Shown here in pieces: positions 1-64,000 of a stretch of 64,000 bases of DNA (position 1 is its first letter; each line of letters starts with the position of its first letter). The DNA comes from Gemmatimonadaceae bacterium. Lineage in GTDB: Bacteria; Gemmatimonadota; Gemmatimonadetes; Gemmatimonadales; Gemmatimonadaceae. The translations under genes were made by a program, and so were the position numbers. Below the pieces are notes generated by a model, which was given only the letters and a program-made list of their open reading frames with translations, had not been told where the DNA came from and made no database searches. Location of the stretch: positions 17,755-81,754 of the forward strand of contig JBBDYC010000014.1 of the NCBI GenBank assembly GCA_040901985.1. Direction: 5' to 3'.

Positions 1-809
1 CCAGCCAACTGACCGAGTAGCCGGTCGAGGGCGCCCCCGACGAGCCCTTGATTGGCGTGTGTGTCCCAGCCGCTGAACTCGACGGCCGCCACGTTCGGCC
101 CGTTCGGAGCCCGCATCAGCCGCGCCGCAGCCTCGAGCAGCGGCGTCACCGCTCCCCTGCCTGCCGCACCGCGCGCCATCGGCTCCTCGCCAACATCGGC
201 TTGCTGTTGCACCGCCGCCTCCCACCGACCCGCGAGCGCTCGGTCCCGCCGGTAGAGCGTCGCCAGCCGCTCGAGATACGCGTCGTCCACCACACCGAGT
301 TGCGCGGGCGACCAGGTGCGCACTTCGAATGGGCCGCTCATCGAACGCGGCATTCCTGAGGCGACCGCGAGCCCACTCCGCTCGCCCGGCATCACCTGCA
401 ACAGTCGGTTCAGCCATCCATCTGAACTTCCGATGGGACGGTCGAGTCCAGTTTCGAGCACGGCCTGACCGTCGAAGTGCGACCGCGTCCGGTAGGGAAT
501 CGCCATCGCCTGCAACACCACCAGTTCATCGCGTTGCCAGAACTCGCCAAGGGAGGCGAGTCCGGGCGCGAGCCCGAACAGGTCGTTGAGCGGAGTAAGC
601 TGACTCGCGTCGAACGCCAACTCCCCGCGAAGCGCGCGGTACGCGGGATCGCCATACGGCACCACCGCGGCCAGTCCGTCGAACCCACCGCGGAGCAGCA
701 CGAAGACGAGCCGTCCACCCTGGCGGACCCGCGCAAACCGCACCACAGGCATCCCGAAAGTGGCCAGGCCGCCCGCACACATTGACCCGACGAAGTCACG
801 ACGGTCCAT
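1..809 (-). CDS. DUF1501 family protein, Tat-type signal, 3' end outside window
   Basis: Read manually from ATG at 809: MDRRDFVGSMCAGG...LVFVLLRGGFDGLAAVVPYGDPAY...RSHFDGQ...GWDTHANQG, all typical DUF1501 motifs. Directly follows DUF1800. Confidence 0.88.
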   Translation of the reverse strand, partial: MDRRDFVGSMCAGGLATFGMPVVRFARVRQGGRLVFVLLRGGFDGLAAVVPYGDPAYRALRGELAFDASQLTPLNDLFGLAPGLASLGEFWQRDELVVLQAMAIPYRTRSHFDGQAVLETGLDRPIGSSDGWLNRLLQVMPGERSGLAVASGMPRSMSGPFEVRTWSPAQLGVVDDAYLERLATLYRRDRALAGRWEAAVQQQADVGEEPMARGAAGRGAVTPLLEAAARLMRAPNGPNVAAVEFSGWDTHANQGLVGGALDRLLGQLA

Positions 810-812
810 TGG

Positions 813-2195
813 TCACCTCCACTGAAATGCGGGCGACGCAAACGCGATGGCCGCCCGTTCGGCTGCCGGGATCTCGTCATCCGCGAGGAGCGCAGCGAGC
901 GCGGCATCGTCGGGAACGACCGTCGCGAGCGCCCGAGGGGCGGCAGCGCTGATTCCCACTCCGCGCGCGGCCATCCCGCGCGCCGCACCGGGCGCTGCGT
1001 TTCCCGCCCGTCGCGCGATGGTGCGCGCCAGTTCCGCGCGGTTGAGGAGCGAGTCGGGGTCCGCCCATTCCCGCTGCAGGTCGCCGAACCCCTTGGGGGA
1101 CTGTGGCGACCACATCGGCTGCCGCAACTGCCGGAGGACGTTCAACAGATTCTCCCCGGCTTGACGCGCCCCGGCGGCACGCATCACCGCGACGAGCCAG
1201 TCCTGGGGCGCACGAAACTTCACATTGCGCTCATCCCAGCACTCGGGCAGCGCGACGAGTGCTCGCGCCAGCTCGCGCAGGTCGCCCCCGCTCTCGCGAA
1301 AGACCTGCTCCAGCCGCGCCACGGCACTCGCCGGCGGCGTATCGGCGACGAAGTGGGTCGCGAGCTTCGTGGCGATGTGTTTTGCGGTGGCGGGATGCCT
1401 GCAGAAGGCACGAATCGCGCGCTCCCCCTCGCGCTCACCCTCGCCATAGCGCTCGCCGAGGATCGTCTTTCTCCCGGGCTCGTTGCGGATGGCGACGAAC
1501 CGAAAGGCAGGGACCCCCCTTGCCGCGATGCCATCGGTGGTCCAGCCCGTGAGCAGTCGCGCGAGCTCGGTGACGTCGGCTTGGGTATAGCCGCCTCCGA
1601 CGCCGAGCGTGTGCAGCTCCAACAGCTCTCGCGCATAGTTCTCGTTGAGTCCGAGCTCACGCCTGCCGGACGCGCGCTGGGCCGCTTGCGACCGCGGACC
1701 CACGCTCTGCGCATTGTCGAGGTACACGAGCATCGCGGGGTGGCGCGCGCTCGCGAGGACCATTGCCTCGAACGTCCCAAGTGCATTCGCGCGAATCACG
1801 TCGCGCTCATAGCTGCCCGCGAGCGGACCGACGAGCAACCGACTGCCGACCGAGACGCACAGATGGTCGCCCCAGAACGCAATCAGCCGCTCCGCGAATG
1901 GGCGCTCGCTGGTCGCGCGCATCTCGAGCGTGCTCGCGCTCTCCGCCACCGCGATGAGCACCAGACGTCGCCGCGCCGCGGCGCGCGCGGCGCGGTCCTC
2001 GGAGCGCTGCAGTCGGCGAAACGCGGAGAGCGAGGCTTCAATTTCGGCGCTGGCGGCCCCCGCAGGCACCGAGCGCGCCGGAGGCGCACCGGCCAGCTGC
2101 CCAAGCAGCCATCCGCGGGGGTCGCCAAGTCGGTCCGCCTCGCCTGGGCGTGCGCCAAGACCAAACCGATTGAGCGCGCGAAGTGAACTGCTCAT
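813..2195 (-). CDS. DUF1800 family protein
   Basis: ALNRFGLGARPG, PAMLVYLDNAQS, GLNENYARELLELHTLG and ASPAFQWR motifs. Start taken at MSSSLR. Confidence 0.92.
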   Translation of the reverse strand: MSSSLRALNRFGLGARPGEADRLGDPRGWLLGQLAGAPPARSVPAGAASAEIEASLSAFRRLQRSEDRAARAAARRRLVLIAVAESASTLEMRATSERPFAERLIAFWGDHLCVSVGSRLLVGPLAGSYERDVIRANALGTFEAMVLASARHPAMLVYLDNAQSVGPRSQAAQRASGRRELGLNENYARELLELHTLGVGGGYTQADVTELARLLTGWTTDGIAARGVPAFRFVAIRNEPGRKTILGERYGEGEREGERAIRAFCRHPATAKHIATKLATHFVADTPPASAVARLEQVFRESGGDLRELARALVALPECWDERNVKFRAPQDWLVAVMRAAGARQAGENLLNVLRQLRQPMWSPQSPKGFGDLQREWADPDSLLNRAELARTIARRAGNAAPGAARGMAARGVGISAAAPRALATVVPDDAALAALLADDEIPAAERAAIAFASPAFQWR

Positions 2196-2254
2196 GCCTG
2201 CCAGACGATCCAGGATCGCAATTGTTAGTGTGCAGCGCGGCAGGGCCGGGCCGC

Positions 2255-2956
2255 TCACGAATGCCAGAGCGCCTGCAGGCCGAACGAAGCTCGTTTCCCG
2301 TAGGTCGCCGCGGGCGGGCGGTCCGTCACGTCAATGCAGTTCGGAGTCGCCCCGCACGCGCCGCCGCCCTGGTCCTCGCGATACCAGCGCAGCTCAGCCG
2401 TGAGGACGAAGTAGCACAGGAAGCCAAGCTTCGCGCCGACCGCCGTGTTGAAGCTGTAGTCGTACGAGTCGAGCGCCTCGTACTGATACGAGTCGTCGGT
2501 GAGATCGAACTCCTCGAACTCGCCCTGCGTGTACCAGCCGGGCGCGACGGTCAAGAACGGAACGAGCGCGACAGCGCCGGGAAGCGCGTAGCCGACCGTG
2601 AAATCGACCGAGTGGAAGGTGATCTGGCGCTCGGTGACGCGCCAATCGGTAAACAGTGCCGTCGCGCGATCGTATCCGACCTGCACGAGCCATTTATCGT
2701 CGCCCAGGAGCCACGAGCCGCCGACGCCGAGTGCGATGCCGTCCGCCTCGCTTCGTACCGGCGGGCTGTCCACGCCCCCCGGATCGGTCGGGCGATAGCT
2801 CACCGGCACGTCGGAGAGCGTAGCGCGCTGGTACGAGAGGTAAATCCCCTTGTGAAAGACGGCACGTGCGACCGAAGCACGCTCCTGCGCCGTCGCCCTG
2901 CCGGCAGCCACGACGTGCACAAGCAGTAGCAGCGCAATTGCGTTGCGTCGGGACAT
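2255..2956 (-). CDS. Secreted, probable outer-membrane beta-barrel protein
   Basis: Signal peptide ending ATA-Q, alternating aromatic beta-strands, C-terminal strand ASFGLQALW. Confidence 0.6.
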   Translation of the reverse strand: MSRRNAIALLLLVHVVAAGRATAQERASVARAVFHKGIYLSYQRATLSDVPVSYRPTDPGGVDSPPVRSEADGIALGVGGSWLLGDDKWLVQVGYDRATALFTDWRVTERQITFHSVDFTVGYALPGAVALVPFLTVAPGWYTQGEFEEFDLTDDSYQYEALDSYDYSFNTAVGAKLGFLCYFVLTAELRWYREDQGGGACGATPNCIDVTDRPPAATYGKRASFGLQALWHS

Positions 2957-3186
2957 CCGTGCCTCGCAGTCAATGCAAAGTCGGGGGTGCGCCTACCTGC
3001 TGGCCGAGAACGACACCATCAGGCGGCCCTTCAGACGGCCGGTGTCCGGATCAGACGCGCGGAGCGAACCTGGCTGCACTCCCCTCGCCCGGCGGCCACT
3101 GCGGGGATTCAGCGGTTGGGGGTGCGCAGCGAAGAACACCGCCACGCACCCCCGAATCACAGGCCCAACGGCAACCGCTGTTCGCG

Positions 3187-4224
3187 TTACGTCTTCACCG
3201 CCGTCCAGGTCAGATTCACGGTGCTACTACACCCCGAGAGGCTCCAGTTGAACGTCAGGTTGCCGCTGGCGCTCGTGCCTCCAATGAACGTGCCAGTGAT
3301 GGTCCATCCAAGCGGTGAACCGCTCACGGTCCGATTGATCGTCCCCGACGCAATGCTGAACGGCGTGTTGAAGGTGGTCGTGGTGTTGCCCGTGACTCCG
3401 CACGCCGGAATGCGGAATCCCAGGTAGATCTGCGTCACCGCGTTGTCGACGACGGTGATCCGGACAGTGCTGTCTTGCGATGAGGTCCCGACCCACGTGC
3501 CGCTCAGATCGGGGGTCACATTCAGCGTGACGGTGACGGTGCGCGGCGTGTTGGTTGCGCCCGGGGCGGCTATGGTGATGGTTCCAGTGTAGGTGCCGGC
3601 CGCGAGGCCCGTGGTGTTTGCGGTGACCGTCACGTTCGACGGTGCGCTGCCGCTCCCGGCCGAGAGCGAAAGCCAGGCCTGATCGTCGCCCGCCGTCCAG
3701 TTGAGCGTTCCCCCGCCGGTGTTCGAAATCGCGAGTTCCTGCGCGGCGGGTGACGCCGCGCCGACCATCCCCGAAAACGTCATCGCTGTCGTCGAAACGC
3801 CAATCGTCGATGGAGGCTCAACGGTCAGGGTGACGTTCACCACCTGCGGCGAGTTGGTCGCGGTAGAGGAGGAGATTGCGACAGCGGCGTTGTACGTGCC
3901 CGCCGTCAATCCGGTGGTATTCGCGCTGACGGTGAGCGAAGTACCGGAGCCGCTCGCCGGCGCTAGGCCGACCCAAGCTTGGTTGGCCGTCGCGACCCAC
4001 TCGAGCGTCGAGCCGCCAGTATTGGTAATGGTGACGACCTGCGAAGCCGGGCTGACTCCGTCGGCAACACCGGTGAAGACGAGCGCTGCCACCGAAAGCG
4101 AGATCGTCGGCGGAGGACCCGAGGTGCCGGTGGGTTGATCACACGCGACCGCAAACGCGAGCGGCAGGATCCGACCGGCGCCGAGCAGGGCGCGGATCCT
4201 CCGCCAAGTGACCGGGCGGGTCAT
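3187..4224 (-). CDS. Lipoprotein with two BACON/Ig-like domains
   Basis: Lipobox-like LAFAVAC. Two repeats of ITNTGG.TL.W.A...Q.W...S.G....VT.NTTGL.AGTY. Start MTRPVTW overlaps the upstream stop. Confidence 0.8.
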   Translation of the reverse strand: MTRPVTWRRIRALLGAGRILPLAFAVACDQPTGTSGPPPTISLSVAALVFTGVADGVSPASQVVTITNTGGSTLEWVATANQAWVGLAPASGSGTSLTVSANTTGLTAGTYNAAVAISSSTATNSPQVVNVTLTVEPPSTIGVSTTAMTFSGMVGAASPAAQELAISNTGGGTLNWTAGDDQAWLSLSAGSGSAPSNVTVTANTTGLAAGTYTGTITIAAPGATNTPRTVTVTLNVTPDLSGTWVGTSSQDSTVRITVVDNAVTQIYLGFRIPACGVTGNTTTTFNTPFSIASGTINRTVSGSPLGWTITGTFIGGTSASGNLTFNWSLSGCSSTVNLTWTAVKT

Positions 4225-4784
4225 CACCAGGACCTCCCGAGCGACAGGTTGAGCATCCAGACGAGATAGCGCTCGCTGCCGGCACTTCCCGAGCCGTCCT
4301 TCCACGTGTCGTCCGAGCCGAAGGTGCCGAGCAACCCGCCGAGGACAATCGAGAATCCATTTGGCTTGATCCACCGGTGGCCGAACGTTCCGCCGTACCC
4401 CACGATCTGCGAGTAGAACGTCTGGTTATCGGTCCTCCCGACCTCCACGTGGGGGCCGACGTACCATCGCCGGAGCCGGCTGGCCCCAGGGTAGTAGCGC
4501 CACGTGCCGTAGACGGTCCAGCCCGACTCGATTCCGTCGTTGATCAGGTGGGAGACCAGGCCAAACGCCGGCAGTCGTACGCCTCCGCCGAGGGAGGCCG
4601 CGTCGCTGATCGCGCGCTCGTACTCAATGTTCGGTCCGAGCTGCAGCGGGCCCAGGATGTTCGTGGACAGTGCGGACGAAACCGGCGTATGCCCGGCCGA
4701 CTGCGCAGCGATCTTGGCAAACGGACATCCGAGACAAACAGCGATGGCTAAAGCGGTCGCGAGCGGTCGGGACGATCGTGACAA
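4224..4784 (-). CDS. Small outer-membrane beta-barrel protein (DUF3575-like)
   Basis: TTG start preceded by GGAG, signal peptide, NIEYERAI / WRYYPG / WYVGP / GHRW strands, C-terminal LNLSLGRSW. Confidence 0.65.
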   Translation of the reverse strand: MSRSSRPLATALAIAVCLGCPFAKIAAQSAGHTPVSSALSTNILGPLQLGPNIEYERAISDAASLGGGVRLPAFGLVSHLINDGIESGWTVYGTWRYYPGASRLRRWYVGPHVEVGRTDNQTFYSQIVGYGGTFGHRWIKPNGFSIVLGGLLGTFGSDDTWKDGSGSAGSERYLVWMLNLSLGRSW

Positions 4785-4812
4785 GGCGCTCTCCGGATGA
4801 GGGGTCCCTCCC

Positions 4813-4840
4813 TCATCGCGGAACCGCCGCAATTGTGACC
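4813..4840 (-). promoter_or_regulatory. Putative ECF sigma promoter GGTCAC-N14-CGCGATGA, copy B
   Basis: Same two boxes and spacing as the copy at 8866-8893. Lies about 30 nt upstream of the beta-barrel start codon. Confidence 0.55.
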
Positions 4841-7800
4841 GGGGCAGCCCCGTTCGCGAACAGGACATAGGGTGCCCAGTCGATAGCAGAGACCCCGGCG
4901 GCCCGGAGCGCCAGTTTGGCGCCGCGAACGGCTGCGGCGGGCGATTCGCCCGCCACGAGGCGCGGGTAGAACTCGGCCGCAAAGTCGGCGGAATGCTCGC
5001 CGACCGACCAAAGCGTGGCGACCGTCGCGGCCGCGCCGGCGGCGAGGAAGCTCCGGCTCAGGCTGAGCACCCCCTCGCCCTCCAGCGTGCGTCCGGCCGC
5101 CGTCTCGCACGCGCTGAGAACGACGAGGGCGCCGGCGGAGTTCAACCGCGCGATCTCGGTCGGCGCAAGGTCTCCGTCGTGGCCCGCGTCGGCTGCGAGG
5201 AGCACGCGCGCGTGTTCAGGCCGCGCGGCACTCGCCTCGGCGTGTGTGGCAAAGTGAAGGACCGAAGCGCTCGGGGCGACGGCTCGCAGCGCAGCAACGG
5301 TCGCTCGAGCGCCCTCGAACACGTGCAGCCGTCCTTCGGGAACCGCCCGCCGCATTATCGCCAACTCGCGCGCTGCGCCGGGGGCATCTCGTGCTGTTCC
5401 CGGAGCGAGGGTGAGGATCACCCCAGGTCGCAGTTGCGGGCGCGTTGCTCCGAGCGGCGTCATGGCTTGGGTGATTTCGAATCGGTCCAGAAGCGCGAGC
5501 GTCGCCTCGGTCCTCGGCGCGGCGCGCGTCGGATCGCTGAACGGAAGCGCGTCGAAAGGGACGAGGAAGAGCGCACCGTCCGGCACGATCATAACCCGCT
5601 CGATTCCCGTGAGCAGCGGGATGACCGGCGTGATGATTGCCTCCGAGAGCGCGCGCGCGGCCTCCACGTCGAATCGCGTCCGAGAGCGGTCAAGCATGGT
5701 ACCGACCCGCGCGCGCATCCCGCGTGCAAGGCGCCCGATCGCGGCCCGGATCGAGTCCGCGGGCGTATCGAGTCGCGTAACAGACGCTCCCTGAGGTCCG
5801 ATGACCAACACCGCCGCCACTGTGTCGAGCAGGACGAAGTCGAGGATCGCCTCTTCCGCCGAGGGACGCGGCAGGTGCACCCCGGTGGGTCTTCCCAGCT
5901 TCGAGTCGCCGGACTCGCTGGAGCGCAGTGCACGCGCCTTTCGCCGTTCGGACCAACGCAGGAAATGCGCCGCAGCGCCTGGCCGGTCACGTTCCGCGAT
6001 AATTGCCGCAAGTGCGCCATCGTAGACGCGACGCTGAGCCGACCGGAAGCCCGCGCGATCGGGGTCGAGGGCAATCCCCTCGGCGACAGAATCGGAGAGA
6101 TCGGCCGCGCGAGCGAACATATCGAGTGCAGCGTCAATTTCCCCGGCGCTTGCGTGGAGTTCCGCGGCGAGTCGTCGGGCCGAGATGCGGAGCCGCGCGT
6201 CGCCGCCGCGCTCGATTTCCGCGTGCACGACCGCCGCGCGCCGCCGCGCGCTCGACCCGCTGCGGCCGCTGCCGCCGCGCGCCTGAGCCAACGCGCTGAA
6301 CAGCTCCGCACGTTGCGCCGTCCCAATCTCCCCCACGCTCTGCGCAGCCACACGCGCGCTGTCGGCCAGGCGGTGACCCGCACTCGAATGACCGAGCGCG
6401 AGCTCGACCTCCGCCAGATCCAACGTCAGTTGCGCCCACGCGGCTGTTTGCCCCCGCGCCGTCGTCTCCCGCCGCGCCGCGTCGAAGGCGTCGCGCGCCT
6501 CACCGAACTGGCGGGCCTCGAGAAGCACCGTCGGGAGCAACGCCGCCGATTCCGGGCGCCCGATGGTGCCCCGGCGCTGGTCGTGTCTCCGCGCGAGCCG
6601 CGTCGCTTCGGCGAAGTCGCCCTCGGCAAGCGCCAGCCGCGTCAGCCCCTCAAGCACTCTCGCCGTCTCCTCCTCGACGCCAATGCTGCGGAGGTAATAC
6701 GCGTGCGCGCGGTCGAGGTCGCCGCGCGACTCGTAGTACTCGGCGGCGTAGTTAAACTGCGTGCCGAGCGAGTCGATATCGGCAAGCATCCGCCCGAAGT
6801 GGACCGCCGCCGAGTCCGATTCGCCCCTCGCCTGCAGGAATCGACCGTAGTCGCGCGCGCTCATCATCCTCACCTGATCGAGCCCCCCCATCGCCGCGTA
6901 GTGGACGAAGCGTCCTCCCGCGTCGCGTGCATCGGCGTGCCGCCCCAGGGCCTCGAAGAGGTGCAGAAGATTGTGTTCGACCTCCTTGGCGATCTTCGGG
7001 GAGTCGGCGCGCGCAACGGCGACGCGTGCGCGGACGAGCGAGGACTCCGCGGCCGCCGTCGCGCCGCGCTTGACTTGCACGCGCCCCAGGCGCATCTGCG
7101 CTTCCGCCACGAGCGCGTCGTCGCCCAGCAGCCCCGCGAGGCCGGCAACGCGCTTCCAGACCGCCTCGGCGCGGCCGAGATTCCCCGTATTCAACTCGTG
7201 GAGGCCCACGTCAACCAACACCAAAGCCGCGCCGAGACGGTCGCCTTCGTCGGCCGCGGCGCGGCGCGCGGCATTTGCACTGTCAATCATCGCCGCCGAA
7301 TGGCGTAGTTCGTCTGGTGTAGCGCCCCGCGCGTGGCGGTCGAACGCGAGTCCGTGGACCCCAATGGCGAGCCAATAGCGCGCCCGGAAGCCGGGCCTCG
7401 ACCACGCTGGGTCGGTGCGCGCGCGCGCCTCGGCCTCAACCGCGCGCCCGTGGTCGCCCAGGGCGTGCCAGGCCCCGGCCTCGAGTGCGTAGGAGGCGGC
7501 GCGATGCAACGGGTGATGTCGGAGGTCCTGATGCTCACGTGCCCACCGTTGCTCGGCGCGCCACTGCTCGAGCGAGGTCGTGGGCGCCACGCAGTGCAGC
7601 GCGATGCGCGGTGCGTCCGCCAGCCGTACGCGGAAGCGGATCATCGCGTCATTCACAGGCGGACACCCCGACAGGGTCGAACGGATCACGAGGGAGAACA
7701 TCAACGCGCAGTCGTTGGCGGCCGACGTTGCGTCGCCCACAGACACCGGCTCCGGCGCATATCCGCGCGCGGTTCGCGCGATCTGACCGAGACAATGGCG

Positions 7801-8112
7801 AAGCTTCGGTGAAGTGGCGCGCGCGGCGATCGAGTCGAATTGCGCGAGCGCGCGACTTGAGATATCCGTCCGCAACGCTGCGTAGTACTCGAAGAGAGGA
7901 GGCAGCCAGGTCGGATCGCTGCGAAGGGCGGCCTCGTATTCGTCCCGTGCGACCGCCAACTGCAGATCGAGTTCGGCCTCGAGCGCGCGCACAAAGTGCG
8001 CCCGGGCTTCGGGGCTCCCGGCTGAGGCGTCACGGCGAAGCAACTGGGCCGTGACCGCGCCCAACACGAACACCACTGCCGCACCTGCGGCGATAACCCC
8101 GCTCCTCGTCAC
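4813..8112 (-). CDS. Membrane-anchored TPR-CHAT (caspase-like, clan CD) protease
   Basis: N-terminal hydrophobic helix and TPR-like helical repeats. CHAT motifs IVPDGALFLVPFDAL, LHFATHA (His at 5242-5244), LVVLSACETA (Cys at 5107-5109), VATLWSV and WAPYVLF. Confidence 0.9.
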   Translation of the reverse strand: MTRSGVIAAGAAVVFVLGAVTAQLLRRDASAGSPEARAHFVRALEAELDLQLAVARDEYEAALRSDPTWLPPLFEYYAALRTDISSRALAQFDSIAARATSPKLRHCLGQIARTARGYAPEPVSVGDATSAANDCALMFSLVIRSTLSGCPPVNDAMIRFRVRLADAPRIALHCVAPTTSLEQWRAEQRWAREHQDLRHHPLHRAASYALEAGAWHALGDHGRAVEAEARARTDPAWSRPGFRARYWLAIGVHGLAFDRHARGATPDELRHSAAMIDSANAARRAAADEGDRLGAALVLVDVGLHELNTGNLGRAEAVWKRVAGLAGLLGDDALVAEAQMRLGRVQVKRGATAAAESSLVRARVAVARADSPKIAKEVEHNLLHLFEALGRHADARDAGGRFVHYAAMGGLDQVRMMSARDYGRFLQARGESDSAAVHFGRMLADIDSLGTQFNYAAEYYESRGDLDRAHAYYLRSIGVEEETARVLEGLTRLALAEGDFAEATRLARRHDQRRGTIGRPESAALLPTVLLEARQFGEARDAFDAARRETTARGQTAAWAQLTLDLAEVELALGHSSAGHRLADSARVAAQSVGEIGTAQRAELFSALAQARGGSGRSGSSARRRAAVVHAEIERGGDARLRISARRLAAELHASAGEIDAALDMFARAADLSDSVAEGIALDPDRAGFRSAQRRVYDGALAAIIAERDRPGAAAHFLRWSERRKARALRSSESGDSKLGRPTGVHLPRPSAEEAILDFVLLDTVAAVLVIGPQGASVTRLDTPADSIRAAIGRLARGMRARVGTMLDRSRTRFDVEAARALSEAIITPVIPLLTGIERVMIVPDGALFLVPFDALPFSDPTRAAPRTEATLALLDRFEITQAMTPLGATRPQLRPGVILTLAPGTARDAPGAARELAIMRRAVPEGRLHVFEGARATVAALRAVAPSASVLHFATHAEASAARPEHARVLLAADAGHDGDLAPTEIARLNSAGALVVLSACETAAGRTLEGEGVLSLSRSFLAAGAAATVATLWSVGEHSADFAAEFYPRLVAGESPAAAVRGAKLALRAAGVSAIDWAPYVLFANGAAPVTIAAVPR

Positions 8113-8858
8113 CGCGCCCCCCGAATGCTGTCCGCCAGCGCACGAAGAGGGACGAACGCCGCGCTCGATCCGCGCCGAGGTGGCTCGAGAACCGCCAACG
8201 CCGAGTCCGCGCGCCCGAGTCGGAGCCACGCCTTCGCTCCGAGCCGCCGCGCGTCCACCTCGAACGGGCCGCCGATTTCCGACCACGCGATCTCCAAGGC
8301 AGGCAGGGCCCGAGCGGGGTCGCCGGTCAGCAGCCGAGAGGCTCCGAGGAAGAAGCTCACTCCGGGCGTCGAGTCTTCGACGGCGGCCTCCGTCAACCTG
8401 GCCGCCGCGCGAGCGTAGTCCCCGCGCAGGTATGCCTCCATCCCGCGGTCAATCAGCGCGGCGGTCGCAGACGCCGGGCGGCCACCGCGCACCGGCTGCG
8501 GGTCGAACAACGGCGCCGTCACCACGTGCAGGGGATCATAGGACGGCCGGAGCGTCCACGGGAGCGACCGCGGGTAGAGCATCAGGGCGACGCTCGCGGC
8601 CACAAGCGTTACGGCGCCAACGACAAGTCCACGTCGCAAGCGCCGAGGTCCTGGCGCCCGTCCAGCAATAAGCGCCCGCTCGAGCGAGGGGCGCGTCGGA
8701 ATGGTCCGGAGCGCGGCGCGCACCCCGGCGCCGAGCCGCACCCGCGCGCGGCACTCGGCGCAACCGAGCAGATGGATCTCGAACGAGTCGAGTTGATCGG
8801 AAGTCAGGGAACCCGCCACATAGGCGGGGGCCTCATCATCAGCGCGCAGGCAGTTCAC
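8109..8858 (-). CDS. Zinc-finger (zf-HC2) transmembrane anti-sigma factor with C-terminal TPR
   Basis: HLLGCAEC (HxxxCxxC), TM segment GLVVGAVTLVAASVALML, TPR-like C-terminus. Overlaps the sigma and CHAT genes by 4 nt each. Confidence 0.82.
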   Translation of the reverse strand: MNCLRADDEAPAYVAGSLTSDQLDSFEIHLLGCAECRARVRLGAGVRAALRTIPTRPSLERALIAGRAPGPRRLRRGLVVGAVTLVAASVALMLYPRSLPWTLRPSYDPLHVVTAPLFDPQPVRGGRPASATAALIDRGMEAYLRGDYARAAARLTEAAVEDSTPGVSFFLGASRLLTGDPARALPALEIAWSEIGGPFEVDARRLGAKAWLRLGRADSALAVLEPPRRGSSAAFVPLRALADSIRGAR

Positions 8859-9403
8859 GAGGCTTTCATCGCGTTACGTGCGGGAACGTGACCATCGGGG
8901 GCGGCCACGGACAGGGCTTCGCGAAGGCGGCCAAGCGCGCGCGACTTGCGCTTGCGGAGGCGCGCGGCCGGCTCGCCGAGCGCGCGCGCGATGCTGCCGA
9001 TCCGTTCGCCATCCACGAAGCAGCGGTGGAGGAGTTCGCGATCAGCGGGCTCAAGTGTCCTGAGCGCGTCGGCGAGTTTCGCGCGCTCTTCTTGGCTCAC
9101 GAGCAATTCGAGCGCATTTGCCCCAGGTTCTGGCGCGTCCACACCGAGTGCGACGACGCGCTGCCGGGCGCGGAGCACGTCCACAATGACGTGCCTGACA
9201 ATTCCGTGCGCCACTGGAGCGATCTCGTGATCCGGCAACGGAGGGCCACGACGCAGGCGATCGAGGAGCCGCGCCACGCACTCCTGCGCCGCGTCGCGCG
9301 CGTCCTCGAGCTCCCCGAGTCGCCGCAGCGCGATGAGCTCCAACCCTTCGCGGAGCTCCGCAAGTCTACTGTCTGGGAACGTCTCTGGCAGCAGGCGCGG
9401 CAA
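8855..9403 (-). CDS. ECF-type RNA polymerase sigma factor
   Basis: Region 2 (DARDAAQE, HGIVRHVIVDVLRAR) and region 4 (L..LEPADRELL...IARALG....RKRKSRALGRLRE). GAGGAG precedes the TTG start. Confidence 0.88.
   Translation of the reverse strand: MPRLLPETFPDSRLAELREGLELIALRRLGELEDARDAAQECVARLLDRLRRGPPLPDHEIAPVAHGIVRHVIVDVLRARQRVVALGVDAPEPGANALELLVSQEERAKLADALRTLEPADRELLHRCFVDGERIGSIARALGEPAARLRKRKSRALGRLREALSVAAPDGHVPARNAMKAS
8866..8893 (-). promoter_or_regulatory. Putative ECF sigma promoter GGTCAC-N14-CGCGATGA, copy A
   Basis: Ends 7 nt upstream of the anti-sigma GTG at 8858. Matches copy B in both boxes and spacing. Confidence 0.55.
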
Positions 9404-9622
9404 CCCAAGCTCCTCGACCGGATGCCCATAGCTTAACGCTCCCGAGCGTGCCCCGCGCTCGGGACAGGAAATTCAATCGGGGTCGGTCGAGTATACGGTG
9501 TGATGCCCCGCCGCGCGAGCACCGGCGGGCGGGCGACGGGGCGACGGCGGAGGGGCCGTTCGGGCGGGTGCCACAGAGCGAGTGAAACTGGCGTTCCTGC
9601 CGCACCCAGGGCACGTTTCGCC

Positions 9623-10405
9623 ATGGGACTCCGTTCGTTCTTCCCGCTCGCGGCGAGCCTGCTCGTCGCATCTTGCGGACCAGCCGGGACCGGACCCGGC
9701 GGGTCCGGCCCGTCAGTTCCAACTCTCGCGAGCGTCACGCCCGCGTCGGGGAACACCGGCGCAACGGTCAACGTGACAGTGGGGGGCACCGGGTTCGACG
9801 CCGGCGCCATCGTCACGATCAGCGGCAGCCACGTCGCGGTCTCCGCGGTCACCGTGCCCTCTGCCACCCAGGCCACCGCCACGTTCACCATTGATGCGGT
9901 GGCGGCCACCGGCGCCCGCAACGTGTCGGTCACCACCGCCGAGGGGACCAGCAATACGGCGACCTTCACCATCAACGCCGCGGCGTTCGCCGTGGACATT
10001 GATCTGAACCGCGGCACCGTCCGATTCCCCAACTCCTACCAGAACTGGCAGATCGGCGGGGGCTCAGCCACCAACTTCGTCGCCTACCCGCAGGGTTGGA
10101 CCGTGGGCGGGGGCTCGGCCAGCAACTTCGTGCCGGTGCCGCCGGGTTGGTCCGTGGGAGGAGGCTCGGCGACCAACTTCGTCGCGTACCCCGGCAACGG
10201 GGTCACGACCCTCGAACTCAAGTTCGACGACCCGGGGTGGCTCGCGTTCTTCCAGGCACTCCAGGCGGGTGGCTCGATGACCGAACTTCAGCTCGCCGAT
10301 GTCGTCACGTACGTGTATTTCACGTACCGGCCCGAGCACATCAATGGCAGCGGCAACACCGCGACGACCCACTCGCAGGGAGACGCGGCGACCGGCGTGT
10401 GGTGA
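9623..10405 (+). CDS. Lipoprotein with IPT/TIG-like domain and three 17-aa repeats
   Basis: Lipobox LVASC, PTLASVTPASG...V.VGGTGF (IPT-like), then W.(I/V)GGGSA.NFV..P three times. Confidence 0.75.
   Translation: MGLRSFFPLAASLLVASCGPAGTGPGGSGPSVPTLASVTPASGNTGATVNVTVGGTGFDAGAIVTISGSHVAVSAVTVPSATQATATFTIDAVAATGARNVSVTTAEGTSNTATFTINAAAFAVDIDLNRGTVRFPNSYQNWQIGGGSATNFVAYPQGWTVGGGSASNFVPVPPGWSVGGGSATNFVAYPGNGVTTLELKFDDPGWLAFFQALQAGGSMTELQLADVVTYVYFTYRPEHINGSGNTATTHSQGDAATGVW
10046..10198 (+). repeat. Three tandem 51-nt coding repeats
   Basis: TGG codons at 10046, 10097 and 10148 each begin a WxxGGGSAxNFVxxP unit. Confidence 0.9.
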
Positions 10406-10462
10406 GGTCCTCGACCGCCGGAAGCCCCTTGTTCCCGCCGGGGCCGCCAGTGAGTTTGCAGG

Positions 10463-11509
10463 ATGGCGCTCACGGCCAAGGGGCTCGCGGAAGAGCAAGC
10501 GTGGCTGATCACGGTCTCCCTGATCATCCTGGCGGCCGTGGCCACCGCGCTCGCGCTGTCGTGGACCCGCCCGGTGATGGTCCCGCTCGTCCTCGCGACG
10601 TTCGTCTACTATCTGGTCTCGCCAATCGCCGAGCTCCTCGAGAGCCGCCTGCGCTTCCCGCGCTGGGCCTCCACGCTGGTCACGCTCCTCCTGGTCGCCG
10701 GCGGACTCGTTCTGCTGGGATTGCTGGTCACCACCGGCGCCCGCGGCCTCGCGGCGTCGGCCGACATCTATCGCGAGAAGCTGCTGGCCTGGGGGGTGCG
10801 TCTCGCACAGTTCCTCGACGGGCGCGGCATTGACATCAGCCAGGACGCGTTGGTCCAGAGCGTGCAGGACCTGCCGATGCGCGGGATGCTCCAGGCCACC
10901 GCCGGCACCGCGCTCACGCTCGTCACGAACGGCACGCTGGTCTTGATCTTCGTGGTGTTCCTGCTGCTCGGCCGGAACCGCGAGCTCGTCAGGAGCCGGG
11001 TCTTCCGGCAGATTGACCGCGAGATCCGACGGTATCTGGTGGTGAAGTTTGCGCTCTCGGCGGTCACCGGCGCATTGGTGGGCATCATCCTGTCCCTCTT
11101 CGGGCTCGAACTCGCCCTCGTGTTCGGCGTGCTGGCGTTCTTCCTCAACTTCATCCCGAGTGTGGGCTCGATCGTCGCCACCATCCTGCCGTTGCCGCTG
11201 GCGCTGGTGCAGTTCGATACCGCCGGGCCGGTGATCGCAATCTTCGTCCTGACGCTGCTCGTGCAGTTCGCGATCGGCAACGTCATTGACCCCAAGCTGA
11301 TGGGGAAGCGGCTGGACCTGAGTCCGGTGACGATCCTCGCGGCGCTTGTGTTCTGGGGCCTCCTCTGGGGCATCGTCGGGATGCTCCTCGCCGCGCCGCT
11401 GACGGCGATCCTGCGGATCGTGCTCTCGGAGTTTCAGACGACGCGTGTGGTGGCAGACCTGCTCGCGGGGCGGCTGCCGCCGGCCGGGCAAACACCGGAG
11501 TTCTCGTGA
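10463..11509 (+). CDS. AI-2E family transporter
   Basis: Multi-pass membrane protein with LNFIPSVGS and GNVIDPKLMGKRLDLSPVTILAALVFWGLLWGIVGMLLAAPL motifs. Confidence 0.92.
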   Translation: MALTAKGLAEEQAWLITVSLIILAAVATALALSWTRPVMVPLVLATFVYYLVSPIAELLESRLRFPRWASTLVTLLLVAGGLVLLGLLVTTGARGLAASADIYREKLLAWGVRLAQFLDGRGIDISQDALVQSVQDLPMRGMLQATAGTALTLVTNGTLVLIFVVFLLLGRNRELVRSRVFRQIDREIRRYLVVKFALSAVTGALVGIILSLFGLELALVFGVLAFFLNFIPSVGSIVATILPLPLALVQFDTAGPVIAIFVLTLLVQFAIGNVIDPKLMGKRLDLSPVTILAALVFWGLLWGIVGMLLAAPLTAILRIVLSEFQTTRVVADLLAGRLPPAGQTPEFS

Positions 11510-11720
11510 CGGCTCCAGCATCATCGTGACGGCGAATCCGGCGCCACACCGGCGAACGTGCTTGTCCGCGTGCGCTGACCGGCGCGCCGACGCATCCGGT
11601 TGCGCTCCCCCGAGCCCGGTGCGACCTTGGCATCGTGCACCAGCGGCGCGAGCGTCGCTCGCGCCTGCGGGCGCGTTCCACGTAGCGGGCGCGGTCCGCG
11701 CCGGAGGGAGTGAGAGGAGC

Positions 11721-12212
11721 ATGACGCCGTCGGAGCCCCACGCTTCCAGTCCGCCGAAAGTCGTCGCTGTCCTGCCGACGAGTGATGCTGCGCGCGGCTG
11801 GGCGGACGCGACGCCCACCGCGGGGTTGCACGTCCATCAGGTTGAGACGGTACACGGCGGCCTTGCGTTCGTCATCCCGCTCGGGATTCCGCCCCGCCGG
11901 GTGGGTGCGTCGAGCACCGCCCCGACGGCGCTCGAGGTGGCCCTCGACGCGGTCTTCGCGATCCGGGCCGTCCTCGAACCCTGTGGCACCTCGACCGAGG
12001 ACGTCACGGCGCTGACGCTTGCTGCGGGGAATGCACAGGATCTCGCAATCGCGGTGGGGTGCCTCCGAATGAGCTTCCGGGCCCCGCGTCCGGTGCTGCA
12101 GTCGTGCGTGACCGCGCTCCCCGCCGGCTGCATCGTCGCAGTCGGCGCCGTCGCGGTCCCGAGGCGCCACGCGGCGGTGCGCCCCGACTATTCCTCCGCG
12201 ACCCTCCTGTGA
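11721..12212 (+). CDS. Divergent RidA/YjgF-fold protein
   Basis: AGGAG RBS. IRAVLEPCGTSTEDV and PRPVLQSCVTALPAGCIVAVGAVA resemble the RidA core and C-terminus. Confidence 0.5.
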   Translation: MTPSEPHASSPPKVVAVLPTSDAARGWADATPTAGLHVHQVETVHGGLAFVIPLGIPPRRVGASSTAPTALEVALDAVFAIRAVLEPCGTSTEDVTALTLAAGNAQDLAIAVGCLRMSFRAPRPVLQSCVTALPAGCIVAVGAVAVPRRHAAVRPDYSSATLL

Positions 12213-12955
12213 CGGCTGCGCTGGACGCGCTGGGCGCGGCGGGAGGGGTCCTGCGGGCGGTCGCTCGCCCCGACCGGATCGCCAGGCCGTTGCAGTGGCA
12301 GCTCGCCTCGGTGCGCTTCGTCCGGCAAGTGACGGAGAGCGCCCTCCCCCTCATCGGCGCGGCCATCGCCACCGCCGCGCTCATTTCGTTCGTGCTCCAC
12401 GACCAACTGGAGCGGTTCGGGCTCGTGACCCTCGTCGGGCCCCAGCTTTCCCTCGTGCTGGTCCGCGAGATGGCGCCGGTCGTTGCCTCCTTTGTGCTCC
12501 TGACGCGCACGGCGGCGAGCCTCACCGCCGAGCTGGCGACCGAGCGCGTGGAAGGCGAACTCGACGCGCTCGATGCGATGGGACTCAGCAGCGTCGAGCT
12601 CCGCCTCGCCCCACGCGTCATCGCGATGACCGCGACCGGTGCCGTGGCGATGCTCGTCGTTACGCTGCTCGCGGTGCAGACCGACCTGCTGCTCACTCGA
12701 TTCCGCGGCGACGGGGACTCGGGCTCGCTCACCGACGTCGTACGGATGACCTTCTCCCCGTTCGAACCGCTCTGGACGGTCCTCCTCGGCGCCGTCGTCG
12801 GCGCGCTGCTCGCCGTCGTCGCGATCCACGTCAGTGCCGACGCGCGGGCGCAACACGACGTAGCGGTCGCCGTACGCCGGTGCGCGCTTCTCGGCCTCGT
12901 CCTCCTCCTCGTCGTGCACGGCCTCGACACGGCGTTCCGCCTCGGGTTGCAATGA
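12209..12955 (+). CDS. MlaE-like ABC permease
   Basis: LVREMAPVVA, SLTAELATERVEGELDALDAMGLS and LAPRVIA motifs. Confidence 0.85.
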   Translation: MTAALDALGAAGGVLRAVARPDRIARPLQWQLASVRFVRQVTESALPLIGAAIATAALISFVLHDQLERFGLVTLVGPQLSLVLVREMAPVVASFVLLTRTAASLTAELATERVEGELDALDAMGLSSVELRLAPRVIAMTATGAVAMLVVTLLAVQTDLLLTRFRGDGDSGSLTDVVRMTFSPFEPLWTVLLGAVVGALLAVVAIHVSADARAQHDVAVAVRRCALLGLVLLLVVHGLDTAFRLGLQ

Positions 12956-13626
12956 CCGATGCCCCGTTCCTCGTCGAGGGACTCGCCGACCCGGAGGATG
13001 CCGGCGGCGTGCCACTCACGCTCGCCGTGCGCGCCGAGGAGTGGGTCGTCGTCCGCACGTCACCGACACGCGCCCGGCGCCTGCAGTTCGCACTCCTCGA
13101 CCTGGAGCGCGCCGGGACGACGGCGGCGCCAACCGCGGCACGGGTGCTCGGCGAGCCGATTCCGTTCCCGTCGCGGCGCGTCGGCGACGGCGTGCGCGCC
13201 CGACTCGGCACGCTGCTCAATCCCGACGGGCTGATCTCGGCGTGGACGCTGTGGGAGAATCTCGCGCTCCCGCTGCTCGCACGGCGCCAGGCCACGACGA
13301 CCAGCCGCGTTCGTGTCGAGCGGGCACTCGAGCGATTCGGCATTGGCGCCTGGCGCTTCGCCCGCCCACCCGGCGTCCCGAACGACGTGCGCCAGCGCGC
13401 GGCCCTCGCGCGCGCCACGATCACTGATCCCGAGGCCCTCCTGCTCGACGACCCGCTGGCGTCGGTGGCGAGCCGCCACGCCGATGCGCTCTACAGCGAG
13501 TTGCGGGTGCGCGTGCCGACGGCGCTGATCCTCGTGCACCGTCGCGCCGAGTCGCTGTATGCGCGCGCCGACCGGGTCGGCACGTGGGACGCGCGCGGCT
13601 GGCGCCAGATGGGGAGCGACCGATGA
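12952..13626 (+). CDS. MlaF-like ABC ATPase, degenerate
   Basis: TLWENLALPL, RQRAALARATITDPEALLLDDP present. Walker A and LSGG signature are absent. Confidence 0.75.
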   Translation: MTDAPFLVEGLADPEDAGGVPLTLAVRAEEWVVVRTSPTRARRLQFALLDLERAGTTAAPTAARVLGEPIPFPSRRVGDGVRARLGTLLNPDGLISAWTLWENLALPLLARRQATTTSRVRVERALERFGIGAWRFARPPGVPNDVRQRAALARATITDPEALLLDDPLASVASRHADALYSELRVRVPTALILVHRRAESLYARADRVGTWDARGWRQMGSDR

Positions 13627-14540
13627 GTGGACAATGGGGGGCGGCCGACCGTCGCGCGGGGATCATCCTCGCCATCGTGGCGGTGTTGCTGGTGGGCACA
13701 CTCGGGTGGCTCGCGCTCGACGTCACGGGGCCCGAAGAGCGCTGGTACGCGGACTTCGACCGCGTGGAGGGACTCGCGCTGCAGGCGCCGGTGCGGGTCG
13801 AGGGGTTCACGGTCGGACGCGTCACCGCGGTGCAGCCGCTCATCGGCGCGGATGGCCACGTGCGCTTCCGCGTCAGCCTGCGCATCCCCGTCACGCGCGA
13901 TCCAATTCCGCTTCCCGAGGGGACCGTGGCCCGCATCTCACCGCCCCTGCTCGCGGGGCAGGGGGCGCTCGAGCTCGTGCGTCCAATCGGGATGGCGGCG
14001 ACGCTCTCGGCGGGGAGTGTCCTTCCCGGCGAGCTCGCGCCGGGCCTCGTGGGCGAACTCGCGCTCACCGTGGAGCGGCTGCGACGGACGGCGGAGAGCA
14101 TCACCCGGCTGAGCGACACGATGACGACGCTCTCAGCGGGGGTGCGCGGCGACATCACGGGTGTCGCGCGCAGTGCGTCGGCGATGCTCGTGCGCGCCGA
14201 GTCGACGATTGCCGCGCTGCAGTCCGAGATTGCGGGGCTCGGCGAGGTCGTGGACGCGGGGCGCCAGGTGCCCGAACGCATCGTGGCGCTCGTGGACTCC
14301 CTCGACCGGCTCGCCGGCGAGACGCGCGCGGCGATCGTGCGCGCCGATGGGATGCTCGCCGCGGAGGGGCCGCAAATCCGGCGGATCGTCGCGCAACTCG
14401 ACACGGCGACGGCGGCGATGAATCACGTCATCAAGCGATTCGCCCGCCGGCCGCTTCGGATCTTCACCGGCCTCGACACGACCAACTTCCCACCACCGGC
14501 GCCGCTCGATACGACGAGGCGAGACGAGGGGCGCCCGTGA
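13623..14540 (+). CDS. MlaD/MCE family protein
   Basis: N-terminal TM helix, FDRVEGLALQAPVRVEGFTVGRV MCE motif, long coiled-coil tail. Confidence 0.88.
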   Translation: MSGQWGAADRRAGIILAIVAVLLVGTLGWLALDVTGPEERWYADFDRVEGLALQAPVRVEGFTVGRVTAVQPLIGADGHVRFRVSLRIPVTRDPIPLPEGTVARISPPLLAGQGALELVRPIGMAATLSAGSVLPGELAPGLVGELALTVERLRRTAESITRLSDTMTTLSAGVRGDITGVARSASAMLVRAESTIAALQSEIAGLGEVVDAGRQVPERIVALVDSLDRLAGETRAAIVRADGMLAAEGPQIRRIVAQLDTATAAMNHVIKRFARRPLRIFTGLDTTNFPPPAPLDTTRRDEGRP

Positions 14541-14769
14541 ATGGTCGTGCCGAATAGTGTGAAGTAATACCTAATACCCGGGACCGATCCTCGTCGCGCA
14601 CGGAGCGAACGATCCGATATGGTCGGTGGAGGATGGTCCGGATCACCTGCGCGGTACGTTTGCGCGCCACGGTGTCACGTCGCGCCGCATCTTCGACGAC
14701 GAGCAGCACGGCCTTTCGGATTGGGGGGCGATTGCCCGTCGGATGCTCTTCCTGAAGTTCCTGGAGCAT
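14464..14769 (-). pseudogene. Possible degraded RelE/ParE-like toxin remnant
   Basis: IRTILHRPYRIVRSVRDEDRSRVLGITSHYSARPF resembles a ParE C-terminus. The N-terminus looks unrelated and the ORF runs into mlaD. Confidence 0.3.
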
Positions 14770-14804
14770 ACCCTCGCGCCGTGATCATCCCCACGCATCG
14801 GCAG

Positions 14805-15725
14805 TCAGCGCCCTCGGAAAAACTCCCACATCACCCGCGTGGCGTCCAGCGCTCGACTGTCCGTCCCCGAGAGCCACGCGGGGCCCGCGCCCCCGCCGGG
14901 CCACACGTGCCCGTCCCCGTGCAGCGTGTACAGCACGACGTCGCCGCCTGTGCAGGCGGCATAGCTGCGCTGCGACGCGGCCTTCGAGAGGACGGAGTCT
15001 CGTGGAATCGGCGCGCAACCATTGCGCTCAGCCCACTGCGCCACCCAGTCGGTGACACTCGGGAATGCCCTCGCCGAGATCCAGGTCGTCCCTCCGCCAT
15101 ACGGGACCACGGGATCCTCCGTACCGTGGAACACCACAACGGGCACGGGCGGCGCGCTGACGCACGCGCCCCACGGCTGCAGTTGGGCGCCCGCCACGAT
15201 TCCCGCGGCCGCCACCCGGTGCGGCTCGGCGCACGCGAACGCGAAGGTCATCGCGCCGCCATTTGACAGCCCGTTCACGTATACGCGTGCGGGGTCCACG
15301 CCGTACCGCGCCACGAGCGTGTCAATGAGCGTCGCGAGAAACTCGACATCCCGCGTCACATTGGCCCCCGCGATGGCGCGCCACGCCCGCGGCGATGCGC
15401 GCCCGGCACCCGACGGGTACGCGACAAGGAACCCCTCGACGTCGGCGAGGTCGTTCCAGCCGCTGATGTCGCGCTGGGCCGCACCCCAGAGATTCCCTCC
15501 GTGCAGGCTGATCACGAGCGGCACCGGGCGCGAACGGTCAATGCTCCGCGGCACGTGCAGGAGGTAGCCGCGCTCCACTCCACTGATGGTGATGAATCCC
15601 GTGCTCCGGTTCCGCGCGTAGAACGGTGCGCCCTCCACCAGCGCCACCACGCCGGGCAGGTTGATGCAAAAGAGCAGTCCGGCGAGGACGCTGACGCGCC
15701 GCCGCGACGGTGCTGAGCCGTTCAT
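14805..15725 (-). CDS. PHB-depolymerase/LpqC-like alpha/beta hydrolase
   Basis: PLVISLHGG, GFLVAYPSG, GLSNGG nucleophile elbow, FHGTEDPVVPY and GHVWPGG. Confidence 0.88.
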   Translation of the reverse strand: MNGSAPSRRRVSVLAGLLFCINLPGVVALVEGAPFYARNRSTGFITISGVERGYLLHVPRSIDRSRPVPLVISLHGGNLWGAAQRDISGWNDLADVEGFLVAYPSGAGRASPRAWRAIAGANVTRDVEFLATLIDTLVARYGVDPARVYVNGLSNGGAMTFAFACAEPHRVAAAGIVAGAQLQPWGACVSAPPVPVVVFHGTEDPVVPYGGGTTWISARAFPSVTDWVAQWAERNGCAPIPRDSVLSKAASQRSYAACTGGDVVLYTLHGDGHVWPGGGAGPAWLSGTDSRALDATRVMWEFFRGR

Positions 15726-17356
15726 CGGTGCCGGTTCCACGCCAGGGCGAGCGGCGCCGCCGACACGCGGACGAGCGGCACACTGACCGTCGCGAGCATC
15801 AACAGGAGAAAGCGTGGCGCATACGGCGTCGCGAAGAGCCAGAGCAGCGTTCCGTACACGGCTGCCACGCCGCCCAGCCAGGTCGCGGCACCAATGACGA
15901 GCGAGCGCTCCGTCATCTGATTCGCACGATGGAGCCGCACCGCGATCCACGACCCAAGCGCCATCCGCGCGGCGATGATGACGCCAAGCGTCCAATAGAG
16001 GGCCACCCAGAACCAGGCGCGGGCGCCGCTCTCCCACGCCCAGTCGAGCACCGGGACGATCACGGCAATGAGGCAGAGCATCGCGATGGCGCTTCCCTTC
16101 ACGAGCGCCGCACGCCCCGTGAGGCCCAGGTAGAGGCTCTGCACGATCTGGCGCCACGTGGTGAGCATCAGCATCGCGAGTACCAGCGCCGCGAACACAA
16201 TCGCGCGTGGCGTCCCGGTCACGGCTGCAATGCTGCCCGCTCGTGTGGCGACGACCCCCCACGTGTCCGACAGCACCAATGCCGCCGGCACCGCGAGAAG
16301 CACCAGCGTCCACGCGGCGGCGGTGCTCCACACGGCCACACGGATCAGCGCGGCCACCAGCGCGGGGCTCGACAGCGGTCGTGTGGCGGTGAACGGGCTC
16401 ACGCCGTAATCGTCCCCCGCGCCAGCGTGCCGCGCCGCCACCGCGGTGAACGACGCGAGGAACGGGGGCGTGAGCGCGACGATCACGAGTACGGCGAACA
16501 CCATCGCCGGGGCGCCTCGCGCCGCCCACAGGATGAGCAGTTCCACCGGGAGCACGATTGCCACCATCACGGGGAGCGAGCGCCCGAAACGCAGCCACTC
16601 GAGCCAGCGCTGCGCAGCAGCCGCGCTCGTGAACGGCGGGCGGGTGCCGCGTTGACGTCGGACGAGTCGGCCGAGCGCCGAAGTCGTGCCGCTCCAGTCC
16701 GCCACATCGCCACGCCGCGCCCTCGCGACGGCGCGCCAGGCCACGAGGTATGCGAGTGGGAGCTGCGGCGCGAGCAACGCGATCATCCGCGCTTCGCTCA
16801 CCCCGTACTCGATCGCGAGCACCTCTGCCACCTGGATCGCGGACATCACGACGACCGCGACAGCGACGCGGAGCCCCGGGAGCGGGTATGAAGTCCACAC
16901 GATTGCCTGCAACCACGCCAACAGCACCATCAGCACCAGCCCGATCCACAGATACGGCACTGTGTCGGCGAGTGCGGCGGGCAGCGGCGCCAGCATCCGC
17001 GCGGCGAGCCAGAGCAGGCCGACCGCCGCGCCTCCATAAAGCATCGGGCACGCCGCCAGTGCTGCGTTCGTCACCGGCAACGCGAGCAGGCGTGGTGGAA
17101 AGATCGATCGCCGTCCCGCGAGGTCACCAGAGTATCCGAACGTGAACACGACGACGAGCCAATAGAACACCGCTGACCCGGGCACCAGTATCGCAAAGGC
17201 GTACGCCCCGCCGAACGTGGCAAACATCGGCTCTCCCACGGCACGTTCGACCAGCCGCAGCCCGACCAGCACCACCATCCACGCCGCGAGCGCGACCCAA
17301 CCCCAGCGGTGCTGGCGGAGGAACTGCCAGCCCAATGTTGCGGCGTGCGTGCGCAC
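15722..17356 (-). CDS. Multi-pass membrane protein, probable ABC-2-type permease
   Basis: About 12 hydrophobic helices in two similar halves. Directly downstream of the ABC ATPase. Confidence 0.7.
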   Translation of the reverse strand: MRTHAATLGWQFLRQHRWGWVALAAWMVVLVGLRLVERAVGEPMFATFGGAYAFAILVPGSAVFYWLVVVFTFGYSGDLAGRRSIFPPRLLALPVTNAALAACPMLYGGAAVGLLWLAARMLAPLPAALADTVPYLWIGLVLMVLLAWLQAIVWTSYPLPGLRVAVAVVVMSAIQVAEVLAIEYGVSEARMIALLAPQLPLAYLVAWRAVARARRGDVADWSGTTSALGRLVRRQRGTRPPFTSAAAAQRWLEWLRFGRSLPVMVAIVLPVELLILWAARGAPAMVFAVLVIVALTPPFLASFTAVAARHAGAGDDYGVSPFTATRPLSSPALVAALIRVAVWSTAAAWTLVLLAVPAALVLSDTWGVVATRAGSIAAVTGTPRAIVFAALVLAMLMLTTWRQIVQSLYLGLTGRAALVKGSAIAMLCLIAVIVPVLDWAWESGARAWFWVALYWTLGVIIAARMALGSWIAVRLHRANQMTERSLVIGAATWLGGVAAVYGTLLWLFATPYAPRFLLLMLATVSVPLVRVSAAPLALAWNRHR

Positions 17357-17357
17357 C

Positions 17358-18140
17358 CTAGGCCAGCGGCAGCGGGGCCGCCGGCGTGCCGACGCGCGCG
17401 TGGAACACCTCGCTCAGCGTGGGCGCACGCCCGTCCAACCGGTGCGACTCCCGAATCTCCGCGAGTGGCGCACTCAGGATGATCCGGCCCTCACTGATCA
17501 TGATGACGTGATCCGCCACCTCCTCCACCTCGTCGAGCAAATGCGACGAGAAGAGCACCGTGCGCCCTTCCTGCGCGACGGTCCGCAGCACCGCGCCGAG
17601 GATGTCGCGGCGGACAATCGGGTCGAGGCCGGACGACGGCTCGTCGAGCACCAGCAGCTCCGGGCGATGTGCCAGCGCCGCCAGCAGTCCGGCACGCGCC
17701 TTCTGCCCTTTCGAAAGTGTCTGGAGCCGCGCCGAGGGATCGAGGCCGAACGCACGACGCAAATCGTCGGCGTACGCGTCATCCCAACCTTCGTAAAAGG
17801 CACGTGTGTAGCGCAGCAGCTCCTCGACCCGCATCCACCCTGGCAGGTCGTTCTCCTCCGACAGGTAGCCGATGCGCGACAGCACCGCGACCGGCTCGGC
17901 CACGGGGTCCAGACCGAACACGCGCACCGTGCCGCTTTCCGCGCGGAGGAGGCCGAGGATGTGTCGGATGAGAGTGGTCTTGCCGGCGCCGTTGGCGCCG
18001 ACAAGGCCGTAGACGACGCCGCGCGGCAGCGAGAGCGTGATGTCGTCCAACGCTGGCCGCTGCGCGAAGCGGCGCGAGAGCTGTGTGAGCTGAATGACCG
18101 GTGCGGCCACGCGATGGCCGACGTCGGGCTGACTGTCCAT
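17358..18140 (-). CDS. ABC transporter ATP-binding protein
   Basis: GANGAGKTT, LSKGQ, LLVLDEPSSGLD and SSH motifs. Confidence 0.93.
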   Translation of the reverse strand: MDSQPDVGHRVAAPVIQLTQLSRRFAQRPALDDITLSLPRGVVYGLVGANGAGKTTLIRHILGLLRAESGTVRVFGLDPVAEPVAVLSRIGYLSEENDLPGWMRVEELLRYTRAFYEGWDDAYADDLRRAFGLDPSARLQTLSKGQKARAGLLAALAHRPELLVLDEPSSGLDPIVRRDILGAVLRTVAQEGRTVLFSSHLLDEVEEVADHVIMISEGRIILSAPLAEIRESHRLDGRAPTLSEVFHARVGTPAAPLPLA

Positions 18141-18532
18141 CAGCGGCAATCTCCACTTTGCCGGCTCCGGCGGCCAGTGCCCGGGCCTTGGATTCACGGT
18201 TCGACTGAACCTCACCCGCTACATTGGACACTGGAGTCAAGTTCTCGAAGCAGGGGAAGATCTGTGTGAATCCGTCCGTGACCTTCCCGTGTGCATCCGC
18301 CACCGCCAAATTTCAGGGATGGGCAGCGACCGTCGTGCGATGACCGTCCGCATCGTTCCGGTAGCCAGTCGCGAGGCGGCGCAGCCGCCCGCCGGGACCT
18401 CGGCTGCCAAGCCAACCTTGAAACGCAACACTGAGCCTCACGGGACGTAGACCTCCTCCGGGATTCTGAAGCCTAGTCGCTCCCTCACCTCGCTACCCCG
18501 CAACCGACTACGGGCGTTAACTTTAGCGCCCG

Positions 18533-19834
18533 ATGCCATCCGCCTCCCCCCGCATCTCCGAGCTCGGCCCCAAGGTCGGCGCCACCGTCACCGTCCAGGG
18601 CTGGGTCACCACGACCCGCTCCTCCGGCAAGGTCGCCTTCGTCACCGTGCGAGATGGCTCCGGCCTCCTGCAGTGCGTCGTCGTCAAGCCGCAGGTCACG
18701 CCCGAGGTCTGGGACGCCTTCCAGTCCCTCACGCTGGAGACCTCGCTCGCGGTGACCGGCGAGGTCAAGGCCGACGCCCGCGCCCCCGGCGGCGTCGAAC
18801 TCGGCATCACCGACCTCAAGGTCCTCGGTCCCAGCGCCCTCGACTACCCGATCCAACCCAAGGAACACGGGATTGATTTCCTGCTCGACAACCGCCACTT
18901 CTGGCTCCGCACGCCGCGGCAGGTGGCGATCGCGCGAATCCGCAACGAGATCGAGCAGGCGATCCACGACTTCTATTATGAGCGCGGCTTCCTGCGCGTG
19001 GACACACCGATCCTCACCGCCGCCATCGGCGAACGGAGCGGGCTGTTTTCCACCGAGTACTTCGACGAAGGAACCGCCTACCTCGCGCAGACGGGCCAGC
19101 TCTATGGCGAGGCGGCCGCAGCGGCATTCGGGAAGATCTACACCTTCGGCCCGACCTTTCGCGCCGAGAAGTCCAAGACGCGCCGGCACCTCACGGAGTT
19201 CTGGATGATCGAACCCGAGGTGGCGTTCAACGACACGCACGCCAATATGGACCTGCAGGAGGAGTTCGTCATCTACCTCGTGCAGCGCGTACTGGAGCGC
19301 CGGCAGGCGGAGCTCAAGGAGCTCGAGCGCGACGTCTCCAAGCTGGAGAAGGTGAAGGCGCCGTTTCCGCGCATTGACTACACGGACGCCGTCGCGACAC
19401 TCAAGAAGAAGGGAAGCAAGACGGTCTGGGGCGAGGACCTCGGCGCCGAGGACGAGACGCTGCTGGTAGAGGATTACGAGACGCCGATCTTCATCTGCAA
19501 CTATCCGAAGGAAGCCAAGGCCTTCTATATGAAGGAGAACCCGGCCGACCCGCGGACGGTGCTTTGCGACGACCTGCTCGCCCCCGAGGGATTTGGCGAG
19601 ATCATCGGCGGGTCGCAGCGCGAGGACGACCACGACCGGCTGCTCGCACGGATCCACGAGGAGAAGCTCCCGGTCGAGGCCTACTCCTGGTACCTCGACC
19701 TCCGGAAGTACGGGACCTTCGTGCACTCGGGCTTCGGCCTCGGGCTGGAGCGGACGGTGGCCTGGATTTGCGGCACGCCGCACATCCGCGAGTGCATTGC
19801 CTTCCCGCGAATGATGCACCGCCTGCACCCGTGA
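18533..19834 (+). CDS. asnS: Asparagine--tRNA ligase
   Basis: OB-fold N-terminus, YTFGPTFRAEKSKTRRHLTEFWMIEPE, GEIIGGSQRE and GFGLGLER. Confidence 0.96.
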   Translation: MPSASPRISELGPKVGATVTVQGWVTTTRSSGKVAFVTVRDGSGLLQCVVVKPQVTPEVWDAFQSLTLETSLAVTGEVKADARAPGGVELGITDLKVLGPSALDYPIQPKEHGIDFLLDNRHFWLRTPRQVAIARIRNEIEQAIHDFYYERGFLRVDTPILTAAIGERSGLFSTEYFDEGTAYLAQTGQLYGEAAAAAFGKIYTFGPTFRAEKSKTRRHLTEFWMIEPEVAFNDTHANMDLQEEFVIYLVQRVLERRQAELKELERDVSKLEKVKAPFPRIDYTDAVATLKKKGSKTVWGEDLGAEDETLLVEDYETPIFICNYPKEAKAFYMKENPADPRTVLCDDLLAPEGFGEIIGGSQREDDHDRLLARIHEEKLPVEAYSWYLDLRKYGTFVHSGFGLGLERTVAWICGTPHIRECIAFPRMMHRLHP

Positions 19835-20790
19835 GCCAGCCCCTGGCGCGCAACGCCGGCCAGCCGCTCGACCTCGACGTCGTGCGGGCGATTCGCGTGA
19901 ACCGGAGCGCGGCCGAGCGGCGCGCGGCGACGATCCCTACGCGCCGCACGGTGAAGAAGGAGTGGCAGGCGGCGTGGCTGCTGAAGGCGATCACGCTGAT
20001 GGACCTGACGACACTCTCCGGCGACGACACGCCGGGGAACGTGAAGCGGCTCTGCGCCAAGGCGCGCCGCCCGTTGCGCGAGGATATCGTCGCCGCGCTC
20101 AAGGCCGAGTCGCTGGGCATCACCGTCGGCGCGGTCTGCGTCTATCACCAGCTGGTGGCGGTGGCGGTCGAGGCGCTCGACGGGAGCGGCATTCCCGTCG
20201 CGGCGGTCTCGACGGGATTTCCCGCCGGGCTCTCGCCCTTTGAGCAGCGCCTGGCGGAGATCCACGCTTCGGTGCAGGCGGGCGCGCGCGAGATTGACAT
20301 CGTCATCACGCGCGCGCACGTCCTCACGGGGGACTGGCCGGCGCTCTACAACGAAGTCAAGGCGTTCCGCTCCGCCTGCGGTGATGCGCACCTGAAGGCG
20401 ATCCTCGCCACCGGCGAACTGGCGACGCTCACGAACGTTGCGCGCGCAAGCTGGGTGGCCATGCAGGCGGGCGCCGACTTCATCAAGACGAGCACGGGGA
20501 AGGAAGGCGTGAACGCGACGCTCGCCGTGTCCCTGGCGATGGTGCGGCAGATCCGCGAGTATGAGGCGGCCACGGGATTCAAGGTCGGGTACAAGCCGGC
20601 CGGTGGGATCCGCACGGCAAGGCAGGCGCTGGATTATCTCCTGCTGATGAAGGAGGAGTTGGGTGATCGCTGGCTCCAGTCAGACCTTTTCCGCTTTGGC
20701 GCCTCGAGCCTGCTGACCGATATCGAGCGCCAGCTCGAACACTTCGTGACGGGTCGCTATGCGGCGGCCCATCGCCACCCGATGCCCTGA
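19831..20790 (+). CDS. deoC: Deoxyribose-phosphate aldolase
   Basis: MDLTTLSGDDT, GADFIKTSTGK and GYKPAGGIR. Confidence 0.96.
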   Translation: MSQPLARNAGQPLDLDVVRAIRVNRSAAERRAATIPTRRTVKKEWQAAWLLKAITLMDLTTLSGDDTPGNVKRLCAKARRPLREDIVAALKAESLGITVGAVCVYHQLVAVAVEALDGSGIPVAAVSTGFPAGLSPFEQRLAEIHASVQAGAREIDIVITRAHVLTGDWPALYNEVKAFRSACGDAHLKAILATGELATLTNVARASWVAMQAGADFIKTSTGKEGVNATLAVSLAMVRQIREYEAATGFKVGYKPAGGIRTARQALDYLLLMKEELGDRWLQSDLFRFGASSLLTDIERQLEHFVTGRYAAAHRHPMP

Positions 20791-20810
20791 GCCCCGAGAC
20801 AGGACGAGCG

Positions 20811-23201
20811 ATGCCAACCGTTGCCGAGATCTTCCAGACGATGGACTACGGGCCGGCGCCGGAGAGCGACGCCGAGGCGCGCGCCTGGCTCGCCCGTCAC
20901 GGGAGCCGCTTCGGGCACTTCATCAACGGCGGCTTCACCAAGACCGGCACGACCTTCGACGTGATGGACCCGAGCACCGGCGACACGCTGGCGAAGGTCA
21001 CGCAGGGGAGCGCGAAGGACGTGGACACGGCCGTGGTGGCGGCGCGCAAGGCGTTCGGCAAGTGGTCCAGGCTCAGCGCGCACGCGCGCGCGCGGCACCT
21101 TTACGCGCTGGCGCGGATGGTGCAGAAGCACTCGCGGCTCCTCGCGGTGGTCGAGTCAATGGACAACGGCAAGTCCATCCGCGAGACGCGCGACCTCGAC
21201 ATCCCGCTCGTGGCGCGGCACTTCTACCATCACGCGGGCTGGGCGCAGCTCTTCCCGACGGAGTTCGCCGGTTACACGGCCGTGGGCGTCGTCGGGCAGA
21301 TCATCCCGTGGAACTTCCCGCTCCTGATGCTCGCGTGGAAGATCGCGCCGGCGCTCGCGGCGGGGAACACGGTGGTGCTCAAGCCGGCGGAGTTCACGCC
21401 GCTCTCGGCGCTGCTCTTTGCCGAGCTCGCGCACGAGGCGGGTGTGCCGCCGGGCGTGATCAACATCATCACCGGCGATGGTCGCACCGGCGCTGCGTTG
21501 GTGGAGCACAAGGACGTGGACAAGATTGCCTTCACCGGCTCGACCGAAGTGGGCCGGATCATCCGCAAGGCGACGGCGGGCAGCGGCAAGAAGCTCTCGC
21601 TCGAACTCGGTGGCAAGTCGCCCTTCATTGTGTATGAAGACGCTGATCTCGATGGTGTCGTCGAAGGCGTGGTGGACGCGATCTGGTTCAACCAGGGCCA
21701 GGTCTGCTGCGCCGGCTCCCGCCTGCTGGTGCAGGAGGGGATTCACGACCGGCTGATCGCCAAGCTGCGCGCGCGGATGGAGAAGCTCCGCGTCGGCAAG
21801 CCGCTCGACAAGGCGGTGGATATGGGCGCGATTGTCGCACCGGAGCAGCTCGAGCGGATCACGGCCCTCGTGAAGCAGGGACAGGAGGAAGGCGCCACGA
21901 TGTGGCAGCCGAGCTGGAGCGTGCCGAAGAACGGCTGCTTCTATCCGCCGACGCTCTTCACGAATGTCGAGCCGGCGAGCACGATCGCCCAGGTGGAGAT
22001 TTTCGGCCCGGTGCTCGTCACGATGACCTTCCGCACGCCGGAAGAGTCGGTGGCGCTGGCGAACAACACGCCATTCGGCCTCGCGGCGAGCGTCTGGAGC
22101 GAGAACATCAACCTCGCGCTCGACATCGCGCCGAAGCTCAAGGCCGGCGTGGTCTGGGTGAACGCGACGAACCTGTTTGATGCGGCGGCGGGATTTGGCG
22201 GCTACCGCGAGTCCGGATTCGGACGTGAAGGTGGACGCGAGGGAATGTTCGAGTACTGCCGGAGGGAGGTGGGAGGTGGGAGGGGTAAGGGAACGACCGC
22301 GCGACTCGGAGTCGCGGTTACCTCACGCCTCACCCCTCACACCTCACCCCTGCCGTTAATGGACCGCACCCCCAAGCTCTTCGTCGGCGGCAGGCAGGTG
22401 CGTCCCGATGGCGGCTACTCGCGCGTGATTGTCGGGCCCAAGGGTGTGCGCGTGGGCGAGGTGGGGGAAGGGAATCGCAAGGACGTGCGCAACGCGGTCG
22501 AGGCGGCGCACGCGGCGGCCACGGGATGGGCCCGGAGCACGGGGCACCTGCGGGCGCAGATTCTCTACTACATCGGTGAGAATCTTGCTGCGCGCGGCGA
22601 TGAGTTCGCGGCGCGGCTGCGGGCGATGACGGGGGCGAACGCCAAGGACGCGCGGCGCGAGGTGGACGCCACCGTGGCGCGGCTCTTCAGCTATGGCGCC
22701 TGGGCCGACAAGTGGGATGGCGCGGTGCACAGCGTGCCGATCCGCGGCATTGCGTTAGCGATGCACGAGCCGATCGGCGTCGTTGCGGTCGCGGCGCCGG
22801 ATGATGCGCCACTGCTCGGGTTCATCTCGGCAGTCGCGCCGCTGATCGCGACCGGGAACGCGGTGGTCGCGCTCCCGAGTGAGCCGCATCCGCTCAGCGC
22901 CACCGACCTCTACACCGTCCTCGAGAGCTCCGACCTGCCGGGAGGCGTGGTCAACATCGTCACCGGCGCCAAGGACGTGCTCGCCAAGTCGCTGGCCGAG
23001 CACGATGCCGTCGAGGGGATGTGGTACTGGGGCTCGCGCGACGGGGTGAAGCTCGTTGAGTTCGCCTCGGCGTCGAATATGAAGCGGACGTGGTGCCACG
23101 CGGCGTCGCCGGACTGGCACGACGCGGAGGACGGCGAGGGGCGGCACTTCCTGCGCGAGGCGACGCAGGTCAAGAACATCTGGGTGCCGTACGGGGAGTG
23201 A
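20811..23201 (+). CDS. Two-domain aldehyde dehydrogenase (deoC-associated)
   Basis: IIPWNFP, FTGSTEVG, LELGGKSP, GQVCCAG and EIFGPV, followed by a second partial ALDH domain. Confidence 0.93.
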   Translation: MPTVAEIFQTMDYGPAPESDAEARAWLARHGSRFGHFINGGFTKTGTTFDVMDPSTGDTLAKVTQGSAKDVDTAVVAARKAFGKWSRLSAHARARHLYALARMVQKHSRLLAVVESMDNGKSIRETRDLDIPLVARHFYHHAGWAQLFPTEFAGYTAVGVVGQIIPWNFPLLMLAWKIAPALAAGNTVVLKPAEFTPLSALLFAELAHEAGVPPGVINIITGDGRTGAALVEHKDVDKIAFTGSTEVGRIIRKATAGSGKKLSLELGGKSPFIVYEDADLDGVVEGVVDAIWFNQGQVCCAGSRLLVQEGIHDRLIAKLRARMEKLRVGKPLDKAVDMGAIVAPEQLERITALVKQGQEEGATMWQPSWSVPKNGCFYPPTLFTNVEPASTIAQVEIFGPVLVTMTFRTPEESVALANNTPFGLAASVWSENINLALDIAPKLKAGVVWVNATNLFDAAAGFGGYRESGFGREGGREGMFEYCRREVGGGRGKGTTARLGVAVTSRLTPHTSPLPLMDRTPKLFVGGRQVRPDGGYSRVIVGPKGVRVGEVGEGNRKDVRNAVEAAHAAATGWARSTGHLRAQILYYIGENLAARGDEFAARLRAMTGANAKDARREVDATVARLFSYGAWADKWDGAVHSVPIRGIALAMHEPIGVVAVAAPDDAPLLGFISAVAPLIATGNAVVALPSEPHPLSATDLYTVLESSDLPGGVVNIVTGAKDVLAKSLAEHDAVEGMWYWGSRDGVKLVEFASASNMKRTWCHAASPDWHDAEDGEGRHFLREATQVKNIWVPYGE
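22264..22350. repeat. In-frame palindromic element with heptamer-repeat arms
   Basis: (GGGAGGK)x3 arm, central ACCGCG-CGACTC-G-GAGTCG-CGGT hairpin, (VCCTCAC)x4 arm. Confidence 0.75.
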
Positions 23202-25204
<2,003 letters not shown>

Positions 25205-25210
<6 letters not shown>

Positions 25211-25233
25211 CGTTCTGAGGGCTCCGGTACACT
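25205..25233 (+). promoter_or_regulatory. Putative sigma70 promoter for the alr operon
   Basis: TTGCAT-17 nt-TACACT, ending 11 nt before the alr ATG. Confidence 0.5.
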
Positions 25234-25244
25234 TCGGGCTTCTG

Positions 25245-26336
25245 ATGCCGACGCAATCTACTCTTGAGGCGAAGCCGCGCGCTTGGGTGGAGGTGCACCT
25301 CGGCGCGCTCATAAGGAATGCGCGGGCGCTCGAACGCCAGTCGCGCACGCGGCTCCTGCCGATGGTCAAGGCCGATGCGTATGGGCTCGGGGCGTTGCCG
25401 GTGGCGCGTGCGCTCGAGGCGCTCGACCCGATCGCGTTTGGCGTGTCGTCCATCGTCGAAGGCGTCGAACTGCGGCGCGGGGGGATCTCCCGCCCGGTCA
25501 TCGTCTTCACGCCCACCCTCGCGCACGACCTGGACCGTCTGCGCGCCGACGAGCTCACGCCAACGCTCGCTGCGGCAGATGGGATTGCCCAGTGGGCGGC
25601 GCTCGGCGGCGGGGCGTGGCACCTCGCGATTGAGACGGGGATGCATCGCGCCGGGATTGCGTGGGATGCAGTCGCTTCACTCGGCGATGCGATTCGCGCC
25701 TGTCCCCCCGCCGGCGCCTTTACACACTTTCACTCGGCCGAGTTGGACGACGGCTCGCTGGAGCGTCAGGAGGCCCGGTTCCGGCAGGCCGTCGAGGCGC
25801 TGCCGATGCGGCCCCCGCTCCTGCACACGGAGAACAGCGCGGCAATGGCGCGGCGGAGTCCGTCGCCCTGGGACTGCGCGCGGCCTGGCGTGTTTCTCTA
25901 CGGAGTGGGAAGTGGGGCAAAGGCGGCGATCCAACCGGAGCCGGTGGTGCATCTCCGCGCCCAGGTGCTGGAGGTGCGCGACGTGGCATCCGGCGAGACG
26001 GTGAGCTACGACGCCACCTGGCGCGCCGACGGGACGCGGCGAATCGCCACAATCGCGTGCGGTTACGCCGACGGCTATCGGCGCCAACTCGGGAACGTCG
26101 GCCGCGCCGTCGTCGGCGATGCGATTGTCCCCGTGGCGGGAACCGTCACGATGGATATGACGATGCTCGATGTCACGGGCTTGCCGTGTGCGCCCGGCGA
26201 CGTGGTCACGCTCATCGGAGGTGCGGGAGAGCGCCTCCTCACCGCCGAGGACGTCGCGAACTTGGCCGGGCTCTCGCCGTACGAGCTCCTGACCGGACTG
26301 CGGCAACGGTTGGTGCGCCGGTACGAGACCACCTGA
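25245..26336 (+). CDS. alr: Alanine racemase
   Basis: MVKADAYGLG, ETGMHRAG, GYADGY and GTVTMD. Confidence 0.95.
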   Translation: MPTQSTLEAKPRAWVEVHLGALIRNARALERQSRTRLLPMVKADAYGLGALPVARALEALDPIAFGVSSIVEGVELRRGGISRPVIVFTPTLAHDLDRLRADELTPTLAAADGIAQWAALGGGAWHLAIETGMHRAGIAWDAVASLGDAIRACPPAGAFTHFHSAELDDGSLERQEARFRQAVEALPMRPPLLHTENSAAMARRSPSPWDCARPGVFLYGVGSGAKAAIQPEPVVHLRAQVLEVRDVASGETVSYDATWRADGTRRIATIACGYADGYRRQLGNVGRAVVGDAIVPVAGTVTMDMTMLDVTGLPCAPGDVVTLIGGAGERLLTAEDVANLAGLSPYELLTGLRQRLVRRYETT

Positions 26337-27502
26337 TGGCCAATCGCGCGATCATCCTGGTGCTCGACGGCGTCGGCATCGGTGCGGCGCGCGACGCCGC
26401 CGAGTATGGGGACGTCGGGTCGCACACGCTCGGCAATCTCGCGCGCGCAGTCGGCGGCCTCGCCGTGCCGAACCTCGCCCGCCTCGGACTTGGCAACATC
26501 GCGCCGCTCGACGGCGTCTTTCCTGCCGCCGCGCCAGCCGCGGCCTGGGGGCTCCTCCAGCCACAGAGTGCCGGCAAGGACAGCACCACCGGCCACTGGG
26601 AGATCGCCGGGGTGCACATCGAGCGGGCCTTCCCAACCTATCCGAATGGGTTCCCCGAGGACGTGATCGGCGAGTTTGCCCGACGCACCGGGCGCGGCGT
26701 GATCGGCAACGTGGTCGCGAGCGGGACCGCGGTGCTCGACCAGTTCGGCGCGGAACATCGGCGCACGGGGAAGTGGATTGTGTACACCTCGGCCGACTCG
26801 GTCTTTCAGGTGGCGGCGCACGAGGAGACCGTGCCGCTGGACGAACTCTATTTGGCGTGTGCGACGGCGCGCCGGATGCTGGTCCCGCCGCACGACCCCT
26901 CGCGGGTGATTGCGCGCCCGTTTGTCGGTGCGCCGGGCGCCTGGAAGCGAACGCCGAACCGGCGCGACTACTCGATCGTGCCCCCGGAGGAGACGTTGCT
27001 CGACGCGCTCGAGGCGGCGGGGATCCTGCGCACCGGGGTGGGGAAGGTGGACGACCTCTTCGCCCGGCGGGGCCTCGACGGGGGGCACACGTCCGGGAAC
27101 GCCGAGGGGATCACCCGCATCCGTGACTGGATAATAAAGGGCCCCAATGGGTTGTTGTTCGCCAACCTAGTAGATTTCGACCAATTGTTCGGGCACCGGA
27201 ACGATGTTCCGGGGTTCCATCAGGCGCTGCGCGACTTCGATGACGCGCTTCCCGAACTCATCGCTGCGCTCCGCGAGGACGACCTGCTCTTCATCACCGC
27301 CGACCACGGCAACGATCCCACGACGCCGTCCACCGACCACGCCCGGGAGAATGTTCCGCTGCTGGTGGCGGGACCGCGCGTGCGCCCGCACGACCTCGGC
27401 CACCGCGAGACCTTCTCCGACCTCGGCGCCACCGTGGCCGAGTGGCTCGGCGTGGCATTCCGGGGCCGCGGCACGTCGTTCGCCGCTGCGCTGACCCGAT
27501 GA
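26336..27502 (+). CDS. deoB: Phosphopentomutase
   Basis: LVLDGVGIG, GKDSTTGHWE, YTSADSVFQ, NLVDFDQLFGHRND and TADHGNDP. Confidence 0.96.
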   Translation: MANRAIILVLDGVGIGAARDAAEYGDVGSHTLGNLARAVGGLAVPNLARLGLGNIAPLDGVFPAAAPAAAWGLLQPQSAGKDSTTGHWEIAGVHIERAFPTYPNGFPEDVIGEFARRTGRGVIGNVVASGTAVLDQFGAEHRRTGKWIVYTSADSVFQVAAHEETVPLDELYLACATARRMLVPPHDPSRVIARPFVGAPGAWKRTPNRRDYSIVPPEETLLDALEAAGILRTGVGKVDDLFARRGLDGGHTSGNAEGITRIRDWIIKGPNGLLFANLVDFDQLFGHRNDVPGFHQALRDFDDALPELIAALREDDLLFITADHGNDPTTPSTDHARENVPLLVAGPRVRPHDLGHRETFSDLGATVAEWLGVAFRGRGTSFAAALTR

Positions 27503-27918
27503 CCGGGAGTCCAGTGACGCCCCGCCTCGCCGAGCTCACGGCGCGCGCGCGGTTGGCCCAGGCCAACGCCTACGCCCCGTACTCGAACTTCCGGGTCGGG
27601 GCGGCGCTGCTCTGCGCCGACGGGACGATCGTGGACGGCTGCAACGTCGAGAACGCCTCGTACCCGGCTGGCACCTGCGCGGAACGCGTGGCGCTCGGCA
27701 CCGCAGTCGCCGCCGGCCATCGGCGCTTCTCGGCAATCGTCATCGTCTCGGACGCCACCTCGGCCACGCCCCCCTGCGGGATCTGCCGACAGGCGCTGGT
27801 GGAATTCGGCCTCGACGTAGAGGTCATCGCGGTGACGCCCGAGGGCGCGGCAACCCGCTGGACGCTCGACGCCCTCCTGCCGGACCCCTTCACGCCCTCT
27901 TCGCTCCCGACCCGATGA
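27499..27918 (+). CDS. cdd: Cytidine deaminase
   Basis: AYAPYSNFRVGAA, GCNVENASY, CAE and PCGICRQ. Confidence 0.96.
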   Translation: MTGSPVTPRLAELTARARLAQANAYAPYSNFRVGAALLCADGTIVDGCNVENASYPAGTCAERVALGTAVAAGHRRFSAIVIVSDATSATPPCGICRQALVEFGLDVEVIAVTPEGAATRWTLDALLPDPFTPSSLPTR

Positions 27919-29210
27919 TCCGGCGCCTGTCCCGCGTCCCGCTCCTGCTCGCGCTCCCGGTTGCCGTCGCCATCGGCGGTTGCGGCGAGGACCTCGAGAC
28001 CGGCAATACCTGCCCGCTCCTCTGTCCGGGCCAGGAGATCGTCATCCGCGACACGGTGATCGAGCCGGCGTATGTCTTTGACTCGACACTGACCGGGTTT
28101 CCGCTCCAGGGGCTCGAGAATACGCTGCTCCTCTCGGCGCGCGGCGACACGGCCGACGTCCGGGCGGTGATCCGGTTCGACTCGCTGCCGCGCCTGTTCC
28201 TGCCGGTCGGCGGCGACACGCTGGAGCGGATCAACTACGTGGACTCGGCGTACCTCTCGATCCGTGTGCAGGCGAGCGAGGTCCCGCTGCCGGCGTCGTT
28301 CTTCATCGAGGCATTCGACGTCTACGATCCGACGCTCGCCGACACCGCGATCGTCGAGCTCGCCGCGCATTTCAATGAGGACCGTCTGCTGGGCGGCGTA
28401 CGCATTGACACCGTGAACTTCTCGGACTCGGTCCGGGTGCGGATCCCGCTCAACCGCGACCGGCTGCTGGCGATCATCGCCGACGACAGCGCCCGCCTGC
28501 GGGTCGGCCTCAGGCTGCGCGCCCCGACGTCGGTGCAGGTCCTCGTCGCCTCGTACTTGCCCGGGGGCGAGGGCGCGTTCATTGACTTCAACACCTCGCC
28601 GGACACGCTGGCGCAACAGGTTCGGTTCCTGCAGCCGGTATCGTTGACGCCGCCGAAGCCGGGACTGGTCACCGGGGACTACGTGGACTTCAACGTCGTG
28701 GTGAACGCACCCGGCATCTTCGCGCCAGGGACCTTCAGCGTCGGGGGGATGCCGGCGGCGCGGCCGTATCTGCGGTTCGACCTCCCGCTCTGGCTCACTG
28801 ACTCGGTCAGCGTCCTGAAGGCGGAACTCGAACTCACACAGGACCCGCTCCCCGGGCCGAACGATGCCGACACCGTGGCGGTGCTGGTCCACCTGGTGCT
28901 TGCGGGAGAGACGGTGACGGACATCTACCGTGCGGCCACGCTCCTCTCGCCGGGCGGCGTGCTCACCAACTCCATCGTGACGCTCCCGAGCGACTCCGGA
29001 CTCCAGGTCATCAAGCTGAACACCCTCGTGCAGCAGTGGCGCACACGCGATGGCGTGCGCAGCATCCCGAGCGCCCTCGTCCTGCGGACCAATAACGAGG
29101 GGTCCTCACTGTTGGCCGCCCGCTTCTTTGGGATCGACGCCGCGGACCCAGCGGTCCGGCCCCGCCTGCGCGTGAGTTACGTGCCGGCGTTCCTCTTCGG
29201 GAGCCCGTGA
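27915..29210 (+). CDS. Hypothetical lipoprotein, beta-rich
   Basis: Lipobox-like IGGC, high-GC codon pattern, overlaps both neighbours by 4 nt. Confidence 0.75.
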   Translation: MIRRLSRVPLLLALPVAVAIGGCGEDLETGNTCPLLCPGQEIVIRDTVIEPAYVFDSTLTGFPLQGLENTLLLSARGDTADVRAVIRFDSLPRLFLPVGGDTLERINYVDSAYLSIRVQASEVPLPASFFIEAFDVYDPTLADTAIVELAAHFNEDRLLGGVRIDTVNFSDSVRVRIPLNRDRLLAIIADDSARLRVGLRLRAPTSVQVLVASYLPGGEGAFIDFNTSPDTLAQQVRFLQPVSLTPPKPGLVTGDYVDFNVVVNAPGIFAPGTFSVGGMPAARPYLRFDLPLWLTDSVSVLKAELELTQDPLPGPNDADTVAVLVHLVLAGETVTDIYRAATLLSPGGVLTNSIVTLPSDSGLQVIKLNTLVQQWRTRDGVRSIPSALVLRTNNEGSSLLAARFFGIDAADPAVRPRLRVSYVPAFLFGSP

Positions 29211-30343
29211 TGCGCGCCCTGACTGCGGCCGTCGCCCTGGCGCTGCTTACGCCCCTGGTCCCGGTTGCGGCGGCGCAGGGCGCGCTCAGCAACCAGGGGT
29301 TCGGCTACCCGACCGGCCAGTTGAGTGGCGCCGCGCGCGGCGCCGGCGGTGCGACCGTCGAGACCGATCCCAACTCCCCGATCAACCCGGCGGCGGTCAC
29401 GCAGTCGAGCCGCTATTCGGTGCTGATGCAGTTCGAGCCGGAGTTCCGGCGGACCGCAATCGGCGGGAGCGCCGCGACGGCGAAGATCCCGCGATTCCCG
29501 CAATTCTCGGCGAGCGGGGCATTCCGCCGCTTCGCCTACGCGGCGAGCGTCTCCACGTTCCTCGATCGCTCGTGGGAGAACGCGTACGCCGACAGCGTGC
29601 TCGTGGATGGCCAGTGGACCGAGTCCACCGTGCACACGAGGAGCAATGGCGCGATCGGCGACGCGCGGCTGGCACTTGGCTATGTCGTGCATCGGCGGCT
29701 GCAGGTGGGCGTGGGGCTGCACGCCTTCTCCGGCGAGAATCGCGTGTCGTTCCTCCGCACCTTCCCCGACACGTCGGGAATCACCGGCGTGGCGCAGGCA
29801 TCGTCGGTGACCTACGTGGGGCGAGCCCTCTCGCTGGGGCTCGTCGCGCGCCCGCTGGACGGGGTCGTCGTCGGCGTCTCGACGCGCGTCGGCGGCCGGC
29901 TGGGCGCCGACCAGGCCGGGGGGTCGGTGGGCGGTGACGCCAGCGTGCCATCGCGGACGGGGATCGGGATCTCCTGGCTCGCGCTCCCCGGCGCCTCGCT
30001 GAACGCGCGGTTCGACCGCACGAAGTGGACGGAGATGGATGCGCTCGGCTCCGCTGATGTCGTGACGTTCGATGCCGACGAGATCGGCCTCGGGGTGGAC
30101 GTGCTCGGTCCGGCGTTCGGCGGCGTGAACTCGATCGTGCGACTGGGGGCGAAGAGCCGCACGTTGCCCTTCGGCGTCAACGGGGACCAGGTCTCGGAGC
30201 TGGCGTTCAGCACCGGGCTGGGCGTGCCGGTCGCGCGCGGGCGCGCCCAGCTCGACTTCGCTCTCGAGCGCGCCGGCCGGCGGGCCGCCGGCGGGACCGA
30301 ACGCGGCTGGTTCATCAGTGTCGGGCTCGGCATCCGGCCTTGA
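29207..30343 (+). CDS. Outer-membrane beta-barrel protein (FadL-like)
   Basis: Signal peptide, ARGAGGA...NPAA hatch-like motif, amphipathic strands. Confidence 0.65.
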   Translation: MMRALTAAVALALLTPLVPVAAAQGALSNQGFGYPTGQLSGAARGAGGATVETDPNSPINPAAVTQSSRYSVLMQFEPEFRRTAIGGSAATAKIPRFPQFSASGAFRRFAYAASVSTFLDRSWENAYADSVLVDGQWTESTVHTRSNGAIGDARLALGYVVHRRLQVGVGLHAFSGENRVSFLRTFPDTSGITGVAQASSVTYVGRALSLGLVARPLDGVVVGVSTRVGGRLGADQAGGSVGGDASVPSRTGIGISWLALPGASLNARFDRTKWTEMDALGSADVVTFDADEIGLGVDVLGPAFGGVNSIVRLGAKSRTLPFGVNGDQVSELAFSTGLGVPVARGRAQLDFALERAGRRAAGGTERGWFISVGLGIRP

Positions 30344-31671
30344 CCGTGCCGACCGTCTACATCGAGACCTACGGCTGTCAGATGAACGTCAGCGACTCCG
30401 AGCTGATGTACGGCAAGCTCGAGGCCGAAGGGTATGTGGCGGTGGACGCGCCCGGCGGCGCCGACGTGGTCCTCGTCAACACCTGCGCGATCCGCGAGAA
30501 CGCCGAGCAGCGGGTGATCGGACGCCTTGGCGAGTTGCGCCGCGACCTCAAGCCGGGCGCCGTGCTCGGCGTGACCGGGTGCATGGCGCAGCGCCTCGGG
30601 CCGCGGCTCCTCGCGACCGACACTCGCGTGCAGCTGGTGGTCGGTCCCGACGGGTATCGCGCACTGCCGTCGCTGATCGAGGGCGCGCGGAACGGTGAAC
30701 GCTTTTCGGCCACCGACTTCGACCTCGAGGAGCACTACGAGGACTTCACCGCGCGCCGGTTCGAAGGGGTGAAGGCGTGGATCCCCGTGCAGCGCGGCTG
30801 CGACTACCGCTGCACCTATTGCATCGTCCCGACGACGCGCGGCCCCGAGCGGAGCCGTCGGATGGCCGACGTCGTGCGGGAAACCGCCGAGGTGGCCGCA
30901 CAGGGGATCACGGAGGTCGTGCTCCTCGGCCAGACGGTGAACTCGTACCACGACGGCGCGCACGACTTTGCCGACCTCCTCCGCGCGGTGGGCCGCGTGG
31001 ACGGGATCCGCCGGGTGCGCTACACGAGCCCGCACCCGAACGACTTCTCCGACCGCGTGATTGCGGCGATGGCCGAGACGCCGACGGTCTGCGAGCACGT
31101 CCACCTGCCGATGCAGAGCGGCTCGACGTCGGTCCTCAAGCGGATGCTGCGACGGTATTCGCGCGAGGAATACCTCGCGAGCGTGGAGCGGCTGCGCGGT
31201 GCGATTCCCGGTCTCGGCCTGACGACGGACATCATCGTCGGCTTCCCGGGGGAGACCGACGCGGAGTTTGCCGAGACGCTCTCGCTCTGCCGCGAGGTGC
31301 GGTTCGACGACGCGTTCACCTTCAAGTTCTCGGCGCGCGAGGGGACGCCGGCGACGCGGATGCCGGCGGAGTGGACCGTGCCGACGGCCGTCGTGGACGC
31401 GCGCTACGAGGCGCTGGTGGCGACGGTGCGGGGAATCTCGCGCGAAAAGAATCTCGGCCGGCTTGGCGAGCGGATGGAAGTCTTGGTAGAGAAGGAGGCG
31501 CGCAAGGGCGACCTCCTGCAGGCGCGGTCGCGTGACTTCAAGACGGTGTTGGTCCCGGGCACGCCGGAGCTGATCGGCACGTACCTGACGGTGGAACTCA
31601 CCGGGACGACCGGCGCGACCTTCACCGGGACCCCGGTCGCCGAGCGTCAGGCGCTGCCGCTGGCGGGGTAG
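30340..31671 (+). CDS. miaB: tRNA-2-methylthio-N6-dimethylallyladenosine synthase
   Basis: TYGCQMNVSDSE, NTCAIRE, CDYRCTYC radical-SAM motif, C-terminal TRAM domain. Confidence 0.96.
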   Translation: MTVPTVYIETYGCQMNVSDSELMYGKLEAEGYVAVDAPGGADVVLVNTCAIRENAEQRVIGRLGELRRDLKPGAVLGVTGCMAQRLGPRLLATDTRVQLVVGPDGYRALPSLIEGARNGERFSATDFDLEEHYEDFTARRFEGVKAWIPVQRGCDYRCTYCIVPTTRGPERSRRMADVVRETAEVAAQGITEVVLLGQTVNSYHDGAHDFADLLRAVGRVDGIRRVRYTSPHPNDFSDRVIAAMAETPTVCEHVHLPMQSGSTSVLKRMLRRYSREEYLASVERLRGAIPGLGLTTDIIVGFPGETDAEFAETLSLCREVRFDDAFTFKFSAREGTPATRMPAEWTVPTAVVDARYEALVATVRGISREKNLGRLGERMEVLVEKEARKGDLLQARSRDFKTVLVPGTPELIGTYLTVELTGTTGATFTGTPVAERQALPLAG

Positions 31672-31782
31672 CGGTCCGGGGGCGGCGCGAGGCCGCCTCG
31701 AGCGGCGCGCCGCACGGTTCCGCGCCGCGTTGCATTGATAGGGTGAACCGGCCGAGGCGGCTGCCGTGAGTGTTCGGCGGCG

Positions 31783-34020
31783 ATGCCTCTCATCCTGCGC
31801 GCGGCGATCGTCTGGGCAGCTGGCACCGCGGCGGGGCTGAGCGGTCTCGGCGGCCCGGCGGTGATCATTGCCCTCTGTGCCGGGACAATTGTTGCCATCG
31901 CCGTGGCCGACGACCGCGGCCTCGCCGTCGCCGCGCTGGCGCTCCTCGGCGGGACCGCGCTGCTCCTTGGTGCCGACGTGCGCGCCGCCGATGCGCGGTG
32001 CCTGATGGACGCGCAGCGCGCCACGAACTGGAGCGTCCGGCTCCTTGACCACGCCGCGCCGGGCAGCTTCGTGCGCGCGACGATCCGCGGCGACGGATGC
32101 AGGGTGAGCGTGGCGCTGGCCGTCGCAAGCGGCGAGGCGCCGGCCGGGAGCACGGTGCGGGTCACGCGCGCCGAGCCGAGCAGCGGCGACCGCGGGCTCC
32201 TGCTGCGCGGTGCGCGGCTGGCCGTCGAGCGCGCACCGGGGCCGCTCGACCGGTGGCGCAACGGTGTAGGCGTGAAGCTCGATGCACTCTTCGGCGACGA
32301 TGCGGCAATCGTACGCGCGCTCTTGATTGCCGACACCAAGGGGCTCTCGCCGGCGATCCGCGAGCGCTACGCCGATGCGGGCCTAGTGCATATCCTGTCC
32401 ATCTCGGGGTTGCACGTGGCGATCGTCGGGGGCGCGCTGCTCCTGCTCTTCGAGGCGCTGCGGCTGTCGCCGGTGGCCGCGCGCGCCGCCGCGGTCGGCG
32501 TGACGGCGCTCTACGTACTGGCAATCGGCGCGCCGCCGCCGGCGGCGCGCAGTGCCACGCTCTTTGCGGTGCTCGCCATCTCGCGCGCCGCCCAGCGCCC
32601 GGTCTCGCCGTGGGGGAGCTACGCCCTCGGTGCGCTGATCCCCCTCGTGGACCCTCGCACGGTCCTCAACCTCGGCTGGCAGCTCTCGCTGGCCGGGTAC
32701 GCGGCGATCATCGTCTCCGGGCGGCTCTCGCGCCGCGTGGTGCCGGAGCGGTGGCGTGGGTGGCGACGCACCGTGGCGCGGGACCTGATGGCCGGGCTCC
32801 TGACGACGCTCGCCACGGCCCCCCTCGTCGCCTGGCACTTCGGGCGGTTGAGTCTCGTATCACCGCTGTCGAACATTGCCGCCGGTCCAGTCGTCGCGCT
32901 GCTGCAGCCGACGCTCTTCCTGGCGATGGCGATGCCGTTCCGCGGCGTGGCGGCCTTTGTGGCGGACGCGGCCGCGCCGATGCTCGTCGCGCTCGACGGC
33001 ATCGCCGCGATGGCGGCGGCCCTCCCCGGTGCCGCGATGGTCGTCGCCCCGAGTGCCGTGGCCGCCGTGCTGAGCGGGATCGCGGCCAGCTCACTCCTGG
33101 CCGCCGGGTGGGCGCGGCAGTGGCGCCCGCCGCTCACGGTCGCCGTTGCGGCGGTGGCGCTGATCGCGTGGATGCCGGCCACGCCGCTGGCGGCCGACCG
33201 CGGCGCCGAAGTGCATCTCCTCGACGTCGGACAGGGGGATGCGATTGCCATCCGGTCGCCTGCAGGGCGGTGGGTCCTCGTGGACGCCGGCCGGAGCTGG
33301 TCGTCGGGCGACGCCGGCCGAAGCACGGTCATCCCGCATCTTCGTCGCCGCGGCGGACCCCTGGCGATGCTCGTCCTCACCCACCCGCACGCCGACCACA
33401 TCGGGGGCGCGGCGAGCGTGTTGCGCGCGCTCCGCCCCGCCGAGGTGCGCGACGCCGCGTTCGTCGAACGGAGTGCCGGATACCTCGCACTCCTGCGCAC
33501 CGCGCACGAGGTCGGCACGCGATGGCAGCGGGTGCGCCCCGGGGAGGTCGTGGAACTCGACGGGATGAGTCTGGAGTTCCTCGCGCCCGACTCCGCGTGG
33601 ACGACTTCGCTCAGCGATCCCAACGAGGCGAGCACGGTGGTACGCGTCCAGTTCGGCGCGGTGAGCTTCCTCCTCACGGGGGACGCCGAGGCGCGGGAGG
33701 AGGCGTGGCTGCTCGACCACGCCGCCGAGCGGCTCGCCAGCGACGTGCTCAAGGTGGCCCATCACGGGTCGGCCACCAGCACCACGCCGGCGTTTCTCTC
33801 GGCGGTGGCGCCGCGGCTGGCGGTGGTCTCGGTGGGCGCCGGCAACACCTATGGGCACCCGTCGAGCGAGGTGATGCGACGTCTCGCCGCTGCGGGCGCG
33901 ACGGTGCTCCGCACCGACCAGCTGGGGACGGTGGTCCTGCGCACGGACGGAGCGCGGATCGAAGTGGTCGCGGCCGGCCACCGGTGGACCGCCGCGCAGC
34001 CATTGCCCGAAGCGCCGTGA
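31783..34020 (+). CDS. comEC: Competence protein ComEC/Rec2
   Basis: HILSISGLHV, LDVGQGDA, THPHADHIGG, KVAHHGS and YGHP. Confidence 0.94.
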   Translation: MPLILRAAIVWAAGTAAGLSGLGGPAVIIALCAGTIVAIAVADDRGLAVAALALLGGTALLLGADVRAADARCLMDAQRATNWSVRLLDHAAPGSFVRATIRGDGCRVSVALAVASGEAPAGSTVRVTRAEPSSGDRGLLLRGARLAVERAPGPLDRWRNGVGVKLDALFGDDAAIVRALLIADTKGLSPAIRERYADAGLVHILSISGLHVAIVGGALLLLFEALRLSPVAARAAAVGVTALYVLAIGAPPPAARSATLFAVLAISRAAQRPVSPWGSYALGALIPLVDPRTVLNLGWQLSLAGYAAIIVSGRLSRRVVPERWRGWRRTVARDLMAGLLTTLATAPLVAWHFGRLSLVSPLSNIAAGPVVALLQPTLFLAMAMPFRGVAAFVADAAAPMLVALDGIAAMAAALPGAAMVVAPSAVAAVLSGIAASSLLAAGWARQWRPPLTVAVAAVALIAWMPATPLAADRGAEVHLLDVGQGDAIAIRSPAGRWVLVDAGRSWSSGDAGRSTVIPHLRRRGGPLAMLVLTHPHADHIGGAASVLRALRPAEVRDAAFVERSAGYLALLRTAHEVGTRWQRVRPGEVVELDGMSLEFLAPDSAWTTSLSDPNEASTVVRVQFGAVSFLLTGDAEAREEAWLLDHAAERLASDVLKVAHHGSATSTTPAFLSAVAPRLAVVSVGAGNTYGHPSSEVMRRLAAAGATVLRTDQLGTVVLRTDGARIEVVAAGHRWTAAQPLPEAP

Positions 34021-34074
34021 CCCGGCCACCTTTCCCCGGTCGCTGGGCCCTCGTTCACCCGCACCCCGCACGCC

Positions 34075-35084
34075 GTGGTCAAGCACACCGAATCCTCGGT
34101 CGTCACGATCGAGCGCTTCATCATCGAGCAGGAGCGCCTCCTTCCGCACGCCACCGGGGAGCTCTCCGGCGTCCTCGCCGACCTCGCCATCGCCAGCAAG
34201 ATGATCGCCAACAAGGTGCGGCTCGCCGGACTGGCGGACGTGCTCGGCGAGCACGGGACGCAGAACGTGCAGGGGGAGGCGCAGCAGAAGCTCGATGTCC
34301 TCGCCAACACGATCATGGTCAAGGCACTCGACCACGGCGGCCGCCTCTGCGCAATGGCGTCGGAGGAGGAGGAGGGGATCATCCAGATTCCCGAGCGCTT
34401 TCGGCGCGGGAAATATGTCCTGCTGTTCGACCCGCTCGACGGCTCGTCCAACATTGACGTCAATGTGCCGGTGGGGACGATCTTCTCGATTCTCCGGAAG
34501 GTCACCGACGGCCCGGACGGCACGCTCGAGGATATGCTGCAGGCCGGCACGGAGCAGGTCGCGGCGGGCTATGTCATCTACGGGGCGAGCACGATGCTCG
34601 TCTATACCGCCGGGCGGGGCGTGCACGGCTTCACGCTCGACCCGTCCATCGGTGAGTTCCTCCTCTCGCACCCGGACCTGCGGATTCCCGAGCACGGCCG
34701 CTACCTGAGCGTGAACGACGCCTACGAGCGGGACTGGGCCGAGGACGTGCGGGCGCTGATGCGCCGCTATCGCGGGATGGATGGAGAGCGCACGGCGATG
34801 AACGTCCGCTACGTGGGCTCGCTGGTTGCCGATTTCCACCGCAACCTCCTCGGCGGCGGGCTCTTCGCGTATCCGGCCAACGCCAGGTATCCGCAGGGCA
34901 AGTTGCGCCTCCTCTACGAGTGCAACCCGCTCGCGTTCGTGGTCGAGCAGGCCGGCGGGTCGGCGATTGACGGCCGGCAGCGGATCCTCGACGTGAGGCC
35001 GACGGCGCTGCATCAGCGCTCGCCGTACTACGTGGGGTCGAAGGCCGACGTGGCGATCGCCGCCGAGATGCTCGGGGCGCGCTG

Positions 35085-35085
<1 letters not shown>
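34075..35085 (+). CDS. fbp: Fructose-1,6-bisphosphatase class 1
   Basis: [26 protein letters not shown] and [11 protein letters not shown]. Confidence 0.96.
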
Positions 35086-36692
<1,607 letters not shown>

Positions 36693-36698
36693 CGCCGC

Positions 36699-36727
36699 TT
36701 GAACGCCCTGCGGACGCCGGCTAACTT
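36699..36727 (+). promoter_or_regulatory. Putative sigma70 promoter
   Basis: TTGAAC-17 nt-TAACTT upstream of the FmdB-argS genes. Confidence 0.55.
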
Positions 36728-36761
36728 TATCTGGCTCCGCACGTTACGCCCACTCCGCCCA

Positions 36762-37148
36762 ATGCCCACTTACGAGTATCGTTGCCCCGAGGGGCATGAG
36801 TTCGAGCGGTTCGTCCAGAAGATGAGCGACGCCGTGTCGGCGCTCGCCTGTCCGACGTGTGGCGTGATGGCCGAACGCCGGATGTCGGCAGGCGGTGGCT
36901 TGGTGTTCAAGGGCTCGGGGTTCTACATCACCGACTACGGGAAGGACGGGAAGAAGGATCAGGCCGCGGCGGCGAAGGCGGCAAAGGATGCCAGCGCGCC
37001 GGCGGCGGTGCCGGCGACAGCGGCGGCCCCCAAGGAAGGCGCGCCCACCGCGGCTGCCGTGCCCGCGACCTCGGCGACCTCGGCGACCCCGGCGACTCCG
37101 GCGACTCCAGCGACACCGCCGACCCCAAAGTCCGGCCCCGAGAAGTGA
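36762..37148 (+). CDS. FmdB family zinc-ribbon protein
   Basis: [13 protein letters not shown]...CPTCG...[11 protein letters not shown], with an Ala/Thr/Pro tail. Confidence 0.92.
37065..37127 (+). repeat. Seven 9-nt tandem repeats (ATS/ATP) in the FmdB tail
   Basis: GCGACCTCG, GCGACCCCG and GCGACTCCG variants in tandem. Confidence 0.85.
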
Positions 37149-38788
37149 GCGGCGTCGAGGGATTGCGCGCCGCCCTGGTCCGCGCGGCGGTCGCCATCGG
37201 TGCGCCCGCCGACGTGCAGGTGACCCTCGAGCGCCCGCGCGATCCCGCGCACGGCGATTGGGCCACCAACGTCGCGATGACGCTCGCGCGCCCGCTGGCA
37301 AGGAAGCCGCGCGAGATTGCCGACGCACTCGTCGCCGCGCTCGACACCAAGGCCGCCGGGGTCGTCGAGGCCTCGGTGGCCGGCCCGGGGTTCATCAACC
37401 TGCGCCTGGCGACGGCCGACCTCGCGTCGGGGATCGCGCGGATCCTGCAGCAGGAGCGCGCCTGGGGCAGCGGCACCGGCGGGATCGGAAAGACGGCGAT
37501 CGTCGAGTTCGTCTCGGCGAATCCCACCGGGCCGCTCCACGTCGGCCACGGTCGCCAGGCCGCCCTCGGCGACGCAATCGCCTCGCTCCTCGCGTCGCAG
37601 GGGTGGGCGGTGACGCGGGAGTTCTACTACAACGACGGCGGCGTCCAGATCCAGAACCTCGCCCTTTCCGTGCAGGCGCGGCTGCGCGAGCGCGCCGGCG
37701 AACCGCTGACGCTTCCCGAGGGCGGCTACCACGGCGAGTACATCAAGGACATCGCCGCGCGCTACGCCGAGGAGTTCCCAGGGGATACGCGTGGCGACGA
37801 CCTCGAGCAGGTGCGTCAGGTGGCCGTGCGCGAACTGCGCAAGGAGCAAGATCTCGACCTCCGCGCCTTTGGCGTGACCTTCGACGTCCATTTCCTCGAG
37901 TCGTCGCTGTACACCGATGGGTTGGTCGAGAAGACCGTCGTGGGCCTGCAGCGCGCCGGACACACCTTCGAGGACGAAGGCGCGCTCTACCTCCGCACCA
38001 CGGACTACGGCGACGACAAGGACCGCGTGATGCGGAAGAGCGACGGCACCTACACGTACTTCGTGCCCGACGTCGCGTACCACGTCACCAAGTTCGAGCG
38101 CGGCTTCACGCGGGCGATCAACGTGCAGGGCGCCGACCACCACGGCACCACGGCACGCGTGCGCGCCGGACTGCAGGCGTTGGAAATGGGCATCCCGGCG
38201 GGCTACCCGGAGTACGTCCTCCACCAGATGGTGACGGTGATGAAGGGCGGCGCGGAGGTGAAGATCTCCAAGCGCGCCGGCAGCTACGTCACCGTGCGCG
38301 ACCTCATTGACGAGGTCGGGCGCGACGCCGTCCGGTACTTCTTCCTGATGCGCAAGGGCGACTCGCAGCTCGTTTTCGACGTGGACCTCGCGCGGTCGCA
38401 GTCGGAGGAGAATCCGGTCTACTACATCCAGATGGCGCACGCGCGCCTCTGCGGGATCTTCCGCGTCGGCGCGGTGGACCCGGGGAGCGTCACCGGCCGC
38501 GACGTGGACTGGAGCGCGCTCGACACCGTCGAGGAGCGCGAGCTCGTGAAGACGATGCTCGACTGGCCGGACTTCGTGGCGAGCGCCGCCGACGCCCTCG
38601 AGCCGCACCGCGTGGCCAACTGGCTCCTCGAGACGGCGCGACTTGTGCACACCTGGTACCACAAGCATCACGTGCTGGGCGAGGAGCCGCGCGTGATGCA
38701 GGCGCGGCTCGCGCTCGCCAAGGCGGCGCGGATCACGCTCGCCGACGGCCTCGGGCTGCTCGGCATCGGCGCCCCGGAACGGATGTAG
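37145..38788 (+). CDS. argS: Arginine--tRNA ligase
   Basis: [25 protein letters not shown] and YYIQMAHAR. Confidence 0.96.
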
Positions 38789-38831
38789 TTTTGGCAAGGG
38801 AACGCGGCCACCTCTTCGCCTGGAACCCGGA

Positions 38832-39749
38832 ATGAGCGTACTCGTCGTTGGATCGGTGGCCCTCGATTCGGTCGAGACCCCGTTCGGCAAGGCCGACGAG
38901 GTGCTCGGCGGGTCGGCCATTTACTTCGCGGCCGCGGCGTCGCACCAGACGCCGGTCCAGTTCGTCGGTGTGGTCGGCCACGACTACCCGATGGACAGGC
39001 TCGAGCCGCTCAAGGCACGCGGCGTGGACCTCGCCGGCCTCGAAAGCGCCGAGGGCGAGTCGTTCCGCTGGCGCGGGCGGTACCGCCACGACCTGAACTC
39101 CGCCGAGACGCTCGAGACGCGCCTCGGCGTCTTTTCGCGCTTCAAGCCGAAGATCCCGGCGCAGTTCCGGTCGGCGGAGTACGTGTTCCTCGCGAACATT
39201 GACCCGCGACTGCAGCTCGACGTGCTGAGCCAGGTCACGAAGCCGAAGCTCGTCGCGTGCGACACGATGAACTTCTGGATCGAGTCGCGGCGTGCCGACC
39301 TGCTGGACTTGATCAAGCGGGTGGACCTGATCACGCTCAACGACGCCGAGGCGCGCCAGCTCACCGAGCAGGCAAACCTTGTGCAGGCGGCGCGCTGGAT
39401 CCTCGAGCGGGGGCCGCGCACCGTGCTGATCAAGAAGGGCGAGCACGGCGCCTTTATGTTCACGCGCGACACCGTGTTCTTCGCGCCCGCCTTTCCGCTC
39501 GAGTCGGTGTTCGACCCGACCGGGGCGGGCGATTCGTTCGCCGGCGGCTTTATGGGCTGGTTGGCGCGGACGCGGGACGTCAGCGAGGCGAATATGCGCC
39601 GCGCGGTGGTGATTGGGTCGGCGATGGGGTCGTTCGTGGTCGAGCAGTTCTCGATTGGCCGGCTCCTGGAGATCACGCGCGAGGACATTGATGCGCGGGT
39701 GGGCGAGTTCCACCGGCTCGTCGCCTTCGACCAGGCACTGCACGCGTGA
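38832..39749 (+). CDS. PfkB family carbohydrate/nucleoside kinase
   Basis: LGGSAIYF and DPTGAGDSFAGG. Confidence 0.92.
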   Translation: MSVLVVGSVALDSVETPFGKADEVLGGSAIYFAAAASHQTPVQFVGVVGHDYPMDRLEPLKARGVDLAGLESAEGESFRWRGRYRHDLNSAETLETRLGVFSRFKPKIPAQFRSAEYVFLANIDPRLQLDVLSQVTKPKLVACDTMNFWIESRRADLLDLIKRVDLITLNDAEARQLTEQANLVQAARWILERGPRTVLIKKGEHGAFMFTRDTVFFAPAFPLESVFDPTGAGDSFAGGFMGWLARTRDVSEANMRRAVVIGSAMGSFVVEQFSIGRLLEITREDIDARVGEFHRLVAFDQALHA

Positions 39750-40792
39750 GCCGCGCCAAGGGCCGCGCCAAGCCGCTCACCTACGCGAGCGCCGGCGTTG
39801 ACATTGACGCGGCGGAGGACTCCAAGCAGCGGATCAGGCGGCTGGTGGAGTCCACGTTCACCGCGGGGGCGCGCGGCGCCTTTGGCGGGTTCGGCGGGAT
39901 GTTCCGCGTCCCCGAGGGCGCGCGGAAACCGCTTCTCGTGGCGAGCGCCGACGGCGTCGGGACCAAGATCAAGGTCGCGATCGAGGCCAACCGACACGAC
40001 ACGATCGGCCACTGTCTCGTGAACCACTGCGTCAACGACATTCTCGTGCAGGGCGCCAAGCCGCTCTTCTTTCTCGACTACGTCGCGTTCGGGAAACTCA
40101 TCCCGTCGGTTGTCGAGGGAATCGTCGCCGGCGTGGCGGCCGGATGCCGCGAGAACGGCGCCTCGCTGATCGGTGGGGAGACGGCGGAGATGCCCGGCGT
40201 TTATACGCCGCCCGACTACGACCTTGCCGGATTCATCGTCGGCTGGGTCGAGGAGGACGAGGTCATCACGCCGGCGGGGGTGCGCGACGGCGACGTGCTG
40301 GTCGGACTCGGCAGCACAGGACTCCACACCAACGGCTATTCGCTGGCCAGGCGGATCGTCACCGAGCGGCTGCAGCTGGGCCCCGAGGACCCGTTCCCCG
40401 ACGCCGGGGGTAGGAGCGTTGCCGATGTCCTCTTGGCCGTGCACCGGTCGTATCTTTCGCTCCTCGGCGGCTCCCTCCGGCGGGTTCACGCGATGGCACA
40501 CATCACCGGGGGCGGGATTCCGGGGAACCTCGACCGGGCGCTCCCCCCCAACCTCGACGCGGTGGTCGAGACCGCGGCGTGGAAGATACCCCCTACCTTC
40601 CGGGTGCTGGAGGCGGCGGGTGGAGTGGCGCGGTCCGAGATGTACCGCGCGTTCAATATGGGCGTAGGAATGGTTGTGATTACGGACACATCGGGTGCCG
40701 TGCATATTCGTGACATTGCGTCGCAGGCCGGCGTCGCCAATTGGGTCATCGGCCACACCCGCCCTGGATCGGGTCGGGTTCACCTCGTCTAA
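39746..40792 (+). CDS. purM: Phosphoribosylformylglycinamidine cyclo-ligase
   Basis: YASAGVDID, DGVGTK, GGETAEMPG, HTNGYSL, HITGGG and FNMGVG. Confidence 0.96.
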   Translation: MSRAKGRAKPLTYASAGVDIDAAEDSKQRIRRLVESTFTAGARGAFGGFGGMFRVPEGARKPLLVASADGVGTKIKVAIEANRHDTIGHCLVNHCVNDILVQGAKPLFFLDYVAFGKLIPSVVEGIVAGVAAGCRENGASLIGGETAEMPGVYTPPDYDLAGFIVGWVEEDEVITPAGVRDGDVLVGLGSTGLHTNGYSLARRIVTERLQLGPEDPFPDAGGRSVADVLLAVHRSYLSLLGGSLRRVHAMAHITGGGIPGNLDRALPPNLDAVVETAAWKIPPTFRVLEAAGGVARSEMYRAFNMGVGMVVITDTSGAVHIRDIASQAGVANWVIGHTRPGSGRVHLV

Positions 40793-40810
40793 CCTGGGAG
40801 TTCACTCAGT

Positions 40811-41749
40811 ATGCGTCGTCTCCTTGTTGCCTCACTCGCGCTGGCGGTGTTGGCCATTCCCGCCCGGGCGCAGAATTGCGCTGCCGATGGCATCACCGAG
40901 GATGCGTGCGTCAAGGCGCGCGACCTCTTCCTGTATATGGCCCCGCAGTTGGGCACGGCCATCAGCGGTGGCAGCCACACACTCGGCGTCGGCACCACGC
41001 TCGGCGGCTTTCCGCACTTTGCGATTGCCCTCCGGGCGAACGCGGTGATGGGCGACCTGCCGACCATCGACAATGTCACCGTCGGCGCGGCGACCGTCTC
41101 GACGATCGAGAGCGAGGCGAACCCCGTCCCGATGGTCACCGCCGACTTTGCACTCGGCGTCTTCAAGGGCGTCTCGCTCGGTGTCACGCGCGTCGGTGGG
41201 GTGGACCTGATCGGCGGCGTCACCTTCGTGCCCAAAGTGGAAGACGACAACACGTCGCTCGTGCCGCAGAGCAGCACGTCAATCGGCCTTGGGGCGCGGA
41301 TCGGCCTGCTCGAGCAGTCGGCGGTCGTTCCGGGCGTCTCGTTCTCGTTCATGAAGCGGAACCTTCCGGTGCTCGATTTCGGCTTTGCGACCGATGGCGG
41401 CGACCAGTTCAACATTGACGATTTCACGGTGAACACGACGTCGTGGCGGCTCTCGGCGCAGAAGAACCTGTTGCTCTTCCAACTCGGCGCCGGCATCGGC
41501 GGCGACAAGTATGATTTTTCGACGACCGCCACCGGCGACGTGGACGGGGCCACCTTCGGCTTCGGCGCCAAGGAGTCAATGAGCCGCACGACGATGTACG
41601 GCACGCTGGGCCTCAACCTCTTCCTGTTCAAGGCGGTGGCCGAGGTCGGGCAAGTGAGCGGTGGCGACCTGGTGACATACAACGACTTCACCGAGCCGGC
41701 GGACAAGAATCGGCTGTACGCCACGGTCGGTCTTCGCATCAGCTTCTGA
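40811..41749 (+). CDS. Secreted, probable outer-membrane beta-barrel protein
   Basis: Signal peptide ending ARA-Q, N-terminal Cys pair, C-terminal strand YATVGLRISF. Confidence 0.7.
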   Translation: MRRLLVASLALAVLAIPARAQNCAADGITEDACVKARDLFLYMAPQLGTAISGGSHTLGVGTTLGGFPHFAIALRANAVMGDLPTIDNVTVGAATVSTIESEANPVPMVTADFALGVFKGVSLGVTRVGGVDLIGGVTFVPKVEDDNTSLVPQSSTSIGLGARIGLLEQSAVVPGVSFSFMKRNLPVLDFGFATDGGDQFNIDDFTVNTTSWRLSAQKNLLLFQLGAGIGGDKYDFSTTATGDVDGATFGFGAKESMSRTTMYGTLGLNLFLFKAVAEVGQVSGGDLVTYNDFTEPADKNRLYATVGLRISF

Positions 41750-41766
41750 GTGACCCGCAGGGATCG

Positions 41767-42855
41767 ATGACCCCACCGAGGGCCCCGCAGGACGGGGCGT
41801 TTATGCGCCGCGCGCTCGTCCTGGCGCGGCGCGGGTGGGGGCAGACGGCGCCAAACCCAATGGTTGGCGCCGTCGTCGTTCGTGGCGGCCAGACGGTCGG
41901 CGAGGGATGGCACGCCGAGTTCGGCGGGCCGCACGCCGAGGTGTTGGCGCTCGCCGCGGCAGGCGACGCGGCGAAGGGGGCGGACGTCTATGTGACGCTC
42001 GAGCCCTGCGCCCACCACGGCAAGACGCCCCCCTGCGCGTTGGCGCTGATCGCGGCCGGGGTGCGCCGCGTGGTCATCGCCCATCCGGATCCGAGTCCGG
42101 TGGCCAAAGGCGGCGCGGCCGCGCTGCACGCGGCGGGGATCGAGGTCGTCGAGGGCGTCGAGCGGGATCGTGCGGCGGACCTCAACGCGCCGTTTCTCTT
42201 TCAGCACGCGGTATCCGACCGCCCCTTCGTCACGCTCAAGCTGGCCCTCTCGAGCGAGGGCGCGCTGGCGCGCGCCGACGGACGACAAATCTGGCTCACT
42301 GGCACGTCCGCCAGACGGCAAGTGCACCGCTGGCGCGCCGGTGCGGATGCCATCGCCGTGGGTGTCGGCACCGCGATCGCCGACGACCCCGCGCTCACCG
42401 TGCGCCACGGACACCGGCCCCGGATTGCCCCAAAACGGGTGGTCTTCGACCGCACGGCCCGGCTTCCGCCCACCGGCAAGCTCGTGGAGACCGCCAGGCG
42501 AGTCCCTACCTGGGTGATCGCTGAGCGGCCGGACCCCGCACGGGCCGCGGCGTTGGAGGCGGCCGGCGTCGTCGTCCACCGGGCCGCGGGGCTCGGCGCC
42601 CAACTCGCCCTCCTGCGCGCCGAGGGCGTCGGGCACCTGTTCGTGGAAGGCGGGGCCGGACTGGCCGACGCCCTCCTGGGCGCCGGCTGGGTGGACCGGT
42701 TGATTATCTTTCGGGCGCCGGTCCCCTTGGGGGCCGGGGCCTTGGCCGGACTCGGGACTGCGGTCCCGCCGGTCGAAGGGACGGAGCGGTGGCAGGTCCT
42801 GGAGCGCCGGACCTACGGCGACGACCAGATGACCCGCTACCGCGCCGTCCGCTGA
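41767..42855 (+). CDS. ribD: Riboflavin biosynthesis deaminase/reductase
   Basis: PNPMVGAV, HAE, TLEPCAHHGKTPPC and VEGGA. Confidence 0.96.
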   Translation: MTPPRAPQDGAFMRRALVLARRGWGQTAPNPMVGAVVVRGGQTVGEGWHAEFGGPHAEVLALAAAGDAAKGADVYVTLEPCAHHGKTPPCALALIAAGVRRVVIAHPDPSPVAKGGAAALHAAGIEVVEGVERDRAADLNAPFLFQHAVSDRPFVTLKLALSSEGALARADGRQIWLTGTSARRQVHRWRAGADAIAVGVGTAIADDPALTVRHGHRPRIAPKRVVFDRTARLPPTGKLVETARRVPTWVIAERPDPARAAALEAAGVVVHRAAGLGAQLALLRAEGVGHLFVEGGAGLADALLGAGWVDRLIIFRAPVPLGAGALAGLGTAVPPVEGTERWQVLERRTYGDDQMTRYRAVR

Positions 42856-42880
42856 TTCCACTCACGAACGCACGCCGCGC

Positions 42881-43477
42881 ATGTTCACTGGCTTGATCAC
42901 TGCGGTCGGAGAGGTCGTGGCGGTGTCCGACACGGACGCCGGGCGCGAGCTCGTCATCGCCGCTCCGTACGAGGGCGTCACGGTCGGCGAGAGCATCGCC
43001 TGCAACGGCGCCTGCCTGACCGTGCGCGAGTGCTCGCCGGGACGCATCACCGTGGCGGCCGTCGTGGCCACGCGCGAGCGCACGACGATCGCCGACTGGA
43101 CGGCCGGGACGCGGCTCAACCTCGAGCGCGCGCTTGCGCTCGGCGAGCGGCTCGGTGGGCACATCGTCCAGGGGCACGTGGACGGCGTCGGCCGCGTGCT
43201 GCGCGCGGAGACCGACGGCGACGCCTGGCTGGTGGACATCGAACTGCCGCCGGAGATTGATGACCTCGTGGTGCCGCAGGGGAGCATCGCGGTGGACGGG
43301 GTCAGTCTCACCGTGCAGGGCCTGCCAGGACCCGGCGTTGCGCGCGTCGCAGTGATTGACCACAGTCGGCGGCACACCACGCTGGGCGAGCTCCGGCCCG
43401 GCGACGCGCTGCACGTCGAGGCGGACATCCTCGCCAAGCATCTCAAGCGCCTCGCGGCGCCCCTACTGCAGAGTTGA
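42881..43477 (+). CDS. ribE: Riboflavin synthase
   Basis: MFTGLI, SIACNGACLT, GGHIVQGHVDG and GSIAVDGVSLT. Confidence 0.96.
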   Translation: MFTGLITAVGEVVAVSDTDAGRELVIAAPYEGVTVGESIACNGACLTVRECSPGRITVAAVVATRERTTIADWTAGTRLNLERALALGERLGGHIVQGHVDGVGRVLRAETDGDAWLVDIELPPEIDDLVVPQGSIAVDGVSLTVQGLPGPGVARVAVIDHSRRHTTLGELRPGDALHVEADILAKHLKRLAAPLLQS

Positions 43478-43479
43478 CG

Positions 43480-44679
43480 ATGTTCGGGACCATCGAACAG
43501 GCAATCACTGACCTGAAGGCCGGCAAGTTCATCGTCGTCGCTGACGACGAGGACCGGGAGAACGAAGGCGATCTGATCTGCGCGGCGGAGTTCATCACGC
43601 CAGAGATGGTCAACGTGCTGATGCGCGCGAAGGGGATGATCTGCGTGGCGCTCTCGCCGGACCGGGTCACCCAGCTCGGTCTGACGATGATGGGCGCCGA
43701 GAACACTGACGCGCTGCGCACAGCCTACACCGTGACCATTGACGGGGCGCCACACCACGGCGTGACGACCGGGATCAGCGCGCGCGACCAGGCGACGACG
43801 ATCCGCCTCGCCGCGAGCCCGACCGCGCACCCGAGCGACCTCCGCCGGCCGGGGCACGTGCACCCGCTGCGGGCGCGGGAAGGCGGGGTCCTGCAGCGCG
43901 TCGGCCACACCGAGGCGGCGGTGGACCTGATGCGGCTCGCCGGGCTGCAGCCGGCCGGCGTGATTTGCGAGATCCTCACCGACGACGGATCCACCGCCAA
44001 GCGGCCGGAGCTCGAGCAGTTCGCCCTGACGCACGGCCTGACGTTCATCACGGTGGCGCAACTTGTCGCGCATCGGCTGCAGAACGAGCGGCTGGTGCAC
44101 CGGGCCGCCGAGGCGCGGTTGCCGACCGAGTTTGGCGAGTTCCGGGTTGTCGGCTACCGCAACGACGTGGACACGCACGAGCACGTTGCGCTCGTGTTCG
44201 GCGAGGTGAGGGGTGCCGAGGAGGTGCTGGTGCGGATGCACTCCAAGTGCCTCACCGGCGACACCTTCCATTCGCTCCGCTGCGACTGCCGGTGGCAGTT
44301 GCACGAGGCGATGCGCCTGGTGGCCGAGGCGGGGCGGGGCGTGATCGTCTATCTCGACCAGGAGGGCCGCGGGATCGGGCTCCTCAACAAGCTCCGCGCC
44401 TACCAGCTGCAGGACGAGGGCGCCGACACGGTCGAGGCCAACGAGCGCCTTGGCTTCGCGCCGGACCTCCGCAACTACGGCATCGGCGCGCAGATCCTGC
44501 TCGACCTCGGGCTTACGTCCATCCGCCCGATCACCAACAACCCGAAGAAGCTCGTCGGACTCGAGGGCTACGGACTCCGGCTCGGGGAGCGGGTGGCGAT
44601 CCAGTCGCCGTCCACGACGGAGAACGCCAGCTACCTCGAGACCAAGCGCGCGAAGCTCGGTCACCTCCGGGCGATCTGA
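43480..44679 (+). CDS. ribBA: DHBP synthase / GTP cyclohydrolase II
   Basis: [29 protein letters not shown] and QEGRGIGL. Confidence 0.96.
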
Positions 44680-45179
44680 TGGCCGAGTTCATCGGCGTCC
44701 CCTCCGGCGCCGGGCGCCGGGTGGCCATCGTCGCCAGCCGGTTCAACGGCAGCATCACGCAGCGGCTCGCCGACGGCGCCACCGAGGCGTGCCTGAAGCA
44801 CGGCGCACGCCTCGAGGACGTTGACGTGATCTGGGTGCCGGGCGCCTGGGAGCTGCCGGTGGCCGTGGCGCACGCACTGCAGACCGAACGCTACGACGCC
44901 TGCGTCGCGGTGGGTGCCGTGGTGCGGGGCGAGACGCCGCACTTCGACATCGTGGCCGGCGAGGCGGCGCGCGGCCTGGCGCTGCTGCAGGGGGAGTTCG
45001 GCGTGCCGATCGGGCTCGGCCTGCTGACCTGCGACACCATCGAACAGGCCGAGGCGCGCGCCGGCGGCGCCCACGGCAACAAGGGTTGGGACGCGGCGGT
45101 CGCCGCGCTCGAGATGGCCGACCTCTTCTCGCGGCTCGACCAGATGCACGCGGAGGGGGACGATGCCGGCGCGGATTGA
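44679..45179 (+). CDS. ribH: 6,7-dimethyl-8-ribityllumazine synthase
   Basis: ASRFN, VPGAWELP, VRGETPHFD and GNKG. Confidence 0.96.
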   Translation: MAEFIGVPSGAGRRVAIVASRFNGSITQRLADGATEACLKHGARLEDVDVIWVPGAWELPVAVAHALQTERYDACVAVGAVVRGETPHFDIVAGEAARGLALLQGEFGVPIGLGLLTCDTIEQAEARAGGAHGNKGWDAAVAALEMADLFSRLDQMHAEGDDAGAD

Positions 45180-45585
45180 GACGCGTGCGCGCGCCCGGGC
45201 CCTGCAGGCACTCTACGCGTGGGATGTGCGGAAGGATCCGGCCGGGATGGAACGGATCGCCGAGCTGGTCTGGGACGACCTCGCGGTGCCGGCGCCGGAG
45301 CGGGCGTTCGCGAGCGCGCTCGTGCGGTTGATCGCCGCCGAGCGGCCGGCGATGGACGCCGAGCTCGCCGAGGTGACGACCAACTGGCGTCTCGAGCGCC
45401 TGGGCAACGTCGAGCGCTGCGTCCTTCGGCTCGGCGCCGCCGAGCTGATGCAGGGGGCCACCCCGCCGCGCGTCGTGATCCAGGAGTACGTGCGGCTGGC
45501 CGAGCGATTCGGGTCGGGTCCGAGCGCCCGGTTCGTGAATGGCGTGCTCGACGCGCTCGCGCGACGAATGGGCCGCCTCGCGTGA
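45163..45585 (+). CDS. nusB: Transcription antitermination factor
   Basis: RARARALQALY, NWRLERL and FVNGVLD. Follows ribH. Confidence 0.95.
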   Translation: MPARIETRARARALQALYAWDVRKDPAGMERIAELVWDDLAVPAPERAFASALVRLIAAERPAMDAELAEVTTNWRLERLGNVERCVLRLGAAELMQGATPPRVVIQEYVRLAERFGSGPSARFVNGVLDALARRMGRLA

Positions 45586-46688
45586 GGATCGTCGCGATCA
45601 ACTGGCAGGACCTCGACAACCCGCTGGGCGGCGGGGCCGAGATCCACCTGCAGGAGATCCTCGAGCGGCTGGTGGCCTTCGGCCACGAGATTGTGCTCCT
45701 CTGCGGCGGCTGGACGGGGTGTCCGCCGCGCGGCGAGCGCCGCGGCGTCGAGATCCACCGCGTCGGCACCCGACAGACCTTTCCGTTCCACGTCCGCTCG
45801 TACTGGGAGCGGCATCTCCGGCCGCGATCGCCCGATCTCCTCCTCGAGGACATCAACAAGGTGCCGCTCTACACCACGCGGTGGGGCGCACGGCGCGTGG
45901 TGGCGCTGGTACCACATCTCTTTGGCGCCACCGCGTTCCAGGAGCTCAACCCACTCCTGGCGACCGCCGTCTGGCTCGCCGAGCGCCCGCTGGCGCGCCT
46001 CTACCGCGACGTGCCCTTCCAGGCGATCAGCGCGAGCACCGCCGCCGACCTCGTGGCGCGCGGCATCGCGCCCGAGCGCGTCGTGGTGATCCCGCCGGGC
46101 GTGGACGCGGCGTATTACACGCCCGATCCGGCCCGCCGCACCGCCACACCGACGGTGGCCTATCTCGGCCGGCTCAAGAAGTACAAGGGCGTGGACCTGG
46201 TCATCAGGGCCTTTGCCCGGATGGGGCGCGCGGATGCCGTCCTGGAGATCGCCGGGGCGGGAGACCACCGGCCGGCACTCGAGGCGCTGGTGGCGTCGCT
46301 TGACCTTGGTTCGCGCGTGCGGTTTCTTGGCTTCGTGACCGAGCCGGAGAAGCTCGCGCTGCTCCGGCGGTCCTGGGCGGTGGCGCTGGCCTCGCCGAAG
46401 GAAGGATGGGGACTGACGAACGTCGAGGCGGAGGCGTGCGGCACCCCGGTGGTGGCGTCGGATTCTCCGGGAATCCGCGAGTCGGTCCGGCACGGGGAGA
46501 CGGGGTTCCTGGTGCCGCACGGGGACGTGGCGGCAATGGCCGCCGCGTTCGAGCGGTTGGCCGCCTCGCCGGCGCTGGTGGCGGAGATGGGAGCGAAGGC
46601 CCGCGCCTTTGCCGAGTCGTTCACGTGGGACCGCTGCGCGCGCGCGACCGAAGCGCACCTACGGCAAGTGACCAGCCACGGAGGGTAG
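45582..46688 (+). CDS. Glycosyltransferase family 4
   Basis: GGAEIH, YLGRLKKYKG and EGWGLTNVEAEACGTPVV. Confidence 0.92.
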   Translation: MRIVAINWQDLDNPLGGGAEIHLQEILERLVAFGHEIVLLCGGWTGCPPRGERRGVEIHRVGTRQTFPFHVRSYWERHLRPRSPDLLLEDINKVPLYTTRWGARRVVALVPHLFGATAFQELNPLLATAVWLAERPLARLYRDVPFQAISASTAADLVARGIAPERVVVIPPGVDAAYYTPDPARRTATPTVAYLGRLKKYKGVDLVIRAFARMGRADAVLEIAGAGDHRPALEALVASLDLGSRVRFLGFVTEPEKLALLRRSWAVALASPKEGWGLTNVEAEACGTPVVASDSPGIRESVRHGETGFLVPHGDVAAMAAAFERLAASPALVAEMGAKARAFAESFTWDRCARATEAHLRQVTSHGG

Positions 46689-46728
46689 CCCCGGTGGAGA
46701 TTGTCTTTCGCGCGCCGCTGAGCCGACC

Positions 46729-47697
46729 ATGGCCGAACTGACGGTCGGCGCGCTCTACGAGCGGCTCAAGGACATCCTCCAGCTCGAGCTGCTGGGGAGT
46801 CCCGAGGGGCTCGCGCGCCCTGTCGAGACCGACGATGCATCGGGCCCTGGGCTGGTCCTCGCCGGCTACACCGGGCGCTTCGTCCACCAGCGCCTGCAAG
46901 TGTTGGGCGAGACCGAGATCAGCTATCTGCACTCCTTGCCCGCCGCCGAGCGTGACCGCAATCTCGGCGCGTTCTTCTCGTATCCGATTCCCTGCGTGAT
47001 GGTGACGAAGGGGCTTGACCTGCCGAAGGGGATGGAGGCGATGGCGAAAAAGGCGGGGATCGCGATCCTCCGCTCGTCGCTCAAGACGCAGGAGTTCTAC
47101 CAACGGCTCGGCCCCTTCCTCGAGGACGCCTTTGCGCCGACCACCAACCTGCACGGATCGCTCGCGGACGTCTACGGCGTCGGATTGCTCTTCACCGGCG
47201 TGAGCGGAATCGGGAAGTCGGAATGCGTGCTCGACCTCGTGGAACGGGGGCATCGGCTCGTCGCCGACGACGTGGTGATCGCGCGGCGGAAGAGCGCCGA
47301 TGTGCTGATCGGTATCGGGCACCCGCTGCAGCGGCACTTCATGGAGATCCGCGGTGTCGGTCTCATTGACGTCCGGGCGATCTTCGGCATCCGGGCGGTG
47401 CGCCAGCAGAAGCGGATCGAGGTCGTGGTGGTGCTCCAGGCGTGGAAGGAGGGGATGCCGGTGGAGCGGACCGGGCTCGAGCGCGACACGATCGAGATCC
47501 TTGGCGTGGAGATCCCGCGGCTGACGGTGCCGCTGAATCCGGGGAAGAACATCACCGTGGTGGCCGAGGTGATTGCGATGAACCACCTCCTCCTCTACAG
47601 CGGCGAGGACCCGGCGCACAGCTTCAACGAGCGCCTCAAGGGCCATCTGCGGGCGAAGGCGGACGTCCAACGGTACCTGCTCGATGACACCGAATAG
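46729..47697 (+). CDS. hprK: HPr kinase/phosphorylase
   Basis: GVSGIGKSE, GHRLVADD and MEIRGVGLID. Confidence 0.96.
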   Translation: MAELTVGALYERLKDILQLELLGSPEGLARPVETDDASGPGLVLAGYTGRFVHQRLQVLGETEISYLHSLPAAERDRNLGAFFSYPIPCVMVTKGLDLPKGMEAMAKKAGIAILRSSLKTQEFYQRLGPFLEDAFAPTTNLHGSLADVYGVGLLFTGVSGIGKSECVLDLVERGHRLVADDVVIARRKSADVLIGIGHPLQRHFMEIRGVGLIDVRAIFGIRAVRQQKRIEVVVVLQAWKEGMPVERTGLERDTIEILGVEIPRLTVPLNPGKNITVVAEVIAMNHLLLYSGEDPAHSFNERLKGHLRAKADVQRYLLDDTE

Positions 47698-48064
47698 CGC
47701 GCGGGCGCTGGTGATGGGGCACGGGGAGTTTGCCGCCGGGATGATCTCGGCGGTGGAGCAGATTGCCGGCCGCGGCGACGCGTTCGTGACACTGGGGAAC
47801 AGCGGCCTCTCGCCCGGCGGGATCGAGTCGCGGCTGCGCGAGGCGCTCGCCGCGTCGGGGGCGCGGGTGATCTTCACCGACCTTCCGGCGGGGAGCTGCA
47901 CGATGGCGGCGCGGCGGATCGCCAAGGCGGAGGGCGACATCACCGTCGTCACCGGGGCGACGCTGCCCACGCTGCTCGCCTTCGCGCTCGGCGCCGACGC
48001 GCGCGAGGCGGCCGAGCGCGGCCGCGAGGCACTGCTCGTCGTGGAGGGCGGTGGTGGCACTTGA
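47684..48064 (+). CDS. PTS mannose-family IIA
   Basis: VMGHGEFA and FTDLPAGS. Confidence 0.88.
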   Translation: MTPNSARALVMGHGEFAAGMISAVEQIAGRGDAFVTLGNSGLSPGGIESRLREALAASGARVIFTDLPAGSCTMAARRIAKAEGDITVVTGATLPTLLAFALGADAREAAERGREALLVVEGGGGT

Positions 48065-48545
48065 CCGCTTCCGCATTGATGACCGGCTCATCCACGGGCA
48101 GGTCGTCGTGGGGTGGGGGCAGCCGTGCGGATTGCGATTCCTCGTCCTTGTGGACGACGCGGTGGTGGACTCCGACTGGGAGCGGGAGTTGTATCGGATG
48201 GGCGTCCCGCCGGAGATCGAGATCCGGTTCGATTCGGTCGAGAGTGCGGCACGCCACCTGGAGTCGTACCGCGCGGACCCCCGCACCGGGATGCTCCTCA
48301 CCAGCGACATCGAGACGATGCGGCGGCTCGTGGCGGCGGCGCCGGGAATCCGCGCCGTGACGATTGGCGGCATCCACCACCAGCAGGGACGCACGGAGCG
48401 GCTGCGTTACGTGTTCCTCTCGCCGGAAGACGAGGCGGCGCTGCGCGCGCTCGCGGCGGGCGGCGTGACGGTCATCGCCCAGGATGTGCCGGGCGCCACG
48501 CCGGTGGCGCTGGCGGACATTCTCGCCGGCGGCGGGACGCCCTGA
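48051..48545 (+). CDS. PTS mannose-family IIB
   Basis: RIDDRLIHGQV. Confidence 0.92.
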   Translation: MVALDRFRIDDRLIHGQVVVGWGQPCGLRFLVLVDDAVVDSDWERELYRMGVPPEIEIRFDSVESAARHLESYRADPRTGMLLTSDIETMRRLVAAAPGIRAVTIGGIHHQQGRTERLRYVFLSPEDEAALRALAAGGVTVIAQDVPGATPVALADILAGGGTP

Positions 48546-49237
48546 TGGACGCCGAATGGCTCCAGCTCGTTCCGCTCGCCGTCCTCGGCGCCGTCCTCGG
48601 GCTCGACGTCGTGAGCTTCCCGCAGGCGATGCTCTCGCGGCCGATCGTGGCGGCCACCGCGGCAGGCGCGATGATCGGGCAGCCGGCGCGCGGGCTGGCG
48701 ATCGGTGTAGCCCTCGAGTTCTTCGCCCTCGAATCGCTCCCGTTCGGGGCGTCCCGATATCCCGAGTGGGGGTCGGCAGCGGTCGTCGGCGGTGCGCTCT
48801 TCGCGATGACCCCCGACGGCACCGCGGCGGCGATGACGATCTCTGCGCTTGTCGCCCTCCTCACCGCGACGCTCGGCGGGACGTCAATGGTGGGGCTCCG
48901 GCGGTGGAACGCGCGCTGGACGCGGCACCAGCAGGCAGGGATCAACCGCGGCTCGGGGAACACCGTCGTCGGTCTGCAGTTGGCCGGGTTGACCGCCGAC
49001 CTGCTCCGCGGCGGCGCACTCACCCTCGGGGCGCTGCTGATCTTCTCCCCATTGCATCGCGCGATGCTGGGGAGCTTCACTTACCCGGCGACCTTCTCCC
49101 GCGCGGTGGTGGTGGCGACTGCGTCGGCGGTCGGGCTTGCCGCGGTCTGGAAGGTTGTCCGGCTGACGGACGGCGCTCGCTGGTGGTTGCTTGCGGGCCT
49201 TGCCGTCGGGTTCGTCCTCGCCGGGGGGATTGCGTGA
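48545..49237 (+). CDS. PTS mannose-family IIC
   Basis: QAMLSRPIV, membrane helices, operon position. Confidence 0.88.
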   Translation: MDAEWLQLVPLAVLGAVLGLDVVSFPQAMLSRPIVAATAAGAMIGQPARGLAIGVALEFFALESLPFGASRYPEWGSAAVVGGALFAMTPDGTAAAMTISALVALLTATLGGTSMVGLRRWNARWTRHQQAGINRGSGNTVVGLQLAGLTADLLRGGALTLGALLIFSPLHRAMLGSFTYPATFSRAVVVATASAVGLAAVWKVVRLTDGARWWLLAGLAVGFVLAGGIA

Positions 49238-49989
49238 CGCCGCCGTACCTGCCGTGGCACGCCCGCGCCGCGATCCTCCTCCGCCTGTTGGCGATCCAAG
49301 GCGTCTGGAATTACGAGATGATGCTCGGCAACGGGATCGCGTTCAGTCTCGAGCCGGCGCTGCGGCGGCTCCCCGGTGGGCGGGGCGGGGCGCCGTACCG
49401 CGCCGCGATGGCGAGGAATAGCGGATACTTCAACGCGCATCCCTATCTGGCCTCGGTGGCGGTCGGCGCACTCGCCCGGGCGGAGCTGGAGGGAATCGGC
49501 GAGGAGCAGATCGAGCGATTCCGCCGCGCCGCGCCCGGCCCGCTCGGGTCGGTCGGCGACCGATTGATTTGGGCCGGCTGGCTGCCGTTCTGCTCGGCGC
49601 TCGGCCTCCTCGCGTTCGGGCTGGGGGTGTCGCCCGCTGGCGTGGTCCTGATCTTTCTCGGATGCTATAACGCGGGCCACCTGGCCCTGCGGATCTGGGG
49701 GTTGCACGCCGGGTGGCGCAATGGGCTTCGCGTGGCGACGGCACTCGGCAACCCGGTGCTGCGCCAGGGGCCGGCGCACCTGGCGCGCGCGACGGCGCTG
49801 GTCGCCGGGATGGCGTTGCCGGTGGCGGCGGCGGGCATCATCGGTCCGGGGCGGGTGCTCCTCGGCGGCGTCCTCGCCGCGGTCGCCGGCGGGGCGGTCG
49901 TGATCACGCTGCTCCACGGCCGGCTCGAGGGATGGCGCCTCGCAACCTTGACGTTGGCCGGATTCGTCCTCTACTCCATGGTGCGCTGA
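49234..49989 (+). CDS. PTS mannose-family IID
   Basis: QGVWNYEMM, YFNAHPY and GPLGSVGD. Confidence 0.9.
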   Translation: MTPPYLPWHARAAILLRLLAIQGVWNYEMMLGNGIAFSLEPALRRLPGGRGGAPYRAAMARNSGYFNAHPYLASVAVGALARAELEGIGEEQIERFRRAAPGPLGSVGDRLIWAGWLPFCSALGLLAFGLGVSPAGVVLIFLGCYNAGHLALRIWGLHAGWRNGLRVATALGNPVLRQGPAHLARATALVAGMALPVAAAGIIGPGRVLLGGVLAAVAGGAVVITLLHGRLEGWRLATLTLAGFVLYSMVR

Positions 49990-50255
49990 TGCCGGAACGG
50001 GACGTCGAGGTGGTGAACCCGAACGGCATCCACGCGCGTCCGGCCGCGGAGATTGTGAAGGCCGCCGGCCGCTTCAAGGCGCACATCACGCTCACGCGCG
50101 AGGGAATGGAAGTGAACGCGAAGAGCATCATGGGAGTGATGATGCTGGCTGCCGAGCGCGGATCCACCGTGCGCATCGCGGCCACCGGCGCCGACGCCGC
50201 TTCGGCGCTCGAGGCGCTCGCGGCAATCATCGGCTCCAACTTCGGCGAGCACTGA
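49989..50255 (+). CDS. ptsH: Phosphocarrier protein HPr
   Basis: GIHARPA (His15) and AKSIMGVM (Ser46). Confidence 0.95.
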   Translation: MPERDVEVVNPNGIHARPAAEIVKAAGRFKAHITLTREGMEVNAKSIMGVMMLAAERGSTVRIAATGADAASALEALAAIIGSNFGEH

Positions 50256-50258
50256 GCG

Positions 50259-52025
50259 ATGCCGTCTGAACTCCAGGGCGTCCCGACCTCCCCCGGCATT
50301 GTCGTCGGACCGGCGCACCTCCTGCTCTGGGAGGTGCCGGAGGTGCCGAACCGGGTGATCCCGGACTTGGAGGTGGACAACGAGCTGGCGCGGCTCAAGG
50401 CGGGAATCGCGCGCGCCATTGACCGGCTCCGGTCGGTCAGGACCCGCGCCGCCGAGAAGGCCGGCGAGGCCGAGGCGGCGATCTTCGACGTGCAGATCTC
50501 GATCCTCGAGGACAAGGAGCTGCACCAGCAGATCGAGCTCCTGGTGCGGCAGAACCTTGCCGCCGAGCGGGCGTTCGACCTCGTGATGCTCGAGTGGCGT
50601 GACCACTTCGGGCGCTCGGCGAACCCGATGATGCGTGAGCGCATCGGTGACCTGGTGGACGTGCAAATCCGCCTGCTCTCGATCCTGCTCGACCTGCCGG
50701 ACCACGACCCGGTGGACCTCGCGCCCGGGGCGAACGCGATACTCGTCACCCACGACCTGACGCCGAGCCTGACGATCCAGCTCGACCGCCGGGCCATCGC
50801 CGGGATCGCGACCGACGCCGGGACGCGCACGTCGCACGTGGCGATTCTTGCCCGATCGCTCGGGCTGCCGGCGGTGGTCGGGCTCATTGACGCCACCTCG
50901 CGGATTGTCGCAGGCGAACGGGTGATCCTCGACGGGACCAACGGGAGGCTGATCGTGCGGCCGACGGCGGCCGAACTCTCGCAGTTCGCCGACCGAGCGC
51001 GACGCCAGGTAGCCGCGCAGGCGGAGTTGGCGTCGCTCGCCGGGTTGGACGCGGTGACGACCGACGGCCATCGGGTGACCCTCCGCGCGAACGTGGACCT
51101 CCCAGACGAGGCCGAGGTGGCCGCGCGCAGCGGCGCCGAGGGGGTCGGCCTGATGCGCACCGAGTTCCTCGTGGTCGGCCGGACGACGATGCCGAGCGAG
51201 GAGGAGCAGGTGGATGCCTATACCAAGGTCGTCAAGGCCTTCGCTGGCCATCCGGTGATCATCCGCACCTACGACGTCGGGGGCGACAAACTGCCGATTG
51301 GCGGATTCCCGCACGAGCCCAACCCTTTCCTCGGCTGGCGGGCGATCCGGATGTGCCTCGACGAGCCCGAGGTGTTCAAGGTGCAGCTGCGGGCGCTGAT
51401 GCGAGCGGCGGTGCACGGGGACCTGCGGGTGATGCTGCCGCTCGTGGTCTCGGTGGACGAGGTGCGGCAGTCGCGGTTCCTGCTCGCCGAGGCGGCGGTG
51501 GAGCTCGCGGCGCGCGGCGTGCCGCATCGCGCCGACCTCCCGCTCGGCGTGATGATCGAGACTCCTGCCGCCGCCGTCACCGCCGACGCCTTTGTCCGCG
51601 AGGTGGCGTTCTTCAGCATCGGCACGAACGACCTCGTGCAGTACACGCTCGCAGTGGACCGTGGGAACGCGTCGCTCGTGACGCGCTTCACGCCGCTGCA
51701 CCCCGGGGTGCTGCGGTTGATTGCGCGGACGGTCGAGGTGGGGCAGGCGGCCGGCCTCGAAGTCAGCGTGTGCGGCGAAATGGCCTCGCAGCCGCTGATG
51801 GCGTACGCCCTGATCGGGCTCGGCGTGCGGCACCTGAGCGTGGCCGCGGTGAGCGTGCCGATCGTGAAACGGCTGGTGCGGGGCGTGAGCGTGGAGGCGG
51901 CGGTCGAGGCGGCGCGGTCGGCGCTCGACGCGGGGACGGCGCGCGACGCCGGGCTGCGGCTGCGAGAGGCCCTGGCGAAGGAACTCGGCGAGGAACTGCT
52001 CGACGGGTTGCTCGGCCTCAGCTAG
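50259..52025 (+). CDS. ptsI: PEP-protein phosphotransferase (Enzyme I)
   Basis: [33 protein letters not shown] and VCGEMA. Confidence 0.96.
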
Positions 52026-52058
52026 GGGCATTATCGTTCGGCGTGCGCACTCACCGTG

Positions 52059-52089
52059 CGGCCGGCCGATGCGCCGGCCGTTCGTTTTT
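52059..52089 (+). terminator. Intrinsic terminator-like hairpin between ptsI and metK
   Basis: CGGCCGGC-6 nt loop-GCCGGCCG followed by TTCGTTTTT. Confidence 0.6.
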
Positions 52090-52110
52090 ACCCAGCCCCT
52101 CTCCCCACCC

Positions 52111-53289
52111 ATGCTTCACCGCCATCTCTTCACGTCGGAGTCGGTCTCCGAAGGGCATCCCGACAAGGTTGCCGACCAGATCTCGGACGCCGTCCTCGAC
52201 GCGCTCCTCGCCATTGACCCGCACTCGCGCGTGGCGTGCGAGACGATGGTGACGACCGGGCTCGCGACGATCTTCGGCGAGATCACGACGACCGCGTGGG
52301 TGGACCTCCGCCAGATCGTGCGCGAGACGATCAAGCAGATCGGCTACACCGAGGCCGGGATGGGCTTTGACGCCGACTCCTGCGCGGTGCTCAACGCGAT
52401 TGGCCAGCAGTCGCGCGACATCGGCCAGGGCGTGGATACCGGCGGCGCCGGCGACCAGGGGATGATGTTCGGCTTCGCCTGCGACGAGACCGAGGAGCTG
52501 ATGCCGCTGCCAATCACGCTCGCGCACGCGCTCGTGCACACCCTCGCCGACCGCCGCAAGGATGGCAGCCTGCCGTGGCTGCGGCCGGACAGCAAGTCGC
52601 AGGTCTCCGTCGTCTACGAGGACGGCCGCCCGGTGGAGGTGGACACGGTGGTGCTCTCGACGCAGCACGACGCCTCCGTGAAGAACACGGTCATCCACGA
52701 GGCCGTCACGCGCGACGTGATTGAGGCGGTCATCCCGCGCGAGTTGCGCGCCCGAAAGATGAAGATCCACATCAATCCGACCGGTCGCTTCGTCGTCGGC
52801 GGACCGCAAGGCGACGCCGGGCTGACCGGCCGCAAGATCATCGTGGACACCTACGGCGGGATGGGACGCCACGGCGGTGGCGCGTTCTCCGGCAAGGATC
52901 CCTCGAAGGTGGATCGCTCGGCGACTTACGCCGCGCGCTGGGTGGCGAAGAACATCGTGGCGGCCAAGCTCGCCACGAAGGTCGAGGTGCAACTGGCGTA
53001 CGCCATCGGCGTCGCCAAGCCGGTCTCGGTGATGGTGGACACCTTCGGCACCGGCACGGTGGACGAGACGGTGATCATGAAGGCCGTGGGCAAGGTGTTC
53101 GACCTGACGCCGGCCGGGATCATCAAGGCACTCGAGTTGCGGAAGCCGATCTACGGCCCGACCGCCGCCTACGGGCACTTCGGGCGGAAGTTTGAGCGCG
53201 TGGAGCGGTTCGGCCGTCCGGTCGGCCTCTTCACGTGGGAGCGGACGAACAAGGTTGCGGACCTCCGGCGCGCGGTGCGCGCCGGTTGA
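52111..53289 (+). CDS. metK: S-adenosylmethionine synthetase
   Basis: [19 protein letters not shown] and [16 protein letters not shown]. Confidence 0.97.
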
Positions 53290-53308
53290 GCGGTTCAGGC
53301 GTCGGGTG

Positions 53309-53809
53309 ATGGTCGAAGTCTCCGTCTCGCGCCTCGGGCTCGACGCCGCTTCTCAGGCGTTCGTCGTCGTGCTGGAGGAGCGTGCGGGAAATCGCGTCCT
53401 GCCGATCTGGATCGGACGGCCGGAGGCGGAGAGCATCGCCGCCCACCTCAATGGCATCCAACGCGAGCGGCCGATGACGCACGACCTCACGGCGTCGCTC
53501 ATCACCGGCCTCGGTGGCCTCCTCCGTCGCGTCCAGGTGACGCGGGTGGTGCAGGGGACGTATCACGCCGAGCTCCATCTCACGCGCGGCGGGGCGCCGG
53601 TGGTCGTGGACGCCCGCCCCTCCGACGCGATCGCGATTGCCCTCCGGCTCGAGGCGCCGATCTTCGTCGCCGATTCGCTTTTCGACGACAGCGAGAGCGA
53701 GCCACTGGGGCCACCGCCGTCGGCCGACGCCGACCACCTCACGGCTGAGGAACTCCAGCGGCATCTCGCGCAGCTCCGCCCCGAGGACTTCGGGAAGTTC
53801 ACGCCGTGA
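53309..53809 (+). CDS. Bifunctional nuclease family (DUF151)
   Basis: LPIWIG..EA.SI, RPMTHDL and DARPSDAIAIAL. Confidence 0.92.
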   Translation: MVEVSVSRLGLDAASQAFVVVLEERAGNRVLPIWIGRPEAESIAAHLNGIQRERPMTHDLTASLITGLGGLLRRVQVTRVVQGTYHAELHLTRGGAPVVVDARPSDAIAIALRLEAPIFVADSLFDDSESEPLGPPPSADADHLTAEELQRHLAQLRPEDFGKFTP

Positions 53810-54990
53810 GCGGCGGCTGCCGGCTGTCGGTCCGCCGCGCGGCGCTCGTGGTCGCCGCCGTCTCGCCGTTGTTGGCGCCGTGGCGGGCCGTCGAGGCGCA
53901 GCACGACACGCGGGTGATTGCGGGGCGCGTGATTCGCGCCGCGCCAGATGGCGGGACGGTCCCGGTGGTCGGGGCGTGGGTGGTGCTGCATCGCGTCGGC
54001 TCCGACGCCGCGGCGCCGATGGACTCGACGCGGACCCGCACCGGCGGCGCCTACGCGTTCCGCTACCGGCCCGTCGGCGACACCGCCGCCGTCTATTTTG
54101 TGGCCACGTCGCGGGGCGGCATCGCCTACTTCACGCCGCCGACGACGGAGGCCGCGCTCCGCGGTGGCGCCGCCGACCTGATGGTCTACGACACGACGAG
54201 CGCGCCGGTACCGATCACCGTGCGCGGCCGGCACCTCGTGGTGACCGCGCCCGACGCCGAGACCCCTCGCCTGCGGACGGTGATCGAGGTCTATGAGCTG
54301 AGCAACGACACGCTGGTCACGCTCGTGCCCGGCGACGCCCGCCGCTTCACGTTCCGCGTCGCGCTCCCCGACGGCGTGCCGCAGGTCTTCGGCGGCGAGG
54401 GCGACCTCTCCCCGGACGCAATCCGTCTCGAGGACGGCGAGGTTCGCCTCTATGCGCCAATCGCACCGGGGCTGAAGCAGTTTTCGTTTCGCTACACGCT
54501 CCCGCTGTCGGCCGCCCCGATGCGCTTCCCGTTTGAGGGGAGCACGCCGGTGCTCGAGGTGCTCGTGGAAGATCCGCGGGGAACGGCGACCGGCGCCGGC
54601 CTGCTCGAGGTGACGCCGGTGTTCGTCGAGGGAAGGCCGTTCAAGCGGTTCCTCGCGCAGGATGTGGTGGGCCCGCACGTGGTGGACGTCAGCGCGCCCG
54701 GGGCGCGTGCCGGGGCGAGTCGGATCCGCCTGCTGCTCATCGCGACGGCGGTGTCGGCGGCGCTGCTGCTGGGTCTGGGCGGGGCCCTGATGCGCCGCGG
54801 ACCCGGCGCGTTCCGTCGGCGGCGTGAGGACGACCCGGACGCGCTGGAGCGCGAGATTGCCGCGCTCGACGCCGAGTTCTCCGCGCAGGCCGCGCCGAGC
54901 GAGGACGCGCGCTCCGCACACCTGCTCCGCCGCGCGCATCTCACCGGACGATTGCACGCTGCGCTTGCCAAGCGCGATGGGCTGACATAG
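53806..54990 (+). CDS. Hypothetical exported, membrane-anchored protein
   Basis: Signal peptide, beta-sandwich-like N-terminus, C-terminal TM helix and helical tail. Confidence 0.65.
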   Translation: MSGGCRLSVRRAALVVAAVSPLLAPWRAVEAQHDTRVIAGRVIRAAPDGGTVPVVGAWVVLHRVGSDAAAPMDSTRTRTGGAYAFRYRPVGDTAAVYFVATSRGGIAYFTPPTTEAALRGGAADLMVYDTTSAPVPITVRGRHLVVTAPDAETPRLRTVIEVYELSNDTLVTLVPGDARRFTFRVALPDGVPQVFGGEGDLSPDAIRLEDGEVRLYAPIAPGLKQFSFRYTLPLSAAPMRFPFEGSTPVLEVLVEDPRGTATGAGLLEVTPVFVEGRPFKRFLAQDVVGPHVVDVSAPGARAGASRIRLLLIATAVSAALLLGLGGALMRRGPGAFRRRREDDPDALEREIAALDAEFSAQAAPSEDARSAHLLRRAHLTGRLHAALAKRDGLT

Positions 54991-54993
54991 CTT
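54965..54993 (+). promoter_or_regulatory. Putative sigma70 promoter of the btu leader
   Basis: TTGCCA-17 nt-TAGCTT immediately before the riboswitch. Confidence 0.6.
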
Positions 54994-55009
54994 CGACGCA
55001 CAATCGTAA

Positions 55010-55159
55010 GCGAACGCGGGATACGGAAGCCGGTGAGAATCCGGCGCGGCCCCGCCACTGTAACGGGCATCAACGTCCATTCGAGCACAGCCACTGGATC
55101 CTGCGGGATCCGGGAAGGCGAATGGAACGGCCCCGAGTCAGGAGACGACCTGCGTTCGC
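55010..55159 (+). ncRNA. Cobalamin riboswitch
   Basis: GGAA-GCCGGTG-AGAAT-CCGGC, CCCCGCCACTGTAA, GCCACTG...GGGAAGGC and GAGTCAGGAGAC. Closing stem GCGAACGCGGG/CCTGCGTTCGC. Upstream of btu genes. Confidence 0.93.
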
Positions 55160-55275
55160 GCCACATCGTGACCCTCGGGGGAGGGTTCGGTGGCGTGCCA
55201 GCGGGTCCGTCTGCAGGTGGCCGGACCTCCCCACGCGCATCCGGGCTTCTCTCTTCGCGGGAGGAGCCCGTTCTC

Positions 55276-56160
55276 GTGTCCGGTCGTCTGCGGTCGCTCG
55301 TTGCGCTACTCGTCTTCGCCTTCGCGTGCGGCGGCCCGTCGGCGACACCCTCGATGTCGGGGACGGTGGACGACTTCGGCGACACGCTCGGCCTCGTCGC
55401 GCCGGCAACGCGCGTGGTATCGCTGAACCCGGTCACGACCGAACTGCTCTTTGCGCTCGGCGTTGGCGAGCGACTCGTCGGCCGCACCAGCTGGGATCTC
55501 TTCCCCGACGCCGCGCGCGCGGTGCCCGACGTCGGCAACGGGATGCAGCCCAACGTCGAGGCGGTGCTCGGCCAGCGGCCGGACCTGGTGTTGCTCTATG
55601 CGAGCGCGTCCAACCGGCTCGCCGCCCGGCAACTGCGCGCCGCCGGCGTGATGACGCTGGCGCTGCGCACGGACCAGGTGGCCGACCTCGCGCGCGTCAC
55701 GCCGATCATCGCCGCGGCCCTCGGCGCGGCGGAGCGCGGGCGCCGGGTGGTGGACAGTGTCCGGGCGTCACTCGCCGCCGTCGGGGCGATGCCGCGGCCG
55801 GCGGCGCCGGTCACCGCGTTCTGGCACATCTGGGACGCGCCGCTGATGACGATCGGCGGCGGGAGCTACCTGAGCGAGCTGCTCGAGATCGCCGGTGCAA
55901 CGAATGTCTTTGCCGACGCCGCCGCGCCCTCGCCGCAGGTGACATTGGAGGAGGTCGCCGCGCGCGACCCGCGGTGGGTCCTGGCGGGCCCGCTCAGCGC
56001 GGTGCGGATCCGGGCGCATCCGGGGTGGCAGGCCGTGCGCGCGGTGCGTGAGGGTCGAGTGATCACCATTGACACCACCGTCGTCGGCCGGCCGGGCGTG
56101 CGAATGGGCGAGGCCGCGCGCTACCTCCGGCGCGTCCTTATTGACGCGCCCCCGCGCTGA
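55276..56160 (+). CDS. btuF: Cobalamin ABC substrate-binding lipoprotein
   Basis: Lipobox FAC, RVVSLNPVTTELLFALG, PNVEAVL...PDLV and RPGVR. Confidence 0.85.
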   Translation: MSGRLRSLVALLVFAFACGGPSATPSMSGTVDDFGDTLGLVAPATRVVSLNPVTTELLFALGVGERLVGRTSWDLFPDAARAVPDVGNGMQPNVEAVLGQRPDLVLLYASASNRLAARQLRAAGVMTLALRTDQVADLARVTPIIAAALGAAERGRRVVDSVRASLAAVGAMPRPAAPVTAFWHIWDAPLMTIGGGSYLSELLEIAGATNVFADAAAPSPQVTLEEVAARDPRWVLAGPLSAVRIRAHPGWQAVRAVREGRVITIDTTVVGRPGVRMGEAARYLRRVLIDAPPR

Positions 56161-56163
56161 GCG

Positions 56164-57138
56164 ATGCGCGTCCACGTCTGGATCCTGCTGGTCGCGGCGG
56201 TGGTCGCCGCCGCCCTCGTCGGCATCGGCGGGGGCCCTGTGGCGCTCTCGCTCGGCGAGGTGTGGGGCGCGCTCCTCGGCGAGGGCGACCCGACGCACGT
56301 CGCCATCGTCCACGGACTGCGGCTGCCGCGGGTGGTGCTGGGCCTCGTCGTCGGCGCCGGCCTCGCGGCGAGCGGCACGGCGCTTCAGGCCACGCTGCGG
56401 AATCCGCTGGCCGAGCCGTACCTGCTCGGTGTCTCCGGCGGCGCCGCCGCCGGGGCGGTGCTCGCGCTCACGCTCGGACTCGTCGGGCCGGCGCTGGTGC
56501 CGCTCGCCGCCTTCGCCGGCGCGACGGCTGCCGTCGTCGTCGTGCTGCTTGTTGCGCGCGCCGTGAGCGGGCACGCCGACCCGCGGGTCCTGCTGATGGC
56601 CGGCGTCGTCGTCGGCGCCTTCTGCACGGCGGCAATTATGGTGGCGCTGGCGACGGCGTCGGAGAACCAGGTCCGCACCGCGCTGTGGTGGATGATGGGG
56701 TCGCTCGGCGATGCCCAGTGGGCGTCGCTTCGGTGGATCGCCCTCTATGTGTCGGCCGGCCTGATCCTCCTCGCCACCTGGGCGCGCGACGTGGACGTCC
56801 TCGCGCTGGGCGAGGAGGCGGCGGCGTCGCTTGGCCTCGAGGTCGAGCGGGTGACGCGGCGCGTCTATCTCGCGGCGTCGCTGCTCGCCGCAGCGACGGT
56901 CGCCGGCGCCGGACTGATCGGCTTCGTCGGCCTCATCGTCCCCGCGATCGCCCGTGCCCTCGGCGCGAGCAACACACGCCAGACGCTGATTGCCGCGGCG
57001 CTCGCCGGTGGCGCGTTGGTCGTCGTCGCCGACCTTGCCGCCCGCACGGTGATGCGTCCCGCCGAACTTCCGCTGGGCGCGGTCACCGCGCTGATCGGCG
57101 TGCCGTTTTTTCTCTGGCGCCTGCGGAGTCTCCGATGA
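56164..57138 (+). CDS. btuC: Cobalamin ABC permease (FecCD family)
   Basis: LRLPR, RNPLAEPYLLGVSGGA, GLIGFVGL and ELPLG. Confidence 0.88.
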   Translation: MRVHVWILLVAAVVAAALVGIGGGPVALSLGEVWGALLGEGDPTHVAIVHGLRLPRVVLGLVVGAGLAASGTALQATLRNPLAEPYLLGVSGGAAAGAVLALTLGLVGPALVPLAAFAGATAAVVVVLLVARAVSGHADPRVLLMAGVVVGAFCTAAIMVALATASENQVRTALWWMMGSLGDAQWASLRWIALYVSAGLILLATWARDVDVLALGEEAAASLGLEVERVTRRVYLAASLLAAATVAGAGLIGFVGLIVPAIARALGASNTRQTLIAAALAGGALVVVADLAARTVMRPAELPLGAVTALIGVPFFLWRLRSLR

Positions 57139-57923
57139 TTCGCTTCGAGGACGTCGTCGTGCGGTATCGCGGCGCCGCGGAGCCGGCGGTGCAGGGCGTC
57201 TCGCTGGCCGCCCTCGCCGGCCGCGTCACCGCGGTCGTCGGCCCCAACGGGAGCGGCAAGTCCACGCTCGTCCGCGCGCTGCTCGGCCGGCTGCCGCTCG
57301 CATCGGGGCGGCTGCTACTAGAGGGCGTGCCGATCGGGGGCCTCGACCGACGCGCAATCGCGAGGCGCGTCGCCGTGGTCACGCAACGCGAGGAGCCCGT
57401 CTTTCCGCTGGCCGTGCGCGAGTACATCGGGCTCGGCCGGCATCCCCACGGCGGACCGTTCGCCGTCCGCGACGACGCGGACCGCGCGGCGATTGCCCGC
57501 GCGGTGGCGCTGGCCGACGTTGGGGCGTTTCTCGACCGCACCACCGACGCGCTCTCGGGCGGCGAGTGGCAGCGTGTGCGGATTGGCCGCGCACTCGCCC
57601 AGGGCGGCGCGGCACTCGTCCTCGATGAACCGACGACCTTCCTGGACATCGCCCACGAGATGGCACTCTTCGAGCTCCTCGACGCCCTGGCGCGCGAGGG
57701 GCAGGCGGTGCTGCTCGTGAGTCACCAACTGAATCTCGTCGCCCGATTCGCCGACCACATCGTGCTGCTCCACCGCGGACGGGTCGCCGCCGCGGGGAGC
57801 CCCGCCGAGGTGATGCGCGGCGACGTGCTCGAGCGCGTCTACGAATGGCCCCTCGTCGTCTCGCGGGATCCCGCCGTCGGCGCTCCCGTCCTCGTGCCGC
57901 TACGCGGCCGTGGCACCCGCTGA
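57135..57923 (+). CDS. btuD: Cobalamin ABC ATPase
   Basis: GPNGSGKS, LSGGEWQR and LDEPTTFLD. Confidence 0.88.
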   Translation: MIRFEDVVVRYRGAAEPAVQGVSLAALAGRVTAVVGPNGSGKSTLVRALLGRLPLASGRLLLEGVPIGGLDRRAIARRVAVVTQREEPVFPLAVREYIGLGRHPHGGPFAVRDDADRAAIARAVALADVGAFLDRTTDALSGGEWQRVRIGRALAQGGAALVLDEPTTFLDIAHEMALFELLDALAREGQAVLLVSHQLNLVARFADHIVLLHRGRVAAAGSPAEVMRGDVLERVYEWPLVVSRDPAVGAPVLVPLRGRGTR

Positions 57924-57958
57924 ATTCTCCCCCTCACTCTTCACCTGGAATCCACACG

Positions 57959-59938
57959 ATGCGCGTAGCCCGATTCGCCGCCTTGGCGCCGCTTCTTGCC
58001 GGCGCCACCCTGCTCCTCGTCGTCGCCCCGCCGCCGCTCCGCGCGCAGGCGTCGCGCGACACCACTGCGCTGCCGGTGAGCGTGATCACCGCGACACGCA
58101 TCCCGACGCCGGTCACCTTGCTGACGGCGAGCGTCCACGTGCTCGACGGGGCGGCGCTGCGGCGCGAGGGCGTCACACACGTCGGCGACGCGCTGCGCCG
58201 CGTACCCGGCCTCGCGATCGCGCGGACGTCGTCGTTCGGGTCGCAGCAGGCGCTGTTCCTGCGCGGTGGCCAGAGCAACTACGTGCGTGTGCTCGTGGAC
58301 GGCGTGCCGATCAACGAACCCGGCGGCGTGCTGGACCTCGGCCGGCTCACGCTCGACGACGTGGAACGGATCGAGGTCGTGCGCGGGCCGGCGAGCGTGC
58401 TGTACGGATCGGAGGCGATGGCCGGCGTGATCCAGATCCTGACGCGACGGGGCGGCGGTGCCACGCGGGTCAACAGCGAGATCGGCGGCGGTACGTACGG
58501 CGCACGTCGGGCGTCGCTCGGCGGGTCGGGCGGTCTCGGCAACGATGGCGCGTTGGCCTGGTCGCTTCGCGGAGATCATCACGCCTCGGCCGGCATCCTG
58601 CCGTTCAACAACGGGTATCGCAACGACGGCGCGGTCGGATCGCTCGGCGTCGCGGCGGGCAAGCGGTCGGACATCCGGCTGACGGCGCGCTACAACACGT
58701 CCATCTATCGCTACCCGACCGGGTCGGACGGGAGCGTGGAGGACCGCAATGCCGAGCGCACGGAGCACCGGCTCCTCATCGGGGTCGACGCGGAGCGTCG
58801 GTGGACGGACCGCGTGACGTCGCACGTCCAGCTCTCGGCCGCGGACCACCTGCCGCGCACCAACGACGGCGCCGACGACGCGGGCGACACGCTCGGGTTC
58901 TACGGCTACTTCGCGCGCGGCACGGTCACCCGGCGGATGGCCGACGTCCGCACCACGCTGCGGCTTGGCGACGCCCAGTTTGTCACGCTGGGGACGGAAG
59001 TCGCCCGCGATGCCGAGCGGAACCGGTCGGTGTCACAGAGCGAGTTCGGCGACTTCCCGGACAGCTTCCGGGCCGCACGCGACAATCGGGCGGTCTATGC
59101 GCAAGTGCAGGGTGAGGTCTCCCGTTTCACCTACACGCTCGGGTCGCGCCTCGACGACAACAGCGCCTTTGGCGGCTTCGAGACGGTGCGCGCCGGTGCG
59201 GGGTGGCAGCTGTTGCCGGCGTTGCGCGTCCGGGCGTCGGCGGGAACGGCATTCAAGGCGCCGAGCTTCTTCGAGAACTTTGCCTCCGGCTTCACCGTGG
59301 GGAATCCCGACCTGCGGCCGGAGCGGTCACGGTCGGCCGACCTCGGGCTCGAGGTGGCCCTGCCACGCGGCACCTCGCTGCGAATCACTGGGTTCACCCA
59401 GCGCTTTCGCGATTTGATCCAGTACACCGGCGCGCCGCCGGCCGGAGAGCCCAACTACGTGAACCTCGCCAAGGCGAACGCCGGTGGTGTGGAGCTCGAG
59501 GCGTCGCTCACGTTGCCCGGCGGATTCGGGATCACCGGCGGGCACACCTGGACCGACACCCGCGTGGTGGACGCCGGCGTGGAGACTGCACCCGAGGCGA
59601 ACTTCGTGAACGGGGGCCGCCTCCTGCGGCGACCCGACCACGTCACCACCGTCCAGCTCACGCGCTCGCTCGCCGCGCTCGGGACGCTCTCGGCGCTCGT
59701 CGTGCGGACCGGCGAGCGGGAGGATCGCAGCTTCACCACCTGGCCGGCGACGATCGTCGTGCTCGAGCCGTTCACGACGGTGGACCTGAACGCCGAGCTC
59801 GCGGTCCCGCGCTGGTTGCTCGCCGGCGCGCGGCTCCAGTTGCGCGTCGAGAACGCCGCAAACACGCGCTACCAGCAGATCGCCGACTTCGACTCGCCGG
59901 GGCGCGCGCTCTACGCGGGACTTAAATTGGAACGGTGA
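57959..59938 (+). CDS. btuB: TonB-dependent receptor, BtuB-like
   Basis: TonB-box-like SVITATR, plug motif IEVVRGPASVLYGSEAMAGVIQI and GNPDLRPE. Under the cobalamin riboswitch. Confidence 0.85.
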   Translation: MRVARFAALAPLLAGATLLLVVAPPPLRAQASRDTTALPVSVITATRIPTPVTLLTASVHVLDGAALRREGVTHVGDALRRVPGLAIARTSSFGSQQALFLRGGQSNYVRVLVDGVPINEPGGVLDLGRLTLDDVERIEVVRGPASVLYGSEAMAGVIQILTRRGGGATRVNSEIGGGTYGARRASLGGSGGLGNDGALAWSLRGDHHASAGILPFNNGYRNDGAVGSLGVAAGKRSDIRLTARYNTSIYRYPTGSDGSVEDRNAERTEHRLLIGVDAERRWTDRVTSHVQLSAADHLPRTNDGADDAGDTLGFYGYFARGTVTRRMADVRTTLRLGDAQFVTLGTEVARDAERNRSVSQSEFGDFPDSFRAARDNRAVYAQVQGEVSRFTYTLGSRLDDNSAFGGFETVRAGAGWQLLPALRVRASAGTAFKAPSFFENFASGFTVGNPDLRPERSRSADLGLEVALPRGTSLRITGFTQRFRDLIQYTGAPPAGEPNYVNLAKANAGGVELEASLTLPGGFGITGGHTWTDTRVVDAGVETAPEANFVNGGRLLRRPDHVTTVQLTRSLAALGTLSALVVRTGEREDRSFTTWPATIVVLEPFTTVDLNAELAVPRWLLAGARLQLRVENAANTRYQQIADFDSPGRALYAGLKLER

Positions 59939-60678
59939 TCGAGACCGAGGCGATCGTCCTCCACGCATTCGACTATCGCGAGACCAGCCGCATCGTGCGG
60001 CTGGCCACCCGCGACGTCGGGGTGATCTCGGCGGTCGCCCGCGGGGCCAGGCGGCCGCGCAGCAAGTTCGGCCAGGGACTCGACCTCTTCACCGGCGGCA
60101 CCGCGCACCTGATTTTGCACGCGTCGAGCGACCTGCACGCGTTGACGGCGTTCGACGCCTCGCGCGCGCGGCCGGCGCTGGCGGGTTCGTTGCAGCGCTT
60201 CGGCGCGGCCGCCGCCCTCTGTGAGCTCTGCCTGCGCTTCGGCACCGAGGCGCCGGCGAGCGTGCACCAGGCCCTCAGCGAGGGGCTCGACGCCCTCGCC
60301 GTCTCCGACGATCCCGTCGTCGCCGCACGCGCGCTCGCGGCGGCCTGGCGCATCGTCGCCGAGCTGGGCTTTGGTCCGTCGCTCGACCAGTGCGTCTCCT
60401 GTCACCGTGCGCTCGCGGATGACGAGGAGGTGCGCTTTGCCCATCGTGCCGGCGGCGCGGTCTGCTCCGCCTGCCGCGATTCGGCTCCCGGCGCCCGGGC
60501 CCTCCCCAGTGCCGCGCGCCGGACGCTGCGCACCTGGCTCGACGGGGATGACGACGTCACCCCCGACACCCAGACGGCCAAGGCGCACCAACGCCTGCTT
60601 CGCGAGTTCCTCGAGGAGCACCTCGTGGACGGCCGCCCCCTCCGTGCCTGGGCGGCGTGGGAACGACTCGCCCGCTGA
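59935..60678 (+). CDS. recO: DNA repair protein RecO
   Basis: TEAIVL...DYRETSRIV, ARGARRPRSKFG, zinc CxxC pairs. Confidence 0.93.
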   Translation: MIETEAIVLHAFDYRETSRIVRLATRDVGVISAVARGARRPRSKFGQGLDLFTGGTAHLILHASSDLHALTAFDASRARPALAGSLQRFGAAAALCELCLRFGTEAPASVHQALSEGLDALAVSDDPVVAARALAAAWRIVAELGFGPSLDQCVSCHRALADDEEVRFAHRAGGAVCSACRDSAPGARALPSAARRTLRTWLDGDDDVTPDTQTAKAHQRLLREFLEEHLVDGRPLRAWAAWERLAR

Positions 60679-60822
60679 CATTCCGGCGGACAATCGCGGC
60701 CTTCCCTGACACCGAACCAGTCGAAACGGCGTAGCTTGAGGGGCGCAAGCCTTGCGGTAGTGAGGTGAGCGCCGTTGTGCCCCTCTCACCGCTCACCGTT
60801 CGCCTCTCAACCTGAAGTTCAG

Positions 60823-63890
<3,068 letters not shown>

Positions 63891-63904
63891 GCTCGTGCGA
63901 CCCG

Positions 63905-63933
63905 TTGACCCTCTCTCGCCGCGCTTCTAGCTT
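63905..63933 (+). promoter_or_regulatory. Putative sigma70 promoter of the tRNA
   Basis: TTGACC-17 nt-TAGCTT, ending 12 nt before the tRNA. Confidence 0.65.
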
Positions 63934-63945
63934 TCGTCTTCCCCC

Positions 63946-64000
63946 GGACAGGTGGCCGAGTGGTTGAAGGCACCGGTCTCGAAAACCGGCATACCGGCAA
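63946..64000 (+). tRNA. tRNA-Ser(CGA), truncated by window end
   Basis: GGACAGGTGGCCGAGTGGTTGAAGGC D-arm and anticodon arm CCGGT-CTCGAAA-ACCGG. Confidence 0.92.

Follow-up and report, generated by a model that had tools for sequence, protein, structure and literature searches.

A candidate split DdvA-like trans-envelope switch built from an ECF sigma factor, an anti-sigma factor and a TPR-CHAT protein

Organization of the locus

The window, a 64,000-nucleotide stretch of DNA from a Gemmatimonadaceae bacterium, carries three coupled genes on its minus strand. The first encodes an ECF sigma factor of 182 aa with a TTG start (8855..9403), recognized as an open reading frame and by family profiles. 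It is followed by the genes for an anti-sigma factor of 249 aa (8109..8858) and a TPR-CHAT protein of 1099 aa (4813..8112). GTGA overlaps join sigma to anti-sigma at 8855-8858 and anti-sigma to CHAT at 8109-8112, and thus the triad with 4-nt overlaps reported in a preliminary description of this DNA was found in place. The anti-sigma stop codon occupies 8109-8111 and the CHAT gene is read in another frame, meaning that the two products are separate polypeptides.

Two further minus-strand genes follow CHAT, again as that description had it, and overlap each other in the same GTGA fashion (4224-4227). One encodes a small DUF3575-like outer-membrane beta-barrel (4224..4799, starting at 4799 or 4784), and the other a lipoprotein with two BACON_2 domains (3187..4227). 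The DUF3575 match is below cut-off (E 0.001) and is backed by the Atlas at 0.97; BACON_2 matches two stretches (E 9e-14). On the plus strand, family profiles identify a divergent TIG/CoaZ-repeat lipoprotein (9623..10405), a possible member of the system.

Protein components

In the profile search, Sigma70_r4 and TIGR02937 are above cut-off in the sigma factor and Sigma70_r2 is slightly below; its pairing with the adjacent anti-sigma factor is predicted to be cognate. The anti-sigma factor matches zf-HC2 above cut-off (E 1e-5), TPR_19 slightly below (E 1e-4), and RslA, and contains a CHCC zinc site (C3, H29, C33, C36). A hydrophobic segment at about 77-95 (hydropathy 2.19), directly preceded by RRLRR, leads through a linker to a TPR domain (131-248). 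The protein is predicted to have one transmembrane segment in an N-in/C-out orientation.

The TPR-CHAT protein matches the CHAT profile at E 1e-44, and the best Foldseek matches of its model are Csx29, separase and DdvA, with Csx29 on top. Its His-Cys dyad, earlier described as intact, is H957/C1002 (codons 5242-5244 and 5107-5109, minus strand). Among 90 CHATs, the catalytic Cys is invariant, and so is E916 (codon 5365-5367, minus strand), which we take from clan CD structures to be the acidic S1 residue. The protein is thus a CHAT (PF12770) of caspase-like fold by its model, with predicted proteolytic activity.

Hydropathy also bears out the hydrophobic helix claimed for the start of this protein (residues 6-24). 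Basic residues flank the helix on either side, and its orientation therefore rests on homologues: of the 29 CHATs from triads whose start could be called, 23 have an N-terminal hydrophobic segment and 11 a lipobox. The CHAT protein and the anti-sigma TPR domain, which the preliminary description needed on the same side of the inner membrane, are both predicted from sequence to be on the outer side.

Conservation of the triad

The 150 anti-sigma relatives recovered are 214-270 aa long each, without a CHAT in the same polypeptide. Upstream sigma and downstream CHAT genes accompany all eight full-length TPR-type anti-sigmas (L151-153, L249-253), loci of assembled genomes located by searching with the anti-sigma. 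In a second set, 17 of 20 loci are triads, two are contig-truncated and one lacks CHAT; neighbour genes were picked by profile and hydropathy. Locus relatives were recovered with an 8-sequence alignment, and a single-sequence locus search of genome contigs returned none. Named relatives are mostly Gemmatimonadota, and a second copy of the triad lies elsewhere in the same genome. The claim that the triad is conserved as a unit is therefore upheld by these counts.

That the three genes are mere neighbours without a functional link would agree with the patchy distribution of the triad, whose anti-sigma profile match is absent in 5/5 same-genus genomes, and with downstream genes that differ between loci. 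It is contradicted by the two sets of conserved loci, by the GTGA coupling and by the existence of a fused form. Since the triad is conserved and the fused form exists, chance neighbourhood is largely refuted and is considered extremely improbable.

A search for longer, fused anti-sigma forms gave five weak matches, one of them with zf-HC2 and CHAT. Over its whole length, the anti-sigma profile matches residues 1-255 of P0012, a fusion of zf-HC2 and CHAT (prob 97%); P0012 in turn aligns over its full length to DdvA (PDB 8rot, E 9e-78). The CRISPR independence proposed earlier stands, as neither Cas1 nor an array was found in a genome that is 99.97% complete. The genome also encodes an M50+PDZ protease of the RseP type.

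Relation to DdvA-DdvS

DdvA of Myxococcus xanthus combines a zinc anti-sigma domain, a transmembrane segment and a periplasmic TPR-CHAT in one chain (PMC11506125; PDB 8rot, 8rw5). In its model, CHAT cuts in trans and RseP acts next; this is a proposal, and the H862A and C907A variants behave like wild type in the absence of signal (PMC11506125). A mechanism for a membrane-anchored form had thus already been proposed, contrary to the preliminary description, and DdvA is the proper comparison, not the Csx29/Csx30 pair chosen there.

The present locus shares with DdvA-DdvS (PMC11506125, PMC6061681) the ECF sigma factor, the CHCC zinc domain, one transmembrane segment, the outer linker with TPR stem, and a TPR-CHAT. 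The spacing of 45 residues between H957 and C1002 equals that of H862 and C907 in DdvA; by this spacing, the first His of the HFATHA motif (H953) is not the catalytic one. Unlike in DdvA, the anti-sigma factor (249 aa) and the TPR-CHAT protein (1099 aa, with its own N-terminal export helix) are products of separate genes. The locus is therefore likely to represent a split, two-protein form of the DdvA-type switch, with fused DdvA-DdvS as its precedent. Fused forms were reported from Myxococcota and one Comamonas only, and TPR-CHAT anti-sigmas were described as almost restricted to myxobacteria (PMC11506125). No report of the split form or of the arginine site described below was found in the openly accessible literature searched.

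A conserved arginine in the linker

R124 of the anti-sigma factor (codon 8487..8489, minus strand) is a candidate P1 residue (P-V-R/G). It is invariant in 150/150 relatives with a median pairwise identity of 35%, and an aligned Arg, 11-23 residues past the membrane segment, occurs in 36/36 anti-sigmas that are linked to a CHAT and have an unrelated outer domain of ~110 aa; where a linker is rich in Arg, an aligner may pick any one of these residues, and related sequences do not count as independent cases. Besides R124, only the zinc ligands H29, C33 and C36 are invariant in 150/150. The preceding position (P2) is V in 117 and I in 18 of 150, and the following one (P1') is A, S or G in 122. Together, this pattern makes R124 the likely site at which CHAT would cut the anti-sigma factor.

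Held-out data point the same way, with 'RG' in the linker in 10/15 cases versus 6/45 and 1/19 controls. The 45 controls remained from 64 rows after removal of triad members cut off by contig ends and of metagenome loci that had been selected by similarity, the 19 are those of the 45 having at least 4.5 kb of flank, and three held-out rows more than 1 kb from a CHAT ORF were set aside. In a second set, chosen without the motif, 'RG' occurs in 8/11 linkers (shuffle mean 2.4; next window 0/11). A broader pre-set linker motif was weak and fell short of significance in the shuffles, which weighs against cutting: it gave 11/15 in the held-out rows versus 19/45 (p 0.07) and 5/19 (p 0.014), with a shuffle p of 0.14, and 7/11 in the second set (shuffle p 0.13).

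A two-step alignment places R124 on Q128-M131 of DdvA, at the edge of V129-P140, the stretch closest to the dyad (PMC11506125). The residue of DdvA at that place is Q or M, and the nearest Arg is at 137, a point against the cut; an invariant linker Arg thus distinguishes the present family.

In the AF2 model, anti-sigma residues 111-130 form a coil of pLDDT 85-94, and for this reason R124 may be ordered against the TPR domain of its own protein, which also speaks against a cut. Such order would suit a reading in which sigma induces CHAT as an effector protease for other exported substrates (surface or foreign proteins), the linker being a securin-like inhibitor or its Arg structural. This reading also gains from the finding that an adjacent zinc-finger/TM anti-sigma stands beside just 15 of 65 held-out CHAT genes of the family, and from a likely internal promoter that would put the CHAT gene into the sigma output. 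Retention of Arg across unrelated outer domains and the union of both parts on one chain in DdvA speak against it, as does the one sigma/anti-sigma pair that has the same promoter, sufficient flank and no CHAT, its linker lacking the Arg (L256, n=1). An effector role of this kind seems distinctly improbable.

Predicted complex and loss of the catalytic histidine

Modelling of CHAT 256-1095 with anti-sigma 97-249 gave an ipSAE of 0.59 (runs 0.51, 0.73, 0.59), compared with 0.00 for the best control. The runs share at least 75% of contacts, with a partner pLDDT of at least 78. Among 157 solved and 215 mismatched pairs, 116 and 2, respectively, attain the mark for this score; 18 of those solved pairs and both mismatches do so at 0.60 or under. 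The model hints that CHAT could bind the outer part of the anti-sigma factor, and likeness to DdvA may contribute to the score.

The catalytic His is replaced by Y, F or L in 12/90 CHATs, which form a single clade (support 0.998). Their anti-sigma partners keep the linker Arg in 11/11 cases, and therefore the Arg can persist without the canonical dyad. A small P1' residue is found in 4/11 of these partners versus 22/23 of those linked to His-bearing CHATs. The Fisher p of 4e-4 for this contrast was discarded as evidence because the His-lost CHATs are one clade.

These proteins bring in a further reading, rather unlikely in our judgement and still the strongest rival to cutting: CHAT would be a receptor that grips and shields the linker through R124 until a signal frees it, whereupon a host protease cuts first and catalysis is dispensable. 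The His-lost clade, which retains both the triad organization and the Arg, is what such gripping would leave behind, along with its relaxed P1'. Stable binding would account just as well for the weak complex score, and the bulky domain of DdvA blocks RseP (PMC11506125). The loss of His happened once, however, and the window CHAT and all 10 TPR-type partners of the alignment keep both His and Cys, the Cys being universal among the CHATs compared. In addition, a small P1' accompanies an intact dyad, as it should at a scissile bond, in what is a single evolutionary contrast.

Putative promoter motif and likely output

The motif GTCAC-N16-CGAY precedes both the anti-sigma gene and the beta-barrel/BACON genes. 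As GTCAC-N16-CGAT on the minus strand, it lies in the 3'-terminal part of the sigma gene (8868..8892), with the anti-sigma start ~10 nt downstream, and in the last CHAT codons ahead of the beta-barrel gene (4815..4839). Its conservation suggests that these sites are likely sigma-dependent promoters, in line with the earlier proposal that sigma induces surface proteins. In 14 TPR-type loci the motif has 23 matches, 10 of them sites from which it was derived, versus 1-5 for in-phase spacers. By count it is not enriched in the window (3 occurrences where 2.8 are expected), and near starts genome-wide it shows only a slight excess (6/27, whereas in-phase spacers give 0-3 of 12-24). Its genome-wide scarcity (47 versus 131-139) was rejected as a sign of motif avoidance, being a codon-phase artefact in which spacers 10, 13, 16, 19 and 22 are all low. 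No motif of this type was found ahead of the divergent TIG lipoprotein or the gene at 2255-2956.

At the equivalent position after the CHAT gene, the motif recurs in L151 and L153, and in L151 the C-terminal domain of the BACON lipoprotein is also encoded behind it. The output seems to consist of exported surface proteins of Ig-like, Kelch and BACON type, not of CRISPR or CBASS. In this respect the likely targets would differ from the CBASS/CRISPR island that DdvA and some of its homologues control. The promoter style is similar (GTAA-n16-CGT for DdvS).

Proposed mechanism and significance

On balance, and with modest confidence, we favour a two-protein, DdvA-DdvS-like trans-envelope switch in which CHAT cuts the anti-sigma factor. 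A protein or envelope cue, probably bound by the TPR solenoid, would lead the predicted periplasmic TPR-CHAT to cut after R124. The RseP-type protease of the genome would then cut the membrane stub, a second step that sigma release probably needs. Freed sigma would transcribe the anti-sigma/CHAT and beta-barrel/BACON genes from GTCAC-N16-CGAY promoters. Topology, sigma binding and promoter function in this scheme are all inferred.

A wider proposal, to which we lend slightly less than even credence, is a widespread switch family with a dedicated exported, Arg-specific, caspase-like site-1 protease, a hydrophobic-Arg-small site just outside the membrane and interchangeable outer domains. One of its branches would be a non-cutting, Arg-gripping receptor, and DdvA a fused special case.

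Other systems offer partial parallels. Craspase (Csx29/Csx30/CASP-sigma) shares a TPR-CHAT protease, an anti-sigma substrate and a freed sigma factor, the latter two roles being predicted here, but it is cytoplasmic and RNA-activated through Cas7-11, and Csx30 is not a zf-HC2/TM protein (PMC10028731). The window CHAT scores 14 bits with the Csx29 model NF041237, whose cut-off is 300. Separase likewise joins a helical solenoid to a caspase-like domain and cuts after Arg (PMC11506125); it is eukaryotic, with an ExxR motif and securin control, whereas the consensus here is hydrophobic-R-small. ECF54 sigmas also have CHAT genes in context, and proteolytic control is proposed there for sigmas without an anti-sigma factor (PMC8999054), whereas a membrane anti-sigma is present here.

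The CHAT-based site-1 step in DdvA was called unprecedented, its validation having to await the signal (PMC11506125). In the split form, enzyme and substrate can be made, mixed and mutated apart (R124, H957/C1002, a candidate reporter promoter), and the unproven protease-release step becomes directly testable. If the scheme is true, a periplasmic enzyme of caspase/separase fold would join the known site-1 proteases. At E 1e-30 or better, the anti-sigma profile matches 612 clusters, counted without genomic context, and the split design therefore looks to be far more common than the fused one.

Organization and Conservation of the Triad

The three reading frames lie on the minus strand and encode a sigma factor (8855–9403), an anti-sigma factor (8109–8858) and a TPR-CHAT protein (4813–8112); their sizes, like both GTGA overlaps, agree with the preliminary description. 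Pfam and NCBIfam searches identify a sigma-70 ECF product, a zf-HC2 protein with a sub-threshold TPR match, and a CHAT domain (E 1e-44). In the anti-sigma factor, a CHCC zinc site and a basic patch are followed by a hydrophobic stretch at residues 77–95 and a helical TPR domain. In the model of the CHAT protein (pLDDT 84), an extended helical solenoid lies between an N-terminal helix and a caspase-like domain; the catalytic dyad is H957/C1002, and the best fold matches of the protein are Csx29, separase and DdvA. The lipoprotein gene (3187–4227) encodes two BACON_2 domains, and the beta-barrel gene (4224–4799) has a sub-threshold DUF3575 match and an Atlas support of 0.97.

Both CHAT genes of the window genome belong to triads. 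The second triad (L001:9616–14086, contig C2) shares 34%, 34% and 43% identity with the window CHAT, anti-sigma and sigma proteins, respectively, over the aligned parts. It is accompanied by a divergent Big_2-repeat gene behind the GTCAC-N16-CGAY promoter motif, and a transposase-like ORF (L001:15503–16459) interrupts this Big_2 region. In the family sample, CHAT was present in 91 of 151 genomes, a tally that counts one genome flagged as unpublished.

The neighbourhood survey bore out the expectation that the triad is kept as a unit. All eight full-length TPR-type anti-sigma factors in assembled genomes, at loci picked via the anti-sigma gene, were flanked by sigma and CHAT genes, and 20 further loci comprised 17 triads, two cut by a contig edge and one lacking CHAT. 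The relatives that carry a name are two records from Gemmatimonadota and one from Miltoncostaeaceae. The distribution is patchy, with no anti-sigma match in five of five same-genus genomes; that the association arose by chance is very improbable in our estimate. Neither Cas1 nor a CRISPR-like array was found in the window genome, in keeping with the earlier CRISPR-independent reading.

Variant arrangements were also observed. In two triads (L050:6980–12280 and L051:4115–9324), the middle gene lacks the zinc motif; the outer domain that it encodes is helical, and T-R-G-G occurs some 40 residues past the transmembrane segment. The CHAT proteins of both triads start with a transmembrane segment and a DdvA-like linker. 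At L039:5080–6313, L046:5674–6914 and L049:2926–3849, sigma/anti-sigma or anti-sigma genes sit downstream from the CHAT gene or converge with it, and the linker R-G is still present. At locus L256, the same promoter motif accompanies a sigma/anti-sigma pair, and there is no CHAT gene within 8 kb downstream; its anti-sigma has a short 57-residue outer part and a linker without Arg.

Relation to DdvA and Predicted Membrane Topology

DdvA is a single chain composed of a CHCC zinc domain, a transmembrane segment, a flexible linker, a scaffold and a TPR-CHAT part (PMC11506125), whereas the anti-sigma factor and TPR-CHAT protein of the window are separate. A search for longer forms revealed a fused zf-HC2+CHAT protein that aligns with DdvA over its full length. 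Its first 255 residues align end to end with the anti-sigma profile, and the CHAT profile match is confined to the protease domain. Since the fused protein connects the two in this way, the window locus, judged from these alignments, is a split DdvA-like system, and we infer that it works like DdvA. Related published systems include DdvA, Craspase (PMC10028731), SAVED-CHAT (bioRxiv 2023.06.23.546230) and a remark on ECF54 (PMC8999054). The triad is real and its mechanism unproven; no description of the split form or of the Arg site considered below was found in the available portions of this literature. The term CHAT is absent from the main text of the ECF reclassification (PMC7826278), whose supplements may describe such neighbourhoods.

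An N-terminal hydrophobic segment occurs in 23 of the 29 triad CHAT proteins with a callable start (two more lack such a start), with a lipobox in 11, and the anti-sigma factor obeys the positive-inside rule. From these features, the active parts of both proteins are predicted to lie outside the inner membrane, the orientation of the window CHAT being ambiguous when that protein is taken by itself.

Proposed Mechanism and Candidate Cleavage Site

In the proposed mechanism, the TPR solenoid would bind a signal and align the dyad, CHAT would cleave the anti-sigma factor after R124, an RseP-type M50+PDZ protease would cut the remaining membrane stub, and sigma would transcribe the anti-sigma and CHAT genes together with surface-protein genes. 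Taken as a whole, this is the most likely course of events, with moderate confidence. An RseP-type M50+PDZ protease is found in the window genome, and RseP was shown to remove DdvA once its outer domain is gone (PMC11506125). A complex of CHAT (residues 256–1095) with the anti-sigma factor (97–249) received weak support from structure prediction (ipSAE 0.59 versus 0.00 for the best control). That CHAT is instead an effector protease with other substrates seems quite improbable; in its favour, a neighbouring zinc-finger/transmembrane anti-sigma gene was detected here for only 15 of 65 held-out CHAT genes.

The linker Arg was spotted in the first loci, and its test was defined before further loci were fetched. 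R124 is invariant in 150/150 TPR-type relatives, a figure that reflects conservation and not independence, because the profile used to find the relatives included the site. It is preceded by V or I in 135 and followed by A, S or G in 122 of them. An Arg also aligns, 11–23 residues past the transmembrane segment, in 36 of 36 anti-sigma factors with an unrelated outer domain of about 110 residues, beta-rich by sequence pattern. A strict RG motif was present in 10 of 15 held-out proteins versus 6/45 and 1/19 controls; the shuffle mean was 4.2, ten was reached in 0 of 2000 shuffles, and the neighbouring interval gave 5/15. A second, motif-independent set gave 8/11. Compared with shuffles, the broader motif fixed in advance did not reach significance in either the held-out or the second set (p 0.14 and 0.13), and the p-values overstate significance, as the controls form ten clusters and the held-out proteins one family. 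Residues 111–130 are an ordered coil in the AF2 model. By two-step alignment, with a register doubt of three residues, R124 falls on Q128–M131 of DdvA, which differs in lacking Arg there; cutting by CHAT in trans near V129–P140 was proposed without proof (PMC11506125).

Among 90 CHAT proteins, E916 and C1002 are invariant, and 78 retain the catalytic His. The other 12 form one clade (L038, L040, L047, L052, L053, L056, L095, L098, L104, L115, L133 and L137), in which Tyr, Phe or Leu replaces His, Cys is invariant and many members still stand in sigma/anti-sigma triads; these are likely pseudo-proteases. The linker Arg is kept in 11 of 11 anti-sigma factors tied to them, and a small residue follows it in 4 of 11, versus 22 of 23 with His. 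On sequence comparison, this pattern fits a scissile bond relaxed once. Equally, retention of Arg beside His-lost proteins shows that it can act as a grip; a CHAT that is a non-cutting clamp is a rather unlikely alternative.

Likely Promoter Motif and Proposed Surface-Protein Output

In 10 of 12 inspected TPR-type loci, the sigma gene carries GTCAC-N16-CGAY at its 3' end; published DdvS promoters read GTAA-n16-CGT (PMC6061681). Within 140 nt before the anti-sigma gene of the 20 new loci, it occurred at the same spacing in seven and with one extra base in one, the different motif of another subfamily occurred in three, and neither motif in nine. Such a different motif, G[A/C]AAC...CGGG, stands at the sigma-gene 3' end in a triad subfamily with lipoprotein CHATs (L042, L044, L055, L119, L131, L141 and L147), in some beyond the sigma stop codon. 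Across 14 TPR-type loci, 23 matches were counted versus 1–5 for in-phase spacers, and 13 are left once the 10 discovery sites are removed.

The window has three sites: one in the 3'-terminal part of the sigma gene and ahead of the anti-sigma gene (8868–8892), one directly ahead of the beta-barrel gene (4815–4839) and one within an unrelated gene (40690). This count equals chance (3 versus 2.8 expected), so the argument rests on position and conservation. At L151 and L153 the motif recurs after the CHAT gene, and the L151 lipoprotein behind it resembles the last domain of the BACON protein (33%, E 1e-9). Elsewhere in the window genome, the motif precedes Big_2 and Kelch-type exported proteins. 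The earlier guess that sigma drives surface proteins is supported by these placements ahead of the beta-barrel, L151 lipoprotein and Big_2/Kelch genes.

On contig C19 of the same genome, a 79-nt segment (L272:645–723; C19:3645–3723) duplicates, at 84% identity, the divergent promoter segment of the second triad. This copy precedes an exported Kelch/PKD gene with no adjacent sigma gene, possibly a distant regulon member. The same contig carries an 841-residue lipoprotein-like Kelch gene (L273:380–2996) with the motif 67 nt ahead. Downstream of the BACON gene, positions 2255–2956 encode a 233-residue exported protein with no family match, possibly another small beta-barrel, and no promoter motif was found ahead of its gene. 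A divergent TIG/CoaZ lipoprotein gene (9623–10405) contains a repeat with a 51-nt period (about 10055–10182) in its C-terminal half, and a 35-nt segment of the sigma upstream region (9460–9494) recurs outside the window on its own contig (C14:3883–3917), at a distance of about 23 kb.
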